Assembly (NCBI GenBank): GCA_963663475.2
Contig: CAXXJV010000002.1
Coordinates: 96,001 to 160,000 of the forward strand
DNA from: Candidatus Cloacimonadales bacterium
GTDB lineage: Bacteria > Cloacimonadota > Cloacimonadia > Cloacimonadales > JAFGVF01
Direction of reading: 5' to 3'
DNA length: 64,000 nt
Part shown: piece by piece, positions 1-64,000 of the stretch
Layout of the letters: each line of letters opens with the position of its first letter
How positions within the stretch are numbered: position 1 is the first letter of the stretch
The notes under the pieces: generated by a model
The model's database searches: none
Told to the model about the DNA's origin: nothing
Seen by the model: the letters and a program-made list of their open reading frames with translations, nothing else
Made by a program: the position numbers and the translations under genes

Positions 1-2
1 AA

Positions 3-179
3 CTTATTAACGATTATTCATTAGGGACTGTTGCTCCCATCAATAATCATATGAAAATATATCAAGCTCTTTTGCAATTAGATAAACAACAGATAAAAAA
101 AATACCTCAAGATCTTATCTATAATTTCTCTAGGGAAAAGCTAACGAAGGATTTAATAGCTATTTATGAAAAAAATTAA
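3..179 (+). CDS. 3' end of a probable glycosyltransferase (partial, runs off the window start)
   Basis: Frame 3 is open from the window start to TAA 177-179 (...LINDYSLGTVAP...NFSREKLTKDLIAIYEKN), resembling a GT4 C-terminal helix; overlaps the next ATG. Confidence 0.55.
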   Translation, partial: LINDYSLGTVAPINNHMKIYQALLQLDKQQIKKIPQDLIYNFSREKLTKDLIAIYEKN

Positions 180-1245
180 TAAAATATTAATTATGATTAT
201 AGTTTGGGTGTGGTATAAACTCAAATCTCTGATAAAAAGTAATAAAAGGGAATTTTCTAACATACTAATATTAGATCTTATGGGAATTGGAGATGTTGTC
301 TGCTTAACTCCATTTATAGAAAGATTAAAAGAATCTGGACATTTTAATAAGATTACAGCTTGCTTTAGTAATATAGCTACTGACTTATCAAAAAGTTTTG
401 TAAGTGTTGATGACTATATTTATCATAAAGATTATAAGTCAACAATTAAAGCTATAAGACAAGCAAACTTTGATTTGATAATTATTCCAGGCTGGGGTCT
501 AAAACACACAATAATAGCTTTATTATCACGAGCTTCACTAATAGGATATTTACATGATCTAACCTTCTCAAACAGATATATAAACTCATTTAAACTGCAG
601 ACTTTTGGAGCTAAACCATCTTCTCTTTCTCAAAAGTGGACAGATATGGGTAAAGTTCATTTATCACAACGCCCAAATTCAATATTAGAGTATTTTTCTC
701 TAAAACCTATCTCTAATATTTTAGAAATCGACTATACAGAACTAAAAGATACTCAAGAAAACTATGCAGTTTTTCATTGTTCAGCTGATTTTGAAGGAAG
801 ACAATGGGATTTACAGAGATTTAGGGAGTTAGCTGAGAAAATGCTTGATTTAAGTATGGTTGAAAAGATTTATTTGATTGGAGCAGACTATGATGCCCCC
901 AAATATGAAGTTATTACTAGTGACTATATCTTAAATGTAGCTGGTAAGATGAACCTCTTAGAAACTAAGGAACTTATATCAAAAGCTAAGATGTTTGTGG
1001 GCAATGACAGTGGACCTATGCATATTGCTACTTTCTCAAGAGTTCCCACTTATGCTCTAATGGGACCTAACTTGCCAATTATATCAGGAACTATTTCTTC
1101 AATAGGACATAACTTTTTCCACAAGCAAGCCTGCTGTCCCTGTAACCAACGTGGATGCCCTTATGGATATAAATGTATCAAAGCAATAAGCGTTGAAGAA
1201 GTCTTAAACCACATTATTAAGGATTATAAGGTGTACTATGAGTAA
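166..1245 (+). CDS. Glycosyltransferase family 9 (LPS heptosyltransferase-like)
   Basis: GIGDVV N-terminal motif, GNDSGPMHIA motif, C-terminal CxPCx4C cluster typical of GT9. Confidence 0.88.
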   Translation: MKKINKILIMIIVWVWYKLKSLIKSNKREFSNILILDLMGIGDVVCLTPFIERLKESGHFNKITACFSNIATDLSKSFVSVDDYIYHKDYKSTIKAIRQANFDLIIIPGWGLKHTIIALLSRASLIGYLHDLTFSNRYINSFKLQTFGAKPSSLSQKWTDMGKVHLSQRPNSILEYFSLKPISNILEIDYTELKDTQENYAVFHCSADFEGRQWDLQRFRELAEKMLDLSMVEKIYLIGADYDAPKYEVITSDYILNVAGKMNLLETKELISKAKMFVGNDSGPMHIATFSRVPTYALMGPNLPIISGTISSIGHNFFHKQACCPCNQRGCPYGYKCIKAISVEEVLNHIIKDYKVYYE

Positions 1246-2407
1246 AATAAAGGTATTAAGAATTGTTACAAGATTGAGTGTTGGAGGAGTCCCTCTTCAC
1301 TGCTCAAATTTAGCCAAACTATTAGATAAAGATAAATATGAACATTTACTGGTGCACGGCTCTTTAGGTGAATCAGAAGGAGATATGCGCTATCTTATAG
1401 ACGATGAACCAAATGTGTTTATTCCTGAACTAATTAGAGAACTAAGCATTAAACAGGACATCAGAGCCTTTTTTAAGATAGTTAAACTAATCAGAAAATA
1501 TAAACCTGATATTGTTCATACTCATCATGCCAAAGCTGGAATGCTGGGAAGAGCTGCTGCTAAAATGTGTGGTGTTCCTGTTATTATTCATACATTCCAC
1601 GGAAATGTCTTTCAAGGATATTTTAGTCCCCTTAAGTCCAAATTATTTATAAATATAGAAAGGTTCTTAGCCTTAATATCTTCTAAAATAATTGCTATTA
1701 GTAAGATTCAGAAAGAAGAGCTGCTTCAATTTAAAATAGCTCCTGCAAAGAAAATTGAGATCGTCAAATTGGGCTTTAATTTTGCCAATGTAAGGCCGGA
1801 AGCTGATTTTACATCAGATTTTCGAGAGAGATATAATCTTGCTAAAGATGATATTTTAGTAGGAAGTATTGGCAGAGTTGTTCCTATTAAGAATCAAAAA
1901 ATGTTGGTTGATATTGCTGAAAAAGTAATAAAAAGCACAAAAAGAAGTGTGAAATTTGTTATTGTCGGAGATGGTGAAGAGAGAGAAAATATTGCTAATT
2001 ATGTTGCTGAAAAACATTTGCAAGCTTACTTCGTTTTTACAGGATTTACTAGAAATCTTAAAGAAATATATCATGAAATGGATATTGTTGCTTTAACATC
2101 ACTTAATGAAGGAACACCAGTAGCAATTATTGAAGCAATGGCTAATAGGAAAATAGTGTTTTCCACTAATGTTGGCGGAATTGCTGATTTTATTGAAGAT
2201 AACAAATCAGGTTTCTACTTTGATGTTAATGATACTCACGCATATTCACAGAAACTAAGCGAAATAATTAACGTATTTGACTCTAAAGAGTTAGACAATA
2301 TAAGAGAAAAAGCTCATGAAGTAGCTCTCAGTAACTTCTCAGTTCAAAGGTTGATTGCAGATATTGACCATTTATATAGTAAGTTACTGACTAAAAAGCG
2401 AAGATAA
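1238..2407 (+). CDS. Glycosyltransferase family 4
   Basis: PDIVHTH, GRVVPIKN and EGTPVAIIEAMA (Ex7E) motifs. Confidence 0.92.
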   Translation: MSKIKVLRIVTRLSVGGVPLHCSNLAKLLDKDKYEHLLVHGSLGESEGDMRYLIDDEPNVFIPELIRELSIKQDIRAFFKIVKLIRKYKPDIVHTHHAKAGMLGRAAAKMCGVPVIIHTFHGNVFQGYFSPLKSKLFINIERFLALISSKIIAISKIQKEELLQFKIAPAKKIEIVKLGFNFANVRPEADFTSDFRERYNLAKDDILVGSIGRVVPIKNQKMLVDIAEKVIKSTKRSVKFVIVGDGEERENIANYVAEKHLQAYFVFTGFTRNLKEIYHEMDIVALTSLNEGTPVAIIEAMANRKIVFSTNVGGIADFIEDNKSGFYFDVNDTHAYSQKLSEIINVFDSKELDNIREKAHEVALSNFSVQRLIADIDHLYSKLLTKKRR

Positions 2408-2439
2408 ACGCTAATCTGCTTTATTAGATAGGAGGAGAT

Positions 2440-3435
2440 ATGAAAATATTAATAACTGGATCAACTGGATTTGTGGGTTCTAGATTAATGTGGTTTTTAG
2501 AAGACAAAGGCCATCAGGTTTATGGAATAGATATTACTGAGCATTGCTTAAGAGATAAACATCCACAAACTCTAGTTGGTGATATAAGAAATATTGATGA
2601 TTTTGCTTCTTTCAGGAAAATTGGTATTGATATGATTATTCATTGTGCAGCTTCAAAACATGATTTCGGAATATCTAAAGAAGAGTATTATTCAAATAAT
2701 GAATATGGTACTGAAATTGTTATGAAGTTTGCAGCAGAAGAAGGTATTAAAAAGATAATTTACTACTCTACAGTTTCTGTTTATGGACACAAAGCAGTTC
2801 CATGTGGTGAAGATGGTCCATTATGCCCAGATAATGAATATGGGGCAAGTAAGCTTGCTGGTGAAAAGGTTATTGAAAAATATGTCGCAAAAGACAGAAG
2901 TTTAGAAATCATTTTTTTACGCCCTTCTATTATTTATGGACCTAACAATTTTGCTAATATGTATAATCTAATTTCTATGCAAAACAAGAGAATTTGGGTA
3001 ACTATTGGTGATGGTTCACACATTAAATCTATGGTATCTTTGGAAAATCTGATTGATATGACCTATTGGTCTTTCGGACGCCTAAAGCCAGGTATTCAAA
3101 TATATAATACTCTTGATAAACCCTATATTTCTGTAAAAGAACTAATGGATATAATAGCATCCCATGAAGGATTTTATCAGCCTGCTTGTAAAGTGCCTTT
3201 AGGATTTGTCTTACTTGTTGGGAAATTTTTTGATATTATTGCAAAAGTTCTCAACAAAGATTTACCAATCAATAGCGATAGAATGCAAAAATTTGCAACT
3301 TCAACTGAATATTATTCTGAAAAGATTAGGGAAGATGGGTTTATTCAAAAATATTCAACCCAAGATGAACTGAAAAGAACTATCGAATGGTATAACCAGA
3401 ATAAACATAGAAGAAAAGAATTAGATGTTCATTAG
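2440..3435 (+). CDS. NAD-dependent epimerase/dehydratase (extended SDR, sugar 4-epimerase-like)
   Basis: TGSTGFVG Rossmann motif, YGASK catalytic motif, GGAGGAG RBS. Confidence 0.88.
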   Translation: MKILITGSTGFVGSRLMWFLEDKGHQVYGIDITEHCLRDKHPQTLVGDIRNIDDFASFRKIGIDMIIHCAASKHDFGISKEEYYSNNEYGTEIVMKFAAEEGIKKIIYYSTVSVYGHKAVPCGEDGPLCPDNEYGASKLAGEKVIEKYVAKDRSLEIIFLRPSIIYGPNNFANMYNLISMQNKRIWVTIGDGSHIKSMVSLENLIDMTYWSFGRLKPGIQIYNTLDKPYISVKELMDIIASHEGFYQPACKVPLGFVLLVGKFFDIIAKVLNKDLPINSDRMQKFATSTEYYSEKIREDGFIQKYSTQDELKRTIEWYNQNKHRRKELDVH

Positions 3436-3531
3436 AATATCAAAATATATTGATTATGTGTAAAAACTTATTGACAAGTTTATATTAATAAACTTTTATA
3501 TAAATAATGAGTATTGAATAGAGGAGTATCA

Positions 3532-4566
3532 ATGAAAAAAATTAGATTAGGTCTTATTGGTTGTGGAAGAATTTCTAAAAATCATTTTGAATCTATTAAA
3601 CAAATTGAGGAAGCTCAATTTGTAACTTGCTGTGATATTATTGAAAAGAGAGCTAAAGAAGCTCAAGAAACATACAATTTAGATAGCTATTATACAGACT
3701 ATATAGAAATGTTGGAGAATGAAGATCTTGATGCAGTTTCTATCTGTACTCCAAGTGGAATTCATCCTCAAATAGGTATTGAAGTAGCCAAAAGAAATAT
3801 CCATGTGATTACAGAAAAACCAATGGCTATTAATATAAAAGATGCTGATTCTCTAATTCATGCTTGTGATAAATACAAAGTACATCTATTTGTGGTAAAG
3901 CAAAACAGATTAAATGCTACCATGCAACTTTTAAAAAGAGCTATAGATAAGGACCGTTTTGGTAGAATTTATATGGTTCAATCTAACGTATTTTGGACTC
4001 GTCCACAAAGCTATTATGATATGGCTAAATGGCGTGGAACTTGGGAGTTTGATGGTGGTGCTTTCATGAACCAAGCAAGTCATTATGTTGATGCTATGTA
4101 CTGGTTAATCGGCAATGTTGATTCTGTTATGGCTGAAACTGCAACCATGGAAAGAAAGATTGAAGCTGAAGATACTGGCTCAGTGATTATCAAATATAGA
4201 AATGGTGTTATTGGTACAATGAATGTGACTATGTTAACTTATCCAAAGAATTTTGAAGGTTCTATAACTATTTTAGGAGAAAAAGGAACTGTCAAAATTG
4301 GTGGAGTCGCTATCAATAAAATAGAAAAATGGGAATTTGAAGATTATGATGATGATGATAAGATGGTTGAAGAAGCATCTTACTCTACAACTAGCGTGTA
4401 TGGCTTTGGCCATATCCCTTATTATCGTAATGTAATTGATGTTCTGCTTGGGAAATGCGAACCTTCTACTGATGGTAGATGTGGTAGAAAATCTTTAGAG
4501 ATTATCCAAGCTCTTTATAAATCAGCAAAAACTGGAGAAAAAGTTAGTCTTCCCTTAAATATTTAG
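3532..4566 (+). CDS. Gfo/Idh/MocA oxidoreductase, WlbA/WbpB-like UDP-GlcNAcA 3-dehydrogenase
   Basis: GCGRIS, EKPMA, VVKQNR, WRGTWEFDGGAFMNQASHYVD; start placed at ATG 3532 after GAGGAG. Confidence 0.85.
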   Translation: MKKIRLGLIGCGRISKNHFESIKQIEEAQFVTCCDIIEKRAKEAQETYNLDSYYTDYIEMLENEDLDAVSICTPSGIHPQIGIEVAKRNIHVITEKPMAINIKDADSLIHACDKYKVHLFVVKQNRLNATMQLLKRAIDKDRFGRIYMVQSNVFWTRPQSYYDMAKWRGTWEFDGGAFMNQASHYVDAMYWLIGNVDSVMAETATMERKIEAEDTGSVIIKYRNGVIGTMNVTMLTYPKNFEGSITILGEKGTVKIGGVAINKIEKWEFEDYDDDDKMVEEASYSTTSVYGFGHIPYYRNVIDVLLGKCEPSTDGRCGRKSLEIIQALYKSAKTGEKVSLPLNI

Positions 4567-4636
4567 TTTAATTTTTTCTTGACATAGATACTAATCAAAT
4601 AAAAGTAAAAATATAAAAAATGTTAGGAGGCCTATT

Positions 4637-4807
4637 ATGGCAGTTAAAATTGACAAATCTACTTGTATTGGATGCGGTGCTTGTGTTGATGTATGTCCTG
4701 TTCAAGCACTTTCAATGGTTGATGACAAAGCAGTTGTTGATGAAGCAACTTGTATTGACTGCGGTGCATGTATCTCTACATGTCCTGTAAGTGCAATTTC
4801 TGAATAA
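4637..4807 (+). CDS. 2[4Fe-4S] ferredoxin, 56 aa (absent from the ORF track)
   Basis: MAVKIDKSTCIGCGACVDVCPVQALSMVDDKAVVDEATCIDCGACISTCPVSAISE: two CxxCxxCxxxCP motifs, AGGAGG RBS, terminator downstream. Confidence 0.96.
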   Translation: MAVKIDKSTCIGCGACVDVCPVQALSMVDDKAVVDEATCIDCGACISTCPVSAISE

Positions 4808-4828
4808 TTATAATCATATCTACAATAT

Positions 4829-4857
4829 GAGGCTGAAGTATTTCAGCCTCTTTTTTT
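4829..4857 (+). terminator. Intrinsic terminator after ferredoxin
   Basis: GAGGCTGAA-gtat-TTCAGCCTC followed by a T run. Confidence 0.85.
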
Positions 4858-4864
4858 CTTGTAG

Positions 4865-4943
4865 CATGACTTATCCTTCCTTTACACTCTTTCGATGAAA
4901 GTCCCACTTTCATCGAAAGAGTGTAAAGGAAGGATAAGTCATG
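4865..4943. repeat. Perfect 38-bp inverted repeat with 3-nt loop (palindrome family, copy 1)
   Basis: CATGACTTATCCTTCCTTTACACTCTTTCGATGAAAGT-ccc-exact reverse complement; related copy at 33172-33232. Confidence 0.92.
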
Positions 4944-4959
4944 GATAAGGGTAAAATTA

Positions 4960-5055
4960 ACCTAAAATAATGCAGTTGGTCTTTGAGGATAGCAGAATAT
5001 TCTTTTGCTAAAAGAATCTAGCAGACTTCATCAAAGTTCTACTGCATCATTCCGT
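4960..5055. mobile_element. Hairpin MITE family, internally deleted copy (96 bp)
   Basis: ACCTAAAATAATGCAG...CTACTGCATCATTCCGT, flanked by TTA/TTA. Confidence 0.75.
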
Positions 5056-5063
5056 TTAATTTG

Positions 5064-7184
5064 TTATTTGAGCAAGAGAGCTTTTTTAATAACTTCCTGT
5101 TTATCAGATTTATATTTAAAGAAGTAGATACCGGAAGCAACTCTTGTTCGTCTTTGATTTCTACCATCCCAAACAATTTTCTCCTGGTCAATATTATGAT
5201 AAGTTTTTACTATCTGTCCTTTGATATTGTAGATAATAAGCTGATTATTATTACTATCAATAGGAAGTTTGAGAGTAACTTCTGGATTAAAGGGATTAGG
5301 GTAAAGTAACATATCAGTTAAAGAGGCTTGGCTATCAGTCTCATTACTAAGAGCTTGCAATTCAAGAGGACCTAAATCTAAACCACCATTAAAAAATCTA
5401 CTATTCCCCATTATATCAAGTTGGGGAACTTGTAATTGATAGGGGATATCACTAGTCGCAGAATCAATAATTTCGGGGTTAAGACTAAAGTTATAGATTC
5501 CGTTATCATCAATCTCAAAAGCAAGTTCATTTACAAATATATTGTTTAATCCAAAAGAAAAATCCAAAGCATTGAATCTAGTATGATAGGCTTTAGCTGA
5601 AAATAATTGATTATCCATGAAGAAGTTATCAATATTCTGATAAATAATATTATTATAAATAATAGCTTTTGAAATATAAGTTTCAATTATTCCAGTTGAG
5701 TGGAAATCATCAGTATTCAAGACTTCATTATTACAGATAGTATTGTTTATAATTCTGGGATTTGAATAATTTATTAAAGCAAAAGAGCCTCCTAGCTCTG
5801 CTTTATTATCATTAACCTGATTGTTAATAAATGAAATATTAGAATCTTTATTTAAGGCTAAAACGCTTCCATAGTTGGCATAATTATATCTAAAAATCGA
5901 ATTTTCTATTCTTATTTTATCGAAATCATAGACATTGAAAACAGCTCCCGCATCAGTAAAAGAACTTTGCTGGTTAGCAAGAGCTTTTGCATATTCAAAA
6001 ATAGCATATTGAAAAAGTGAAGCTTGGTTACTATCATTAGTCTGGTTATATTTAAAACCATTCCAACATCCTGCTAAATCATTATCATAAGTAAAAAGAT
6101 AAGGGTCTGCTGCTGTGAAAGTAATTCTCTCATCAGCATTTCCTTGAGCAAGAAGAGTGCCTTGGACATCAATATGATAAAATTCATTAAAACTAATATT
6201 AGCTCCTGGAGAAAAAGCTAAAGTTACACCATTTTCTATTAGAACATTATCAGTAACTTGGATATCCAAAGAAGTTAAAAGTAGAGATTCAGAGATGGTT
6301 CCAGACAAAGTAGTCCTATCATCAGGAGTTAAATCTCTTTTATGTTTATTTTCTGATGTATATAGCTTACCAGTATCAAAAGTTTGGCATCCATATCCTA
6401 TAGCTGGGCTATTAGCCTGTAAAGTATAGTCTCCATTTACAGGGTCAGTTAATAATGGATCTAGCATAGAAATATTATTATAAGAGCTGGCATCCTGCCA
6501 AGTAGCTGGAGCAACTCAGCCATAGTCACAGAAAAGGCCATAATGATTCATAGCTATTTCATTAGCCCGCCAATCACTAAAATAAGACCAATTATCTGAA
6601 ACAGTAGGTGGCCCATAAGTCTCAATAAAAATTGTAGAGACAAGGTTATGGCCAGTTGGTAGCCATTCAAGACTTTCACTTGTATAATTAACAAAATCAT
6701 CACCAGTTGAATATGTATCTACAAAGATGTTATTAGTAATAGAAATACCTTGTCCTGCTGAATGAATTCTAACTGCATAATCTTCAGCATGATAAAAGGT
6801 TACGTGGCTTACAGATCCTTGAGGTATAAGATTAGTCCCTTCTGTAGAACCCCTAAATTTTACACCACCATTAATTATTACGCAGTCACTAATATCTAAT
6901 CTTTTATCAGTATATTGAATAGTGATAAAGCCTCCCTGTAAATCAAGGATAGCACCATTACCTATAATATTCACATTAGCACCCAAGGTATCTGTAAAGG
7001 TTCCAGGAATATGGTTATAGAGACCTCCAATAAGCAAAGAGCCTGTATAGACTTGGCCAGTATTTAGAATCAGCACTTTGTCATAAAGAGCTGTACCCTC
7101 AGCGTTATCATAAACTTCTTTTAAGCTTGTTCCATTTAGCAGAACAGCTAATATTAATAGCATTGTAGTTAGATATATTTTCAT
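5064..7184 (-). CDS. Secreted beta-helix-type protein with C-terminal FlgD-Ig/T9SS-like domain; single frame with in-frame TGA at 6518-6516 (candidate Sec/readthrough, 706 aa)
   Basis: Track ORFs 6516-7184 and 5064-6467 share a frame and the 16 intervening codons are open (VAPATWQDASSYNNIS). The signal peptide is only on the first part, the YPNPFNP domain only on the second, and there is no SD before ATG 6467. Confidence 0.72.
6484..6518 (-). promoter_or_regulatory. Candidate bacterial SECIS-like hairpin directly 3' of the in-frame UGA
   Basis: mRNA UGA-GUUGCUCCAGCUACU-UGGCA-GGA-UGCCA-GCUC; apical loop starts with G, 20 nt after the UGA. Confidence 0.5.
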
Positions 7185-7193
7185 CTTATTTTC

Positions 7194-7721
7194 CTATTTC
7201 ATTAAATGTATCTTGCGTATTTTAGAATATCCTTGAGGAGAAGATACTTTGTAAAAATATATTCCGCTATGACAAGTATTCCCCTCATTGTCTTTTCCAT
7301 CCCAATCTAAGCTATGATGTCCTTGAGAAAACTCTTTCTTAACTAGATCCCTTACTAAATGGCCTTTCATATCATAAATCTTTACTTCTATTAAAGCACT
7401 TTTAGGAAGAGAAAAATAAATGTTAGCTTCAGGACTAAAAGGATTTGGATAATAAGCCTCATTAGATATTATATTTTCTTTGTATTCAGCTTCTTGGAGT
7501 AACTCAGTCTTCCTACTAACATCTACAATATCTAGGGTATCGGATATAGTAGTTGAATCAATGTTACTTTTGGCAGAGTATATGTTTAAACTATCAGGAG
7601 AAACTGAGTTAGTAGATGTTAAAGAAGAATAATATCTCATGGAAGTAAAAGAATTATCTTTACAAGCAATAAGGTAGAATATTATAAATAATGCTAAACC
7701 AAGTATAAGTGCTTTTTTCAT
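7194..7721 (-). CDS. Putative lipoprotein with FlgD-Ig/T9SS-like C-terminal domain
   Basis: LIAC lipobox-like site; YPNPFSP...IYDMKG...WDGKD...SGIYFY; start set at ATG 7721 after GGAG. Confidence 0.8.
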   Translation of the reverse strand: MKKALILGLALFIIFYLIACKDNSFTSMRYYSSLTSTNSVSPDSLNIYSAKSNIDSTTISDTLDIVDVSRKTELLQEAEYKENIISNEAYYPNPFSPEANIYFSLPKSALIEVKIYDMKGHLVRDLVKKEFSQGHHSLDWDGKDNEGNTCHSGIYFYKVSSPQGYSKIRKIHLMK

Positions 7722-7800
7722 TATAACTCCTTTTTTATAAGACAAGCAAGTAAGGTAAGAGTCAGCAAATCTACTTTAGATGTTATAAGAATCTCTTATT

Positions 7801-8973
7801 TTATTTAATCTTAATCTGTTTAATTACTGTCACTTCTCCCAGTGAATTTTCAAACTTAAATAAATAAATTCCACTAGAGAAATTAGTAAGCTTAAGATTT
7901 GAAGTTTTAGAGGAGTTTACTCGGGAAGAATATATCTTTTGTCCTTTAATATTATAAATACTTATTTTCTCGATTAGATTTTTTGAAGAAAAATTAACTT
8001 CATCAATAAAAGGATTAGGATAAAGAGAAACAATAAAATCATTAGCAATAACATCATTATCTGAGTTATTAACTACTTCTTCATAATTATAATCGTATTT
8101 ATAGGAGTTGTTCCATATTTGATTTTCATTATCCCATAACTTGGATATAAGCTGGCTAGTATTCAAATTATCATTATAGTAATACTGGTAGTTATCATAG
8201 TATTGCCATTGATTATCAGCAAAAGTTATCCCTTCAGTGTAATTTATAAGGCCATTTGTATCGTAAGTATGATTATATTGAAGATAACTTAGCCAAGTTG
8301 TTTCAGACCATGATTGCCAGTCTTCATGAATAATTGAACCACTATCATTACGCTGATAAATACCTTTAATATAGTTGTTCCAGTTAACATCATCAGTTGA
8401 GTAAGTCCAAGTCTCAACTTCTACTCTCCCTTGACTATCATATTCATAAGCTACATCATAAATAGCATCAATTTCTTTGGCTGAAGAGAAGTAAGTCCAT
8501 TCTTCATTAATAAGAAAACCCTCATTATCATAGATATAATCAATATGTAAATATGGTTGCCAAGTGTCATTAGACCAGAAGTCTTGCTGATAAGTAAGAA
8601 TTAAATCTTCTTCATTATATGTATAAGTTTCTTGTTGATAATTTATCCAACCATTATCATAAATTTGATAGATTTCTTGAAGTATTCTATCTTCTTGGTA
8701 AGTATAAATATAATTTTCAATTTCTAACCAGTTATCTTCTATATTTTGCTTTACAAGTACAGATTCTAAGCTTGCATCTTGATAGCTATATTCAGCTTTA
8801 TAAGTTTCAATAAAATCATAAGTTAAGCTATCAGCTAGACTATAGATATAACTTACAAGGTGGTCATCTCTAAGAGGTGATTTATGCTTAATTTCTGGTT
8901 TTTTTAGTATATTAAGACTCCACAGAGAAGTCATAAGAAATATAATAAACAAGAAGAGGGAAAGTTTCTTCAT
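7801..8973 (-). CDS. Secreted repeat protein with T9SS type-A-like C-terminal domain
   Basis: Signal peptide; repeated W-x5/6-YxYD/N-x2-G units; YPNPF...IYNIKGQ...SGIYL tail. Confidence 0.78.
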   Translation of the reverse strand: MKKLSLFLFIIFLMTSLWSLNILKKPEIKHKSPLRDDHLVSYIYSLADSLTYDFIETYKAEYSYQDASLESVLVKQNIEDNWLEIENYIYTYQEDRILQEIYQIYDNGWINYQQETYTYNEEDLILTYQQDFWSNDTWQPYLHIDYIYDNEGFLINEEWTYFSSAKEIDAIYDVAYEYDSQGRVEVETWTYSTDDVNWNNYIKGIYQRNDSGSIIHEDWQSWSETTWLSYLQYNHTYDTNGLINYTEGITFADNQWQYYDNYQYYYNDNLNTSQLISKLWDNENQIWNNSYKYDYNYEEVVNNSDNDVIANDFIVSLYPNPFIDEVNFSSKNLIEKISIYNIKGQKIYSSRVNSSKTSNLKLTNFSSGIYLFKFENSLGEVTVIKQIKIK

Positions 8974-9896
8974 TAGTTTTCTCCAACATTTTTTTCTATA
9001 ATAAAACGACCTTGATTATTGACAAGTAAAATTATACAATTACCAAAGATAGTATATTGGTCAGGATTATTTAATTCTTCATCATAATGGAATATTAGCT
9101 GGCTTCCATTAGGAAGAATCTGCTTCACAAGTAAATTAGCTGAGTCTAAATCAGCTTCTACAGGTATATATAATATAGGGTAGAGGTCTTGTCCTGGATT
9201 GTTTATTACCATATTGAAAGATACAGGGAAATCACTGAGTTTGAGGTCATATTCTGCTAAAAAAGATGAAGTTTTTCTCTCTAAAGTGATTTGAGAAACT
9301 CCTAGAGGAAGTAAATTTCTCGGAAGAATAAACTGGGCTTGATAAAGAGATAAATTAATGTCATCAGTATCAGCAGGATCAATGACTAAAGTAACTGAAC
9401 TCGTAGCTTCATTTTCATAAAGTGTTTGATAAAATCCACTATCACTGAGGATAAAATAACAAAAGTCATTCTCTAAGTATGCTCCGAAACCATTAATACT
9501 ATCAGACTTTGGATAAGGATAAAAACGTGAGTAAGCACCTTGATACTTAAGACCTAAATAAGTGAAATCATCTGTTGGAATAGCAATTATCGGTGTAAAA
9601 TCAGAAGTTGTTACTAGGTCATTTTCCTTATTAATTAGTTCAATTAGATAAGAATAGGAAGTATTAGTGAAGTTGTAAAAATCAGCAATAAAGGAAAAAT
9701 CATTACTTTCTCTTAGCTGAACTCTTATTAACAAAGAATCATTCTCTGTTGGGTATATTCCTTCAGAAGTAATATAGATAGCTTGATCTATTAAATCAAA
9801 AGGAGATAGACCAGCAGGTAAGCTCTCATCTTCTCTAAGATTACAGCCTATAAACAAGAAGGAAATTAGACTTAATAAAAGAAATCTAAAATACAT
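8973..9896 (-). CDS. Hypothetical lipoprotein
   Basis: Hydrophobic N-terminus ending FIGC; overlaps both neighbours. Confidence 0.7.
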   Translation of the reverse strand: MYFRFLLLSLISFLFIGCNLREDESLPAGLSPFDLIDQAIYITSEGIYPTENDSLLIRVQLRESNDFSFIADFYNFTNTSYSYLIELINKENDLVTTSDFTPIIAIPTDDFTYLGLKYQGAYSRFYPYPKSDSINGFGAYLENDFCYFILSDSGFYQTLYENEATSSVTLVIDPADTDDINLSLYQAQFILPRNLLPLGVSQITLERKTSSFLAEYDLKLSDFPVSFNMVINNPGQDLYPILYIPVEADLDSANLLVKQILPNGSQLIFHYDEELNNPDQYTIFGNCIILLVNNQGRFIIEKNVGEN

Positions 9897-11064
9897 ATCC
9901 AAATCCTAAGCTATAAGAATTTCTTTCATAATCTTCATTTGCATAACCTATAAGTAATGTATAATCACTCAAGCTTATTAGCCAAGTAATAGCTTGCTTT
10001 ATCTTAGCGATATCATAATTATCATAAGGCATTAAATACTTGTTATAAGCAAAATTACTTTGACCTAATGTTAGATCATAAGAAAAAGAAATATTGTAAA
10101 TAGGTTGATAAGTAAGATTAGCATGATAGAGAAGGTCTTCTTTATCATAATCAGGAGTAATGTAATCTAAATATAGGTAACTTACACCACATGCAATATC
10201 AATTTGAGAAAAATCTAGCATATAATTTGCTCTTATTTCTTGGGCAGATAATGATTCATAGTAAGAATAACCTGTCATTAAGGACAAGTTATTATGAAAA
10301 TATAGACTAGGAATGATATAAGAAGATTGCATAGCTATACCATAAGCATCATATAATTTCTTAAAATCCCCTTTAGCTGAAAAACAAGCTAATTTGAAAG
10401 TTAATTTTTTATAATTAATAGCTGTTTGTAGGCTAATCAAATCTCTTTTAGCATTATCTCCAGAATTATGATTCCAGTTTATCCCTAGAGAATATTGACC
10501 TTTAATCCAATTATAGGATAAATTTGTATTATAAGTAGCATTGGCTTTACTTGTTGCTAAGAAAATACTATTACTTCTCCAATTATCTTCTAAATATTCA
10601 AGTGATAAAGTATCATTATTTACCTTTAGAAGCTTTAAATCTGGATAAGCTAGACCTGAATTCCCTATAAAATATGCAGACCAGCCTCTTCCTAAAAGAT
10701 CTAAATCTGAATTATTTGCCTGCTTACTAGCTTTATTATAATAGAAATAAGCAGGATAATACTTAGCTAGCATATAATATGAATAGGCTAAGTTTCTATA
10801 ATATCTAGCATCATCACATTGATAATTCTTACTAAAATCAATAACTTCTTTGAATTTCTCTTGATAAAGTAAACTCGAACTTAATCCTATTAATACTTCC
10901 TTTTCCTGATTACCAGAATCTATTAAATCTTGATAAAGATATTCAGAAATAATATAATAACCTAAATCAAAGTTTCTTTTTGCTTCTTCTAAACTAGTGG
11001 AAAAGAGAGAAATAAAAGAGAATACAAAAAAAAGAAAGCAATATCTACTTAAGTTTACTCTCAT
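9886..11064 (-). CDS. Secreted TPR protein with probable C-terminal outer-membrane beta-barrel
   Basis: Signal peptide, TPR-like helices (LAYSYY, GWSAY), alternating aromatic strands, terminal LGFGYVF. Confidence 0.65.
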   Translation of the reverse strand: MRVNLSRYCFLFFVFSFISLFSTSLEEAKRNFDLGYYIISEYLYQDLIDSGNQEKEVLIGLSSSLLYQEKFKEVIDFSKNYQCDDARYYRNLAYSYYMLAKYYPAYFYYNKASKQANNSDLDLLGRGWSAYFIGNSGLAYPDLKLLKVNNDTLSLEYLEDNWRSNSIFLATSKANATYNTNLSYNWIKGQYSLGINWNHNSGDNAKRDLISLQTAINYKKLTFKLACFSAKGDFKKLYDAYGIAMQSSYIIPSLYFHNNLSLMTGYSYYESLSAQEIRANYMLDFSQIDIACGVSYLYLDYITPDYDKEDLLYHANLTYQPIYNISFSYDLTLGQSNFAYNKYLMPYDNYDIAKIKQAITWLISLSDYTLLIGYANEDYERNSYSLGFGYVF

Positions 11065-11653
11065 ACATCTCTATAAATTCATTACTTGGATTCATCTTTT
11101 TTAATTTCTGAAAAACACTTTTAGCTTTATTAATCTGATTAGATTCAACTAAAGAACTCAAGTAATATCCTAAACAAGATATGTTATATGAGTAAATATC
11201 ACAGGCCTGTTGATAATAGCTAGCTGCATTTTGCCAGTCTTGAAGAGCATAATAGGAATAAGCAATTTTGGCTAAAGTTAAAAAACTCTGGGGATTTATA
11301 CTTATAACCTGTTTACCATACTCAATAGTTTCTTGCCAGTTACCAAGCATATAGTTTGACACTACAATTCCTTCTAGTGCTTCTAAATTATTATCTAGAT
11401 TATAACTTACTGTATAATATTTCAAAGCATCTGTATAGTTATAAAGGGAATAATACAACCAGGCAGTACGTAAATTATAATAAGCATCTGATGGGGCTAA
11501 ATGAGTAACTGCAAACATATTTGTTAAGGCTTGCTGATAATTGCCATTATTTTCATATTCGTAAGACTTTTCTACTAACTCATCAACTTTTGTTCCTGCT
11601 AATAATAGGGAACTGAAAACTAATACCAAGATTATAAGAATTGATTTTTTCAT
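11045..11653 (-). CDS. Secreted tetratricopeptide-repeat protein
   Basis: Signal peptide then several TPR units (AWLYY, AYSYY); start at ATG 11653 after GAGG. Confidence 0.8.
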   Translation of the reverse strand: MKKSILIILVLVFSSLLLAGTKVDELVEKSYEYENNGNYQQALTNMFAVTHLAPSDAYYNLRTAWLYYSLYNYTDALKYYTVSYNLDNNLEALEGIVVSNYMLGNWQETIEYGKQVISINPQSFLTLAKIAYSYYALQDWQNAASYYQQACDIYSYNISCLGYYLSSLVESNQINKAKSVFQKLKKMNPSNEFIEMYESKLK

Positions 11654-11654
11654 T

Positions 11655-13814
11655 TTATTCCTCAATTAATTCTACTTTCATTATTTCTGTATTACCATCA
11701 TTTAAGGTAATTTTGGTAATACCTATTAAATCTTTGATCTCAACTCTTCCATTAAAAGATCTTATTCTTTTCCCCATTATATTAAGTTCTGTTTGTGTGG
11801 CAACAATAATTGTCTTGTCTTCCATACTAACCCTTGATTTACTCCTAACAGTTGAAACTTTACCTAATGATTGAAGTAAGATTAAGGTGTTTTCCCAGAA
11901 AGGATTAAGAACTATTGAATATGGCGGTAAATCTTGCCATTCTAAACCTTCATCTTCTTGATAAAGGGGAAGTCTACTCATTAAAATTGCTAAGGCTTGA
12001 AGTCCACTCTTTTTATTACCTTTAAAATCTAATACATTAAATATTCCATCATAAACAGAAAATTCAAGACTAGTCTTCTTGTCAGATTTAATATAGAATC
12101 TTCCTAGTAAGTCAACTTCAACAGTCCATTTCTCAACAAAGGTCTCATTTCCGTAGCTGACTTTAAAAGATGAGGTATCTTCAACTTTCAGATGCAACAA
12201 ATCTTGTAGATAATTAACAGGGATTAAAGCAGAAATTAGGTCATCTTTTTCAGGTATTGCATAAGCATTAAAGGAGAGCTTATCCTCTCTTTTTTTATAG
12301 TTCAAGAGGTTAGATTTAATAGTTTGACTACCTGGTTCTGCTCCTCTTTGAATATTAAAATGAAGGTGGGGAACAGCTGATCTTCCAGAATTACCTACTA
12401 AAGCAATTTTCTCACCTTTAGCTATCCATTCTCCTTTTTTAACTTTAATAGTTCCTTTTTTAATATGACAATACATAGAATATATACCAAATCCGTGGTT
12501 TAGTACAACAAAGTTACCCCAGTTTTCTCTTGTATTAATCTGGCCAATTGGATTATCTTCAATACCATCAATATAATTAGCTACCCAGCCAGCAGCAGAG
12601 GCTAAGATAGGCTTACCATAACAATAAAAATCTTTGGTACTTTGGCCATCTCCCCTGTACTTACTTCCTTGTTCATCAGTAATTTCAAAGTCCCATGCAT
12701 AAGCCCATTGTTCTCGATGGGTAATTTCTCCATGGTTACCTTGAGTAACTTTCCATTCTCCCACAAAAGGAAGATAGAATTGAAGTCCATCAGCTTGATA
12801 AAATCTCCTAATTTTTGAGTAATAATATTTTAAATTATCTTCAGGTATAAAGATGCCAAAGTTAGCAATGTTTGGGTGTTTATTTTGTAGTCTTAAACGT
12901 AAAGCAATAACTATAACCATAACTGTAATGTTCATAGGAAAGGCATAAGGAGCTACATAATAATTCTCGAATAAAAACTGGAAGGCATAAGTTATGATAA
13001 AACCAAGGATACAGGAAAAACCAGCTATAATGTATGATGCTAAGGAAGGTATAAAAAATACACCACCAATACTGATTGCAATTAACATCAGATTTAAGGC
13101 TGTATAGGATATTTGGTATAAACCAATCGTTTCTAAGTAAGCAGTATTAAAGATTGATACAAAGTAGAAGGATATTCCAAAACCCATTAAGGAAAGGAAA
13201 AAACCAATTCTAGAGGTAAGAATTAAGGCTAAAGCAATTAGTAAGCCGGACAGGATATAGGGTGTGAAAAAGATAGAACCTAATGATTGCAAGTAATAGG
13301 TTATAATATTTGTTTCCATAAACTCATTACCCAAGACTATGAACCTATCTTGAACACTTGTTACTTGACCAATTCTCATAATAAAGAAGGAGAAAAGGAT
13401 TGCCACGATAGAAAAAGATATACTCATAGAGGGCATATTCAGATAAGTTGTAGTAAGATAATTTAAGGTAATGAATAAGAGTAAGGTTATAACAGATGAA
13501 CCAAATAATACTAGCCAATAGGATGAAGTCCAGAAGAGTTCATTAGGCATAAAGAAGCCTATCCCTAGAGAAATAAGCATTGAATTAAAGCCATGAATTC
13601 CGCTTCTTGATGTCCAGTCTTCAAAAGAGAGAATTCTTGCAAACAAGATAGCAATCAGAGCTCCCAAGATACCTGTGAGGCCTGTTAATGGTTCGACTAA
13701 TGTTGCTAAAAGAATAAATAAGCCTACCTCTATCTTCTCACTGAAAAGAATAGAGGAGTAGGCATTTATTATTGATAATCCAAGGTTTTTTAGATTATTA
13801 AAGAAACTTGTCAC
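11655..13814 (-). CDS. Urea-transporter-family membrane domain fused to M23 metallopeptidase
   Basis: About 10 TM N-terminal half with GIHGFNS and FPM motifs; M23 zinc motifs H-x5-YAWDF and GNSGRSAVPHLHF. Confidence 0.82.
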   Translation of the reverse strand: MTSFFNNLKNLGLSIINAYSSILFSEKIEVGLFILLATLVEPLTGLTGILGALIAILFARILSFEDWTSRSGIHGFNSMLISLGIGFFMPNELFWTSSYWLVLFGSSVITLLLFITLNYLTTTYLNMPSMSISFSIVAILFSFFIMRIGQVTSVQDRFIVLGNEFMETNIITYYLQSLGSIFFTPYILSGLLIALALILTSRIGFFLSLMGFGISFYFVSIFNTAYLETIGLYQISYTALNLMLIAISIGGVFFIPSLASYIIAGFSCILGFIITYAFQFLFENYYVAPYAFPMNITVMVIVIALRLRLQNKHPNIANFGIFIPEDNLKYYYSKIRRFYQADGLQFYLPFVGEWKVTQGNHGEITHREQWAYAWDFEITDEQGSKYRGDGQSTKDFYCYGKPILASAAGWVANYIDGIEDNPIGQINTRENWGNFVVLNHGFGIYSMYCHIKKGTIKVKKGEWIAKGEKIALVGNSGRSAVPHLHFNIQRGAEPGSQTIKSNLLNYKKREDKLSFNAYAIPEKDDLISALIPVNYLQDLLHLKVEDTSSFKVSYGNETFVEKWTVEVDLLGRFYIKSDKKTSLEFSVYDGIFNVLDFKGNKKSGLQALAILMSRLPLYQEDEGLEWQDLPPYSIVLNPFWENTLILLQSLGKVSTVRSKSRVSMEDKTIIVATQTELNIMGKRIRSFNGRVEIKDLIGITKITLNDGNTEIMKVELIEE

Positions 13815-15166
13815 TAGATTATCCTTAAGTATTCAGGTATTTTTTCTCTAGAATTAATATCGCTTAATCCTTCTCTTTCTCTGATTAGGTTAGTCTGACC
13901 AGTTTCAGAAATCAAACAAACACCAGGTCTATATTCAATGAATTGCATCCATTGAGTAACATTATAAGCACCAACAGGGAATACTATCAGTTGGTCACCA
14001 ATCTTCAAATCAGGATATGGGGTTGAATGTTTAACAATATCAATGTTCATACATAAAGGCCCATAGAATATAGTAGGCATAGAAGAACCAGAAATTGGTT
14101 GGGCTGGAAGGATTTTAAGGTTATACCACCAAGTAGTGAAGAGGATATTAACACCTGCATCTATTACAACAGCTCTTTCCCCAGTTGGTAAGTCTCTTTT
14201 TCCAATAACTTGGGTAATGAGAGTACCTGCTTCATCAACTAAAACTCTACCAGTTTCTAAGATTAGGCGAGGTTCTTCATCTTTGGCAAATTCTGATTCA
14301 TTAAAAGCTTTACCTATAGCAGTAGCATACTGGTCGAAAGAAGGAGAAGAAAACTCACCTGGAGTATATTGATTGTGGAGAGTATTTTTAGAAGCAAATC
14401 CTCCACCTAAGTCAATATATTTTACAACTATATCAAAGTTATCTTTTACTTTTTGGGCAAGAGTTAAGAGTTTTGAAGCTGAGATATAGTAAGGGTTAGC
14501 ATCAAGCATAAAAGTTCCAATATGGGCATGGAGGCCAATTAAATCCATTTTATTACCTTGAATTAATCTTTGCAAAGTTCTATAGGCTTCTCCGTTATCA
14601 TAGTTGAAACCAAATCTTTGCCATTGAGGATAAATACCCGTATCCATATTTACCCTTATTGCTACTTGTGGACGAATAGCTAACTCATCAGCAACTTCTT
14701 CTAGCATAATAAGTTCATGAAAATGATCAATATGAATTGTTACTCCATCTTCAACCACTCTTAGTAAATCATCTTTACGTTTGCCAGGACCATTGAATAT
14801 AATATCTTTGCCTTCAATACCTAGGTGCTTAGCCATTTCGTATTCCATAATAGAAACTACTTCTGCTTTAGCTCCTTCTTGGTGGAAAATAGAGCAGATT
14901 GCTCCTAGATAATTTGTTTTATAAGACCATGATACTTCGCTATTACTATAAAATTGTTTTAGAATAGAAGTTAACTCGCGATAAGAGTCTCTAATTTTTG
15001 CTTCAGAATAAACAAATAAAGGAGAACCGTATTTTTCTGTTAAAGATTTAACTGGAACACCAGCAATTCTATCTTGGAAGTTGATGGCATTTTTGTTATG
15101 TGCTATTTTATTACTCAACCCTGATTGATTTCTTAATATTCTAGGTGGATTATATTGTTTTTTCAT
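13814..15166 (-). CDS. PLP-dependent fold-type III decarboxylase (LysA-like, atypical substrate site)
   Basis: SYKTN, FNGPGK, HAHIG, DLGGG, ETGR, GPLCMNID, GAY motifs. Confidence 0.85.
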   Translation of the reverse strand: MKKQYNPPRILRNQSGLSNKIAHNKNAINFQDRIAGVPVKSLTEKYGSPLFVYSEAKIRDSYRELTSILKQFYSNSEVSWSYKTNYLGAICSIFHQEGAKAEVVSIMEYEMAKHLGIEGKDIIFNGPGKRKDDLLRVVEDGVTIHIDHFHELIMLEEVADELAIRPQVAIRVNMDTGIYPQWQRFGFNYDNGEAYRTLQRLIQGNKMDLIGLHAHIGTFMLDANPYYISASKLLTLAQKVKDNFDIVVKYIDLGGGFASKNTLHNQYTPGEFSSPSFDQYATAIGKAFNESEFAKDEEPRLILETGRVLVDEAGTLITQVIGKRDLPTGERAVVIDAGVNILFTTWWYNLKILPAQPISGSSMPTIFYGPLCMNIDIVKHSTPYPDLKIGDQLIVFPVGAYNVTQWMQFIEYRPGVCLISETGQTNLIREREGLSDINSREKIPEYLRII

Positions 15167-16236
15167 TTCTTTTCTCCTCTGATTAGTTGTCCCATAGCTG
15201 ACAAAAGTCCCATTTCATTGATGTCAGCAATAATATCTTCTGCATGCCTAATAAACATGGTTCCTGTTTTGTATTCTGTAAATGGTTGAACCTCTTCTTT
15301 AAGAGCTAATTTAACCACCATAGCAGGTAAGTTTTGTCCTGCTCCTTCAGCTAGTCTAATCCAAGCAGGGAAACGAGGATTAATTTCAATTAAGTAGAAG
15401 TTATCCTTGCTATCTTTAATTAATTCTAGTTCACAAGGTCCCTGCCATTTTAAAGCTGAGATAACGTTTTGGGTGAATTCATTTAGTTTTTTGTTATTAA
15501 CTACAACCCCTCCAAAACCTTTACCTTTATCAGTAATGATAAGTTTTCTTTGAGGTATCATCCCTAAAATATTACCTTGTCCATCACCTACTAAAGATAC
15601 ATTAAATTCATCTCCCACTACTTTTTGCTGGGCTAGTACAGGAAGTCCCCATTTCTCTCTAATTAAGTTGAAATAATAGATTGCTTCGTTGATATTATTA
15701 GCTTGATAAGCTTCATATAAATTACCTTTGATGAAGAGAGGAAATTTAATTTCTTTTTCTAAGTCAAAGATTTTACTGGCATCTACTAAAAATTCTGTTT
15801 TAGGAACATCTATACCTTTTTCAGGGAAGGTTTTAAATATTTTTGCCTTATCTCGGAGAAGTAATTGGTCTTCGCTGGGAAGATAAGTTTTTATACCTCT
15901 AGCAGCTAGTTCTTTAGCTAGTCTTATATAGCCAATAATTTCTGAATCTAGAGTTGGGATAAGGACATCAATCTTGGTATGAGATAGAATATAGTCAATT
16001 CTATTTAGAATAGCATCCTTTCCTTCCGAAGGGTAAGGCATTTGGTAAACTTCTTGTGCTAGGTCAGGATAGTAGATACCTGATTCTAAATTGTCATAGA
16101 TTAGACCTACTATTTTTCCTTTGAAACCTGCATTTCTAATTGATCTAATGATAGGAACACCAGGTTGTGGATTATCGCCTGTCTTTAGACCAGAGACAGC
16201 TATAACCAAATCAGAGTGGTCTAATTTAATAGACAT
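15163..16236 (-). CDS. ATP-grasp ligase (CarB-like ATP-binding domain)
   Basis: DK...VPKT, FPLFIKG, EFNV, ELELI, LIEINPRF; start set at ATG 16236. Confidence 0.85.
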   Translation of the reverse strand: MSIKLDHSDLVIAVSGLKTGDNPQPGVPIIRSIRNAGFKGKIVGLIYDNLESGIYYPDLAQEVYQMPYPSEGKDAILNRIDYILSHTKIDVLIPTLDSEIIGYIRLAKELAARGIKTYLPSEDQLLLRDKAKIFKTFPEKGIDVPKTEFLVDASKIFDLEKEIKFPLFIKGNLYEAYQANNINEAIYYFNLIREKWGLPVLAQQKVVGDEFNVSLVGDGQGNILGMIPQRKLIITDKGKGFGGVVVNNKKLNEFTQNVISALKWQGPCELELIKDSKDNFYLIEINPRFPAWIRLAEGAGQNLPAMVVKLALKEEVQPFTEYKTGTMFIRHAEDIIADINEMGLLSAMGQLIRGEKK

Positions 16237-16486
16237 GGCTACGTTCCACAAGATTGTAATTTTCTAATACACGCATAAAATACTCAATGTCGGAAATAGC
16301 TTCATCTCTGTTAACTTCATACTCTTGTACTAAAGCATTAACTAATTCTTCCATATCTGAACCTGCTATAATTTGATTGATTATCCAAATAGCAGTTTCA
16401 TTAGCATTATAAGAATAACCTGTTGTCGGATCAAAGATAAAGCCACTTTGATTAATTGCTAAGTCTGTTAGTTTTTCTTTATTCAT
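16226..16486 (-). CDS. PqqD-family / RiPP recognition element (RRE) protein
   Basis: 86 aa; FDPTTGYSYNANETAIWI...LVQEYEV...DIEYF...L...NLV matches the PqqD winged-helix pattern. Confidence 0.82.
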   Translation of the reverse strand: MNKEKLTDLAINQSGFIFDPTTGYSYNANETAIWIINQIIAGSDMEELVNALVQEYEVNRDEAISDIEYFMRVLENYNLVERSHVY

Positions 16487-16588
16487 AATAAACCTTCTTT
16501 TGTTTATTTTTATTTTAAGACTATTAAGACTTATATTCCCTGCAATTTATTTTCCAAAAAGTGAATTTTATTATTTTTCTTCCTTTTA

Positions 16589-16612
16589 ACCCAAATAATG
16601 CACTATTCGGGT
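16589..16612. mobile_element. Hairpin MITE family, minimal copy (two termini only, 24 bp)
   Basis: ACCCAAATAATGCACTATTCGGGT flanked by TTA/TTA; the right TTA is the stop codon of the minus-strand transglycosylase. Confidence 0.7.
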
Positions 16613-18124
16613 TTAATACTTCAGTTTTTGTCCAGGATAAATTAAAATCAAACCATTTTTATTCTTTTTTAAATTGTTTTTGGAAATAAGAAGTTTCTGA
16701 CTAACCTTGAGCTTGGAGGAAATACCAGAAATTGAATCACCTTTTTGCACTGTATAACTACCTTTACTAGAACCTGCATTACCATAGAGTTTTAACTTTT
16801 GGCCAGGTCTAATCATATTAGAAGTCATACCATTAAGCTCTTTAATTTTGGCCACACTTGTTTTATATTTTCTAGCAATATTGTAGAGATTATCACCTCT
16901 TTTCACCACATGATGGGTAAAGAAACCAGCATTGCTATTGAGGAATTGCTTTTCAATTTCAGCAACTTTCAGACTATCAGGAACTGCTTCAATAGGAACT
17001 AAAATATTATGAATACCTGCAGGTAAGACAACATCATTAATGTCAGAATATTTCTTTCTACTCTGACGATATATCTTAATCCATGGGTTTAGCTCGTATA
17101 CAGAACCAATATTAGTTCCTTGAGCCTTAGCCCATTCATCAAGCTTATAGTGTCCTTTTAAGGTAATTGGAATTACTTTAGTTGTTTGAAGCATATCTGG
17201 TTCTCTGTCAAATTTAGAACCAAAAATCTTTTCTTCATTCTCAAAAATATATTTAATGGCAATGGCTTTCCAAACATATTCATTTGTTTCTTGAGTTCTA
17301 AAGACTAAATCAGTGAATTTACTACCTCCTTGAGCTTGGAGAACCTTATTAACATTCCCCATACCTGCATTATAGGCACAGTAGGCTAAAAGCCAATCTT
17401 CAGCTCCCTTATTTGAGAAGTACCTATAGGTATCATTGAGTAATTGAGCAGCTACTTGTGTGGATTTATAAATATCGCGTCTTTCATCAACAAAATCATT
17501 TATCAGCATTTTGTAATGTTTTCCAGTATTGGGCATGATTTGCCAGATACCATCAGCCCCCATAGGAGAATGAGCTCTATAACTTAATCTACTTTCAGCA
17601 ATAGCTAGATATTTAGTGTCTGTTGGCACACCTGCTTGAGTAAAAATTGAATCCATTAAGGAAAAATAACGTCCTGACCTAGGGATGAATCTGACAGCAG
17701 ATTTGACTTCACTATTATAAGCTTTTTCAAATCTTTCTAGGTTTCTCTCAATAGTTAAATCAATAGTTTGGCCAGCAAAATCGATTTGGCGAGGAAAACC
17801 AAGGTCTGTAATAACAATATTATCTTTGTATCTGCTTATCTCAAAAATCAAAGAATCAATCAAGGCTTCTTTGTCAGCTAGTTCTAGATAAAGAGAATCA
17901 ATAGTAGTTTGATACTTGAATATTTTCTGATCAAATTCAATGTTTGTGATATCATCAGATTGAATTTCCTCTGAATCTTGTGAGTAGTTATCACTATTGA
18001 TATAGTCGTTTTTATTACTAGTTTCCTGAATATTTTCTGAACTTTCATTCAAGGGAATAAAAGAACTACAGCCACTTAAAAGAAAGACAAAGATTAGTCT
18101 ATATATTAATTTTAACAATTTCAT
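16613..18124 (-). CDS. mltD: Membrane-bound lytic murein transglycosylase D-like lipoprotein (SLT + 2 LysM)
   Basis: LSGC lipobox; LAIAES, GIWQIMP, AYNAG, ETNEYV SLT motifs; two LysM repeats (VKRGDNL, VQKGDSI). Confidence 0.85.
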   Translation of the reverse strand: MKLLKLIYRLIFVFLLSGCSSFIPLNESSENIQETSNKNDYINSDNYSQDSEEIQSDDITNIEFDQKIFKYQTTIDSLYLELADKEALIDSLIFEISRYKDNIVITDLGFPRQIDFAGQTIDLTIERNLERFEKAYNSEVKSAVRFIPRSGRYFSLMDSIFTQAGVPTDTKYLAIAESRLSYRAHSPMGADGIWQIMPNTGKHYKMLINDFVDERRDIYKSTQVAAQLLNDTYRYFSNKGAEDWLLAYCAYNAGMGNVNKVLQAQGGSKFTDLVFRTQETNEYVWKAIAIKYIFENEEKIFGSKFDREPDMLQTTKVIPITLKGHYKLDEWAKAQGTNIGSVYELNPWIKIYRQSRKKYSDINDVVLPAGIHNILVPIEAVPDSLKVAEIEKQFLNSNAGFFTHHVVKRGDNLYNIARKYKTSVAKIKELNGMTSNMIRPGQKLKLYGNAGSSKGSYTVQKGDSISGISSKLKVSQKLLISKNNLKKNKNGLILIYPGQKLKY

Positions 18125-18370
18125 TCTCCACTAAATTTATATTATGCATTAAAATTTTGCTTGCTATAGTGTCAATATTTAAATAGATTTAAGAAAGGAA
18201 TTCCAAACATAATCTCGCGAACTGATCTTTTTCAGAATACGACTACACTATCTGGATTAAAGGAAGGAATAAGGATGCTATAGGTAAGCAAAAAAATAAT
18301 AATTTGCTAAAAGGGGTAAACACTTTATATTAATTATAAAATTAGATTAGAAAATAAAGGAGATTTCAAG

Positions 18371-18871
18371 ATGGCTAAAATAACATTACAAGGTAATGAA
18401 ATAAATACTAATGGCAATTTACCTAAAGTAGGCGACAAGGCTGCTGATTTTGTCTTAGTTCAAAAAGATTTAAGTGTAGCAAAATTGAGTGACTATAAAG
18501 GTAAAAAGGTAATATTAAATATATTCCCAAGTTTAGATACAGGCGTTTGTGCTGCTTCTGTTAGAAAATTCAATGCAGAACTTAACAATTTAGAAAATAC
18601 AGTAGTATTATGTATATCTAGAGATCTACCATTTGCCCAAGCTAGATTCTGTGGCGCGGAAGGATTGGACAGAGTGATTACTCTTAGTGAAATGAGAGGA
18701 GACGATTTCTCTAAGACATATGGTGTGCAAATAGTAGATGGCCCAATGGCTGGATTAATGGCTAGGGCAGTTGTAATACTTGATGAAGATGGTAAAGTTA
18801 CTTATACAGAGTTGGTTCCTGAAATAGTACATGAACCAGACTATAATAGTGCTTTAGCAAGTTTAAAATAA
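18371..18871 (+). CDS. tpx: Thiol peroxidase (atypical 2-Cys peroxiredoxin)
   Basis: [25 protein letters not shown] motifs. Confidence 0.96.
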
Positions 18872-18895
18872 GCTAATTTCGTAATCTTTTACAAG

Positions 18896-18924
18896 CTGGT
18901 AGTATCATTACTACCAGTTTTTTT
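18896..18924 (+). terminator. Intrinsic terminator after tpx
   Basis: CTGGTAGTA-tcat-TACTACCAG + T7. Confidence 0.85.
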
Positions 18925-18958
18925 GTTTGTGTAAATTTCTACTCCATTATCTAGATAA

Positions 18959-19121
18959 ACCCAAATAATGCAGTAGACCTTTGTGAATAGCACTATATTC
19001 TTCTGCAAAAGTAAGATCCATAATTTCTCCGAATATATAAATTATATGCGTCAAAATTCTGTAAGCTATTTTGCTAGAATAATCTGCACTCTTCACTAAA
19101 GCTCTACTACACTATCTGGGA
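18959..19121. mobile_element. Hairpin MITE family, full-length copy (subtype B)
   Basis: ACCCAAATAATGCAGTAG...CTACTACACTATCTGGGA, TAA/TAA flanks; close to the copy at 40643. Confidence 0.85.
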
Positions 19122-19168
19122 TAAAAAAAACAATTGACTTGCTTTATCAAATCCTAAAAATTATTATA

Positions 19169-19250
19169 ACCCAAATAATGCAATAGATCTTTGAGAATAG
19201 CAGAATATTCTTTTGCAGTCTTCTCTAAAGCTCTATTGCACCATTTGGGA
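19169..19250. mobile_element. Hairpin MITE family, internally deleted copy (82 bp)
   Basis: ACCCAAATAATGCAATAG...CTATTGCACCATTTGGGA. Confidence 0.8.
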
Positions 19251-19277
19251 TAAAAAACAAAAAATGGGTAATAAATA

Positions 19278-22200
19278 ATGATAAGAGTATTAGATAAAGA
19301 AAAAACTATATCCTATTTTGATTGGTTAGAAGAAATAAAAAATGATGAAGAAAGTGAGCTTTCAAGTCGAATATTAAAACTTAGAAACTTAATGGAATCT
19401 TTTTATCAAGATATTTCTAAGGATTTTAAAGAGTCTTTCCCAAACTTGTACAGTCGCTTTACTTATGCTAACGAATATTATAATATTGATAATGATTTAC
19501 AAGCAAATCTTAATGGAATTAGGATATTTTTAAACAAGGTAATTCACAATGAAATCAAAGAGTATTCTCAGCATAAGCTAACAAGTATATTATTTTATCT
19601 CTATGAATTAATATGCCAGTTTACAGATAAGAGGTTAGTAAGTTTTGATAATCAGGTTAAAAATATAGAATTAGTTAGTTTCACTAAGCTAAAGAAGAGT
19701 AATCATAAGCAAATAGATCAGATAAGCTTGCGAGTTACAGAATTTGAACTTATTCAGCAAGATAATCATTCTTATAAAAGCCAAATTGAAGGTTATGAAG
19801 AAGATGGGGAAGAAGCTATCAAAGTATTGGTCTGGGATATCAAAGATTCAAATACTAATCATGATACTTACTTATATGGCAAGAAAATTGGTTCTATTGC
19901 TAAACTAGTCTGGAAAGGATGTCAGCTAACATTTTATAATATAAAACAAAATAGCAATGATGAGAAAGTATATTTTACACAAGCTACAAGTAAAATTATC
20001 CTTGAATCAGACTTTTTAATTGATGCTACTACTATAGCTAAGTGTTTTCAAAATAAAATAGCTTATCATAAGCTTGCTCTTGTCTCACTCTTTGATAAGG
20101 TAGGGATAAATATACCAATAGTTATAGGTAATTTTGTTAATCAGATGCTAGATAGGATGATAGCATCTAAGACAGGTGATTTTACTAGTTTGTTCAAAGA
20201 ATGTGTCCATACATCAATATTAACATCTTTGAGCTTAGGTGTTAAGAATCTATTAGCAATTATGGAAGAAATAAGAACAAATCACTTTAGTAATCTAGAA
20301 AATTTATGTGAGAAAATCAAAGATATCAAGGTAACTACTGAACCAACTTTTTACTCACCTGAATATGGCCTATTTGGACGTTTAGATGGGCTTTTGGAAG
20401 ATGAAACAGATGACCCTAACCGTCGTTCAATCTTTGAATTAAAAAGTGGAAGTCTACCTCAATATGGGGTGTGGATTAACCATGCTGTCCAAGTTTATGT
20501 TTATGATATGCTTCTTAGATCTCTTTATGGTGAAACAAGAACAGGTTCTTCTATGATTTTCTATAGCAAGGATAAAAAAGAAGAGCTACGTAATGTTCCT
20601 CCAGCTCCCTTTATGGAGCAACATATTCTTATGGTAAGAAACTGTATTGTTAGTGAATTTAAGGCAATTGCTGAGGGAAGAATTGATATTGTTGAGTATT
20701 TTAATGAGATAGATATTACTAAAATTCCTAAATTCTCCAAAGAATCTTTTCTAGCATTGAAGGATTCCTTTAAAGATTTATCCTTGCAAGAAAAAGCTTA
20801 CTTTAATCAGTATCTTTCTTTTCTCTTTAGAGAAATTTGGGCTAGCAAAACAGGAGATTATAGACTTGGGGCAGATCTTAATTCAAGTAAAACAGCTTTT
20901 AGTGGTCTGTGGAAATCAAGTCTGTTAGAAAAGCAAGCTAATCCTCGAGCAATAACTAATCTAAGATTTGTTGGTCAAGAGGATAATCAACTTGTTTTCG
21001 CCAGACCTCAAGAGAAAAAAACTCTCAGTTTACGTGAGGGGGATAGGGTTATTCTTTACCTCTTCCAAGATAAAGTTGCTTCTCAAGTTCTTAAGTGTTC
21101 TCTTTTACAAATTGAAGCTAACTACATATATCTCAAACCGAAGCATGCTGAGATTAATAAGAATATCTTTTCTAATGAAGAAAACTGGGTTATTGAAGCT
21201 GATAAGAATGATGCCAATCTTTTTGGTCTGATTTCTTCTCTATCTGATTTTATGACTTCATCTAGTTTAAATCGGCAATTACTCCTAGGGCAAATACAAC
21301 CACGTTCAAAATCTACTTTATCTTATCAAGATGCTGATGAATATTTAAATCCTATTGTTCAAAAGGCACTATCTGCCCAGGATTACTTCCTCTTACAAGG
21401 ACCTCCAGGTACAGGTAAAACGTCATCTTTTCTGATGAAATGTATAAGATATCTGGCGGAAAATACAAGTGAAAAACTACTCATATTAGCTTTTACTAAT
21501 AGGGCTATTGATGAAGTATGCTTGAAGTTAAATAAAGCTCAACTAGATTATCTGAGGCTGGGAAGTCAGAATGATGATGAAATTAAGAGTCTAACAGATC
21601 TTTGTAAGCCAGAAAGTAAGTTGCAAGAGATTGCTAGTCAATTAGATAATTATAGGATATTGTGTTCAACTGTAGCTTCTTATCACTCTAATAAAGAAGC
21701 TCTGCATAGTATAATTTCTTTCGATACACTTTTTGTTGATGAGGCTTCTCAGTTGATTGAACCAGAATTAATCGGTATAACCAAGAACTTTCAACGTTTT
21801 ATCTTGATTGGTGACCAAAATCAACTTCCAGCAATTAGTATTCAAGATGATGAAAATCAGAAATGTAATGATACTAACTTGAATAGCATGAGTATTCATA
21901 ACTATCGTCAGTCTCTTTTTGAAAGACTCTTTGCTAATGCTCAAGCGAAAGGGTGGACACAAGCCTATCATACCTTAACTTATCATTATAGAATGCATCA
22001 AGATATTGCTCATCTAATTAATATAAACTACGATAATAAACTAAGAACTAGAATTGACCGGCAAATAAATCAAGACTTTTTACTTAATTACCAAACAGCT
22101 AAAGCCAAGCCCCTAATTAATATCCTTAAATCTTCTAGATGTATATTTATTGATTTACCTGATAAAAGATCAAGCAAGATATCACTTAGAGAAGCACAAG

Positions 22201-22646
22201 CATGCCGTACTTTAATTGCTACAATAAAAGAAGCTTTAGGCAAGAAATTTAACTCTAATAGCCTTGGCCTTATCTGTAACTGGAGATCGCAAATAAATCT
22301 TATAAAAGAAATAACTAGGGAATTACTTGAAGAGAATGAGGTAACAATTGATACTGTTGAACGTTATCAAGGTTCTGAAAGAGATATAATAATTTATTCT
22401 CTTACAGTTAATTATCACCATCAATTAGACCTTCTTCAATCTCTTACTCAAAATAGAAAAGTTGACAGAAAACTCAATGTAGCACTTTCTCGTTCTAGAG
22501 AGCAAGTTATTGTTCTAGGAAATGCTTCACTGCTAGCTTCCTTACCTCAATATGCTGCTTTAATTGACCTAATCAAGCGTTCTTTTTTATTTATTAGTTT
22601 TAATGAAGCTGAAGAATGTTTACTTAAGAAAACGGAGATTTTATGA
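19278..22646 (+). CDS. Dna2/Nam7-like SF1 helicase with upstream PD-(D/E)xK nuclease domain
   Basis: GRLDG...FELKSG...QVYVY nuclease motifs; QGPPGTGKT, VDEASQ, GDQNQLP, YRM, TVERYQGSERD, NVALSR helicase motifs. Confidence 0.9.
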   Translation: MIRVLDKEKTISYFDWLEEIKNDEESELSSRILKLRNLMESFYQDISKDFKESFPNLYSRFTYANEYYNIDNDLQANLNGIRIFLNKVIHNEIKEYSQHKLTSILFYLYELICQFTDKRLVSFDNQVKNIELVSFTKLKKSNHKQIDQISLRVTEFELIQQDNHSYKSQIEGYEEDGEEAIKVLVWDIKDSNTNHDTYLYGKKIGSIAKLVWKGCQLTFYNIKQNSNDEKVYFTQATSKIILESDFLIDATTIAKCFQNKIAYHKLALVSLFDKVGINIPIVIGNFVNQMLDRMIASKTGDFTSLFKECVHTSILTSLSLGVKNLLAIMEEIRTNHFSNLENLCEKIKDIKVTTEPTFYSPEYGLFGRLDGLLEDETDDPNRRSIFELKSGSLPQYGVWINHAVQVYVYDMLLRSLYGETRTGSSMIFYSKDKKEELRNVPPAPFMEQHILMVRNCIVSEFKAIAEGRIDIVEYFNEIDITKIPKFSKESFLALKDSFKDLSLQEKAYFNQYLSFLFREIWASKTGDYRLGADLNSSKTAFSGLWKSSLLEKQANPRAITNLRFVGQEDNQLVFARPQEKKTLSLREGDRVILYLFQDKVASQVLKCSLLQIEANYIYLKPKHAEINKNIFSNEENWVIEADKNDANLFGLISSLSDFMTSSSLNRQLLLGQIQPRSKSTLSYQDADEYLNPIVQKALSAQDYFLLQGPPGTGKTSSFLMKCIRYLAENTSEKLLILAFTNRAIDEVCLKLNKAQLDYLRLGSQNDDEIKSLTDLCKPESKLQEIASQLDNYRILCSTVASYHSNKEALHSIISFDTLFVDEASQLIEPELIGITKNFQRFILIGDQNQLPAISIQDDENQKCNDTNLNSMSIHNYRQSLFERLFANAQAKGWTQAYHTLTYHYRMHQDIAHLININYDNKLRTRIDRQINQDFLLNYQTAKAKPLINILKSSRCIFIDLPDKRSSKISLREAQACRTLIATIKEALGKKFNSNSLGLICNWRSQINLIKEITRELLEENEVTIDTVERYQGSERDIIIYSLTVNYHHQLDLLQSLTQNRKVDRKLNVALSRSREQVIVLGNASLLASLPQYAALIDLIKRSFLFISFNEAEECLLKKTEIL

Positions 22647-23713
22647 AAATAAATAATGACTGTATCTTCTTCAAAGGAGATATGCCCTGCAAACCTCATA
22701 AAGAACATGGCTATCATTGCTGTGATTGTCCTGAATACCAGCCTTTTGACCACCAAATACTTATTATAAAACTTGGGGCTAGTGGAGATGTTTTGCGAAC
22801 TAGTCCTATCTTACACCCAATCAGAAAGTCCTTCCCTAATGCTCACATTACTTGGATAACTAAAACTAGTGAATTTGTTCCAAAATCTCACGTAAATACT
22901 ATCCTTCAATGGAGTACTGACAATATTTTATGGTTGAAAGAAAGAAACTTTGATATTGTTTATAGTTTAGATAAAGATAAAGAAGCTATAGCCTTAGCCT
23001 CTTCTTTGAAGACTAGTCACTTAAAAGGTTATACAATGGATGAATGGGGAAATTGTCAAGCAGCAGATCAAGATGCCTGTCATAAATGGCAAACTGGTCT
23101 TTGGGATGATCTTTGTAAAGAGAATACAAAATCTTATCCTCAAGAAATTATTGAACTATGTGGATTTGATTATCATAAGGAAAAATATATTATTAATAAA
23201 CCTAGTCCTGTTTATCGTTATGGTATAGATCCTACTATGAAGATAGTTGGACTTAACCCTGGTTGTGGTAATCGTTGGTTAACCAGACTATGGGGTGAAG
23301 AAAACTGGATACAACTCTGCAAAAAATTAAATGCAAATGGTTATACACCAATAGTTTTTGGTGGAAACTATGAAAATGAGATGAATATGCGTATTTCTTC
23401 TCGCGGAAAAGCACTTTATTTTGGCGTAAAACCCTTACAAGAATTTATCTCTATTGTTAACTCTTGTGAATTAGTAGTAACTTCAGTAACTATGGCTATG
23501 CATGTAGCTATTGCTCTGGAAAAGAAGCTAGTTCTTTTAAATAATATTTTTAACAAACATGAATTTGAACTCTATGGCTTAGGTTCAATATTAGAACCAG
23601 ATAAGCCTTGTAAGTGTTGTTATAAGAATACTTGTGAAGAAGCTTGTATGGAAACAATACCAGTAGAATCTGTTTATGCTGAAATTGTTAAACTAATTGG
23701 AAAAGCTGAATGA
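22643..23713 (+). CDS. Glycosyltransferase family 9 with Cys-rich termini
   Basis: LGASGDVLR, VGLNPG, MHVAIAL motifs; ATGA overlap with the helicase. Confidence 0.85.
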   Translation: MKINNDCIFFKGDMPCKPHKEHGYHCCDCPEYQPFDHQILIIKLGASGDVLRTSPILHPIRKSFPNAHITWITKTSEFVPKSHVNTILQWSTDNILWLKERNFDIVYSLDKDKEAIALASSLKTSHLKGYTMDEWGNCQAADQDACHKWQTGLWDDLCKENTKSYPQEIIELCGFDYHKEKYIINKPSPVYRYGIDPTMKIVGLNPGCGNRWLTRLWGEENWIQLCKKLNANGYTPIVFGGNYENEMNMRISSRGKALYFGVKPLQEFISIVNSCELVVTSVTMAMHVAIALEKKLVLLNNIFNKHEFELYGLGSILEPDKPCKCCYKNTCEEACMETIPVESVYAEIVKLIGKAE

Positions 23714-24816
23714 GAATTGCCTTTATAGGTCCTGCTTATCCTCTGAGAGGGGGAATAGCTCAATTTATAGCTATCTTAGCCAAGAAATTGCAAGCTAGGG
23801 GACATGAGATTAAGATTTTCTCATTTAAGAAGCAATATCCTCAGCTAATTTTTCCAGGTAAAGAGCAAATAGAAAATAGTAAATTAATCATAGATCTTCC
23901 TATAGAATCATATTTAATTCCTTATAATCCTTTAACTTATGGAAAAACAATCAGGGAGATTATTAAGTTTAAACCTGATGTGATTATACTCAAATATTGG
24001 ATACCCTTCTTTGCTCCGGCTTTTGGATATATTAGCAGAAAGATTAAGAAGAAAATAACTTGTAAAATTCTTTATATTATTGATAATATAGATTTTCATG
24101 AAAAGTGGATTGCTGGGGATAGTCTAACTAAGTATGCCCTTAAAAAAGCAGATTTTTTTATTACTATGTCTCAAAGTGTGAAAAAAAGTCTTCATAATCT
24201 TTTTCCTAAGTTAGCAGATAAGAGAGTTAGTATGCTAGAACACCCAACTTATGATTTTTATGCTTCCAAAGATAAAGAAAATTATGACTTTCAATATCAT
24301 CTTCTATTTTTTGGCTATATCAAAGGCTATAAAGGTCTAGATGTTCTACTTGAAGCCTTACCTCTTGTAATTAAGCAAATACCTCAAATCAAGCTTACAA
24401 TAGCAGGGGAAGTCTATGGCGATGAGAGAATTTATCTTGATCTTATAAACAAATACAAGCTTAAAGAGTATATAAACTTTCAGAATAGGTATATAGCTAA
24501 TGAAGAGGTAAAAGATTTCTTTCTTAGTGCTGATGTTGTAGTTTTGCCCTATAAACAGGCTACTCAGAGTGGGATAATTCAGCTTGCATATGCTTTTGGA
24601 CTACCTGTTATAGCGTCAGCAGTAGGTGGAATACCTGAAGTAATCACGCAAGATAAAACTGGAAGCCTTGTTGCTGCAAATGATCCTCAAGCTCTGGCAC
24701 AAGCAATAATTGATTTCTATAATAAATTTGATTTAAAAGAAGCTTATCAAGCAATTATGCAAGAAAATAGTAAATATTCTTGGCAACCCTTTATCGAACA
24801 AATAGAAAGCTTATGA
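23710..24816 (+). CDS. Glycosyltransferase family 4
   Basis: RGGIAQF, FFGYIKGYKGLD, ATQSG, PVIASAVGGIPE. Confidence 0.9.
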   Translation: MRIAFIGPAYPLRGGIAQFIAILAKKLQARGHEIKIFSFKKQYPQLIFPGKEQIENSKLIIDLPIESYLIPYNPLTYGKTIREIIKFKPDVIILKYWIPFFAPAFGYISRKIKKKITCKILYIIDNIDFHEKWIAGDSLTKYALKKADFFITMSQSVKKSLHNLFPKLADKRVSMLEHPTYDFYASKDKENYDFQYHLLFFGYIKGYKGLDVLLEALPLVIKQIPQIKLTIAGEVYGDERIYLDLINKYKLKEYINFQNRYIANEEVKDFFLSADVVVLPYKQATQSGIIQLAYAFGLPVIASAVGGIPEVITQDKTGSLVAANDPQALAQAIIDFYNKFDLKEAYQAIMQENSKYSWQPFIEQIESL

Positions 24817-26069
24817 AGAAACTACTTCTAATTAGTTATTATTTTCCTCCCTGTGGAGGAGCTGGAGTGCAAAGATGGTTGAGAATTTTAAAGTACTTAC
24901 CAGCAGAAGGTTGGGAAATAAGTGTCTTAACAACTAAAGATGGTGATTACCCTATAATAGATAAGAGTCTAACAGAGAAAATTCCGTCAGAAGTGAAAGT
25001 TATAAGAGTAAAGACACCTATTTTTGGTAATTTATATAAAAAAGTAACTAAAGATAAAGAGGGAATTCCATATGGTAGCCTAATTTCTCATAAAGATGAT
25101 AGTTTTTTGAAAAGACTTCTTTATTGGATAAGAATAAACTTAATAATTCCAGATGCTAGGATTGTTTGGAACAAGTATGCTGTTAAAGAAGCTGAAAAAT
25201 TAATCAAAAAACAAAATTATAATCTAGTGGTAACTACTTCTCCACCCCACTCAAGTCAGTTAATTGGTTTAAAATTAAAAAGAAAATGCAATATTAAATG
25301 GGTAACAGACTTTCGTGATCCTTGGGCTGATATTTTTTATCTAAAACTAGCAAAACAGAATAAAATATCTTATCTAATAAACCGTTACTTAGAAAGGAAA
25401 GTTATAGCTAAGGCTGATTTAAATCTGATAGTCTCTCATCATATTAATCAAGAATTGCCTGCTGGTAATAAAGTAACTTTCACTAACTCTTATGATCCTC
25501 AAGATTTCCCACTTTCTCTAAAGGTTAAATCTGATAAATTCAGAATAAAATATATTGGCAAGGTTACCCAAGGTCAAGATATTAATAGCGTCATCTCTGC
25601 TCTCAATAGATCACCTGAAATTTATGACCAAATTGAATTAACTTTCGTTGGAACTTATCTAGAAAATCCTTTCAATACTAAATTTCCTCTTATTATTAAA
25701 AACTTCTTGCCTCATGACCAAGCAGTTAAGGAAATGATTAATTCTGACCTTTTGATTCTCTTGATTAATGATTATCCTCAAAACAAAGGAATGCTAACTA
25801 CTAAACTTTTCGAATACTTAGGAAGTCAAGTGCCAATAATCTGTATTGGTCCTAGAGATGGTGATGCTAAGGAGATTATCCAAGAGTGTAAGGCTGGAAC
25901 TTGTGTAAATTATCATGATATTCAAGCAGTAAAGCAGACTATCTTAAGCTATTTATCTAAATGGAAGGCTAAGCAAGAACTAGCAATTACTGATAACAAG
26001 AAATATTCCATTATTGAGCAAATTAAAAAACTTGATCAAATCTTAACAAATATCAGCACATTAGATTGA
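24813..26069 (+). CDS. Glycosyltransferase family 4-like
   Basis: YYFPPCGGAGVQR, DFRDPW, KLFEYL; start placed at ATG 24813 (ATGA overlap). Confidence 0.88.
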   Translation: MKKLLLISYYFPPCGGAGVQRWLRILKYLPAEGWEISVLTTKDGDYPIIDKSLTEKIPSEVKVIRVKTPIFGNLYKKVTKDKEGIPYGSLISHKDDSFLKRLLYWIRINLIIPDARIVWNKYAVKEAEKLIKKQNYNLVVTTSPPHSSQLIGLKLKRKCNIKWVTDFRDPWADIFYLKLAKQNKISYLINRYLERKVIAKADLNLIVSHHINQELPAGNKVTFTNSYDPQDFPLSLKVKSDKFRIKYIGKVTQGQDINSVISALNRSPEIYDQIELTFVGTYLENPFNTKFPLIIKNFLPHDQAVKEMINSDLLILLINDYPQNKGMLTTKLFEYLGSQVPIICIGPRDGDAKEIIQECKAGTCVNYHDIQAVKQTILSYLSKWKAKQELAITDNKKYSIIEQIKKLDQILTNISTLD

Positions 26070-26210
26070 ACATTAAACGTTTCTAACTACTTGTTTTTCA
26101 TATAAATAAAAAAATAGTAAAAAAACTATTGACAGGAATATGCTAATTCATTTTTTTCACTTATAGAAAATTATTATCAAAAAATAAAAGATAGATTAAT
26201 TGGAGGAACA

Positions 26211-26480
26211 ATGCCAAATAGTAAGTCTCCCGAAAAGAGATTAAGACAGGAAGCCAAAAGAGCTGCGAGAAATCATTATGTGAAAAAAACTTTATCTACT
26301 CTTGACAAGAAGATGCATTCAAACATCTCTTTAGAAGAGAAAAAAGAACTTATTAATACTATTTATTCTAAGTTAGATAAAGCTGCTAAGAGTAATGTTA
26401 TTCATAAGAGAACAGCATCTAGAAGAAAAGCTAGAATTGCTGCTTATCTTGCAAAAGAATATAAAATAAACGCAGAATAA
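26211..26480 (+). CDS. rpsT: 30S ribosomal protein S20
   Basis: MPNSKSPEKRLRQ...LDKAAKSNVIHKRTASRRKAR; GGAGG RBS. Confidence 0.95.
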   Translation: MPNSKSPEKRLRQEAKRAARNHYVKKTLSTLDKKMHSNISLEEKKELINTIYSKLDKAAKSNVIHKRTASRRKARIAAYLAKEYKINAE

Positions 26481-26503
26481 GTTTATTACAAAATTAAGAT
26501 ATT

Positions 26504-26530
26504 GAGGTTGGTAACAACCTCTTTTTTTTT
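26504..26530 (+). terminator. Intrinsic terminator after rpsT
   Basis: GAGGTTG-gtaa-CAACCTC + T9. Confidence 0.85.
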
Positions 26531-26713
26531 GGGGAAAAATAATTAAGTTTATATAAGACAGTTAACTTATTATTAAACCCTAATTATGCCTATCATAAAG
26601 TTATAGTAGTTTCTTGACTTTTATTAGCTTAATTTTGTCTTTTTTTATTGACAAAATTTTTTAAGATTCTTTAATATACTCTAGTGTTTAATTCACAGGA
26701 TAAGGAGATAATT

Positions 26714-28396
26714 ATGTTTCTTAAAAGAGTTGAAATAGATAGATTTAGAAATTTCCAAAATGCAGAAATAGAATTTACAAAGAATGATTTTTCAAAAGTC
26801 TATTCTATTGCTAGTATAAATGGAGGTGGTAAGAGTACTCTCCTACAATTCATCTTCATAATGTTATCATGTTTTCGTGATAAGAAACTCCATAAGTATA
26901 TCATTAATCTTTTAGAAACAGAAAAATATCCTAGAGATTATCAGAACAGAATTGCTAGATTTGAACTTTCAGCTGATGAGGATATAGAGCTAGAATACAT
27001 GGTTTTACCAGCTGAAAATGAACTTTTCAACTGTAACCTCCTTAGAGATATTGAGATATTAGAGAATGATATGAAACTTCATAAAGAGGCTTTAGAGCAT
27101 TCTGCTAGCTTTATAAAGTTCTACCGTGAGTTAAAAAAGGCTGACAAGGTTACTTCTAAATTACGGGATTTAGCTCTAGTTTTTAATCCTAAAGTCCTTT
27201 TTCCTAAAAGCAAAGACTATGATATTTACCATAAGATTGAGCATTCCGACAGACTGAAAGATTTTGCAGATTTTGCAGACTATATTCAAAGACGTGATAA
27301 TTATATAGTTGAAGACAAGTTAGATGATATGAGAGAACATAAGGCACTTCTGAATGAGAAAATGCAGATGCAGAAAGATCAACTCAAGGCTCAAGGATTT
27401 AATTATATTACAACCTTCTCAGATAATAAACTCCTTCTTTTGCTAAAATCTAATGTGGATAATAGAATTCTCGATAAACTAAGTCGAGTAACATACTTGA
27501 ATGGTCCTGATACCCAAATCTATCTCTTTATGTCAAAAGAAGACAAACAAACACTTCTTAATAATACAACTACTACTCATTATTTTGATTATGATAAGTT
27601 TGGAAATGAAATTTATGTTGCTAATAATTATAATGATAGGATTAGAAAGGTAAAAAAAGACTTAAAGAATTATTATACATATGATTTTGTCTCTAAAAAA
27701 ATGATAATTAAGGCTTGCAAAAAGGCTTTTGAACAAGATAATAAAGAAAAATTAAGAACAAATAAGTTTGGTTCAAATTACGATGCCTTCATCAAAGATT
27801 TAAATACCTTCTTTGATGATAAAAGAATTGTTATTACTGATGAAATGAGTGATGTTAAATTTTATCTAGCATCTGAGAATAAAGAACTTAATCCAGAAGA
27901 CTTAAGTCATGGTGAACTAAAAAGATTAAGTATTTTCATCTGGCTAAAATATTTAATAGACAATGAATCAATTGTTCTCATGGATGAAATAGATATTGCT
28001 TTGCATCCAAAATGGCTTTATCAAATATGTAATGACTTAGATAATTGGGCCTTACATAACCAGATAGTTTTAGCAACTCATTCTCCTCAGATAGTTTCTT
28101 CAACCTACTATAAGAATATTATTAAGCTAGAAAATGAAAACTCGATTGTTAAGGTTAAAAAGTATATTAAACCACCACTTGATCGGGATATTAATGCCAT
28201 AGTAAGAACCATTATGGATGCACCTGATTTCCCTCTGGAATTACTAGAACTTCACAAGAAATACAGGAAATTAATAGAAGAGGGGAAAGCTAACAGCCCA
28301 GAAGCAATCAAGCTTAAGGAAGAAATACTTGAACATGAAAGCGAGAATTCTGCCTTCTTCCAAGATATAGGCTTTGATTTGGAACTTATGGAATGA
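26714..28396 (+). CDS. ABC/AAA_21-type ATPase (PtuA-like)
   Basis: NGGGKST Walker A, LSHGE signature, LMDEID Walker B, ATHSP; start ATG 26714 after AGGAG. Confidence 0.85.
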   Translation: MFLKRVEIDRFRNFQNAEIEFTKNDFSKVYSIASINGGGKSTLLQFIFIMLSCFRDKKLHKYIINLLETEKYPRDYQNRIARFELSADEDIELEYMVLPAENELFNCNLLRDIEILENDMKLHKEALEHSASFIKFYRELKKADKVTSKLRDLALVFNPKVLFPKSKDYDIYHKIEHSDRLKDFADFADYIQRRDNYIVEDKLDDMREHKALLNEKMQMQKDQLKAQGFNYITTFSDNKLLLLLKSNVDNRILDKLSRVTYLNGPDTQIYLFMSKEDKQTLLNNTTTTHYFDYDKFGNEIYVANNYNDRIRKVKKDLKNYYTYDFVSKKMIIKACKKAFEQDNKEKLRTNKFGSNYDAFIKDLNTFFDDKRIVITDEMSDVKFYLASENKELNPEDLSHGELKRLSIFIWLKYLIDNESIVLMDEIDIALHPKWLYQICNDLDNWALHNQIVLATHSPQIVSSTYYKNIIKLENENSIVKVKKYIKPPLDRDINAIVRTIMDAPDFPLELLELHKKYRKLIEEGKANSPEAIKLKEEILEHESENSAFFQDIGFDLELME

Positions 28397-29034
28397 AGTA
28401 TGTAAAGAAAACTAAAGCTCCTAGATTCTTTAAAGTTGATACTCAGCATTTAAAAGACTGGGGTAAATATAAATCCAAGAAAAAAAGAGAGCTTAAATTA
28501 CATATACTGCGTAATGAACAGTTTTTCCTTTGTATCTACTGTGAAGGTAAGGTTACCATGAAAAACTCTCATATAGAACATCTTAGACCAAAAGATGTTA
28601 ATAAATACCCTGGTAAGCTTTTTGATTATAAGAATTTAACCGTCTCTTGTAATGGCGATTGCCAAGAATACTGTCTTGACGACCAACCTCATACTTGTGG
28701 TCATGCTAAGGCAAATCAATATGATGAAAAATTATTTCTAAATCCCACTGAACTTGAAGATATAGAAGATTATTTTGTTTATGATAATGAAGATGGTAGA
28801 ATTTTACCTTCAGAGAAAGATCCTCAAAGAGCAATGTATATGATTTATACTGTTCTTAAATTAAACGATCCTCAGTTATGTATGGCTAGAAAAATAGCCT
28901 TAAGGACTCTGCAACAGAAAGTAGCTTCTTATCCTAAAGAAAAAAGAAAAATTGTTCTAGCAGGACTGCTGCGTAAGGAGAGTTTAGCTTTTATTAGCTT
29001 TTTACGTTATCGCTATAAAGCACTTCTTAAGTAA
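28393..29034 (+). CDS. HNH endonuclease (PtuB/TIGR02646-like)
   Basis: CIYCE, HIEHLRPK, NLTVSC, TCGHAK; ATGA overlap with the ATPase. Confidence 0.85.
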   Translation: MKYVKKTKAPRFFKVDTQHLKDWGKYKSKKKRELKLHILRNEQFFLCIYCEGKVTMKNSHIEHLRPKDVNKYPGKLFDYKNLTVSCNGDCQEYCLDDQPHTCGHAKANQYDEKLFLNPTELEDIEDYFVYDNEDGRILPSEKDPQRAMYMIYTVLKLNDPQLCMARKIALRTLQQKVASYPKEKRKIVLAGLLRKESLAFISFLRYRYKALLK

Positions 29035-29281
29035 TCTTACTTCTTGTAGATGATTATTAGACTATGTAATGATTGTTGAGTATATATTAGGTAATTAATA
29101 GGTATTGATTAAAGAGTAAAGTAATAGAGGCCTAATAAAGGACCAATAGACCGTTAAGGAAATATGAAAACTAAAAGTTTTGCTAGAGAAACTAATGATT
29201 CAGCAAATTCAGCTAAAGATAAACTTAATAACTTGCTAATTGACAAATTGAAATCAGAGAATTTAAATAATAGGATTAATC

Positions 29282-29775
29282 ATGAATTTTCAAGACTTAT
29301 TGCATACCCAAGATAAGAAGTTTTACAAAATTTCAGAAATAGAAAAAATAGCTAAGCAAGAAGCCCAAGACCATATCTGTGAGCGAAGTAAGATAAGTAA
29401 ACTAACTCATAAATTAGGAAGTCAGCAAACAGCTATTGATGTCTTTCGGGATTTACAGGATGATCTAGATTTATCTTTGAAGGAAAAAGACTTTCTGAAC
29501 TACCCCTATATCAAGATTTAATCTCTCTCTATCTTAGTTTGAAAGATAATATCAAGGACTTCCACAAGGATTTTAAGATTAGTAAGTTACAAGAAGCTAA
29601 AACTTCTCTAAAGTATCTCCAAGAACATGAAATAGCCCAGCCAGTTGTAAAAAAACTAAAAAAATCACTTCAAGAACTTTATATTTTTGTTATTAGAAAA
29701 GCAGTTGAGGATATTAGAAAAGCCCAATCTGTCCTTCTTCCCGGTATTCTGGAAATTGAGGAAAAGTTTAATTAA
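29282..29775 (+). pseudogene. Probable frameshifted hypothetical gene (track ORFs 29282-29521 and 29539-29775)
   Basis: The second frame is open from 29464 and overlaps the first; one extra base (e.g. in the C4 run at 29503-29506) would join them into about 164 aa. Confidence 0.45.
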
Positions 29776-30106
29776 TAAGTATGGATCTCTTTTAAGTAGA
29801 GTTGCTACTACTATAATATTAAAAAAATACTAGAATTTTTTCTTGAAACTAATGGCGGACGAGGCCGTCCAGACTGTGTAAAAAGAAATAGTCTATCCAC
29901 GGATTACACGAATTTCACGAATTACTTTTTGCTAAAAAGCAAAAAAAAGAGAAGATAGGAGATCCTTAATACAGAGTTCACAGAACTTGCCACAGAGTTA
30001 CACAAAGTTTAGGGAAAAAATAGCTTGCTAAAAGTCTGCCCGTATTTGGGTCGCGGGATTCCAGCCCGCGTTTACGCAGATGACAAGCGGTTACGGGGCC
30101 TATGGA
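29764..30106. repeat. 343-bp direct repeat, copy 1 (non-coding, hairpin-rich)
   Basis: Matches 32705-33047 with about 7 substitutions counted by eye. Confidence 0.93.
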
Positions 30107-30222
30107 GTGGAAGCGTCTCGCTTCCACAAAACCAAGCTTGAAAAGCTTGGTGCGGCAGGGATGCCCACGTTCCCAGTTAGTGTGGCAAGATGCCTTTATG
30201 GAGTGGAAGCATCCTTGCTTCC
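30101..30222. repeat. Tandem REP-like GC-rich hairpin units; second unit interrupted by IS21
   Basis: TATGGAGTGGAAGC-n-GCTTCCACAAAACCAAGCTTGAAAAGCTTGGTGC at 30101; the second unit starts at 30197 and resumes at 32588 after the IS. Confidence 0.8.
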
Positions 30223-30291
30223 TGTCAATGGAAGTTTAAACTGGTACACTTTTGGAAGTCATAACTGGTACACTGTTGTAAACATTTTTTT

Positions 30292-31020
30292 CTACATTTT
30301 TCCTTTCATTCGATAGCTATTTCCATCGATCAGGATAGTTTCAGCATGATGGACTAATCTGTCGACTATTGCTGTAGTGATAACATTATCTCCAAAAGAT
30401 TCTCCCCATTCTTGAAAAAGTCTGTTTGAGGTTATTATGACTGATCTGAATTCATAAAGTTCATTAACAAGCTTAAAGAATAAACTTGCATTAACTGCCT
30501 TAATAGGTAAATATCCTATTTCATCAATAATGATTAAATCATTTTTTACTAATTTAGATATCCACTTTTTAAAATCATTTTCATTATTGGCTATAATCAT
30601 TTCATCGATTAATTCATTCATATTGTAAAATATTACCTTGTATCCTTTCAAAATAGCTTCATATCCCAAGGCAATAGATATATGCGTCTTACCAACCCCT
30701 GGAGGTCCCATTAATATTTTGTTTTCTCTGTTATCGATCCAATTAAACTCCTTCCACTCTGTTATCATTCTTTTAGTTACTGAATGCTGATATTTAAAAT
30801 CGAACTCATCAAAATTCTTTAATATTGGGAAATTTGCCCTTCTTAATTGCAAAGATATCAATGTCTGATTTCTGCTATTGCATTCATTTTCAATAACATA
30901 AGATAAAAAACTAAGATATGATAATTCTTTATCTTGTGCATATTTTAAATATGATTCTAAATTATTAATTGTATGTCTGCATCTAATTCTTAATAAATTT
31001 TTCCTTAAATTTTCTATCAT
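30292..31020 (-). CDS. istB: IS21 helper ATPase
   Basis: FDFKYQ, GPPGVGKTH, IIDEIGY, ITSN, DRLVHH, GNSYR. Confidence 0.96.
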   Translation of the reverse strand: MIENLRKNLLRIRCRHTINNLESYLKYAQDKELSYLSFLSYVIENECNSRNQTLISLQLRRANFPILKNFDEFDFKYQHSVTKRMITEWKEFNWIDNRENKILMGPPGVGKTHISIALGYEAILKGYKVIFYNMNELIDEMIIANNENDFKKWISKLVKNDLIIIDEIGYLPIKAVNASLFFKLVNELYEFRSVIITSNRLFQEWGESFGDNVITTAIVDRLVHHAETILIDGNSYRMKGKM

Positions 31021-32498
31021 TTTATTATCCTATCATATATTGATAAATCTCTTTTAATTAAAGATTTTTTAGTGTTTTCTTGATTGTATGAATTAGCCTT
31101 TTTGATGTTTAGCAATTTGTATTTTTTGTTTTCTTCATTAACTATACTTTCAATTTTAGTTGCTCTTATATCTTCTAATTTAAGAACTTTGGAAATTATT
31201 ATTGACCAATTAAGATGTTTATTATTATTAATAAATTTAAGTAATGCTAAAAGTTGCTCTCTTGGATTTTTGCTGTTGTTTGAAATAAGAGAATCTAGCA
31301 AAATGGAGATATTAATCTTATTGGGGAATAATGCCTTAATTTCTTCTTTTAATTTCTCAATTGTTTGAGAATAATCGATATAATGACATTGAGATATAAT
31401 AGGTCTTCTTTTTTCTTGTGATAATCTGTGAGAAGCAACTTTTTTTCTACTCTTAGTATCTAATATTTCCAAAGAAGTTCCATTCTCTCTTACATATACA
31501 CTCTTTTGCTGATAGAGATAAGGTACAGAATATTTATTTCTTTTCCAGGATATTAATCCTGTTTTATCTACTTTTCTAAGTTCTTCGATATATAAATTAT
31601 AGGATCTAAGGATCTTCTCTTCTTCTTTAAACATATTGCGTGGAGTTTCATTTAAGGAACTGTGAATTCGATTATTAACCTCTTCAAACCAATCTTTTGC
31701 TCTAACTCTTACTTCTGACAAACCACTAAAAACTTCACCATAAAGAAAATCTTCTTTTACTTCTCTAACTGCTCTTTCAACTAATCCCTTACTCTCAGGA
31801 TCATAACCCTCACAAGAATATGGATTTATTGATAGATTGTTCATAAATTGGAAAAACTTACTATTATAAGTAACCTCTCTATATATTTCTTTGATTACTA
31901 CTAGTTTTGTTTGATCATAAATCATTGTCTCTGGTATATATCCGTAATATTCAAAACATTCTTTATGAGCACTAATAAAATCATCTGTATTATATGGCTT
32001 AAACTGGAAATGCACAAAAGTCATTCTTGAATAGCAATATTTAAACACGCAAAAATATATCTTTTTCCGCTCTTTATTTGATAGTTTAATATAACATTCT
32101 CCAGGATCTACTTGCATCTGAATCCCTGGCTTATAACTTACGACTTTGTAATATCTTTTTGTTGGTAGTTCTAAGCTCTCTTTAATTCTTTTAGAAAAAT
32201 TAAAAAAACCTCTTTGACTTATCTGTAAATCTTCATAATCTCTCTTAAATATTTTGTATAATTTGCTTAGTCTCATCTTTGGATTTGATGATATTTTCTG
32301 AGTTATTGCTTCTCTGTGAACTTCTAAAACACTCGGTCTTCTAACTTTTGTTAAAAGCTCTTCTACTTCATTATCAGGTACATTTAAATAGCGTAAAACA
32401 GTTGTTTTAGATACTTTTAACTGCTTGGCTATATCTCTTACACTATTACCTGCTTTGCTTAACGACTTGATTGCATGATACACTTTGGCTCCTTTCAT
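31017..32498 (-). CDS. istA: IS21 DDE transposase
   Basis: N-terminal HTH, QVDPG, YSR, YDQTK, KGLVE, N-x-YSVP. Confidence 0.95.
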   Translation of the reverse strand: MKGAKVYHAIKSLSKAGNSVRDIAKQLKVSKTTVLRYLNVPDNEVEELLTKVRRPSVLEVHREAITQKISSNPKMRLSKLYKIFKRDYEDLQISQRGFFNFSKRIKESLELPTKRYYKVVSYKPGIQMQVDPGECYIKLSNKERKKIYFCVFKYCYSRMTFVHFQFKPYNTDDFISAHKECFEYYGYIPETMIYDQTKLVVIKEIYREVTYNSKFFQFMNNLSINPYSCEGYDPESKGLVERAVREVKEDFLYGEVFSGLSEVRVRAKDWFEEVNNRIHSSLNETPRNMFKEEEKILRSYNLYIEELRKVDKTGLISWKRNKYSVPYLYQQKSVYVRENGTSLEILDTKSRKKVASHRLSQEKRRPIISQCHYIDYSQTIEKLKEEIKALFPNKINISILLDSLISNNSKNPREQLLALLKFINNNKHLNWSIIISKVLKLEDIRATKIESIVNEENKKYKLLNIKKANSYNQENTKKSLIKRDLSIYDRIIK

Positions 32499-32704
32499 AT
32501 TGTCTCCAGGAATTTTTACTTTTTTACTCCTGAAAACTGTACCAGATTAAACTGCCATTTGTGTACCAGTTTAAACTTCCATCTACACTTCCACAAAACC
32601 AAGCTTGAAAAGCTTGGTGCCGGCAGGGATGCCAGCGCTCCCAGTCTATGGTACATTATCTCAAATAACGACCTAACCCTGTAAGGGATTAATAGAAAGC
32701 TTGC

Positions 32705-33047
32705 AAGTTTAATTAATAAGTATGGATCTCTTTTAAGTAGAGTTGGTACTACTATAATACTAAAAAAATACTAGAATTTTTTCTTGAAACTAATGGCGGA
32801 AGAGGCCGTCCAGACTGTGTAAAAAGAAATAGTCTATCCACGGATTACACGAATTTCACGAATTACTTTTTGCTAAAAAGCAAAAAAAAGAGAAGATAGG
32901 AGATCCTTAATACAGAGTTCACAGAGCTTGCCACAGAGTTACACAGAGTTTAGGAAAAAATTAGCTTGCTAAAAGTCTGCCCGTATTTGGGTCGCGGGAT
33001 TCCAGCCCGCGTTTACGCAGATGACAAGCGGTTACGGGGCCTATGGA
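32705..33047. repeat. 343-bp direct repeat, copy 2
   Basis: Near-identical to 29764-30106. Confidence 0.93.
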
Positions 33048-33171
33048 ATAATCTTACATCATAGAATATAAGGATATTCATGACTATATAATAAGTTTAA
33101 GCCTTTTAATCCGAAGTCCCTTACCTACGCTTGAGGAATACCGGTCTTATCAATACCCTTATCATCCTTAT

Positions 33172-33232
33172 TCCTTCCTTTACAGTCTTTCGATGAAACT
33201 GGGACTTTCATCGAAAGACTGTAAAGGAAGGA
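33172..33232. repeat. Palindrome family, copy 2 (27-bp perfect arms)
   Basis: TCCTTCCTTTACAGTCTTTCGATGAAA-ctgggac-TTTCATCGAAAGACTGTAAAGGAAGGA. Confidence 0.9.
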
Positions 33233-33337
33233 TTAGGGATGAATAGAGGAGAATATAGTTTTTTCTCAGTAATAATTGTGAAATAAAATAGGGTCTTTCA
33301 GGATAAAGTATTGGGAAGAAGGTGGCTTGATGGTTGA

Positions 33338-33530
33338 ACCCAATAATGCATTAGATCTTTGCGAATAGCAGAATCTTCTTTTGCAAGAGTAAGCTACATA
33401 ATTTTCATGAAAATATATATATTATGCATTCAAATTCTGTGACTTATTTTGCTAACAGAATCTAGCACTCTTCACCTGTGATAGGTAGCTTTAGCAAAAT
33501 ATCATCAAAGTTCAAATGCACTATTCGGGT
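33338..33530. mobile_element. Hairpin MITE family, diverged copy with ~30-bp insertion
   Basis: ACCCAATAATGCATT...AATGCACTATTCGGGT, flanked by TGA/TGA. Confidence 0.8.
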
Positions 33531-33635
33531 TGAACAGTCTCTAAATAAGATTCGATTAAAAAATATCTTTTTTTATTGACAAATTATCCCTTACCTACAA
33601 AAAGAAGAGAAAATGAGTTTCTAATGGAGAATTAT

Positions 33636-34586
33636 ATGAAAAATATTCTGATTCTTGGTGCTGCTGGTCAAATAGGTTCTGAATTAGTTCCTTACCTTAG
33701 AGAAAGATATGGTGCTAACAATGTTGTAGCTACTGATGTTCATAGTAATTGCGGTCCTGCTGTAACAGAAGGTGGACCTTTTGTAGTATGTGATGCTTTA
33801 GATGCTAAAAAACTAAATGAATTAGTTGATAAGTACAAAATTGATACTATTTATAATTTGGTTGCTATGTTGTCTGCAAAAGCAGAAGCTGATCCAAAAT
33901 TTGGTTGGGATTTAAACATGGGTGTCTTATTCAATTGTTTAGAGATTGCCAGAGAAAAGAAAGTTGCAGTCTTTACTCCAAGTTCTATTGGAGCTTTTGG
34001 TCCTGAAACTCCTCTTGATAATACTCCTCAAGATACAATCATGCGACCTAAAACTATCTATGGTGTATCTAAAGTAGCTGGTGAGTTATTAGCAGATTAC
34101 TATGTAAAAAGATTCGGAATTGATGCACGTGGAGTTCGTTATCCAGGTATCATTTCTTATGTTACACTACCTGGTGGTGGCACAACAGATTATGCTGTGG
34201 AAATATACTATGAAGCAATTAAGCAAAAAACTTATTCATCTAATTTAAAAGCTGGAACTTATCTTGATATGATGTATATGCCAGATGCTTTAAAAGCTGC
34301 TGTGGAAGTAATGGAAGCAGATCCTGCAAAACTTATTCATAGAAACTGTTTTAATGTAGCTTCAATGAGTTTTGATCCAGAAATAATTGCAAATGAAATT
34401 AAAAAGCACATTCCTGATTTTACCTTAACTTATAATGTAGATCCAATGAAACAAGCTATTGCTGAAAGCTGGCCTAATAGTATGGATGATTCAGCTGCAA
34501 GACAAGAATGGGGATGGAATCCTAGTTATAATTTAGAAAGTATGACTGTTGATATGTTAGAAAAATTAAAAGAGAAACTTAAATAA
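33636..34586 (+). CDS. SDR-type L-threonine 3-dehydrogenase
   Basis: GAAGQIG, PSSIGAFG, YGVSK, PGGGTTDYAV, MMYMPDA, SWP; start ATG 33636 after GGAG. Confidence 0.88.
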   Translation: MKNILILGAAGQIGSELVPYLRERYGANNVVATDVHSNCGPAVTEGGPFVVCDALDAKKLNELVDKYKIDTIYNLVAMLSAKAEADPKFGWDLNMGVLFNCLEIAREKKVAVFTPSSIGAFGPETPLDNTPQDTIMRPKTIYGVSKVAGELLADYYVKRFGIDARGVRYPGIISYVTLPGGGTTDYAVEIYYEAIKQKTYSSNLKAGTYLDMMYMPDALKAAVEVMEADPAKLIHRNCFNVASMSFDPEIIANEIKKHIPDFTLTYNVDPMKQAIAESWPNSMDDSAARQEWGWNPSYNLESMTVDMLEKLKEKLK

Positions 34587-34605
34587 TTTCAATTAATTAT
34601 AAATG

Positions 34606-34632
34606 AAAAAGGGACGATTAATCGTCCCTTTT
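34606..34632. terminator. Bidirectional terminator between convergent genes
   Basis: AAAAAGGGACGATTAATCGTCCCTTTT palindrome with A and T tails. Confidence 0.85.
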
Positions 34633-34649
34633 CTATATTTTGAGTTTTA

Positions 34650-34813
34650 ACCCAAATAATGCAGTAGACCTTTGCGAATAGCACTATCTTCTTTTGCAAA
34701 AGTAAGCTACATAATTTTCAGGAATATATATATTATATGCCTTCAAATTCTGTAACTTATTTTGCTAAAAGAATCTAGCACTCTTCATCAAAGTTCTACT
34801 GCACCATTCGGGT
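34650..34813. mobile_element. Hairpin MITE family, full-length copy (subtype A, 164 bp)
   Basis: ACCCAAATAATGCAGTAG...CTACTGCACCATTCGGGT, TTA/TTA flanks; one difference seen versus 52783-52946. Confidence 0.9.
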
Positions 34814-34817
34814 TTAA

Positions 34818-34855
34818 ACCCAAATAATGCACTATTATCTAAGCACCATTCGGAT
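34818..34855. mobile_element. Hairpin MITE family, short tandem copy abutting the tldD stop codon
   Basis: ACCCAAATAATGCAC...GCACCATTCGGAT. Confidence 0.65.
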
Positions 34856-36298
34856 TTAGGCTTTTACATTACATACGATATTTTTAAATCTAGCAGGAGC
34901 AACACCATGTGAAAGGTGCATAGCTTGGCCAGGTTCACCTTTTCCACAGTAAGAAGTACCATGGAATTTCCATTCTGATTCAGAGCATACACCATCACAA
35001 GCAGCCCAGAATTCAGGAGTAATACCAAAATAAGTAGGTTCTTTCACGATACCAACTATTTGGCCATCAACAATTTTATAACCAATTTCGGTAGTGAATT
35101 GGAAGTTGTTTCTATTATCATCAATTGACCAAGTTTTAGTGAAATCAATGTAATATCCACGTTCTGTAGATTTGATAAGGTCTTCTAAAGAACCAGCTTT
35201 ACCAGGAGCTAAACAGAAGTTAGTCATTCTAACTAGAGGGAAATCATCTGCAAAAGATGCCATCATATTAGAAGAAGCTTCTAGGCCTAATTGTGGAGCT
35301 ATTTCTCGAGAAGTTTGTTGGTCTAAGAGAATACCATCTTTTATGATATCAACTCTTCTTCCTGGAACACCTTCATCATCAACTATGTGATAACCAATAC
35401 CACGTGGGTCAGTTGAATCACTATAGATATTGACATGCTCAGAACCATATTGGAAGTTTCCTAGCATTTCAGGCTTAATAAAGGTTTTACCAGCATAAGA
35501 AATTTCCATACCTAAGATTCTATCTGCTTCAGTGGCATGACCAACACTTTCATGAAGCTGTAAAGCAAGATGACCACCGCCGATAATAATGTCTGCTCTT
35601 TCTTCTTCAATAGTAGGAGCATCAAGTAAGTCAATGACTTCTTTAACTATTCTATCAACATTTTCTTCAAGTTTAGCATTTCTTACAACCTCAAAACCAC
35701 CTCTTTGAGTAGACATATGTCCTGGCCAGGTTCTGGTTTGCATGCCATTATTATTGACAGCAATAACCGACATAGAAGGCATAGTATCATAGACAAGGCT
35801 ATCAACAAAAGTTCCTTCTGTATTAGCATAGATTTTGTATTGTCTGTAAAAATCAGCATGAACTGAAGAGTGAATAATCTGAGAGTTTTCGTTTAGCTTA
35901 TTAGCAATATTTTGGAAATACTCAATTTTTTGATCATCAGGCATGGAGAAGGGGTCTTCAGTAGGTGTAAAGAAATAGGAAGCTTGGGTAGGCTGAATTG
36001 CTTTAAAGGCTACTGGAGTGTGTCTGAATTTAGCACTATGTTTTGCATTGCTGATAGCAAGTTTAATTAAAGAATCAACTTTTCTAACATCAATTACATC
36101 AGTACCAGCAAAGCCCCAACATCCATCAACCAAAACTCTTATTCCGAGGGCTTCTGCATCAGTTGATTTGGAAATATGTTTAAGATTCTTCTTTTCAAAG
36201 AAGATAGTTTGACTATCTGAAGATGTGAATCTTACATCTCCAAACTGAATATCTTGTCTATTTAATTTATTAATTATATCATAGATTAGCTTTTTCAT
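34856..36298 (-). CDS. tldD: TldD metalloprotease subunit
   Basis: GIRVL...WGFA, LHESVGHATEADR (HExxGH), DDEGV, RMTN, CGKGEPGQ. Confidence 0.92.
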   Translation of the reverse strand: MKKLIYDIINKLNRQDIQFGDVRFTSSDSQTIFFEKKNLKHISKSTDAEALGIRVLVDGCWGFAGTDVIDVRKVDSLIKLAISNAKHSAKFRHTPVAFKAIQPTQASYFFTPTEDPFSMPDDQKIEYFQNIANKLNENSQIIHSSVHADFYRQYKIYANTEGTFVDSLVYDTMPSMSVIAVNNNGMQTRTWPGHMSTQRGGFEVVRNAKLEENVDRIVKEVIDLLDAPTIEEERADIIIGGGHLALQLHESVGHATEADRILGMEISYAGKTFIKPEMLGNFQYGSEHVNIYSDSTDPRGIGYHIVDDEGVPGRRVDIIKDGILLDQQTSREIAPQLGLEASSNMMASFADDFPLVRMTNFCLAPGKAGSLEDLIKSTERGYYIDFTKTWSIDDNRNNFQFTTEIGYKIVDGQIVGIVKEPTYFGITPEFWAACDGVCSESEWKFHGTSYCGKGEPGQAMHLSHGVAPARFKNIVCNVKA

Positions 36299-36307
36299 TA
36301 GACTCTC

Positions 36308-37639
36308 CTATATTGTTTTGGTAGATGAAGTTATGTGGAATTTACCCACTTTAACATGTGGCATCTTTACTGAAGAAATACCAAAGGAACCATAGTTAGA
36401 AGAGAAGGGTATTACAAAGCTTTTATTTTCAATTTCTGTAATATTCTCTAGGATAGAGCTTATCTTTTCAGTAAATCTGAGGTTATTAACAACCTTTGTT
36501 ATCTTGCCATCTTCAATTAAGAATGTTCCATCACGAGTTAAACCTGTAAGAGAAGTTTCCTTTACATTGATGAAGTTCATGTAGTGAAGACTAGAGATAT
36601 AGATGCCTTTCTTAACACCTGAAATCATTTCATCAAGGGATTTATCACCTTCTTTCATTACCAAACAGGATGCTTGATTACCATTGATTGGCATATCCAT
36701 TTTAAGTCCATAATAGGTATTCACTAAATAATTTTTGAAAACACCATTTTCAATTAAAATTAATTTATCTAACTTATGCCCTTCGCCATTATAGTCAAAG
36801 GTGACTAAATCTGCATCATGTGGGTCGTCATACACAGTGATGTTGCTAGGGAAAATTTGCTTGTTTTCTTTACCTTCAAAGAAGGAAGATTTACGATCCA
36901 TTGAGCCTGCCCAGAATGAAGAACCTAAATAGCTCAAATACTCACCAATACAACGGGGAGCTAAGATAACTTCATAATGACCTGCATCTAAATCAACTAT
37001 ATCAGCACAGCCAGCTATTAGTTTTCTTTCAAAACTTTCTAGTGCACTATCAAAGTCTAAATTATTAATATTTTCTCCCCCTAATGATTCTAGGATGGTG
37101 ACCATGTTTTTGTCGGCTACACCTTTAATTTCTAACATGATTGGGGAATTATAATTAATCTTATCAACTCCATTAGAATTGAGCATAGTTTCTACTTCAT
37201 AATTACAGATGAAAGTACCAAATATCTTAAAGCCATGCTTGCTAGCAACAGAAGCAAACTTCTCTAAAACTTTAATTTTCTCTTCTAAGGATAAGATCTT
37301 AATATTGTTATCTTTAGCTATTTCATCACTCTTGCTAAGATCTTGTTCAATATCTATGAAATCTTCATCATTAGGGAGTTTATTAATTAAATCAAAAGAC
37401 TCTTCTAATTTATAGCTTAGCTTCTTAACATCAGGGTCTGATATTGAGAATGATAATGATTTTTTACCATGGAATATTTGTACTCCTAGTCCTTGACTAT
37501 TCTTACTTATGTTGTAGTTAACTTGACTTTGGTAAAAGCGAAGGAAATCAGTTTGCCAAGACTTATGACTAAAGACAAATTTATAATCTTTATGTGTGGC
37601 AATAACTTCCTCGAGGAATTTTCTTAATTGTTCTTGCAT
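36308..37639 (-). CDS. tldE: TldE/PmbA-family subunit
   Basis: TldD/PmbA fold motifs (FDxxG, LIENGV, TGLTRDGTFLIEDG, NLRF) without HExxH; adjacent to tldD. Confidence 0.82.
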   Translation of the reverse strand: MQEQLRKFLEEVIATHKDYKFVFSHKSWQTDFLRFYQSQVNYNISKNSQGLGVQIFHGKKSLSFSISDPDVKKLSYKLEESFDLINKLPNDEDFIDIEQDLSKSDEIAKDNNIKILSLEEKIKVLEKFASVASKHGFKIFGTFICNYEVETMLNSNGVDKINYNSPIMLEIKGVADKNMVTILESLGGENINNLDFDSALESFERKLIAGCADIVDLDAGHYEVILAPRCIGEYLSYLGSSFWAGSMDRKSSFFEGKENKQIFPSNITVYDDPHDADLVTFDYNGEGHKLDKLILIENGVFKNYLVNTYYGLKMDMPINGNQASCLVMKEGDKSLDEMISGVKKGIYISSLHYMNFINVKETSLTGLTRDGTFLIEDGKITKVVNNLRFTEKISSILENITEIENKSFVIPFSSNYGSFGISSVKMPHVKVGKFHITSSTKTI

Positions 37640-37651
37640 TACTAACTCCTA

Positions 37652-38950
37652 TTAATAGTAATTTAGGGTTGTAGCCTGGAAATCCCTTTTGATTAGTTTT
37701 CCAAACCCTCTTTCGTCTCGAATACCTTCTGAAATATCATATATTTTCTCTCCCCTAAGATAGGTTTGAGTTACTTTACAGTTAATCTCTACATTTTTAA
37801 AGGAAGAATAAGGATCAATATCTTCTTCTTTCAAATTAGGATCAATCACTACAAAATCAGCATGCTTATCTTTTTCAAAAGAACCTTTAACATGATCAAT
37901 ACCAAGGATTTTAGATGGATTACCAGCTAACATTCTTTCTAGATTCCCCAAAGTCATTCTCTTTGATAAATAGTATTCTGAGAATAAATAAGGGAGCATA
38001 TACTGTAGATCTAGATAGTTGACCACACCTGCAAAATCTTCCTCTGTATAATTTAAATCTTGATTTATAAAACCACTATCGGTTGAAATAGATGGAACTT
38101 TACCAGTTTGTATCAAACTATCAATTGATAAGTTAGTGTTATTTTCTTGTACTCCTGGCAGATACATACTTTCTTTATTTGCTAAAAAATAATGAGGATT
38201 GATATCATATGTACAATGATACTTTTTGGTTGAATTCATTACAAAATCAACTATCTCAGGAGAAACAATGTTAAATAAATGAACTTGAGTCTCTTGTGAC
38301 CTTCTAAAAAGTTTTTTTACAGCTTCGAATTGATACTTACTAATATCGCGCGGGTCAGCATTCTTACTCTTACAATAGTTTGGGAAATCTAAGGGGAAAA
38401 CACCAAAGAGGATTTGAGAATTTGAGAAGTCTGTGAATAACTCTAATATCTCTTCATAATCTAATGGTGAAATAGTATCATTGTTACTGTAGAGATAAAA
38501 CTCAACACCAACCACGCCATTCTTAGATAGCTCTGATATTTCTTCATTATAGTAAGGGTAGTCATCACTGTTTATCAGACCCCATATACCATAGTCAATT
38601 AGAGAATTATTCTCATAAAGTTTTGCTATTGAAGAAAAGTTATAGCCTTCAGTGAGAGGAGAATCGGTATTGCTAGAGCTATCCGCTATGTAAGTAATAC
38701 CCCCTCTTGCAGCTGCTTTTGAAGCATTGAAGAAATAGTTTTGCCAGTTCTCATGATCTGATCTAAAATGAGTATGAACATCAATCCCACCAGGTAACAC
38801 AATTTTTCCATCAAGATCAATTATTGTTGTGTTTTCTGGGGGAGTAATTGAATCTTCGCGTACATCAACAATTTTTTCGTCGAATAAAATATCAACTTTT
38901 CTCTCCTTGGTTATCCCAGCAGAGATAGTTGCATTCTTAAATAGTATCAT
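37652..38950 (-). CDS. Amidohydrolase superfamily protein (allantoinase/dihydroorotase-like), metal site apparently degenerate
   Basis: LPGGIDVHTH, AAARGGIT, STD, NPSKILG...KG...ADFV, TYLRG. Confidence 0.8.
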   Translation of the reverse strand: MILFKNATISAGITKERKVDILFDEKIVDVREDSITPPENTTIIDLDGKIVLPGGIDVHTHFRSDHENWQNYFFNASKAAARGGITYIADSSSNTDSPLTEGYNFSSIAKLYENNSLIDYGIWGLINSDDYPYYNEEISELSKNGVVGVEFYLYSNNDTISPLDYEEILELFTDFSNSQILFGVFPLDFPNYCKSKNADPRDISKYQFEAVKKLFRRSQETQVHLFNIVSPEIVDFVMNSTKKYHCTYDINPHYFLANKESMYLPGVQENNTNLSIDSLIQTGKVPSISTDSGFINQDLNYTEEDFAGVVNYLDLQYMLPYLFSEYYLSKRMTLGNLERMLAGNPSKILGIDHVKGSFEKDKHADFVVIDPNLKEEDIDPYSSFKNVEINCKVTQTYLRGEKIYDISEGIRDERGFGKLIKRDFQATTLNYY

Positions 38951-39013
38951 TATCGTTCCTTATTAAGTATAAATAACATTTAACAGTGGAAAATTATATT
39001 AAATCTTATAAAC

Positions 39014-39042
39014 ATAATATTGGAATTTGCATTTTCTGTCAA
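39014..39042 (-). promoter_or_regulatory. Sigma70-type promoter for the amidohydrolase-tldE-tldD operon
   Basis: TTGACA-17 nt-TATTAT on the minus strand. Confidence 0.6.
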
Positions 39043-39096
39043 TTAATTTCTTGAAATATGAGTTTTTAAAAATAAAAAGACAGAAAAAGAGCTTAA

Positions 39097-39259
39097 ACCC
39101 AAATAATGCAGTAGACCTTTATGAATAGCACTATATTCTTCTGCAAATTAACTTACATAATTTCTCCGAATATATAAAATATATGCGTCAAAATTCTGTA
39201 AGCTATTTTGCTAAAAGAATCTAGCACTCTTCACTAAAGTTCTACTGCACTATCTTGGT
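39097..39259. mobile_element. Hairpin MITE family, full-length copy
   Basis: ACCCAAATAATGCAGTAG...CTACTGCACTATCTTGGT, TAA/TAA flanks; a further single-end fragment lies at about 39335-39368. Confidence 0.85.
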
Positions 39260-39484
39260 TAAAATTATGAAAACTAATGTAAAAGAAGAGAATTGATGCT
39301 TGTAATACAATTGCTAAGTAGGATTTTTTGAAATGCTATTCGCAAAGTTCTACTGCAGCATTCGGGGTAAAGATGATTAATACTTTTTCAAAAGCTAAAG
39401 CTCTCCTAGGCTAGCTGGGATTAAGAAATAGTTTGACTGATTTTCCCACACAAAAAAACTTTAAAAAAATAATAGGGAGACAAT

Positions 39485-40642
39485 ATGCAATATCGTAAGC
39501 TAAGGAATACTGGAGAGAAAGTTTCAGTTTTAGGATTTGGAGCTATGAGACTACCGACTATAAAGGGAGAAAACACAAATATAGATGAAAAAGTAGCTAG
39601 TGAAATGCTAAGATATGCCATAGATAATGGTGTTAATTATGTAGATACTGCTTGGCCTTATCATGGCTCCGGTATGGGAGAAGCTGGTATGAGTGAGCCA
39701 TTTATCGGTAAGTTTCTTCAGACTGGTTATAGGGAAAAAGTCTTGCTTGCAACCAAACTCCCTACCTGGTTAGTTGATTCTCGGACTAAAATGGATGAAA
39801 TCCTTGATCAACAACTTAAGAGGTTACAGACAGATTATATAGACTTCTATTTAGTGCATGCTTTAAACAAAAGGTCATGGCTAAAAATCAAGGAATTAGG
39901 TATATTAGATTTTCTTCAAGAGGCTAAAGCGCAAGGGAAAATAAAGCATATTGGATTTTCTTTTCATGATGATTTCCCTACTTTTAAATCTATAGTAGAT
40001 GATTTTAACTGGAATTTTTGTCAGATTCAATACAATTATTTAGATGTTAAATATCAAGCAGGTAGGGAGGGACTAAAGTATGCTTATCAAAAAGGTCTTG
40101 ATGTGATAATAATGGAACCATTAAGAGGGGGAGCCTTGGTAAATAATTTAGCTAATGAGATAAAAGATCTCTATGCAAAGAGTGAGAAGAAAAAGTCTCC
40201 TGCTGAATGGGCCTTGGGTTGGTTATGGAATCAACAAGAAGTTGGACTTGTGTTGAGTGGAATGAGTAATCTAGATCAGGTTAAGGAGAATATAGAAATT
40301 GCTGATAAAGGTATTATAGATTCTTTCACAGATGAAGAAAACCAGGTGATGGAAGAGGTTCAGAACATCTTCATCTCCAAGTTGAAAGTAAATTGTACTA
40401 CATGTAGATACTGCATGCCTTGTCCATCTGGAGTAAATATACCAGAGATTTTTACTATTTATAATAACGGCTACTTATCTGATAATGTAAAGCAGGCCAA
40501 GTTTATGTATAAGATGGGATTTTCTCCTCAAGAAAAAGCTTCAGCTTGTATAGCATGTGGAAAGTGTCAAAGCCATTGCCCACAAGGAATTGATATTATA
40601 AATAAATTGAGTATTATTAAGAAAGAGTTTGAGAGTGATTAA
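39485..40642 (+). CDS. Aldo/keto reductase with C-terminal 4Fe-4S dicluster domain
   Basis: LGFGAMRLP, DTAWPYH, ATKLP, GFSFH, MEPLRGG; CTTCRYCMPCP and CIACGKCQSHCPQ. Confidence 0.93.
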   Translation: MQYRKLRNTGEKVSVLGFGAMRLPTIKGENTNIDEKVASEMLRYAIDNGVNYVDTAWPYHGSGMGEAGMSEPFIGKFLQTGYREKVLLATKLPTWLVDSRTKMDEILDQQLKRLQTDYIDFYLVHALNKRSWLKIKELGILDFLQEAKAQGKIKHIGFSFHDDFPTFKSIVDDFNWNFCQIQYNYLDVKYQAGREGLKYAYQKGLDVIIMEPLRGGALVNNLANEIKDLYAKSEKKKSPAEWALGWLWNQQEVGLVLSGMSNLDQVKENIEIADKGIIDSFTDEENQVMEEVQNIFISKLKVNCTTCRYCMPCPSGVNIPEIFTIYNNGYLSDNVKQAKFMYKMGFSPQEKASACIACGKCQSHCPQGIDIINKLSIIKKEFESD

Positions 40643-40805
40643 ACCCAAATAGTGCAGTAGACCTTTGCGAGTAGCACTATATTATTCTGCAAAAGTAACT
40701 TGCATAATTTCTCCGAATATATAAATTATATGCGTCAAAATTCTGTAAGCTATTTTGCTAGAATAATCTGCACTCTTCACTAAAGCTCTACTACACTATC
40801 TGGGT
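40643..40805. mobile_element. Hairpin MITE family, full-length copy (subtype B) inserted at the AKR stop codon
   Basis: TAA|ACCCAAATAGTGCAG...CACTATCTGGGT|TAA; the left TAA is the AKR stop; another left end follows at 40809. Confidence 0.88.
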
Positions 40806-40959
40806 TAAACCCAAATAACGACCTAACCCTGTAAGGATTTTATAGAATAGAATGCTTGCAAGTTTATTTATCTAACCAGTATTTTGCTGATGTTAACAGA
40901 ATCTCTGTCCAAAGACTCTTACCTAAACTTGAGGAACTCTGGTCTACTTGAGAGAGAGC

Positions 40960-40988
40960 AAAAAAAAAGTGTAGGATAACCTACACTT
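40960..40988 (-). terminator. Intrinsic terminator (minus strand)
   Basis: A run then AAGTGTAGG-ataa-CCTACACTT. Confidence 0.8.
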
Positions 40989-41008
40989 AGATCGAGTTGT
41001 GTCTTAAA

Positions 41009-41362
41009 TTATTTTAGTATTAATGTTTTTCTTTTGGTAACAAAACGTTTATTTTCTTTAACTTGTACAGTATAGTTACCGTTTGCTAAGAGGTTACCTG
41101 CGAAATCTGTACGATCCCATTCTAAAGTATAATCCCCTACATTAAAGAAAGTTGAAGCAATGGTAGTAACTACCTGCCCTTCCTGATTTAGTATTTCAAT
41201 AGTTAAGTGAACACCAGTGTTACAGTGAAAACTGATTATAGCAAGGTCACTTACAGCTTCAGGACTTACCTTGAAGTCACTAATATTATCAGAGCTCTTA
41301 TTACCAGCAAATAAAACAAAAGTAAATACTAATAAGCATAAAACAATTAATCTTTTTTTCAT
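41009..41362 (-). CDS. Small secreted FlgD-Ig-like domain protein
   Basis: Signal peptide; I.NQEGQVV...LEWDRTD..G..LANGNY pattern; GGAGG RBS. Confidence 0.78.
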   Translation of the reverse strand: MKKRLIVLCLLVFTFVLFAGNKSSDNISDFKVSPEAVSDLAIISFHCNTGVHLTIEILNQEGQVVTTIASTFFNVGDYTLEWDRTDFAGNLLANGNYTVQVKENKRFVTKRKTLILK

Positions 41363-41427
41363 AATTCCTCCACTAAACTCACCTTACATACGATGCATAA
41401 ATTATTCCATAAATGATTATTTTACTA

Positions 41428-43836
41428 TTATTTGTATTCTTGCTGCAATATTTGGATATTTCTTTTGATTCCATTAACAATTTGGACAATATATTTGGAA
41501 GAGTTATCTTCTATAGAAGAGTAGATCTTAAGGGCTTTCTCGTAGTTTCTAATAGCATCATCATATTTGCCCTGTCTGATATAGATTCTAGCAAGTTCAG
41601 CAAAATGACCAATATAAGGAGCAGTTAGACGAGCTACAACTTCGTCCTTGTAAGTCTTGTTGTCCATGATAGAGTCAACAACATAGACATTTTCTAAAAG
41701 TTCTATGTATTTATCTTCTCTAACCATATTATCTTGAGTAACTTTTGATGTAACAAGTTTATTAACCATAACATGGCTTTCGAGGTAATCATCAAGACCT
41801 AAGAACTGACCTCCCACAGTAGTAGCAAAGTAGATAGGTCTTTTGCCTAAGTTATCTTTGATGATTTGCATAGTAGCCTTATCTTGTCCCCTCCAGTAGC
41901 CCAGAGTTAAATCTTCTTGTTTTACAGTAAAACTTACAATTTTATTAGGAAGTGGGATAGTGTAAGTAATAGGACGAGAGAAACGTTCAGGTGTAACAAG
42001 GTTTTCTATTTGATTATCAGGGATTGAGAAGTAAATACCTTCTCTATCTCTTAACTGGCGAATGTACCAAGGTGTATTCATTAAGGAGTAGTTAGCAACA
42101 GAAATATCTTTTCTGATACCAAAGCATTCTCTATTTTTGAAATCCATAGCTTGGGCCATAAGTGCATTGGCTAAGGAATCAGGTTGGACTTGATCATCTC
42201 TGGCGATACTTAAAGGTTGATTATTCAAAATATAAGGGTCATCAACAGCTTGAGCATACCATAGGGGGAAGGTGTCATTATCACCATTAGTGAAGATGAT
42301 AGCATTTTCTTCCAAAGAATTTAAGAAATTCATACCGTATTCAGCAGCATAGTATTCACGAGATCTATCTACATTATGGTAGTTGGAAAGGAGACTTATG
42401 GTAGGAAATATAAAAGCAATAAGAAGAATAATAGGATAAAGTTTTTTACTTTTAATGATTGCTATTAGTCCATAAATTAAACCTATAGCCATGAAAACAG
42501 TCCACATATTATAAGCAGTAACAAAGAAGTAATCTCTAGGTCTTGGTGTTTCTAAGGGGATATTCATCACAAATACCATAGCGATAGAGCCCATAATAAA
42601 GAGGGATGTTAAATAAATAAAAGATGCTTTATTCTTTCTGGCATGGATAAAGGCGCCTACTAGTCCTAGAAGATAGGTAATTGGTATAAAAATATTATCA
42701 AGCAAGACTTTTGAGAAAGGTGTAAATTTACTTAACATATTAGTATTGAAGAATTGCCAGTTAAAATATCTTAAGAAATGGGTTCCAAATTGAGTAGTTA
42801 AGAAACTAGCATTTCTATCCATGATGCTTGTTCCCCCAAACTGTTCTCTATTGAAGAAAGCCATGAATCTTTCCCAAGTTTGCGGATCTCCTTCATTAAT
42901 AAAAGGTCTAAAAGATGCTCTAATAGGGATATAGAGATGGGTAGAAAAACCAATTATAATAGCAAGTAAAGCTAGCATCCAAGCAGTTGAATTAACTTTA
43001 TCTCTTAAATAGTACATCAAGACAAGGGTAATAGCAAGGGCAAAAAGAGGTTGGGAAATTGAAGGAGAATAAGCATTTACTATAAAGTAAAAAATGAAAA
43101 GTCCTATAACCCAAAAAACTAATTGAGTAAAGAATGAGTTTGATGAAAAATGAGGTTTAATCATAGGGTAAACTACTATCAGCAAGACTGCGGGAACAAT
43201 TTGTAGTACAGTTTGATGGACTCCAAAACCTAAGAAAAAGAGATAGATAATAAAGAGTAGGTAGTTTTGGTGTGATAAATCTTCAGATTTTTGTAACCAA
43301 ACAAGGAGTAGGTAAACGATGAAGTTTATGAAGAAAGCCAAACCTGAATACACTTCAGCTTCGACACTATTGGTCCAGAAGGTGAAAGAAAAGGCTGTAA
43401 ATAAACTTGCAATAATGCCAATAGGGACAGCTATTTTTGCTCTTGTTTCAAACATACTAACTAACTTGATAGTAAAGAGATAGGTAAACATAGCTGCTAA
43501 GGCTCCCCAGAGAGATGAAAGGAAACTAATCACTTGCGGAGAAGTCATTCCTAAGCCAATAATGTTTAAAAATCTACCGAATATTATATAGGTTGGATTT
43601 CCAGGTGCATGTAAAACTGAAAATATTTTGGCTGTAGTAGCATATTCACCCGCATCCCAAAATGCTAGGGAAGGCGAGTTAGTCATTTGATAGATAATCA
43701 TAATAAAGGCAAAGACAATAAAAGCAATAATAGCATTATGTTTAGCCTCAATTATCTGTCTAGGTTTTATTATATCTGTTTTTACTTTAACGTTTTTAGG
43801 GACTTCAAACCCTTTAATATTTTTCTTTTTACTCAT
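41428..43836 (-). CDS. DUF2723 / TMEM260-like GT-C membrane protein with C-terminal TPR
   Basis: FWDAGEY, HAPGNP, EAEVY, PRPRDYFF, FTNGDNDTFPLWY, SLMNTPWY. Confidence 0.85.
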   Translation of the reverse strand: MSKKKNIKGFEVPKNVKVKTDIIKPRQIIEAKHNAIIAFIVFAFIMIIYQMTNSPSLAFWDAGEYATTAKIFSVLHAPGNPTYIIFGRFLNIIGLGMTSPQVISFLSSLWGALAAMFTYLFTIKLVSMFETRAKIAVPIGIIASLFTAFSFTFWTNSVEAEVYSGLAFFINFIVYLLLVWLQKSEDLSHQNYLLFIIYLFFLGFGVHQTVLQIVPAVLLIVVYPMIKPHFSSNSFFTQLVFWVIGLFIFYFIVNAYSPSISQPLFALAITLVLMYYLRDKVNSTAWMLALLAIIIGFSTHLYIPIRASFRPFINEGDPQTWERFMAFFNREQFGGTSIMDRNASFLTTQFGTHFLRYFNWQFFNTNMLSKFTPFSKVLLDNIFIPITYLLGLVGAFIHARKNKASFIYLTSLFIMGSIAMVFVMNIPLETPRPRDYFFVTAYNMWTVFMAIGLIYGLIAIIKSKKLYPIILLIAFIFPTISLLSNYHNVDRSREYYAAEYGMNFLNSLEENAIIFTNGDNDTFPLWYAQAVDDPYILNNQPLSIARDDQVQPDSLANALMAQAMDFKNRECFGIRKDISVANYSLMNTPWYIRQLRDREGIYFSIPDNQIENLVTPERFSRPITYTIPLPNKIVSFTVKQEDLTLGYWRGQDKATMQIIKDNLGKRPIYFATTVGGQFLGLDDYLESHVMVNKLVTSKVTQDNMVREDKYIELLENVYVVDSIMDNKTYKDEVVARLTAPYIGHFAELARIYIRQGKYDDAIRNYEKALKIYSSIEDNSSKYIVQIVNGIKRNIQILQQEYK

Positions 43837-43856
43837 AAAATGTTATCTCCGAAATT

Positions 43857-44954
43857 CTATTTAAGACCTGATTTAGCAGTACTTGCTATGATTTGTTTTT
43901 GGGCTAGGAAGAATAAGAATACTAAAGGCAAGATACTAAAGGTTGAAGCAGCCATTAGGAGAGCTGTTTCAGTACCTGAATCTTGACTGAAGTAACTAAG
44001 ACCAACTTGTAAGACACGCAGATGCTTACTGTCTGTCATAATTAAAGGCCACATGAAACTGTTCCATGAACCAATAACAGAGAAGATTGAAGCTGTAGCT
44101 ATTACTGGTTTTGAAAGAGGAAGTACAATTCTCCAGAGTGTTCCAAAGGTAGAACAACCATCAATTGCAGCAGCATCAAAAAGCTCTTGAGGAATAGTTT
44201 TAAACTGCTGTCTAAACAAGAAAATAGTAAATATATTAGCTACCCAAGGTACGATTAAGGCAAAATAGGTATCTACTAGTCCTAGATTACTTAAAACTAT
44301 ATAGGATGGAATAAGGTAGATAGGTTGTGGAACCATCATCATACTTATTAATAGATAGAAAAGGAAGTCTTTCCCAAAGAAGTTCATTCTTGCAAAAGCA
44401 TAGGCCGCCAAGGAAGAAGTGAACAAAACACCAATTAGAGTCATAAGAGCTACAAAAATAGTGTTTTTAAAGTAAACACCAAAGGGAACTTTATTCCAGG
44501 CTCTTACAAAGTTACCAAAGAAGGGTTTAATGAAGCTTTCTTCTTTGATATCATCTTTATGTACTAACTTGTATTCTAATTTGGCTTGGTCAGATAAAAG
44601 AACTCTTTTAGTTCTATTTTCAACTCTTCCATCATCATATCTATATTTATAGTCTAAATCATAAGCAATTTCACGATTTAAGTTTTCTGGATGTTTAGCA
44701 ATTTCACCATCAGGAGTGAAGGTAGAAACTAAGACAGAATCACCAATTTCTAATGCTCTACTAATTCTAACAGGTTGCTTATCCTCCAGGATATAGGTTG
44801 AGTTGTTTACCCAGTTGAAACCAATATTTCCATCATTTATCTCAACTTGATCCTTTAGGGCAGTATTAATCATCCATAGGAAAGGGACAACCATCACAAT
44901 ACCTAATATAACAAGCAAAGTATATATTAAAACACTAAAAGGGGTATTTTTCAT
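43857..44954 (-). CDS. Carbohydrate ABC transporter permease (MalG-like)
   Basis: AAYAFAR, ELFDAAAIDG (EAA loop), WNSFMWP. Confidence 0.92.
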   Translation of the reverse strand: MKNTPFSVLIYTLLVILGIVMVVPFLWMINTALKDQVEINDGNIGFNWVNNSTYILEDKQPVRISRALEIGDSVLVSTFTPDGEIAKHPENLNREIAYDLDYKYRYDDGRVENRTKRVLLSDQAKLEYKLVHKDDIKEESFIKPFFGNFVRAWNKVPFGVYFKNTIFVALMTLIGVLFTSSLAAYAFARMNFFGKDFLFYLLISMMMVPQPIYLIPSYIVLSNLGLVDTYFALIVPWVANIFTIFLFRQQFKTIPQELFDAAAIDGCSTFGTLWRIVLPLSKPVIATASIFSVIGSWNSFMWPLIMTDSKHLRVLQVGLSYFSQDSGTETALLMAASTFSILPLVFLFFLAQKQIIASTAKSGLK

Positions 44955-44966
44955 TTTGATTCTCCT

Positions 44967-45905
44967 CTATTCGTATGTAACATGCTTTTCTAAGCGTTTT
45001 TGGATAAGAGTTAATAACAGGATAACAACAAAGAGTACCAAGGCAATAGCATTAGCATAAGAGAAGTTTAAATCAATAAAACCAGCTTCAAAGATATAAT
45101 AAACTATTAGAGATGTTGTTCCTTGTGGTCCACCAGCAGGAGTACCAGTCATAAGATAAATCTGTGAGAAAGATTGGAATGTAACAATAGTAGTCATCAT
45201 TAAAACATAGTAGGTAGTAGGTGATACTAAAGGAATAGTAATCCCAAAGAATTGTTTAGTTTTGCTAGCACCATCAATTGAAGATGCTTCATAATATTCT
45301 TTGGCAATATTCTGTAAGCCAGCTAAGTAGATGATAGTATTGTAGCCAATACTTTTCCAGACTGTTACAATCATAATAGAGAAGAGAGCTAAAGAAGGTC
45401 CCCCCATCCAATCAGGGATAGTAATTCCAAAGTTTTGGAAGAGAAGGGTAAAGATACCAGTAGGTTCATTAAGCCATTTAAGAGGTTCTAAGCCAATTCC
45501 CTCTAGAAAATAGTTAAATAAACCACTTCTTTGTTGGAAGATGATTTTCCAGACAATTGAAACAGCTACCATTGAAGTAACATAGGGTAAGAAATAGGCA
45601 GTACGAAAGAAGCCTCGTAGCCATTTAATATTATTCAATAGTACTGCAAAGAATAAGGAAAGAACTATTGTAACAGGTACGACCATGACTACAAACCAAA
45701 TAGTATTGGTCATTGATTGCAAGAATTCTGCATCAGTGAATAACTTTCCATAATTCTCAAATCCTACAAAATTCTCAACTCCAGTGAGTTTCCAGTCAAA
45801 AAAACTAATTACAAATGAGAGTAATATGGGTATAAATCTGAAAGCTATGATAATTATCATGGCTGGCAGAATATATAAATAGGGGCTTAGCTTATTTTTT
45901 TTCAT
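44967..45905 (-). CDS. Carbohydrate ABC transporter permease (MalF-like)
   Basis: FVGFENY, YLAGLQNI, YYEASSIDGA. Confidence 0.92.
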   Translation of the reverse strand: MKKNKLSPYLYILPAMIIIIAFRFIPILLSFVISFFDWKLTGVENFVGFENYGKLFTDAEFLQSMTNTIWFVVMVVPVTIVLSLFFAVLLNNIKWLRGFFRTAYFLPYVTSMVAVSIVWKIIFQQRSGLFNYFLEGIGLEPLKWLNEPTGIFTLLFQNFGITIPDWMGGPSLALFSIMIVTVWKSIGYNTIIYLAGLQNIAKEYYEASSIDGASKTKQFFGITIPLVSPTTYYVLMMTTIVTFQSFSQIYLMTGTPAGGPQGTTSLIVYYIFEAGFIDLNFSYANAIALVLFVVILLLTLIQKRLEKHVTYE

Positions 45906-46174
45906 ACTTTATCCTATAATTTTTTTACAAGAATGTATTTCGATTAATTATTGTCAAATGTTTTATCTAAGATACTAGTAAATTTGTCTTTATTTATGCA
46001 GAAATGTAAAATATGTCTTAATTTGTAGCTTTAATAAAATCATGGAAACTAGTGAGATACTTGGCTGCTTGAAAAAAGATCGACTTACTTTCAGCTCTTG
46101 GTATTAGGAAAAATTCATGATAATAGAAAGACTTGGTCTGGTGCAGAACAAATGACAAGGAGCATTTTGAGCAT

Positions 46175-46203
46175 AAAAAAAATCCCTCTTAGGAGGGACT
46201 TTT
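46175..46203 (-). terminator. Intrinsic terminator after thioredoxin-family gene
   Basis: A run then TCCCTC-ttag-GAGGGA. Confidence 0.7.
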
Positions 46204-46220
46204 AATATTATTAAGTTAGA

Positions 46221-46697
46221 TTATTTTTTTATCATTTTTTCTAAATGTTGGATATATTTATCAGGTCCACCTGGTTGGTAGCCTGTTTGGCCTACAACAT
46301 CACCTTGAGCATCAGCAAGAATAATGGTAGGATAACCACGTACTCCATATTGTTGTTGAAGTTGCTGTCTCTTAACCTGCTCTTCTTGAGGAAGTTGTTG
46401 GAAAGTTGTAGGGAAATCAATCTTGAGCATAATTAAGTTTTTGTCTGCGTAATCTACAAATTCCTTATGAGAAAAAACTTCTTGGTCAAGCTTGATACAC
46501 CATTTGCACCAATCAGAGCCTGTGAAATTAATTAAAATTGTTTTATCTTCTTTACTAGCATTATCTAAGGCCATTTGATAGTCTTCTATCCAATTTAATT
46601 TTGGGCTGTCTTTTTCTACAACTGCTTTCTCTTGGGCACAGCTCAAGGAGGTAATAAGAAGTAGACTTAAGCTTAGGATTAAAAAGATTTTTCTCAT
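46221..46697 (-). CDS. Exported thioredoxin-fold protein
   Basis: Signal/lipoprotein peptide, FTGSDWCKWC, GYPT cis-Pro loop. Confidence 0.9.
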   Translation of the reverse strand: MRKIFLILSLSLLLITSLSCAQEKAVVEKDSPKLNWIEDYQMALDNASKEDKTILINFTGSDWCKWCIKLDQEVFSHKEFVDYADKNLIMLKIDFPTTFQQLPQEEQVKRQQLQQQYGVRGYPTIILADAQGDVVGQTGYQPGGPDKYIQHLEKMIKK

Positions 46698-47113
46698 ATT
46701 TCTTCTCCATTGATAAATATTTTAGTTTCAAAATCAGCAGCTTTTTTCAGCATAAAAGAAACTCCGCAATAGCTGTCTTCAGATAGTTTAACTGCTTTTT
46801 TTATTTTAGCTACAGGTAAATCTTGTCCTTTGAAATTATAAGCTAAATAGATTTTACTATAATGTTTAGGATGCTCACTAGTTTGATCAGCATCAGCTTC
46901 AAGCCAAAACTCATAATTATCGACTTTCATTTTTTTTAAGATTGAGACAACATCCATGCCTGTGCAACCAGTTAATGCGGTTAATAGTAAGCCTTTTGGA
47001 CGAGGTCCTTTATCATGGCCTCCCACTTCTGCATTAGCATCAATGGTCATATGGTGTCCATTTAGCTCAGAATCAAATTCCATGTCTCCATTCCATATTG
47101 TTTTAACAATCAT
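46694..47113 (-). CDS. OsmC/YhfA-family protein
   Basis: GPRPKGLLL..L.GCTGMDV...YCGV. Confidence 0.9.
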   Translation of the reverse strand: MIVKTIWNGDMEFDSELNGHHMTIDANAEVGGHDKGPRPKGLLLTALTGCTGMDVVSILKKMKVDNYEFWLEADADQTSEHPKHYSKIYLAYNFKGQDLPVAKIKKAVKLSEDSYCGVSFMLKKAADFETKIFINGEEI

Positions 47114-47573
47114 TGATCTCACCTTCTTTTGTCATTTTTTGGGTCATGTTTTCGAAGGCTTTGGTGAAAAGTATTAGGTTTTCTAACATGTCGTCTAATT
47201 TATCTTCAGGTATTAACTTAAGAACACTCTTCTGATGATTTATAATATTATCAGAAATTTCTTTAGCTCTATATTCACCTTCAGGGGTTAAGACTGCATA
47301 CCATTGCCTTCTGTCTTCTTCAGAATGTTCTCTTTTGGCTAATTTTAAATCACACAAATTATCCATTAATCTGGTAACTCTACTGTGAGAAACATTTAAA
47401 ATGCCAGCAAGATCATTCATCACAACCTTACTCTTAGTATTATAAAGGAATTGCAATAAAAAGCAATCAATTTTTGATAAATCAGGACATTTTTTAAAAA
47501 TGCTATCTCTAATTGTTAAGTTCTTATGTAATACTTCCAACACATTTACAAATTCTTTAGCGCGATTAATCAT
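47103..47573 (-). CDS. MarR-family transcriptional regulator
   Basis: LA..L.VS.SRVTR..D.L...R.....DRR...LT.EG; start ATG 47573 after GGAGG. Confidence 0.9.
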   Translation of the reverse strand: MINRAKEFVNVLEVLHKNLTIRDSIFKKCPDLSKIDCFLLQFLYNTKSKVVMNDLAGILNVSHSRVTRLMDNLCDLKLAKREHSEEDRRQWYAVLTPEGEYRAKEISDNIINHQKSVLKLIPEDKLDDMLENLILFTKAFENMTQKMTKEGEINDC

Positions 47574-47765
47574 TATTTCCTCCAAGTAATAACTTTTAAT
47601 TATAATATATTTTTTTTATAAGTTTAATTGCTAGCATTGATAAAACATTGTAATATTGAATTGAATCAATATATAGAACAATTTAAACCAAATATTCAAT
47701 GGTGCAACTATTTTATTATAATATCATCACATTATGATAAATTTCATATGTTTATAAATTTTAGA

Positions 47766-49601
47766 TTATTCAACTGTTACACTTTTAGCTAGATTTCGAG
47801 GTTGATCAACGTCTAGATTACGAAGATCAGCAACGTGATAAGCTAACAATTGTAGTGGAATAACAGTTAAGATAGGTTGTAGATCACTTAGTGTTTTAGG
47901 CACTAATAAGACTTCTTCAGACATTTCTTCGATCTGTTCTTCAGATTCAGTAATAATAGTGAAAAGTTTACCTTTCCTAGCAACTACTTCTTGTAGGTTA
48001 GAGATAATTTTGTCATAAAGAACATCTTTAGGAGCTATAGCTATAACAGGCATGTTTTCATCAATTAGGGCAATAGGTCCATGTTTCATCTCAGCAGCAG
48101 GATAGCCTTCAGCGTGAATATAGGAAATTTCTTTAAGCTTGAGAGCTCCTTCTAAGGCAACTGGGAAATGAAGATCACGTCCTAGATATAAGGCATTGGT
48201 TGAATCCTTAATCTTTTTGGCAATCTCTCTAATTTTATCATTAAGTTTTAGGATTTCTTCAATTTGTTCAGGAATTTTTCTTAGGGCTTTTATGTATTCA
48301 ATACCTTCAACAGGAGATATACCTCTCATTCTCCCCAAGAGAAGTCCTAGTAAGAAGAGAATAGTAACTTGCGAGGTAAAGGCTTTAGTTGAAGCAACAC
48401 CAATTTCAGCACCAGCATAGATATAGACACCTCCGTCTGACTCCCTAGCAATGGTTGAACCAATACCATTAGTAATTCCCATAACTCGGGCACCTTTGGC
48501 ACTTGCTTCTTTCATGGCAGCTAAGGTATCAGCTGTTTCTCCAGATTGGCTAACAACAAATACTAGCGTATCATCTTCAATAATTGGGTTACGGTATCTA
48601 TATTCACTAGCATATTCAACTTCTACATGAAGTCTAGCCATTCTTTCTATTAAGTATTTACCTAATAAACAAGAATAATAAGATGTTCCACAGGCTAACA
48701 ACTGAAGTCTTTTTATTTTTCTTAGTTCACAAGGAATCATATTAAGTCCACCTAAGCGAGCAGTAGCCATACTATCATATAATCTACCCCGAAAAGCGTG
48801 TCTTACAGTACTTGCTTGTTCAAATATTTCCTTTAGCATGAAGTGTTTAAAACCGTTTTTTTCTACTGAAGAAGCTTCCCATTCTACAGTTGCAATTTCA
48901 GGGTCAACTGGAACATTATCAAGAGTAGAAATTAGGTAATTATCTTCATTAAGGACAGCTATTTCATTGTCATTTAAATAGATAACCTTATTAGTGTGGG
49001 TGAGAATAGCATTTACATCAGATGTAAGGAAGTAGGCATCATCACTAACTCCTAAGATAAGAGGTGAACCTTTACGGGCAGCAATCATTTGTTTAGGATT
49101 GTCTTTACAGAAGACTGCTATTCCGTAGGTACCTTCCACTAAGTGGAGAGAAGCTCTTACAGCCTCTTCTAAGGATTTATGTTTTTTATAAAAATAACCA
49201 ATGACATGGGCTAAAATCTCAGTATCAGTTTCACCTTCCACATGGTCATCATGGTCTATAAGTATTTTTCTTAGTTCTTTGTAATTTTCTATGATGCCGT
49301 TATGAACTAGGGCAATATTGTTATGTTTATCATGATGGGGATGGGCATTAAGCTTAGAAGGCTCACCATGAGTAGCCCAACGGGTATGAGCAATAGCAAT
49401 GTTTGACATAGTGAATTCAGGTTGAGGAAGTGATGATTCAAGCTCAATAATCTTGCCAGCTTCTTTAAATATTTTCAACTGTTCGTCATTATAAATAGCA
49501 ATACCAGAACTATCATATCCCCGATATTCTAATTTTTTAAGGGCAGCTAAGACAATTGGGACTGCACTTTTTTTGCCTAGATAACCAACTATTCCGCACA
49601 T
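47766..49601 (-). CDS. glmS: Glutamine--fructose-6-phosphate transaminase
   Basis: MCGIVG, HTRWATHG, SQSGETADT, EMKHGP, PRNLAKSVTVE. Confidence 0.98.
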   Translation of the reverse strand: MCGIVGYLGKKSAVPIVLAALKKLEYRGYDSSGIAIYNDEQLKIFKEAGKIIELESSLPQPEFTMSNIAIAHTRWATHGEPSKLNAHPHHDKHNNIALVHNGIIENYKELRKILIDHDDHVEGETDTEILAHVIGYFYKKHKSLEEAVRASLHLVEGTYGIAVFCKDNPKQMIAARKGSPLILGVSDDAYFLTSDVNAILTHTNKVIYLNDNEIAVLNEDNYLISTLDNVPVDPEIATVEWEASSVEKNGFKHFMLKEIFEQASTVRHAFRGRLYDSMATARLGGLNMIPCELRKIKRLQLLACGTSYYSCLLGKYLIERMARLHVEVEYASEYRYRNPIIEDDTLVFVVSQSGETADTLAAMKEASAKGARVMGITNGIGSTIARESDGGVYIYAGAEIGVASTKAFTSQVTILFLLGLLLGRMRGISPVEGIEYIKALRKIPEQIEEILKLNDKIREIAKKIKDSTNALYLGRDLHFPVALEGALKLKEISYIHAEGYPAAEMKHGPIALIDENMPVIAIAPKDVLYDKIISNLQEVVARKGKLFTIITESEEQIEEMSEEVLLVPKTLSDLQPILTVIPLQLLAYHVADLRNLDVDQPRNLAKSVTVE

Positions 49602-51712
49602 TATTCTATCTCCTGGAAACCATTATTAATTTTATAAATAATTATATTGATTAAAATAAATATTACTAGTGAAATTGTCAAGATAGAAATTGAACTCAAG
49701 CTGTATCCTTCTAAGATTTCTAGATATTTTGTTGGGATAAATTCTCTTCCAACTAGGATAGCTAAGGCATTATTTAAGAAATGAGCTAGCATAGGAAGAT
49801 ATATAGATTTTGTTGTATAGAGTAGGTAGCCTAACCAAATACCCAGGAAGGTTATTGGTAATAATTTATAAAAATCTAAATGGAAAATTGCAAAAAGTAC
49901 ACCAGTAAGAATTATACTTGTCCAAATACCTTTCTTTTCAAAGAAACGAGGCAGTAATCCTCTAAAGAGAAGTTCTTCAAAGATAGCTGGAGCAAGAGCG
50001 ATAACTCCTATAATAACTAATAAAGGAAGTTGCTGACCTGTCATAAGTTCCATCATACCAGCAAAATAATCTTCTGGAATTGGATAGAAGAAGTTTACTA
50101 CATTAGTCAAGGCTGATGAAATAATTATTGTAGGAACAGCCATTAAGGGAACTAGAATGAAGTTAGAGATTTTAGAAGCTTTGTATCTAAGGAAATTACG
50201 TGATTCTGCTCTAACTTCAGCTTTATTTCCGCCTTTCTTTTTAGGAAAGAGGAGGTTAACTAAGAGTAGAACAGGGAGACCAATTATAAATACTTGAGTT
50301 TTAAGAACTCCTTCCATCAATACTTCTTGATTAATACTACCGTTAGCGTAAGCTTCTCTTTGCCAGCCAAAACCAACATAATAGAGGAGACCAAGCATTA
50401 TCATATAAAAAATTAATCCAATTGCAGGAGTAAGCAATTGTCCCTTGTTTTTCTTAATCCCAGAAAGAGAAGTTTCTGACTGGGTTCTAAAGAGAACTTT
50501 TTCTGAAGCAAAGACTTTGATTGTTACGATAATGGCAATAATGTTCAAGACTATAGTAGAAGCTACAGTCAATCCAAAATGAGTAAAATTAACTCCTGAT
50601 AACATGATTTCTTTAAATAGTAGGGAAATATTAATGATAGGAATAAAGGCCAGTCCTTTATTCATTTCAAATCCTGGGAACATAGAAATCATAGCAAGCA
50701 TCATAGCGACCAGCATTATAGGGCTTTCGTATGACCTAGCTTCTTTCATATTTCGACTGTAGGTTGAGATTGTTAAAAGGATAGCACTGAATAAAAAGAC
50801 TATTGGTAGTAGTGATAGAAGTACCCAGACAAAGGAAGATAATGGGATATTAGCACCAACCATAGATCCACCTACCTGACTTACCATCTGCCTGAAAGAG
50901 AAATACATAGAAAACATATTTACAAAGACATTTACCAAACTAGCAGTTACAATAGTGAAGAATTTACCCATTACTATTTCGTTTCTAGTTACTGATGAAA
51001 CTAAAAGTGTTTCTAAGGTCTTTCTTTCCTTCTCGCCTGCTACTAAATCTGTGGCTACTACTGCGCCCCCTGATATAAGCAACATTATGAGTAAATAGGG
51101 GAGTACCCGCCCCATTACCATTCCTAGCATCTGTTGAGAGGAAGCTACATTGGTCATCTTAGCTTCTTGAGAAAGAGGATTCAAGAAGGCATCATCATTG
51201 GCTAAATCAGTTATCTCTCTCAATCTAACCCTAATTAAGTCTTTTTCAAAAGCTCCTATTAGAGATTTAACATCTTCTAAGGCTAGATTACTTTTATCAG
51301 AAGAACCATCATACTTATATTCAAAGAAATAGGTTTGTGGTTGGGAAAAGGAAACAGAATCTAGTTTTACTATAGTATGAATTACACCATCTTTAAGAAG
51401 TGTATCTATTTCACTTTTGCCATTGTAGATTTTTATTTTTTCATTTTCAGAAAGTTTTTCTTGGATGTTTGCTATTATATAATCTAATTCTTGGTTTTGG
51501 TAGTCGGTATAAGCATCAAAGTTTTCTAAAGCAATGACCTTAGTTTCTTCTTCCATTTTCTGTGTTTGCCGACTCATTAAGGATGAAACACCAATAAAAA
51601 GAACAGGATAGAGAATAAGGGGTAAGAGAATAGTAGAAAAGAGGGTTCGTTTGTCTCTATAGACTTCTAAAAGTTCCTTTAAATATATCTTTCTTACTTT
51701 TTTATAATTCAT
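49601..51712 (-). CDS. NatB-like ABC-2 permease fused to CPBP (Abi/CAAX) intramembrane protease
   Basis: RDKRT, AGEKERKTLETLL, GKF; EELLFRG, FAIFH, HFLNN. Confidence 0.88.
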   Translation of the reverse strand: MNYKKVRKIYLKELLEVYRDKRTLFSTILLPLILYPVLFIGVSSLMSRQTQKMEEETKVIALENFDAYTDYQNQELDYIIANIQEKLSENEKIKIYNGKSEIDTLLKDGVIHTIVKLDSVSFSQPQTYFFEYKYDGSSDKSNLALEDVKSLIGAFEKDLIRVRLREITDLANDDAFLNPLSQEAKMTNVASSQQMLGMVMGRVLPYLLIMLLISGGAVVATDLVAGEKERKTLETLLVSSVTRNEIVMGKFFTIVTASLVNVFVNMFSMYFSFRQMVSQVGGSMVGANIPLSSFVWVLLSLLPIVFLFSAILLTISTYSRNMKEARSYESPIMLVAMMLAMISMFPGFEMNKGLAFIPIINISLLFKEIMLSGVNFTHFGLTVASTIVLNIIAIIVTIKVFASEKVLFRTQSETSLSGIKKNKGQLLTPAIGLIFYMIMLGLLYYVGFGWQREAYANGSINQEVLMEGVLKTQVFIIGLPVLLLVNLLFPKKKGGNKAEVRAESRNFLRYKASKISNFILVPLMAVPTIIISSALTNVVNFFYPIPEDYFAGMMELMTGQQLPLLVIIGVIALAPAIFEELLFRGLLPRFFEKKGIWTSIILTGVLFAIFHLDFYKLLPITFLGIWLGYLLYTTKSIYLPMLAHFLNNALAILVGREFIPTKYLEILEGYSLSSISILTISLVIFILINIIIYKINNGFQEIE

Positions 51713-52466
51713 GGTCTGCCACCTCTTCTTCTGTCATTTTATTAACATAATAGACGAATATATCGTCTAAATCTGATAGCTGAGTTTCTTGTCTTAAAAA
51801 TTCTAAGCTACCTTGGGTTAGTATTTTTCCTTGGTGAATCATGACAATTCTATCAGCTAGTCTTTCTGCTTCTCGCATAATATGAGTAGAAAAGAGAACA
51901 CTCTTTCCTTCTTCTTTTGATCTTTTGATAAAGGAAACAATATTTCTTGCAGTGAGTATATCCAATCCCGAAGTTGGTTCATCTAGAATCATTACTGGCG
52001 GATTATGGATTATAGAGCGAACAATTGAAACTTTTTGGCGCATACCAGTAGATAAAAAGTCAATCTTCTTATCAAGAAATTCTTGCATATCTAACATTTC
52101 TGCCATCTCAGCAATTCTCTGGTCAGTAACCCTACGTTCTAAGCCATAAAGATCCCCAAAATATCTGAGAAACTCTCTAACTTTAAGTCTAGTGTAAAGT
52201 CCTGTATCGCCTGAAAGAAAACCTAAGTTCCTTCTAACATCATGTCCTTGGTGTACTATATCATATCCTTCTATCTCAGCAGTACCTGAAGTTGGTTCAA
52301 ACACAGTTGAAAGTATTCTCATAGTTGTTGTTTTACCTGCTCCATTTACCCCCAGCAAGCAAACAATTTCACCTTTATTTACCTGAAAGGAGACATTATC
52401 TACAGCAGTAAAAAGTTCTCCATCCTTTTGCGTGAATTGTTTAGTTAAATTCATAACTTCTATCAT
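51702..52466 (-). CDS. NatA-like ABC transporter ATPase
   Basis: GVNGAGKTT, LSTGMRQK, LDEPTSGLD, STH. Confidence 0.92.
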   Translation of the reverse strand: MIEVMNLTKQFTQKDGELFTAVDNVSFQVNKGEIVCLLGVNGAGKTTTMRILSTVFEPTSGTAEIEGYDIVHQGHDVRRNLGFLSGDTGLYTRLKVREFLRYFGDLYGLERRVTDQRIAEMAEMLDMQEFLDKKIDFLSTGMRQKVSIVRSIIHNPPVMILDEPTSGLDILTARNIVSFIKRSKEEGKSVLFSTHIMREAERLADRIVMIHQGKILTQGSLEFLRQETQLSDLDDIFVYYVNKMTEEEVADHEL

Positions 52467-52782
52467 AAACTATATCCTTGATTTTTATTTATTTTTTTAT
52501 TAGGTAAATATCAGCTTTGGTTAAAATATGTCAATATCTTTTTATTTGAGAAATAAAAAGATAGGAGACTGTTAAATTATCAAGCGACCCTCCCCAGTAG
52601 CTTATCCTTAAAGAAGTGAATAATATTGCCATTAATTAGGTGTTCTTGATAAATCTTCTTATATCCTCAAGGGATACTATATAATACGAGCAGAAGAGAG
52701 CACTAGAGGGGAGATATACCCTAATCAAATACCAATTTATGTCCAGATATAACCTTCATTATAATTTTGTTTATACTTTTTA

Positions 52783-52946
52783 ACCCAAATAATGCAGTAG
52801 ACCATTGCGAATAGCACTATCTTCTTTTGCAAAAGTAAGCTACATAATTTTCAGGAATATATATATTATATGCCTTCAAATTCTGTAACTTATTTTGCTA
52901 AAAGAATCTAGCACTCTTCATCAAAGTTCTACTGCACCATTCGGGT
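52783..52946. mobile_element. Hairpin MITE family, full-length copy (subtype A, 164 bp)
   Basis: Near-identical to 34650-34813; TTA/TTA flanks. Confidence 0.9.
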
Positions 52947-53025
52947 TTAAAGAAACTTTGTGATGGTGGTTTTCATGGTCTTCATAAATGTATTTTCTAT
53001 ATTTATTAAGTTAATTTGTGAGAAT

Positions 53026-53059
53026 AAAAAAAGACCCTCATATTGGCATATATGAGGGT
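53026..53059 (-). terminator. Intrinsic terminator after M42 peptidase
   Basis: A run then ACCCTCATAT-loop-ATATGAGGGT. Confidence 0.8.
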
Positions 53060-53082
53060 AGTTTACTGTATCTTTACTTGAT

Positions 53083-54156
53083 TTAGTTAAGATGGAAAGG
53101 ATATAAATCAATATCCTCATCTATCTTTTTCACAAATTCAAAAATTAATTTTGCGGTATTTTCTAAGTCTTTTAAAGAAATAACTTCATTAGGGGAATGC
53201 ATATAGCGATTAGGAATGGAAATTACAGCAGTAGCAATACCACCATTAAGTTTAAAGAAAGAGTCTGCATCAGTACCAGTTCTGTTTGTATCAATAGAAA
53301 CTTGATAAGGTATTTTCTTTTCTTTAGCAGTTTCGATAAGCATTTTCCATACCTTAGGATTTAAGGAAGATCCCATAGCTATAACAGGTCCACCACCAAT
53401 TTTTACATCACCAAAGATTCTTTTATCAACACCAGGATGGTCTGAAGAGAATGTTACATCAACAGCGATACCAATAGTTGGTTTTAGGGTGTCAGCTATC
53501 GTATAAGCACCCTTGCCGTTAGACTCTTCACAAACAGTTGAAACACTGTGAACAGTTGGTAAGATTTCTTCTTTCTCTTTAGAAAGGTAATATTGAACTA
53601 AGCCAGCGACAAAAACTCCTGTTTTGTTATCAGCAGCTTTACTAACTACTATGTCATCAGTAAGTTCTTCATAACCAGGAGTAAAAGTAGCAAAATCACC
53701 AATAGAAACTCTTTTTTCAGCCTCTTCTTTATTTTTAGCTCCAATATCTAACCAAAGATCTTCAATCTTGTCAGGAGCTTTATCTCCACTTTTTACCATA
53801 TGAGCAGCTTTTTTACCAAAGATTGCCCTTACTATTTGTCCTTCATGAACAATAGAAATTCTTAAACCAGGTAGTAAAGTTACATCAAGTCCACCTAAGA
53901 CTCTTACATAAACATAACCATCACTATCAATATGATTAACCATAAAACCAATTTCATCACCATGACCAGCAATCATAACTGAGAAATCAGTTTTGCCTTT
54001 GGTAGTTGCAACAACATTCCCATTAATATCTGATTCGACTTGATCAGAATAATCTTTTACGAAATCATAATAAGCTTTTTGTCCTGCATACTCAAAACCT
54101 GAAGGTCCTTGAGCAGTAACTAAATCTTTATAGAATTCTTTTAATTTTTTATTCAC
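53083..54156 (-). CDS. M42-family metalloaminopeptidase
   Basis: PSGFE, AGHGDEIG, DIGA, ADNK, EE, AVDV, GTDA, RYMHS. Confidence 0.92.
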   Translation of the reverse strand: MNKKLKEFYKDLVTAQGPSGFEYAGQKAYYDFVKDYSDQVESDINGNVVATTKGKTDFSVMIAGHGDEIGFMVNHIDSDGYVYVRVLGGLDVTLLPGLRISIVHEGQIVRAIFGKKAAHMVKSGDKAPDKIEDLWLDIGAKNKEEAEKRVSIGDFATFTPGYEELTDDIVVSKAADNKTGVFVAGLVQYYLSKEKEEILPTVHSVSTVCEESNGKGAYTIADTLKPTIGIAVDVTFSSDHPGVDKRIFGDVKIGGGPVIAMGSSLNPKVWKMLIETAKEKKIPYQVSIDTNRTGTDADSFFKLNGGIATAVISIPNRYMHSPNEVISLKDLENTAKLIFEFVKKIDEDIDLYPFHLN

Positions 54157-54171
54157 TTTAAACTCCGTTTA

Positions 54172-54579
54172 TTAACAATTATTTGCAGTTCCAGCAGCGA
54201 ATGGATTGCCAGTACTTTCTTCTTTTTTCTTTTTTGGGGCATCTTCATGAGGAACGATGCAGAGGAATTTCATAACACTTTCACCAGTGTTCTTAAATTG
54301 GTGATAAATATCAGGATCAACATAGATAACATCATATCTTTTAAAAGGTCTCTTTTCGCCAGCAAGAACTAACTCACCTTCACCTTCAAGGACAAATACT
54401 TCATGCTCCCAAGCATGACTGTGGAATGGGGTATTACCACCAGCTTGTACTTCAAACATTCTGAGAGCAAAATTAGGGGCACTATCCTTTTTGGAGATTA
54501 ACCATCTAATCTTAGTTCCAACAGCACCTTCTACATTTACATCTTCTAATTTGACTTTGTCAAAGGAGACTAATTTCAT
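54172..54579 (-). CDS. Cupin-domain protein
   Basis: HSHAWEHEVFVLEG...HQFKN; start ATG 54579 after GGAGG. Confidence 0.9.
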   Translation of the reverse strand: MKLVSFDKVKLEDVNVEGAVGTKIRWLISKKDSAPNFALRMFEVQAGGNTPFHSHAWEHEVFVLEGEGELVLAGEKRPFKRYDVIYVDPDIYHQFKNTGESVMKFLCIVPHEDAPKKKKEESTGNPFAAGTANNC

Positions 54580-54611
54580 CTTTACCTCCAAGGGTTTTTA
54601 TATTTTTAGAG

Positions 54612-54640
54612 ATAATAATATTTTTTAGTCTTACTGTCAA
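54612..54640 (-). promoter_or_regulatory. Sigma70-type promoter for the cupin-M42 operon
   Basis: TTGACA-17 nt-TATTAT on the minus strand. Confidence 0.6.
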
Positions 54641-54774
54641 ATAAAATTATTACTTTATTAGATAAATTTAGTCTTTAACTAATTAGTTGTGAAAATAATT
54701 TCACTTTATCTTGACTGATTTACTAGTTAAAAATAGGAGTCCCTTGTAAAATTATTATAAAAAGGAAAAATTGA

Positions 54775-56595
54775 ATGCAGAAAATTAAGAATATCGCCAT
54801 CATTGCTCATGTTGACCACGGAAAAACTACTCTAGTAGATGCAGCTTTGAAGCAAGCTGGTGTCTTTCGTGTGAATGAGAAAATTGAAGAAAGAGTGATG
54901 GATTCTAACGATATAGAAAAGGAGAGAGGTATTACAATATTCTCAAAGAACGCATCTCTCTTCTATAAAGATTATAAGATAAATATTGTTGATACTCCAG
55001 GTCATGCTGATTTTGGAGGAGAGGTTCAGAGAATTATGAAGATGGTGGACTCTGTTCTTCTACTAGTTGATGCTTATGAGGGCCCAATGCCTCAAACTAA
55101 ATATGTTTTAAAAAAGTCTTTAGAACTAGGAATCAAACCTATAGTTGTAATTAACAAAATTGATAGGCCTAACTCTAAACCTCATGATGTTCTTGATGCT
55201 ATATTTGAACTTTTTATGGAACTTAATGCTTCTGATGAACAGCTAGACTTCCCAGTTGTTTATGCTTCAGCTCGAGATGGCTATGCAAAGAAAAATTTGG
55301 AAGATGAATCTGATGATATTTTTCCTCTTTTAGATACTATATTAGAGAGTGTAGATGATACAAAAGGTGATAGAAGTAAGCCTCTTCAAATGCTTACTTC
55401 AGCTATAGAATATGATAACTATATTGGTAAGTTAGGTACTGGTAAAATCCATAATGGCGAGATTTCTGTGGGCCAAGAGGTAGCTTTAATAAAAAGAGAT
55501 GAAAAAGTTATCTCTTTTAAAGTTTCAAAACTCTTTACCTTCGATGGTCTTAAGAAAAAATCAGTTTACACCGCCTATGCTGGTGATATTGTTTCTGTGG
55601 CAGGCTCAGATTTTATTGATGTTGGTGAAACAATCTCTGATAAAGATTTCTTAGAAGCTTTACCTTCTATTGATATTGACGAACCTACTATCGCTATGGA
55701 ATTTATGGTTAATGATTCACCTTTTGTGGGAAAATCAGGTAAATGGGTAACTTCTAAGAAGATTTGGGAACGCTTACAAAAAGAGCTCCAAACAAATGTT
55801 TCTTTAGTGGTAGAAAAAACTGCTTCAGCTGATACTTTTGTTGTTAAAGGAAGAGGTGAGCTTCAGCTTTCAATCTTAATCGAAAACATGAGAAGAGAAG
55901 GTTATGAATTACAAGTTTCAAAACCTAAGGTTATACTTAAAGAGATTGATGGCAAAATTCATGAACCGATTGAACTTGCTATTGTGGATGTCTCAGAAGA
56001 ATTTGTGGGAACTGTGATTGAGATGATGGGAAAAAGAAAAGGTGAGTTAGTTAATATGAACTCTGCTGTAGATGGCTATTCTCGTTGTGAATTCACTATT
56101 CCTGCTCGTGGACTTATTGGCTTTAGAAATGAATTTATGACTGTTACTCGTGGTACAGGTATTATTAATCACAGTTTCTTTGAATATGAACTGCATAAGG
56201 GTGAAATTACTGGTTCAAATCATGGATCATTAATTGCCATGGAAGCTGGCGTTGCCTTAGGTTATTCTCTGAATAATTTCCAACCAAGAGGTGTTCTTTT
56301 TATCCATCCAAACACCCAAGTTTATGCTGGTATGATTGTTGGCCAACACTCTAAAGATTCTGATTTGGTTATCAATGTAATCAAAGGGAAAAAATTAACT
56401 AACATGAGAGCTTCAGGCAGTGATGATGCTTTAAAACTTGCTCCGCCAAGAATATTCTCTCTAGAACAAGCACTGGAATATATTGGCGATGATGAGCTTT
56501 TAGAGGTTACACCTGATGCTATTAGAATGAGAAAGAAAATACTAAATCATTTAGATCGAAAAAGATTTGATAATAAAAAAGGTGAGATAAACTAA
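54775..56595 (+). CDS. typA: Translational GTPase TypA/BipA
   Basis: AHVDHGKTT, ERGITI, DTPGHADFGGEV, NKID, GRGELQL, KKLTNMRASG. Confidence 0.98.
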   Translation: MQKIKNIAIIAHVDHGKTTLVDAALKQAGVFRVNEKIEERVMDSNDIEKERGITIFSKNASLFYKDYKINIVDTPGHADFGGEVQRIMKMVDSVLLLVDAYEGPMPQTKYVLKKSLELGIKPIVVINKIDRPNSKPHDVLDAIFELFMELNASDEQLDFPVVYASARDGYAKKNLEDESDDIFPLLDTILESVDDTKGDRSKPLQMLTSAIEYDNYIGKLGTGKIHNGEISVGQEVALIKRDEKVISFKVSKLFTFDGLKKKSVYTAYAGDIVSVAGSDFIDVGETISDKDFLEALPSIDIDEPTIAMEFMVNDSPFVGKSGKWVTSKKIWERLQKELQTNVSLVVEKTASADTFVVKGRGELQLSILIENMRREGYELQVSKPKVILKEIDGKIHEPIELAIVDVSEEFVGTVIEMMGKRKGELVNMNSAVDGYSRCEFTIPARGLIGFRNEFMTVTRGTGIINHSFFEYELHKGEITGSNHGSLIAMEAGVALGYSLNNFQPRGVLFIHPNTQVYAGMIVGQHSKDSDLVINVIKGKKLTNMRASGSDDALKLAPPRIFSLEQALEYIGDDELLEVTPDAIRMRKKILNHLDRKRFDNKKGEIN

Positions 56596-56632
56596 CCTAG
56601 AAATCTTTATTGAATGTCTTAAATAAACTCTT

Positions 56633-56660
56633 AAAACGTCTCATTCTTGTGAGGCGTTTT
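56633..56660 (+). terminator. Intrinsic terminator after typA
   Basis: AAAACGTCTCA-ttcttg-TGAGGCGTTTT. Confidence 0.78.
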
Positions 56661-56668
56661 CTATATTA

Positions 56669-56774
56669 ACCCAAATAATGCAATAGATCTTTGAGAATAG
56701 CACTATATTCTTTTGCAAGCTATTTTGCTAAAAGAACTTGCACTCTTCTCTAAAGCTCTATTGCACCATTGGGA
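56669..56774. mobile_element. Hairpin MITE family, internally deleted copy (106 bp)
   Basis: ACCCAAATAATGCAATAG...CTATTGCACCATTGGGA, TTA/TTA flanks. Confidence 0.8.
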
Positions 56775-56879
56775 TTAATAGGAAATAGAAGCTCCTTGCT
56801 TCCACAAGAAAGCAAAGATAGACTTTGTGCCAAAATAACAAGAAAAGTCTCTTATTTTAACCCAAATAAGGAAAAATAA

Positions 56880-58115
56880 ATGATAAATCAAATTGAGTTA
56901 ATTATTAATCAGATTGTTGGTTCAACTTGGATAACAAAAATATTGATGTCAATACTTGTAATTGCTACGGCGGTGGTGATTTATAAGTTATCAGTATTTG
57001 TCATCTTGAAGATAGTAAGAAAGCTAGTTGAGAGAAAAGACCCTGAAGTGAGGGGTAACTATCTAAAAACAGGGATTTTTAGAAGAGCTTCTTTACTTAT
57101 TCCCTTGTCTTTTTTAACTGTTTTGATGACTATCTGGGATGGTTATTCTCAAATAGTATATAACATCTTTTATATTGCTGCTCTCTTTATAGCTGTCTTG
57201 GTTATTGATGCTATCTTAAATGCTATCGAGTTAGTTAATAGATCTAAATTTCAAGGTCATCCTAATTTCTCATTCAGAATATTCTCGCAAATAGCTAAAA
57301 TATTCCTTTTTATAGTATTCGCAATCATTTCTCTATCTCTACTCTTTGGTATGTCTCCTTACAAATTTATTACAGGTTTTTCAGCAATGACAGCAGTTGT
57401 TCTCCTCATATTCCGTGACACAATCTTATCCATAGTCTCATCAATGGAGATATCATCCTATGATCTAGTTAGAATCGGAGATTGGATAGAAATGCCTAGT
57501 ATGGATACTAATGGTGAAATTATCGAAATTAACCTGCATCAGATAAAAGTGCAAAACTGGGATAAAACAGTAACAACTATACCTACTCTTAAGCTGACAG
57601 AGCATTCTTTTAAGAACTGGAGACACATGAAGGATTCTGGCTCAAGAAGAATTAAAAGATCTATAAATATTGATTTGAATACAATTAAAATCTGTAGTCC
57701 TGAAATGATAGAAAGTTTTAGAAATATAAATATTTTACGAGACTATATCACTAAAAAAGAAAATGAAATACTAGAATATAACCGACAACAAACAAACTCT
57801 AATTTAAAAAAAAGAACTAACTATAGGGGTTTAACTAACATTGGTGTTTTTAGAACATATATTGAACAATATTTAAAGAATCATAAGGATGTAAATCAAG
57901 ATATGACCTTCCTTGTAAGGCAATTACAACCTAATGATAAAGGCTTACCTCTAGAAATTTATGCCTTCATCAACGAAACTAATCTATCTGAATTTGAAAG
58001 AATCCAATCTGATATTTTTGATTTTCTGATAGCAATATTACCTGAGTTTGAATTGAAGTTATTCCAACTACCCTCAGGCAGAGATTTTAAGAGAAAATTT
58101 AGACCAGAATATTAA
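56880..58115 (+). CDS. MscS-family mechanosensitive channel (YbdG/MscM-like)
   Basis: GDWIEMP, VQNWDKT, FKNWR, RRIKR, TNIGVFR, GLPLEIY. Confidence 0.92.
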   Translation: MINQIELIINQIVGSTWITKILMSILVIATAVVIYKLSVFVILKIVRKLVERKDPEVRGNYLKTGIFRRASLLIPLSFLTVLMTIWDGYSQIVYNIFYIAALFIAVLVIDAILNAIELVNRSKFQGHPNFSFRIFSQIAKIFLFIVFAIISLSLLFGMSPYKFITGFSAMTAVVLLIFRDTILSIVSSMEISSYDLVRIGDWIEMPSMDTNGEIIEINLHQIKVQNWDKTVTTIPTLKLTEHSFKNWRHMKDSGSRRIKRSINIDLNTIKICSPEMIESFRNINILRDYITKKENEILEYNRQQTNSNLKKRTNYRGLTNIGVFRTYIEQYLKNHKDVNQDMTFLVRQLQPNDKGLPLEIYAFINETNLSEFERIQSDIFDFLIAILPEFELKLFQLPSGRDFKRKFRPEY

Positions 58116-58125
58116 TATAGCAAAA

Positions 58126-60891
58126 CTAAAATTTACTAAAAGGAATAAAGATATCAAACTGATGTTTAGCTGACCTGTTCACAGCATAAGAATATCTAAA
58201 ACCAAGCTTGAATTCTATACTATCAAGCAAGTTGTAATCAAATATCAGCTCATTTCCAAGTGTATTCTGTTCCTGATAAGATGTCTTATTATCAATTGTT
58301 ATAGCAGATTTGGCATAGGCAAGCAGGAAGGAGGTATAAATTCTTTTTAAAAAGATAACATTCTCTATTCCCCGCTCAGGATATAATAAAGGGAGATAAT
58401 ACTTCACTGATGTCTTATATATTCTGTCATGTTCAGGTAAATCGGTATATCCATACACATTGGAAAACATGTTACCAAACTGATATTCATTTGTGTTTTT
58501 CTCTGCTATGAAAGAGTTCTCTAAAAGAATAGAATCACTTTTTCTTAGTCCTTGGAAAGAGAAATCAGCCATTGCGTAAAATTGTTGAGCTTTGTTTTCT
58601 TTCAAAGATTTTTTATAACTAAGCAAATAGTTTTGTCCTAAGGGTGAATAGAAATGATTCTTAGCCCTAATCTTAGAGTAATTAAAGCTTAGGTCGCCTT
58701 TAAAATAGTTTAACTTAAAATCAGCATCATGTACAAAATTTAAAATATTCCTAGCCTTATAACGATCTAAGTGATACAATCCCAGATTTATGTTGAAATA
58801 GCCCTTATAAGAAGCAAATCCGAAATGATAAGGTAACTTTACAGACGAACCATAGGTAATTTCTTCAAATTTATCACTAGTAAAATTAGAGTTTGCATGT
58901 GATATCTCGGACAGAATATTAGGGTAGTGTTTGGACATAACATTGGAAATTGTAGTTTTTATACCCTTGTTAGAAAAGTTAAACTGGCTCTTAGCATGAA
59001 TAGTAAAAGTCCGCATAGGGTTTTGAGAAATAGTGTAAAGAAAAAGATCTTTTTGGTCATAACTAAGACGGACTCTTTTAAAATCAATCAGTTTATAAAA
59101 AGGATTAAGCTTCTTAGCTTTAAAAGTACGCCCATTATCTAGCTTTAAGATATGTGAGCACTCCTGAGTTAAATCTTGGTAGTCATTCCAAAGGATAGGA
59201 GTCCAAAACTCTTCATCTAAATCAACTTGCCTTAGCTGACTTCCCCAGTATCTATTAGACGTAAATACGAGAAGGCTATCTTTAATACTTGCTTGTCCTG
59301 CACTAACTTCAGGGTAAAAAGTCTGATATGCTAAACTATCTCCAAGTGATAAAGCACAGATATTATAGACATTATTTACTGGGTATGAGAAGAATATTTT
59401 ATTATTTGCCACTGTCAAATCTTTGATTGGATCAATAGAATAAGGAGTGATTTTTTCTTGTTTATTTAACTTTAAATCATAGCTATAGATAGCTGATTGG
59501 CCTAAGAAATTTTCTATCACATAGAGTAACTTGTTGTTATTTAACCAAACAAGATCATGAAAAGAATAACAATTAGGATTTGCTATTGCTTTAACAAGTG
59601 AACCATCATTAAAGTCTATTAGCTCAATTCTTTGATCGAAATCTTCATTGTAGGAAACAAGACTTACTAGCTTATGATTAGGCGAGAGCACAGGCTGTAA
59701 GTAGATGTTATTTTCTCCAAGATAACGTTTCTCATTAGTCTTATAATTTAAAATTGCTATCCTAGAGTAGTCTAAATTATCAAAGTTAGGATAGGCAAAA
59801 TTTTGACTCCATAAAATATAAGGCTCAGTAACACTTATCTTATCTGAGTTGCTATAACCTAGTTCAGCAAGATAATTTTTATTTCCCTGCTTATCAATTT
59901 TCACAATTTTAGGGCTTTCTTCAAAACTAGAGTAAAGAGCTATAAGCTCTTTGTTAGGTAATTGATGAGGATGGCTATAAGAAATATTTTTTAGATAATT
60001 TTCCTGGGATAAGAAAGGCTTACTAACATCAGGGGGAAGGGAGTTGATGTCAGATCTAAACTTAGTTTTATAGTAATCATGAGTCTTTTTATAAAACTGG
60101 GCTAAACTAAGACCTGTGTGCTTTTTAAAGGCTGATGAATAAGGAAAAAAGATGTTGTCAAAATACTCCACATCTTTAACAATTTTCTGCCATTTACTAA
60201 GGCCAAACTCAAACATGAAGTAGTCCTGAGCCAGGATACCTAAATAGAGTTGGGATGGTTGCTTTCTCAAATAAGAACTATTTAAAAGCTGATTAATGGT
60301 AAAATCTTGATTATTAAGAGCAAAATCTCTATAATTATCATAAGAATTTAACTCAATTTTCCTTTCAAAAGACTGCATGAGATCAAAGGTTTGGCTTTTC
60401 TCACTAGGATTTTCAAACCAATCTGGATAGAGAGCTTTCTTAGTACTCTGTAAAGATTTTCCTCTTGTGAGATTATAAGTATATTGAAGGAGGTCTTGTT
60501 TTAACTCTGTAAGATTAAGTGAAAGAGGTATATCAGTCAATTGTTGGAGATTATTTAGTGAAATGGGGTCATAATCTAACTTTGCTTGCTTATTTTTTTT
60601 AAAAGAATTCTCAACAAAATTATAGAAATCAAAATTTAGATTCTCCGACATAAATTTAGCATCAATAATAATCCTATCACTTTTAAGTAGAGGCTTCATT
60701 TCTGCTTGTTCGCTAATGATAAACTGTAAAAAAGAGGCTACAAGTTTAGCCCTTTCTTGGTAAGTTACGTCGTAGATTACTTGAGTACTATCAACCTGAA
60801 TATATTGCCATTTAGGTAAATAAAAGAAAGGAATAGCCTGTAAAATAGCTGAGAAAATTATTAAATATATAAGTAAGAATATTCTTCTCAT
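58126..60891 (-). CDS. Secreted protein, probable TolB-like beta-propeller plus C-terminal outer-membrane beta-strand domain
   Basis: Signal peptide, P.LSPN..L and DL.W repeats, aromatic-rich C-terminus ending in F. Confidence 0.6.
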   Translation of the reverse strand: MRRIFLLIYLIIFSAILQAIPFFYLPKWQYIQVDSTQVIYDVTYQERAKLVASFLQFIISEQAEMKPLLKSDRIIIDAKFMSENLNFDFYNFVENSFKKNKQAKLDYDPISLNNLQQLTDIPLSLNLTELKQDLLQYTYNLTRGKSLQSTKKALYPDWFENPSEKSQTFDLMQSFERKIELNSYDNYRDFALNNQDFTINQLLNSSYLRKQPSQLYLGILAQDYFMFEFGLSKWQKIVKDVEYFDNIFFPYSSAFKKHTGLSLAQFYKKTHDYYKTKFRSDINSLPPDVSKPFLSQENYLKNISYSHPHQLPNKELIALYSSFEESPKIVKIDKQGNKNYLAELGYSNSDKISVTEPYILWSQNFAYPNFDNLDYSRIAILNYKTNEKRYLGENNIYLQPVLSPNHKLVSLVSYNEDFDQRIELIDFNDGSLVKAIANPNCYSFHDLVWLNNNKLLYVIENFLGQSAIYSYDLKLNKQEKITPYSIDPIKDLTVANNKIFFSYPVNNVYNICALSLGDSLAYQTFYPEVSAGQASIKDSLLVFTSNRYWGSQLRQVDLDEEFWTPILWNDYQDLTQECSHILKLDNGRTFKAKKLNPFYKLIDFKRVRLSYDQKDLFLYTISQNPMRTFTIHAKSQFNFSNKGIKTTISNVMSKHYPNILSEISHANSNFTSDKFEEITYGSSVKLPYHFGFASYKGYFNINLGLYHLDRYKARNILNFVHDADFKLNYFKGDLSFNYSKIRAKNHFYSPLGQNYLLSYKKSLKENKAQQFYAMADFSFQGLRKSDSILLENSFIAEKNTNEYQFGNMFSNVYGYTDLPEHDRIYKTSVKYYLPLLYPERGIENVIFLKRIYTSFLLAYAKSAITIDNKTSYQEQNTLGNELIFDYNLLDSIEFKLGFRYSYAVNRSAKHQFDIFIPFSKF

Positions 60892-60908
60892 AGAATAGGC
60901 TTATTAAA

Positions 60909-61649
60909 TTATTTAGTAACTGAGTAAATATTTAAAGCAAGAGAAATAGTTGCCAAAAGAGCAGTGTAGATATGCCATGGGAACTCTCGAGGTGGTGGAA
61001 CTACAATAGTATCACCTTCAAAGATAAGAAGTTGGTCTTCAGATGCTTCAACTGTATTAGAAAACCAAAGATCTCTAATTTCAACATCAAAAATCTCTCC
61101 ATTCTTCCTAATTAATCTTATCTCTTTCACATCACGAATATTTTTGATACCACGAGCTAAGGCTAGAGCATCTGTAAGTTTTAAGGGCTCATAAATTTGA
61201 TACTCACCAGGACTTGTCACATAACCAATGATATTAACCTTATGTCCATAAATTTTTTCTACATAGATAGTTACAACTGGAATAGTTACATAAGGGAGAA
61301 GTCGCTTTTCAATTAAGGCCCTTAAAGAAGAGATATTCATACCTTCAGCTCTTATATTTCCTAGTAAAGGATACTCAATACCTCCATCAGGTAAAACTCG
61401 GATAGATTGCTTTGTAAATTCAGCATGTCCCATAACTACTATAGAGATAATATCTCCCTTTTGTAGTATATATTTCTCAGTTTCAAGAACTGCTAAGGTA
61501 TCATTTGGTTCAAGGTCACTAGATATTAAGCCTCTAGCAATATCATCCTTAGTGATTACAGGAATACCTTCATTATCTTCAATCTGTGCAAAGATAGATA
61601 TCCAACTTATTACAAGCATGGCTAATATATATATTCTGAGATTCTTCAT
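60909..61649 (-). CDS. wza: Polysaccharide export protein (Poly_export + SLBB)
   Basis: Y.LQKGD.I, VLPDG.I.YPLLG, GYVTSPG.Y, EGDTIVVP. Confidence 0.85.
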   Translation of the reverse strand: MKNLRIYILAMLVISWISIFAQIEDNEGIPVITKDDIARGLISSDLEPNDTLAVLETEKYILQKGDIISIVVMGHAEFTKQSIRVLPDGGIEYPLLGNIRAEGMNISSLRALIEKRLLPYVTIPVVTIYVEKIYGHKVNIIGYVTSPGEYQIYEPLKLTDALALARGIKNIRDVKEIRLIRKNGEIFDVEIRDLWFSNTVEASEDQLLIFEGDTIVVPPPREFPWHIYTALLATISLALNIYSVTK

Positions 61650-61720
61650 AATTTTACCATTTATTCCTTAGATTTAACATTTAGTCAATATAGTTGATTC
61701 AGACAAATAGTCAATATTTA

Positions 61721-62827
61721 TTATTGAAGCTCAAGTTTAAGATCAAGAAGTTTCTGTTGATATTCTTGAAGTTTTGTTTCCCAGTAAACTTGGCCATTAA
61801 TAGTCTTATAGATACCAGGATAAGTGAAATACTCAATTTTTCTATTCTTCATCTTCTGCACTTGTCTAGCAAGGGGAATAGCTTTTTGAACAGTTAAGTT
61901 AGTTTCTGCTTCCTTTAAAATCTGTCTGCCAATATTACTTGAGGTAAAGAAGTCTTGCTGAGTGAATTTCTTATATAACTCTAACATAAAATCTTTTTGT
62001 CTTTTTATTCTGTTATGGGAACCAGTTTTAAAGTCTATCTTACGCATATCTTTTGATATAAAGGTAATATATAGCCAAGATGTATAACCATCTATAATAT
62101 GTAATCCAGAATTAACATAATACTCCTTAGCGAAACTTTCTGGGATATCAACTTTAATACCACCTAGAAGGTCAATAAAGTTTATCCAGGCAGGTCTATC
62201 TTGACAGAAGTAGTAATCTATCTTTTTATTGGTAATAGTTTGAATACCGCTGACAAGTCCACTAGTACCTTCATAAAGATAAGTTTCGTAAAGTGTTTTA
62301 GTGCCAGAAACAGGGTCAGGTATAGCAGTAAACCAAGGAAGATGACCAGCTAAGAGTAACTCTTGTTGGGGATATATAGTTATTAAGATATAAGTACGGG
62401 GTAGTCCTGCATAGATAATGTTAATCTGAGGAAAGTCTTCCAGCTTTGGCATTTCTGGGTGTTTGACTTGTATTTCAGGTTCTTGAGGTGGGAGACTTAT
62501 TTTTTCTGGAGCTTTACAGGGGATACAGTAAACTTCCCAAGGCCTTATCTCTTTATCTAGGTTTATCTTTGAAAGGTCTGCATTCTTTTTAGCTCCTTGA
62601 GCAGACATAATAAGTTCAAAGAGGGTAGTTTTAACCTGAACTGGGTAAACACCAGGGTCATTAACACAGCCACCTATACCAGCATAAATTATATCATTTT
62701 CTCTGCTACAAGCTCGAAGAGATAATAGAATCAAAATAATGATAATAATTATCATGATAAGTGAAATAATATAAGAAGCTATTTTCCCTCTTGAGACTTC
62801 TCTGGATTTTTTTCTAGATGTCATCAT
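61721..62827 (-). CDS. Membrane-anchored SLBB + LCP (LytR-CpsA-Psr)-like protein (start uncertain)
   Basis: TM helix, GCVNDPGVY...ADLSKINL (ComEA-type SLBB), IDYY...FIDLLGGI.V, RIKRQ, ETNL. Confidence 0.75.
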   Translation of the reverse strand: MMTSRKKSREVSRGKIASYIISLIMIIIIIILILLSLRACSRENDIIYAGIGGCVNDPGVYPVQVKTTLFELIMSAQGAKKNADLSKINLDKEIRPWEVYCIPCKAPEKISLPPQEPEIQVKHPEMPKLEDFPQINIIYAGLPRTYILITIYPQQELLLAGHLPWFTAIPDPVSGTKTLYETYLYEGTSGLVSGIQTITNKKIDYYFCQDRPAWINFIDLLGGIKVDIPESFAKEYYVNSGLHIIDGYTSWLYITFISKDMRKIDFKTGSHNRIKRQKDFMLELYKKFTQQDFFTSSNIGRQILKEAETNLTVQKAIPLARQVQKMKNRKIEYFTYPGIYKTINGQVYWETKLQEYQQKLLDLKLELQ

Positions 62828-63998
62828 AATCATCATCTTCAATGTCAATGTAGTCTGATAGACCTAAGAAGTCTTTAATAATATCTTTACTCCTAGTTAG
62901 AGCATTTTTCTTCTTAACATTCTTATATGATTTTTTGCTTGGAAAAGCATTTTTTAGGGAATTATCAATATTATTAGAGCTCTCATCATCGTATTCGTCA
63001 GGTTTTTGCTTGAACCTTTTTTTCTTTTTCTTAGAACCATCTTCCAGGGTATAGTAATAATATTCATAGCTATAGGAGTAATAATCATAGTAGGCTGTAT
63101 CAAAGATATCTTTCACTATTCCATTGGCAATGAAACCTGAGCAGACGGTATTAACCATGGCTAATTTTCTGATAATTCTATTAATACTTTTAAGGGTTGT
63201 AGTATTTATTTTAGCAGTAAGCAAGGTATAATCTAAATGACTAACAAGCACAGAGGTTTCTGGGAAGTACATATAAGCTGGAGTATCGATGATAACTATA
63301 TCTGCGAAGGATTTAATAGCTTTTATATAATCTCCAAATTTATCACTATGGTAGAGTTTATTGACACTTGGAGGCAGTTTACCTGATGGTAAGATAAAGA
63401 GGTTTTCGAAACGAGTTTCAATGATAGCGTCTTCTAGGTCTACTTGTTCTGTTACTACTTCTGAGAAACCAGGTAGATTTTTGAAATCATAATAACGAGA
63501 CACTCTTGGATTATAAAAATCAGCATCTACTAGCAGTACTTTTGTATTATTTCTAGCTAAAGCAACAGCTAGGTAATTTGAGATAGTAGATTTACCTTCA
63601 CCTTTAATGGAAGAGATAATTCCAACTAGGTTATTCTCTTTGTTCATGATCATATACTTAAAGTTGAGAGCAATCTCATTAAAGACAGATAATACTGAAT
63701 CCTTTAATTGATTGTTTTCCTTAGTGTCTTTCTGAGTAAGAATATCTAAATCCATAGGACTAAAGTCAAGTTTTGGTACAAGACCTACCATAGGTATTGC
63801 CGGAAATTCTTTTTCTAAGGTTTTAACTGTTCTAATTTTGTTATCAAACATATTAAGAAGCATAGCTAAACCAAAGCCAAGACCTAGGCCTAAAATAGTT
63901 CCAATTAATAAGTTTAATTTAAGCTTATTATTAGATGGTTTAGAAGGTACAGTAGCTTGTTCTAATTGAACTATTCTATAAGCATCTATGCTAGAACT
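62814..63998 (-). CDS. wzc: BY-kinase / polysaccharide co-polymerase (partial, 5' end outside window)
   Basis: Frame is open to the window end through a Pro-rich/TM segment; GEGKST, LVDAD, IIDTP, Tyr cluster. Confidence 0.9.
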   Translation of the reverse strand, partial: SSSIDAYRIVQLEQATVPSKPSNNKLKLNLLIGTILGLGLGFGLAMLLNMFDNKIRTVKTLEKEFPAIPMVGLVPKLDFSPMDLDILTQKDTKENNQLKDSVLSVFNEIALNFKYMIMNKENNLVGIISSIKGEGKSTISNYLAVALARNNTKVLLVDADFYNPRVSRYYDFKNLPGFSEVVTEQVDLEDAIIETRFENLFILPSGKLPPSVNKLYHSDKFGDYIKAIKSFADIVIIDTPAYMYFPETSVLVSHLDYTLLTAKINTTTLKSINRIIRKLAMVNTVCSGFIANGIVKDIFDTAYYDYYSYSYEYYYYTLEDGSKKKKKRFKQKPDEYDDESSNNIDNSLKNAFPSKKSYKNVKKKNALTRSKDIIKDFLGLSDYIDIEDDDYDDI

Positions 63999-64000
63999 TA

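Follow-up and report, generated by a model that had tools for sequence, protein, structure and literature searches.

The locus examined here raises the question of whether two consecutive open reading frames (ORFs), which share one frame and are separated by a TGA, encode two proteins or one, and, if one, how the internal UGA is read. The window, i.e. the whole stretch of 64,000 nucleotides that was analysed, stems from a Candidatus Cloacimonadales bacterium (assembly GCA_963663475.2, contig CAXXJV010000002.1, positions 96,001 to 160,000). Under genetic code table 11, the upstream ORF (6516-7184, minus strand) encodes 222 residues with the C-terminus ...HYGLFCDYG directly before the TGA, and the downstream ORF (5064-6467, minus strand) encodes 467 residues. 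Sixteen codons (VAPATWQDASSYNNIS), all of them sense codons, connect the TGA to the second ORF. A sequence-only reading had proposed that the frame continues through the TGA, and a frame of 706 codons was indeed found, in which codon 223 is the sole TGA. With a probability of about 0.88, we propose that the whole region forms one gene, the product of which is an exported selenoprotein with UGA-223 read as selenocysteine (Sec), the proposed Cys/Sec site included. The features on which this proposal is based are the following.

5064..7184, minus strand: gene for the putative exported protein, 706 codons plus TAA stop, called as two ORFs under table 11
6516..6518, minus strand: in-frame UGA, codon 223, very probably read as Sec
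6528..6530, minus strand: Cys219 codon (TGT), first position of the motif [C/U]-[DE]-[YW]-G-U, four codons before codon 223
6487..6501, minus strand: SECIS-like hairpin UUGGCA-GGA-UGCCAG, with the core UGGCA-GGA-UGCCA at 6488-6500 and the GGA loop at 6493-6495

One gene across a conserved in-frame TGA

Of 61 related genomes, 20 contain a full-length orthologue of the same architecture (34–81% identity). In the tabulation that the sequence-only reading had suggested, 19 of these 20 carry TGA and one carries TGC (Cys) at the codon aligned to 223. A second set of orthologues, consisting of 80 loci kept out of 176 relatives in a genome contig collection, has TGA in 79 cases and Cys in one, the latter being the same gene as the Cys case among the 20 (G030, identical with L016/L109 and P0009), which is nested among Sec forms on the tree. 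The TGA column is shared among orthologous loci down to 30–40% identity, and the MAGs that contribute the 80 loci are labelled as Cloacimonadota, Eisenbacteria, Krumholzibacteriia, Gemmatimonadetes, Bacteroidia and Planctomycetota. Counted over distinct sequences, TGA occupies codon 223 in 81 of 82 N-domains, and Sec223 is retained in 83 of 84 sequences, which stem from MAGs that carry the labels of six bacterial groups. Cys in the Sec column is unusually rare among homologues, with a single long form among the loci read as DNA, and neither Trp nor any other sense codon besides Cys occurs at column 223 in any DNA read. The conservation of the TGA across orthologues is thus far beyond chance. 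A sequencing error, also considered beforehand as a source of the TGA, is ruled out, as the site 6516-6518 is identical in contigs of four runs from four independent studies.

These observations bear directly on the possibility that the UGA is a real stop, either between two separate genes or in a pseudogene that arose by nonsense mutation. Such a stop would agree with the two table-11 ORFs, the second of which has an ATG at 6467, and with the fact that the halves are kept as separate proteins in public collections. It is difficult to reconcile with a TGA that occupies the same column in both sets of orthologues across six MAG-labelled groups and recurs in independent assemblies. Moreover, the 16 codons from the TGA to the ATG are kept as protein in the orthologues, so that conservation spans the TGA. 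The ATG itself corresponds to Met239, which lies, as had been noticed from the sequence, within a conserved cap (...NNxxxxDPxLxDPxNGDY...SPAxGYGC); in the orthologue alignment its conservation is confined to the genus, which leaves the downstream ORF without a conserved start. In addition, the first half harbors a putative signal peptide without a sorting domain, and the second half shows the reverse. Because of the conserved TGA, the conserved 16-codon bridge, the poorly conserved Met239 and the split signals, the two ORFs are one gene, and a genuine stop at codon 223 is hardly credible.

Decoding of the UGA

The genome possesses the complete machinery for Sec incorporation that the sequence-only reading called for, i.e. 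tRNA-Sec (selC) together with matches to SelA (9.3e-128), the SelB wing domain (1.1e-13) and SelD (4.4e-107), with selD itself containing a TGA. Elsewhere in the genome TGA is an ordinary stop that terminates 211 of 1860 long frames. Across genomes, the gene tracks SelA: among 232 genomes surveyed in the phylum, 53 have the gene and 107 have SelA, with SelA present in 48 of the 53 gene-bearing genomes, both were missing from all 98 genomes of family f4 (0/98 each), and all five gene-bearing genomes tested from other phyla have SelA. No SelA match was obtained in the other five gene-bearing genomes of the phylum (G016, G155, G168, G173 and G180). These five are all fragmented MAGs, with 220–550 contigs or a completeness of only 64%. 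In the mechanism that we propose, UGA-223 would be read as Sec by the organism's own SelB and tRNA-Sec, and decoding as Sec is considered very probable from the comparative sequence data.

A different way of reading through the UGA would be the insertion of an ordinary amino acid, namely Trp, whether through suppression, near-cognate reading or a locally changed code. In line with this, four predicted proteins have W at the Sec columns, i.e. P0010 (...LWEYGW...), P0022 (CDTGW), P0027 (CNTGW) and P0030 (WATGW); the contigs behind them derive from JGI, Logan, ENA and NCBI. All of them reside on short contigs of 2.5–8.2 kb, though, and their pattern of C or W in the first column and always W in the second mirrors the C/U plus U of the TGA genes. 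A metagenome gene caller that switches to table 4 would render TGA as W and would produce this copied pattern. The 11 nearest relatives of P0010 in the phylum (46–49% identity) all have TGA. A metagenome scan with P0010 retrieved no relative, a scan with the short-form alignment A5 retrieved unrelated CTD proteins only, and among the 232 genomes of the phylum and five genomes of other phyla no W or short forms were found, but only long TGA forms. Reading as Trp is further opposed by the use of TGA as a stop in the same genome, by the fact that, at the DNA level, Cys alone occurs as a sense codon in column 223, and by the co-occurrence of the gene with SelA, and is hence very improbable.

As for the signal that would assist Sec insertion, bacterial SECIS elements are located directly 3' of the UGA and expose a G in a small apical loop. 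In the hairpin pointed out in the sequence-only reading, the loop is small, contains G and begins, with GGA, at the 21st nucleotide after the UGA. Folded alone, the hairpin of the window is unremarkable and no more than expected by chance: a 45-nt segment has a z-score of −1.64, a fold at least as stable is reached by 13 of 200 shuffled sequences, and the MFE of this segment belongs to a pairing other than the proposed one. Across homologues, the hairpin is conserved with some compensatory changes. Two hairpin types can be distinguished, with the reservation for both that the tested structures were derived from the same sequences. In type A (63 sequences that have Trp at codon +6; loop GGA/GGC at +21), the five core positions are paired in 61, 61, 63, 42 and 36 sequences, 77.3% of cells are paired vs 20–50% when the structure is slid, and double changes occur at three pairs. 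In type B (19 sequences of the ...VSWA subgroup with an AGUUG loop at +19), 94.7% of cells are paired vs 25–50% when slid, 12 cells show double changes, and the covariation score was matched by none of 500 shuffles.

Part of the hairpin conservation is due to protein constraint, since conserved Trp and Ala codons lie within the arms. In favour of an RNA structure, six of eight same-family orthologues use GCC for the Ala in the 3' arm, a codon that makes up only 12.4% of the Ala codons in the genome. The gene of the lone Cys223 form still keeps the type B hairpin. For 16 type A sequences out of 63, a simple stem finder preferred a stem at another place, with a loop start 23–28 nt after the UGA. 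Two other structures were discarded, i.e. a GC-rich hairpin further downstream (columns 25-30/36-41; 55.6% paired vs up to 48% when slid, 63 sequences) and a bulged-U variant that was weaker than the unbulged form. Overall, a small G-containing hairpin, which starts about 15 nt downstream within the coding sequence, may aid the reading of the UGA.

Predicted architecture and the proposed Cys/Sec site

The joined frame would give a product with a signal peptide, two right-handed beta-helix domains and a C-terminal domain (CTD) of type IX secretion (T9SS), arranged as follows.

7125..7184, minus strand: signal-peptide-like segment, approximately residues 1–20, recognized by eye (MK plus hydrophobic run)
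6375..7118, minus strand: first right-handed beta-helix domain (predicted), approximately residues 23–270, with the Sec loop near its C-terminal end
6882..6884, minus strand: Cys101 codon within a DIxDC motif; the Cys is retained in ≥90% of sequences
6387..6389, minus strand: Cys266 codon in a YGCQ motif, invariant in 82 long-form sequences
5355..6329, minus strand: second beta-helix domain (predicted), approximately residues 286–610; full-length model, pLDDT 82.7
5079..5306, minus strand: T9SS type A C-terminal sorting domain, residues 627–702, matched by PF18962 and TIGR04183

The assignment of a signal peptide to the first part and a sorting domain to the second, made beforehand from the sequence, holds. 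By eye the N-terminus (MKIYLTTMLLILAVLLNGTS) resembles a signal peptide, and such a segment is present in 20 of 20 orthologues. The sorting domain scores above the cut-offs of PF18962 (E 4.6e-9; 36.9 bits vs 27) and TIGR04183 (36.4 bits vs 23), and in a structure search its model resembles CTDs of T9SS cargo such as 8glk_D. Regarding the T9SS machinery, the genome contains a SprA_N match over the cut-off (62.2 bits) and a PorV match of 139.6 bits, which is below the model's cut-off of 250. Because of its signal peptide and T9SS C-terminal domain, the protein is probably secreted and would reach the surface of this anaerobe or the surrounding medium.

An AlphaFold model of the N-domain, built on 82 sequences (pLDDT 92.1, pTM 0.90), has its best solved match in the PL6 alginate lyase 7dmk_A (Z 14.7, rmsd 3.2, 189 residues), and many pectate lyases and tailspikes match with Z 10–13. 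A Foldseek search with the full model retrieved the two-domain beta-helix enzymes 7dmk_C (E 2.3e-5) and 7v6i_A (E 2.0e-5). Like the PL6 lyase BcAlyPL6 (PDB 7dmk), the protein is thus predicted to consist of two tandem right-handed beta-helix domains, with 11–16% identity. This common fold does not show a common function, and PL6 enzymes are not known to have a Sec or an equivalent Cys pair. At the sequence level, the N-domain has no curated Pfam match: Beta_helix is below the curated cut-off in the first member and reaches E≤1 in 53 of 82 members, DUF5123 is sub-threshold with E≤1 in 44 of 82, and no lyase-family catalytic signature was identified. A sequence search of the PDB gave one match (E 0.0074) that covers the cap motif only.

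The sequence-only reading had placed the Sec four residues after a Cys. Column 219 is Cys in 16 and TGA in four of the 20 related-genome orthologues, and TGA in eight of 82 distinct sequences (and additionally in L057), which results in U-x3-U forms. These TGA219 forms are scattered over the tree, with eight changes of which at least four are forced by well-supported branches. Since column 219 alternates between Cys and Sec, Cys219 appears to be functionally linked to Sec223. The proposal of a 706-residue exported protein with this C-x3-U arrangement thus gains support from the conserved TGA, the Sec machinery and the Cys/Sec alternation. In the family the site takes the form [C/U]-[DE]-[YW]-G-U, and H214, C219, G222 and N198-W199 around it are invariant or nearly so. 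We infer that Sec223 and Cys219 form the working centre of the protein, because Sec is kept in nearly all sequences, its partner switches between Cys and Sec, and only a single long form has Cys223.

At bacterial Sec codons, termination by RF2 competes with SelB, and the short and long isoforms considered in the sequence-only reading may occur. Conceivably, Sec is inserted but the UGA serves mainly as a selenium-dependent switch between a short, unsortable product of 222 residues and the full-length sorted protein. Besides this established competition, such a role would be in keeping with a truncated product that is devoid of the second domain and the T9SS signal. Yet, it leaves unexplained the alternation of Cys219 with Sec, the fact that Cys is the sole replacement seen, and the (near-)invariance of the residues around the site, and we judge it quite improbable.

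A somewhat different matter is whether the bond between Sec223 and Cys219, a selenenylsulfide or, in U-x3-U forms, a diselenide, would be purely structural and staple a loop in a polysaccharide-active beta-helix enzyme with its catalysis elsewhere. The fold, being that of polysaccharide lyases and hydrolases, would fit, as would the frequent use of disulfides in exported proteins. In this context, Cys101 and Cys266 seem to constitute a pair of their own: Cys101 is replaced by Leu in L080, L083 and two of three short-form proteins, and the same two short forms have Val instead of Cys266, i.e. both Cys residues are lost together. Structural disulfides are normally built with Cys, however, and the retention of the costly Sec in almost every sequence suggests chemistry beyond Cys. 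Moreover, no lyase catalytic signature was identified and the N-domain has no curated Pfam match, and a purely structural staple is judged unlikely.

Returning to Sec223 and Cys219 as a working centre, the site is most likely a redox-active selenenylsulfide/selenol or a pair of ligands for a soft metal or metalloid, with an extracellular substrate; a catalytic redox role in particular is possible, albeit at slightly less than even odds. In its broadest and more tentative form, our proposal is that of a first cell-surface family of T9SS-secreted selenoenzymes, in which a [C/U]-x3-U loop would perform extracellular redox or metal(loid) chemistry that Cys cannot sustain, with almost obligate Sec in at least six groups of anaerobe MAGs. 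In this form of the proposal, the loop may act on polysulfide or elemental sulfur, on selenium or tellurium oxyanions, or in a redox step during polymer breakdown.

The family among databases and known selenoproteins

In a search of 1.84 billion protein representatives, strong matches end at profile position 200 or 196, just before a TGA, or begin at 203–207. A word-index search yielded C-terminal fragments of 466–470 residues only, plus one weak, unrelated match of 1216 residues. Among nine weaker matches to the site region, three (P0124, P0156 and P0157) were inspected and turned out to be giant beta-helix proteins of a generic kind, with similarity confined to the cap motif. As the gene is stored as two fragments in the protein collections searched, surveys of surface proteins and selenoproteomes from wastewater, digesters, mats and sediments will miss the family. 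A profile of the joined gene (A4) would let annotators unite the halves.

No matching family was found in NCBIfam release 20, nor in the accessible part of a catalogue from 2026 that covers 119 families of prokaryotic selenoproteins, and Table 1 of PMC13188914 has no corresponding entry. In the accessible text of PMC13188914, PMC12013277 and PMC13326102, there are no mentions related to Cloacimon-, secretion, helix or T9SS. A literature search that combined selenoproteins with type IX secretion, Cloacimonadota, beta-helix or secreted selenoprotein yielded nothing pertinent among the matches listed. The family is absent from the catalogues compared, but may be listed in the supplementary family lists of BSepDB (PMC13326102) and deep-Sep (PMC12013277).

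Among the bacterial selenoproteins known to date, redox enzymes of the cytoplasm or periplasm predominate, many with thioredoxin-like folds. The earlier impression that the protein is unlike the known redox selenoproteins agrees with its predicted beta-helix fold and its C-x3-U motif. Predicted exported or envelope selenoproteins of bacteria are included in Table 1 of PMC13188914; they resemble the present case in an in-frame UGA, followed here by a putative SECIS-like hairpin, in a Cys near the Sec and in a product that would leave the cytoplasm, but they have a thioredoxin fold or beta-barrel with CxxU or UxxC instead of a predicted beta-helix with C-x3-U and a T9SS domain. The NCBIfam models of these proteins do not match the window protein. 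The same table contains double selenoproteins, i.e. the UxxU 'putative mercuric reductase' NF041115 and MbdU (NF045648), which, judged from their entries, resemble the present family in having two close Sec/Cys positions that can both be Sec, and differ from it by the spacing, by the lack of any sequence relationship and by the exported beta-helix scaffold seen here.

A large exported beta-helix selenoprotein with a T9SS signal, near-universal Sec and a repeatedly acquired second Sec would widen the range of selenium sites and folds, and U223/C219 would provide a concrete target for studying the role of an extracellular selenol in anoxic habitats.

No gene neighbourhood that might point to a substrate is conserved across phyla, and apparent clusters consist of spurious in-gene frames or genus-only neighbours. 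According to Pfam, ten neighbouring ORFs include a TPR protein, a urea transporter together with M23, a decarboxylase, an ATP-grasp protein and sugar enzymes, as well as two ORFs without a match, and none of the ten is related to the selenoprotein gene. With generic T9SS beta-helix cargo (TIGR04183), the protein has in common the signal peptide, the beta-helix passenger and the type A CTD, whereas the N-domain with the Sec site is found, within the genome, only in the window protein: 129 places match the part comprising the second domain and the CTD, mostly the CTD alone, and there is one full-length match.

One gene with an internal UGA codon in a selenocysteine-competent genome

The sequence-only reading had fused two open reading frames into a candidate selenoprotein gene. 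Positions 5064-7184 indeed constitute one gene, whose two parts are:

6516-7184, minus strand: ORF 1, 222 aa, with ...HYGLFCDYG as last residues before TGA
5064-6467, minus strand: ORF 2, 467 aa, in the same frame as ORF 1

Sixteen sense codons link the TGA to ORF 2, and the read-through product comprises 706 residues with a single TGA at codon 223 (Sec223, 6516-6518), four residues after Cys219 (6528-6530). Its N-terminus shows a typical short charged stretch followed by a hydrophobic run. The sorting-type domain suspected on the second part is a type IX secretion system (T9SS) C-terminal sorting domain (CTD) at residues 627-702, the sole Pfam or NCBIfam domain detected in the protein. The start of ORF 2 had rightly been doubted: this table-11 start, Met239, is conserved only within the genus, and protein conservation runs unbroken across the TGA in the aligned orthologues. 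A sequencing error is ruled out by independent contigs that cover the site. They stem from four runs, each belonging to a different study (three on wastewater, one on a microbial mat), and three of the four sets span all of 6300-6750; each departs from the window sequence at four or five positions, none of them at 6516-6518.

The genome assembly (G000; 3.30 Mb, 2 contigs, 33% G+C) encodes selA, selB, selC and selD, as the sequence-only reading required. All four lie outside the window:

C1:2349691-2349785: tRNA-Sec (anticodon tca)
C1:2348322-2349404: SelA (E 9.3e-128), directly adjoining tRNA-Sec
just upstream of SelA: SelB winged-helix domain, within a 644-codon frame
C1:619467-620393: selD (SelD match, E 4.4e-107), itself with one in-frame TGA

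The selB, selA and tRNA-Sec genes adjoin at C1:2346370-2349785. The genome is equipped for selenoprotein synthesis, and elsewhere TGA serves it as an ordinary stop, closing 211 of 1860 stop-to-stop frames of at least 200 codons.

Conservation of the UGA and its cysteine counterpart

A six-frame search of 61 related genomes, the window's own included, recovered full-length orthologues in 20. The Sec column holds TGA in 19 of these and TGC in the remaining one, from genome G030, which has no TGA inside the gene; the Cys219 column holds Cys in 16 and TGA in four, which defines the motif [C/U]-[DE]-[YW]-G-U. The remaining TGAs counted within the 20 matches are accounted for by sequence beyond the gene or by its genuine stop codon. 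One orthologue (L023, G010:C132) meets a TAA about 620 codons in, ahead of the CTD; this could reflect truncation or disruption of the gene, or faulty assembly of a fragmented metagenome-assembled genome (MAG).

A wider pattern scan used one genome per species, and the best 80 of 176 relatives were kept; their record titles name Cloacimonadota, Eisenbacteria, Krumholzibacteriia, Gemmatimonadetes, Bacteroidia, and Phycisphaerae with other Planctomycetota. A motif search located the site in 78 of these 80 loci, with TGA in 77 and Cys in one (L109, the same gene as in G030). The two missed loci, L057 (U-E-Y-A-U) and L082 (C-E-F-S-U), also carry TGA, which brings the total to 79/80 among the best 80 of 176; since they have Ala and Ser before Sec, Gly is not strictly required there. 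In an alignment of 82 distinct N-domains (the first beta-helix domain, about residues 23-270; duplicates removed, L057 and L082 left out), the main site is Sec in 81/82 and Cys in 1/82, and the first site is Sec in 8/82. The UGA is thus conserved across MAGs labelled as six groups, and Cys is the only alternative seen in DNA, in keeping with the expectation for a selenoprotein.

Public databases hold the gene in pieces. A word-index search yielded one weak match of 1216 aa (E 8.1e-5) and six fragments from the C-terminal part, 466-470 aa long. An exhaustive profile search of 1.84 billion representatives gave 252 proteins at E <= 0.001. The strong matches among the 150 listed either stop at profile position 200 or 196, immediately ahead of a TGA, or start at 203-207. 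Six matches with E <= 1e-12 span the site:

P0009: the G030 Cys form, named only 'hypothetical protein' or 'predicted outer membrane repeat protein' by some sources
P0010: W at both columns
P0022, P0027 and P0030: short architecture from metagenomes (319-355 aa) in which the CTD adjoins the N-domain; the Sec column shows W
P0063: a distant Cys-rich protein

Every W form derives from a contig of 2.5-8.2 kb. We read this W as a putative TGA that a metagenome gene caller rendered under table 4, because the columns show C/W then always W, mirroring C/U then U in the DNA read. A giant generic beta-helix protein, P0124, has N-C-x-G-C immediately before the same DP..DP..GD..L...SP cap in two of its repeats; this could be a relative of the loop with Cys alone, or chance.

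On a tree of the 82 N-domains (motif columns excluded; quick IQ-TREE, LG+G4), the eight forms with TGA also at the Cys219 column (U-x3-U) call for eight changes, of which well-supported branches impose at least four, and cluster no more than shuffled labels. The single Cys223 form is nested in a Sec clade; as the tree is unrooted, no direction is claimed for any Cys/Sec change. Such repeated exchange at 219 is to be expected of a working thiol/selenol.

The Sec machinery is co-distributed with the gene. Across 232 genomes of the phylum, the gene occurs in 53 (query P0022, E <= 1e-25), SelA in 107, and both in 48 of the 53, counts that are descriptive only because related genomes are not independent. 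Each of the five gene-bearing genomes lacking a SelA match (G016, G155, G168, G173, G180) is a fragmented MAG. Gene and SelA match are both absent from the largest family (f4, 98 genomes), and SelA is found in most other families. Two of the 53 matches (G176, G214) stop short of the site; the rest carry one or two TGAs each, G030 excepted, where SelA is nevertheless present. In other phyla, SelA accompanies the gene in 5/5 genomes.

A conserved hairpin downstream of the UGA

The hairpin proposed as SECIS-like is present as described, and homologues keep a local hairpin there with double changes:

6488-6500, minus strand: hairpin UGGCA-GGA-UGCCA, loop starting 21 nt after the UGA

On its own, however, the window hairpin is unremarkable: the 45 nt after the UGA give z = -1.64, 13/200 shuffles fold as well, and the minimum-energy fold is a different pairing. 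Two alignment-based structures were scored on the same sequences from which they were derived. Type A covers the 63 sequences in which the sixth codon after Sec encodes Trp. Here 77.3% of cells at columns 17-23/27-33 are paired, against 20-50% with slid partners; counts for the three pairs in the centre are 61, 61 and 63 of 63, and double changes occur at columns 23-27 (CG 20, AU 14, UA 2) and at the two outer pairs. A 17-sequence subset gives the same picture. In type B (19 sequences, the ...VSWA subgroup), the hairpin GGUC-AGUUG-GGCY with its loop at +19 has 94.7% of cells paired against 25-50% when slid, with double changes in 12 cells and an observed covariation score reached by no shuffle. 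The Cys-form gene retains the type B hairpin.

The hairpin arms overlap conserved Trp and Ala codons. The Ala codon of the 3' arm is GCC in 6/8 same-family orthologues, compared with 12.4% of the genome's Ala codons, a hint that is independent of protein sequence. A simple stem finder prefers a stem lying farther from the UGA (loop at +23 to +28) in 16 type A sequences out of 63, chiefly those of Planctomycetota and other high-G+C MAGs; as a general model this hairpin is not supported. U-x3-U forms have two UGAs 12 nt apart and one hairpin, which would have to serve both; the first UGA lies about 33 nt from the loop, a spacing generally considered acceptable for a bacterial SECIS element.

We put SelB-dependent Sec insertion at position 223 at a probability of about 0.9. 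The short and long isoforms raised in the sequence-only reading could arise incidentally, through termination competing at the UGA.

Fold, probable surface display and candidate function

The full-length model (20 sequences, pLDDT 82.7) predicts two right-handed beta-helix domains and an Ig-like CTD; its Foldseek matches are two-domain beta-helix enzymes and T9SS cargo CTDs. The N-domain model (82 sequences) reaches pLDDT 92.1 and pTM 0.90. Among solved structures it comes closest to 7dmk_A, a PL6 alginate lyase (Z 14.7, rmsd 3.2 over 189 aligned residues), followed by many pectate lyases, tailspikes and NosD at Z 10-13; Foldseek with the N-domain alone gave zero matches at E <= 0.001, and sequence-profile searches found no curated family for it. 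The matches of the predicted model to solved structures establish the fold and say nothing on function; with polysaccharide lyases, the fold is the sole shared feature.

In the model, the first helix's last long strand is followed by a loop that holds Sec, within blocks of pLDDT 95-98, and N198, W199, N208, H214, C219, G222 and U223 are invariant or nearly so across the 82 N-domains. Cys101 and Cys266 may form a separate disulfide; both are absent in two of three short-form relatives, and loci L080 and L083 lack Cys101 only. The beta-helix passenger carries a T9SS signal, and the genome has a SprA-like translocon match, with a PorV-like match below cut-off. The product is probably exported and displayed on the cell surface.

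Sec is encoded as in other bacterial selenoproteins, yet the protein belongs to none of the thioredoxin-fold families, which bears out its supposed dissimilarity to known redox selenoproteins. Table 1 of a 2026 review (PMC13188914) counts 119 prokaryotic selenoprotein families and subfamilies, without a beta-helix, T9SS or C-x3-U entry in that table, and the review's text assigns most characterised selenoproteins a thioredoxin-like fold. NCBIfam release 20 contains no matching selenoprotein model, and text searches of the literature brought up nothing relevant tying selenoproteins or selenocysteine to type IX secretion, Cloacimonadota or beta-helices; the supplementary family lists of BSepDB and deep-Sep lay outside the comparison. 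As no model, review entry or paper matched, the family is undescribed as far as these sources reach, and we regard it as a genuine selenoprotein family, new within the same bounds. The decoding principle is ordinary. Its fold and location are unusual, as are its almost obligate reliance on Sec and a partner residue that alternates between Cys and Sec.

Cys219 and Sec223, possibly with His214, may form a catalytic redox or soft-metal site. Redox catalysis there is a serious if tentative candidate; metal or metalloid binding seems unlikely, and a purely structural Cys219/Sec223 bond rather improbable.

The surroundings of the gene include:

7194-7745, minus strand: T9SS-CTD protein gene without other Pfam domain, directly upstream, ending 9 nt ahead of the selenoprotein start
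7801-8973, minus strand: second upstream T9SS-CTD protein gene, likewise without other Pfam domain
11655-13814, minus strand: 719-codon frame with a urea-transporter domain (PF03253, E 5.3e-38) and a peptidase M23 domain (E 4.4e-18)

Both T9SS-CTD genes are conserved as neighbours within the genus only. The fusion of a urea transporter to peptidase M23 in one frame is an unusual combination.
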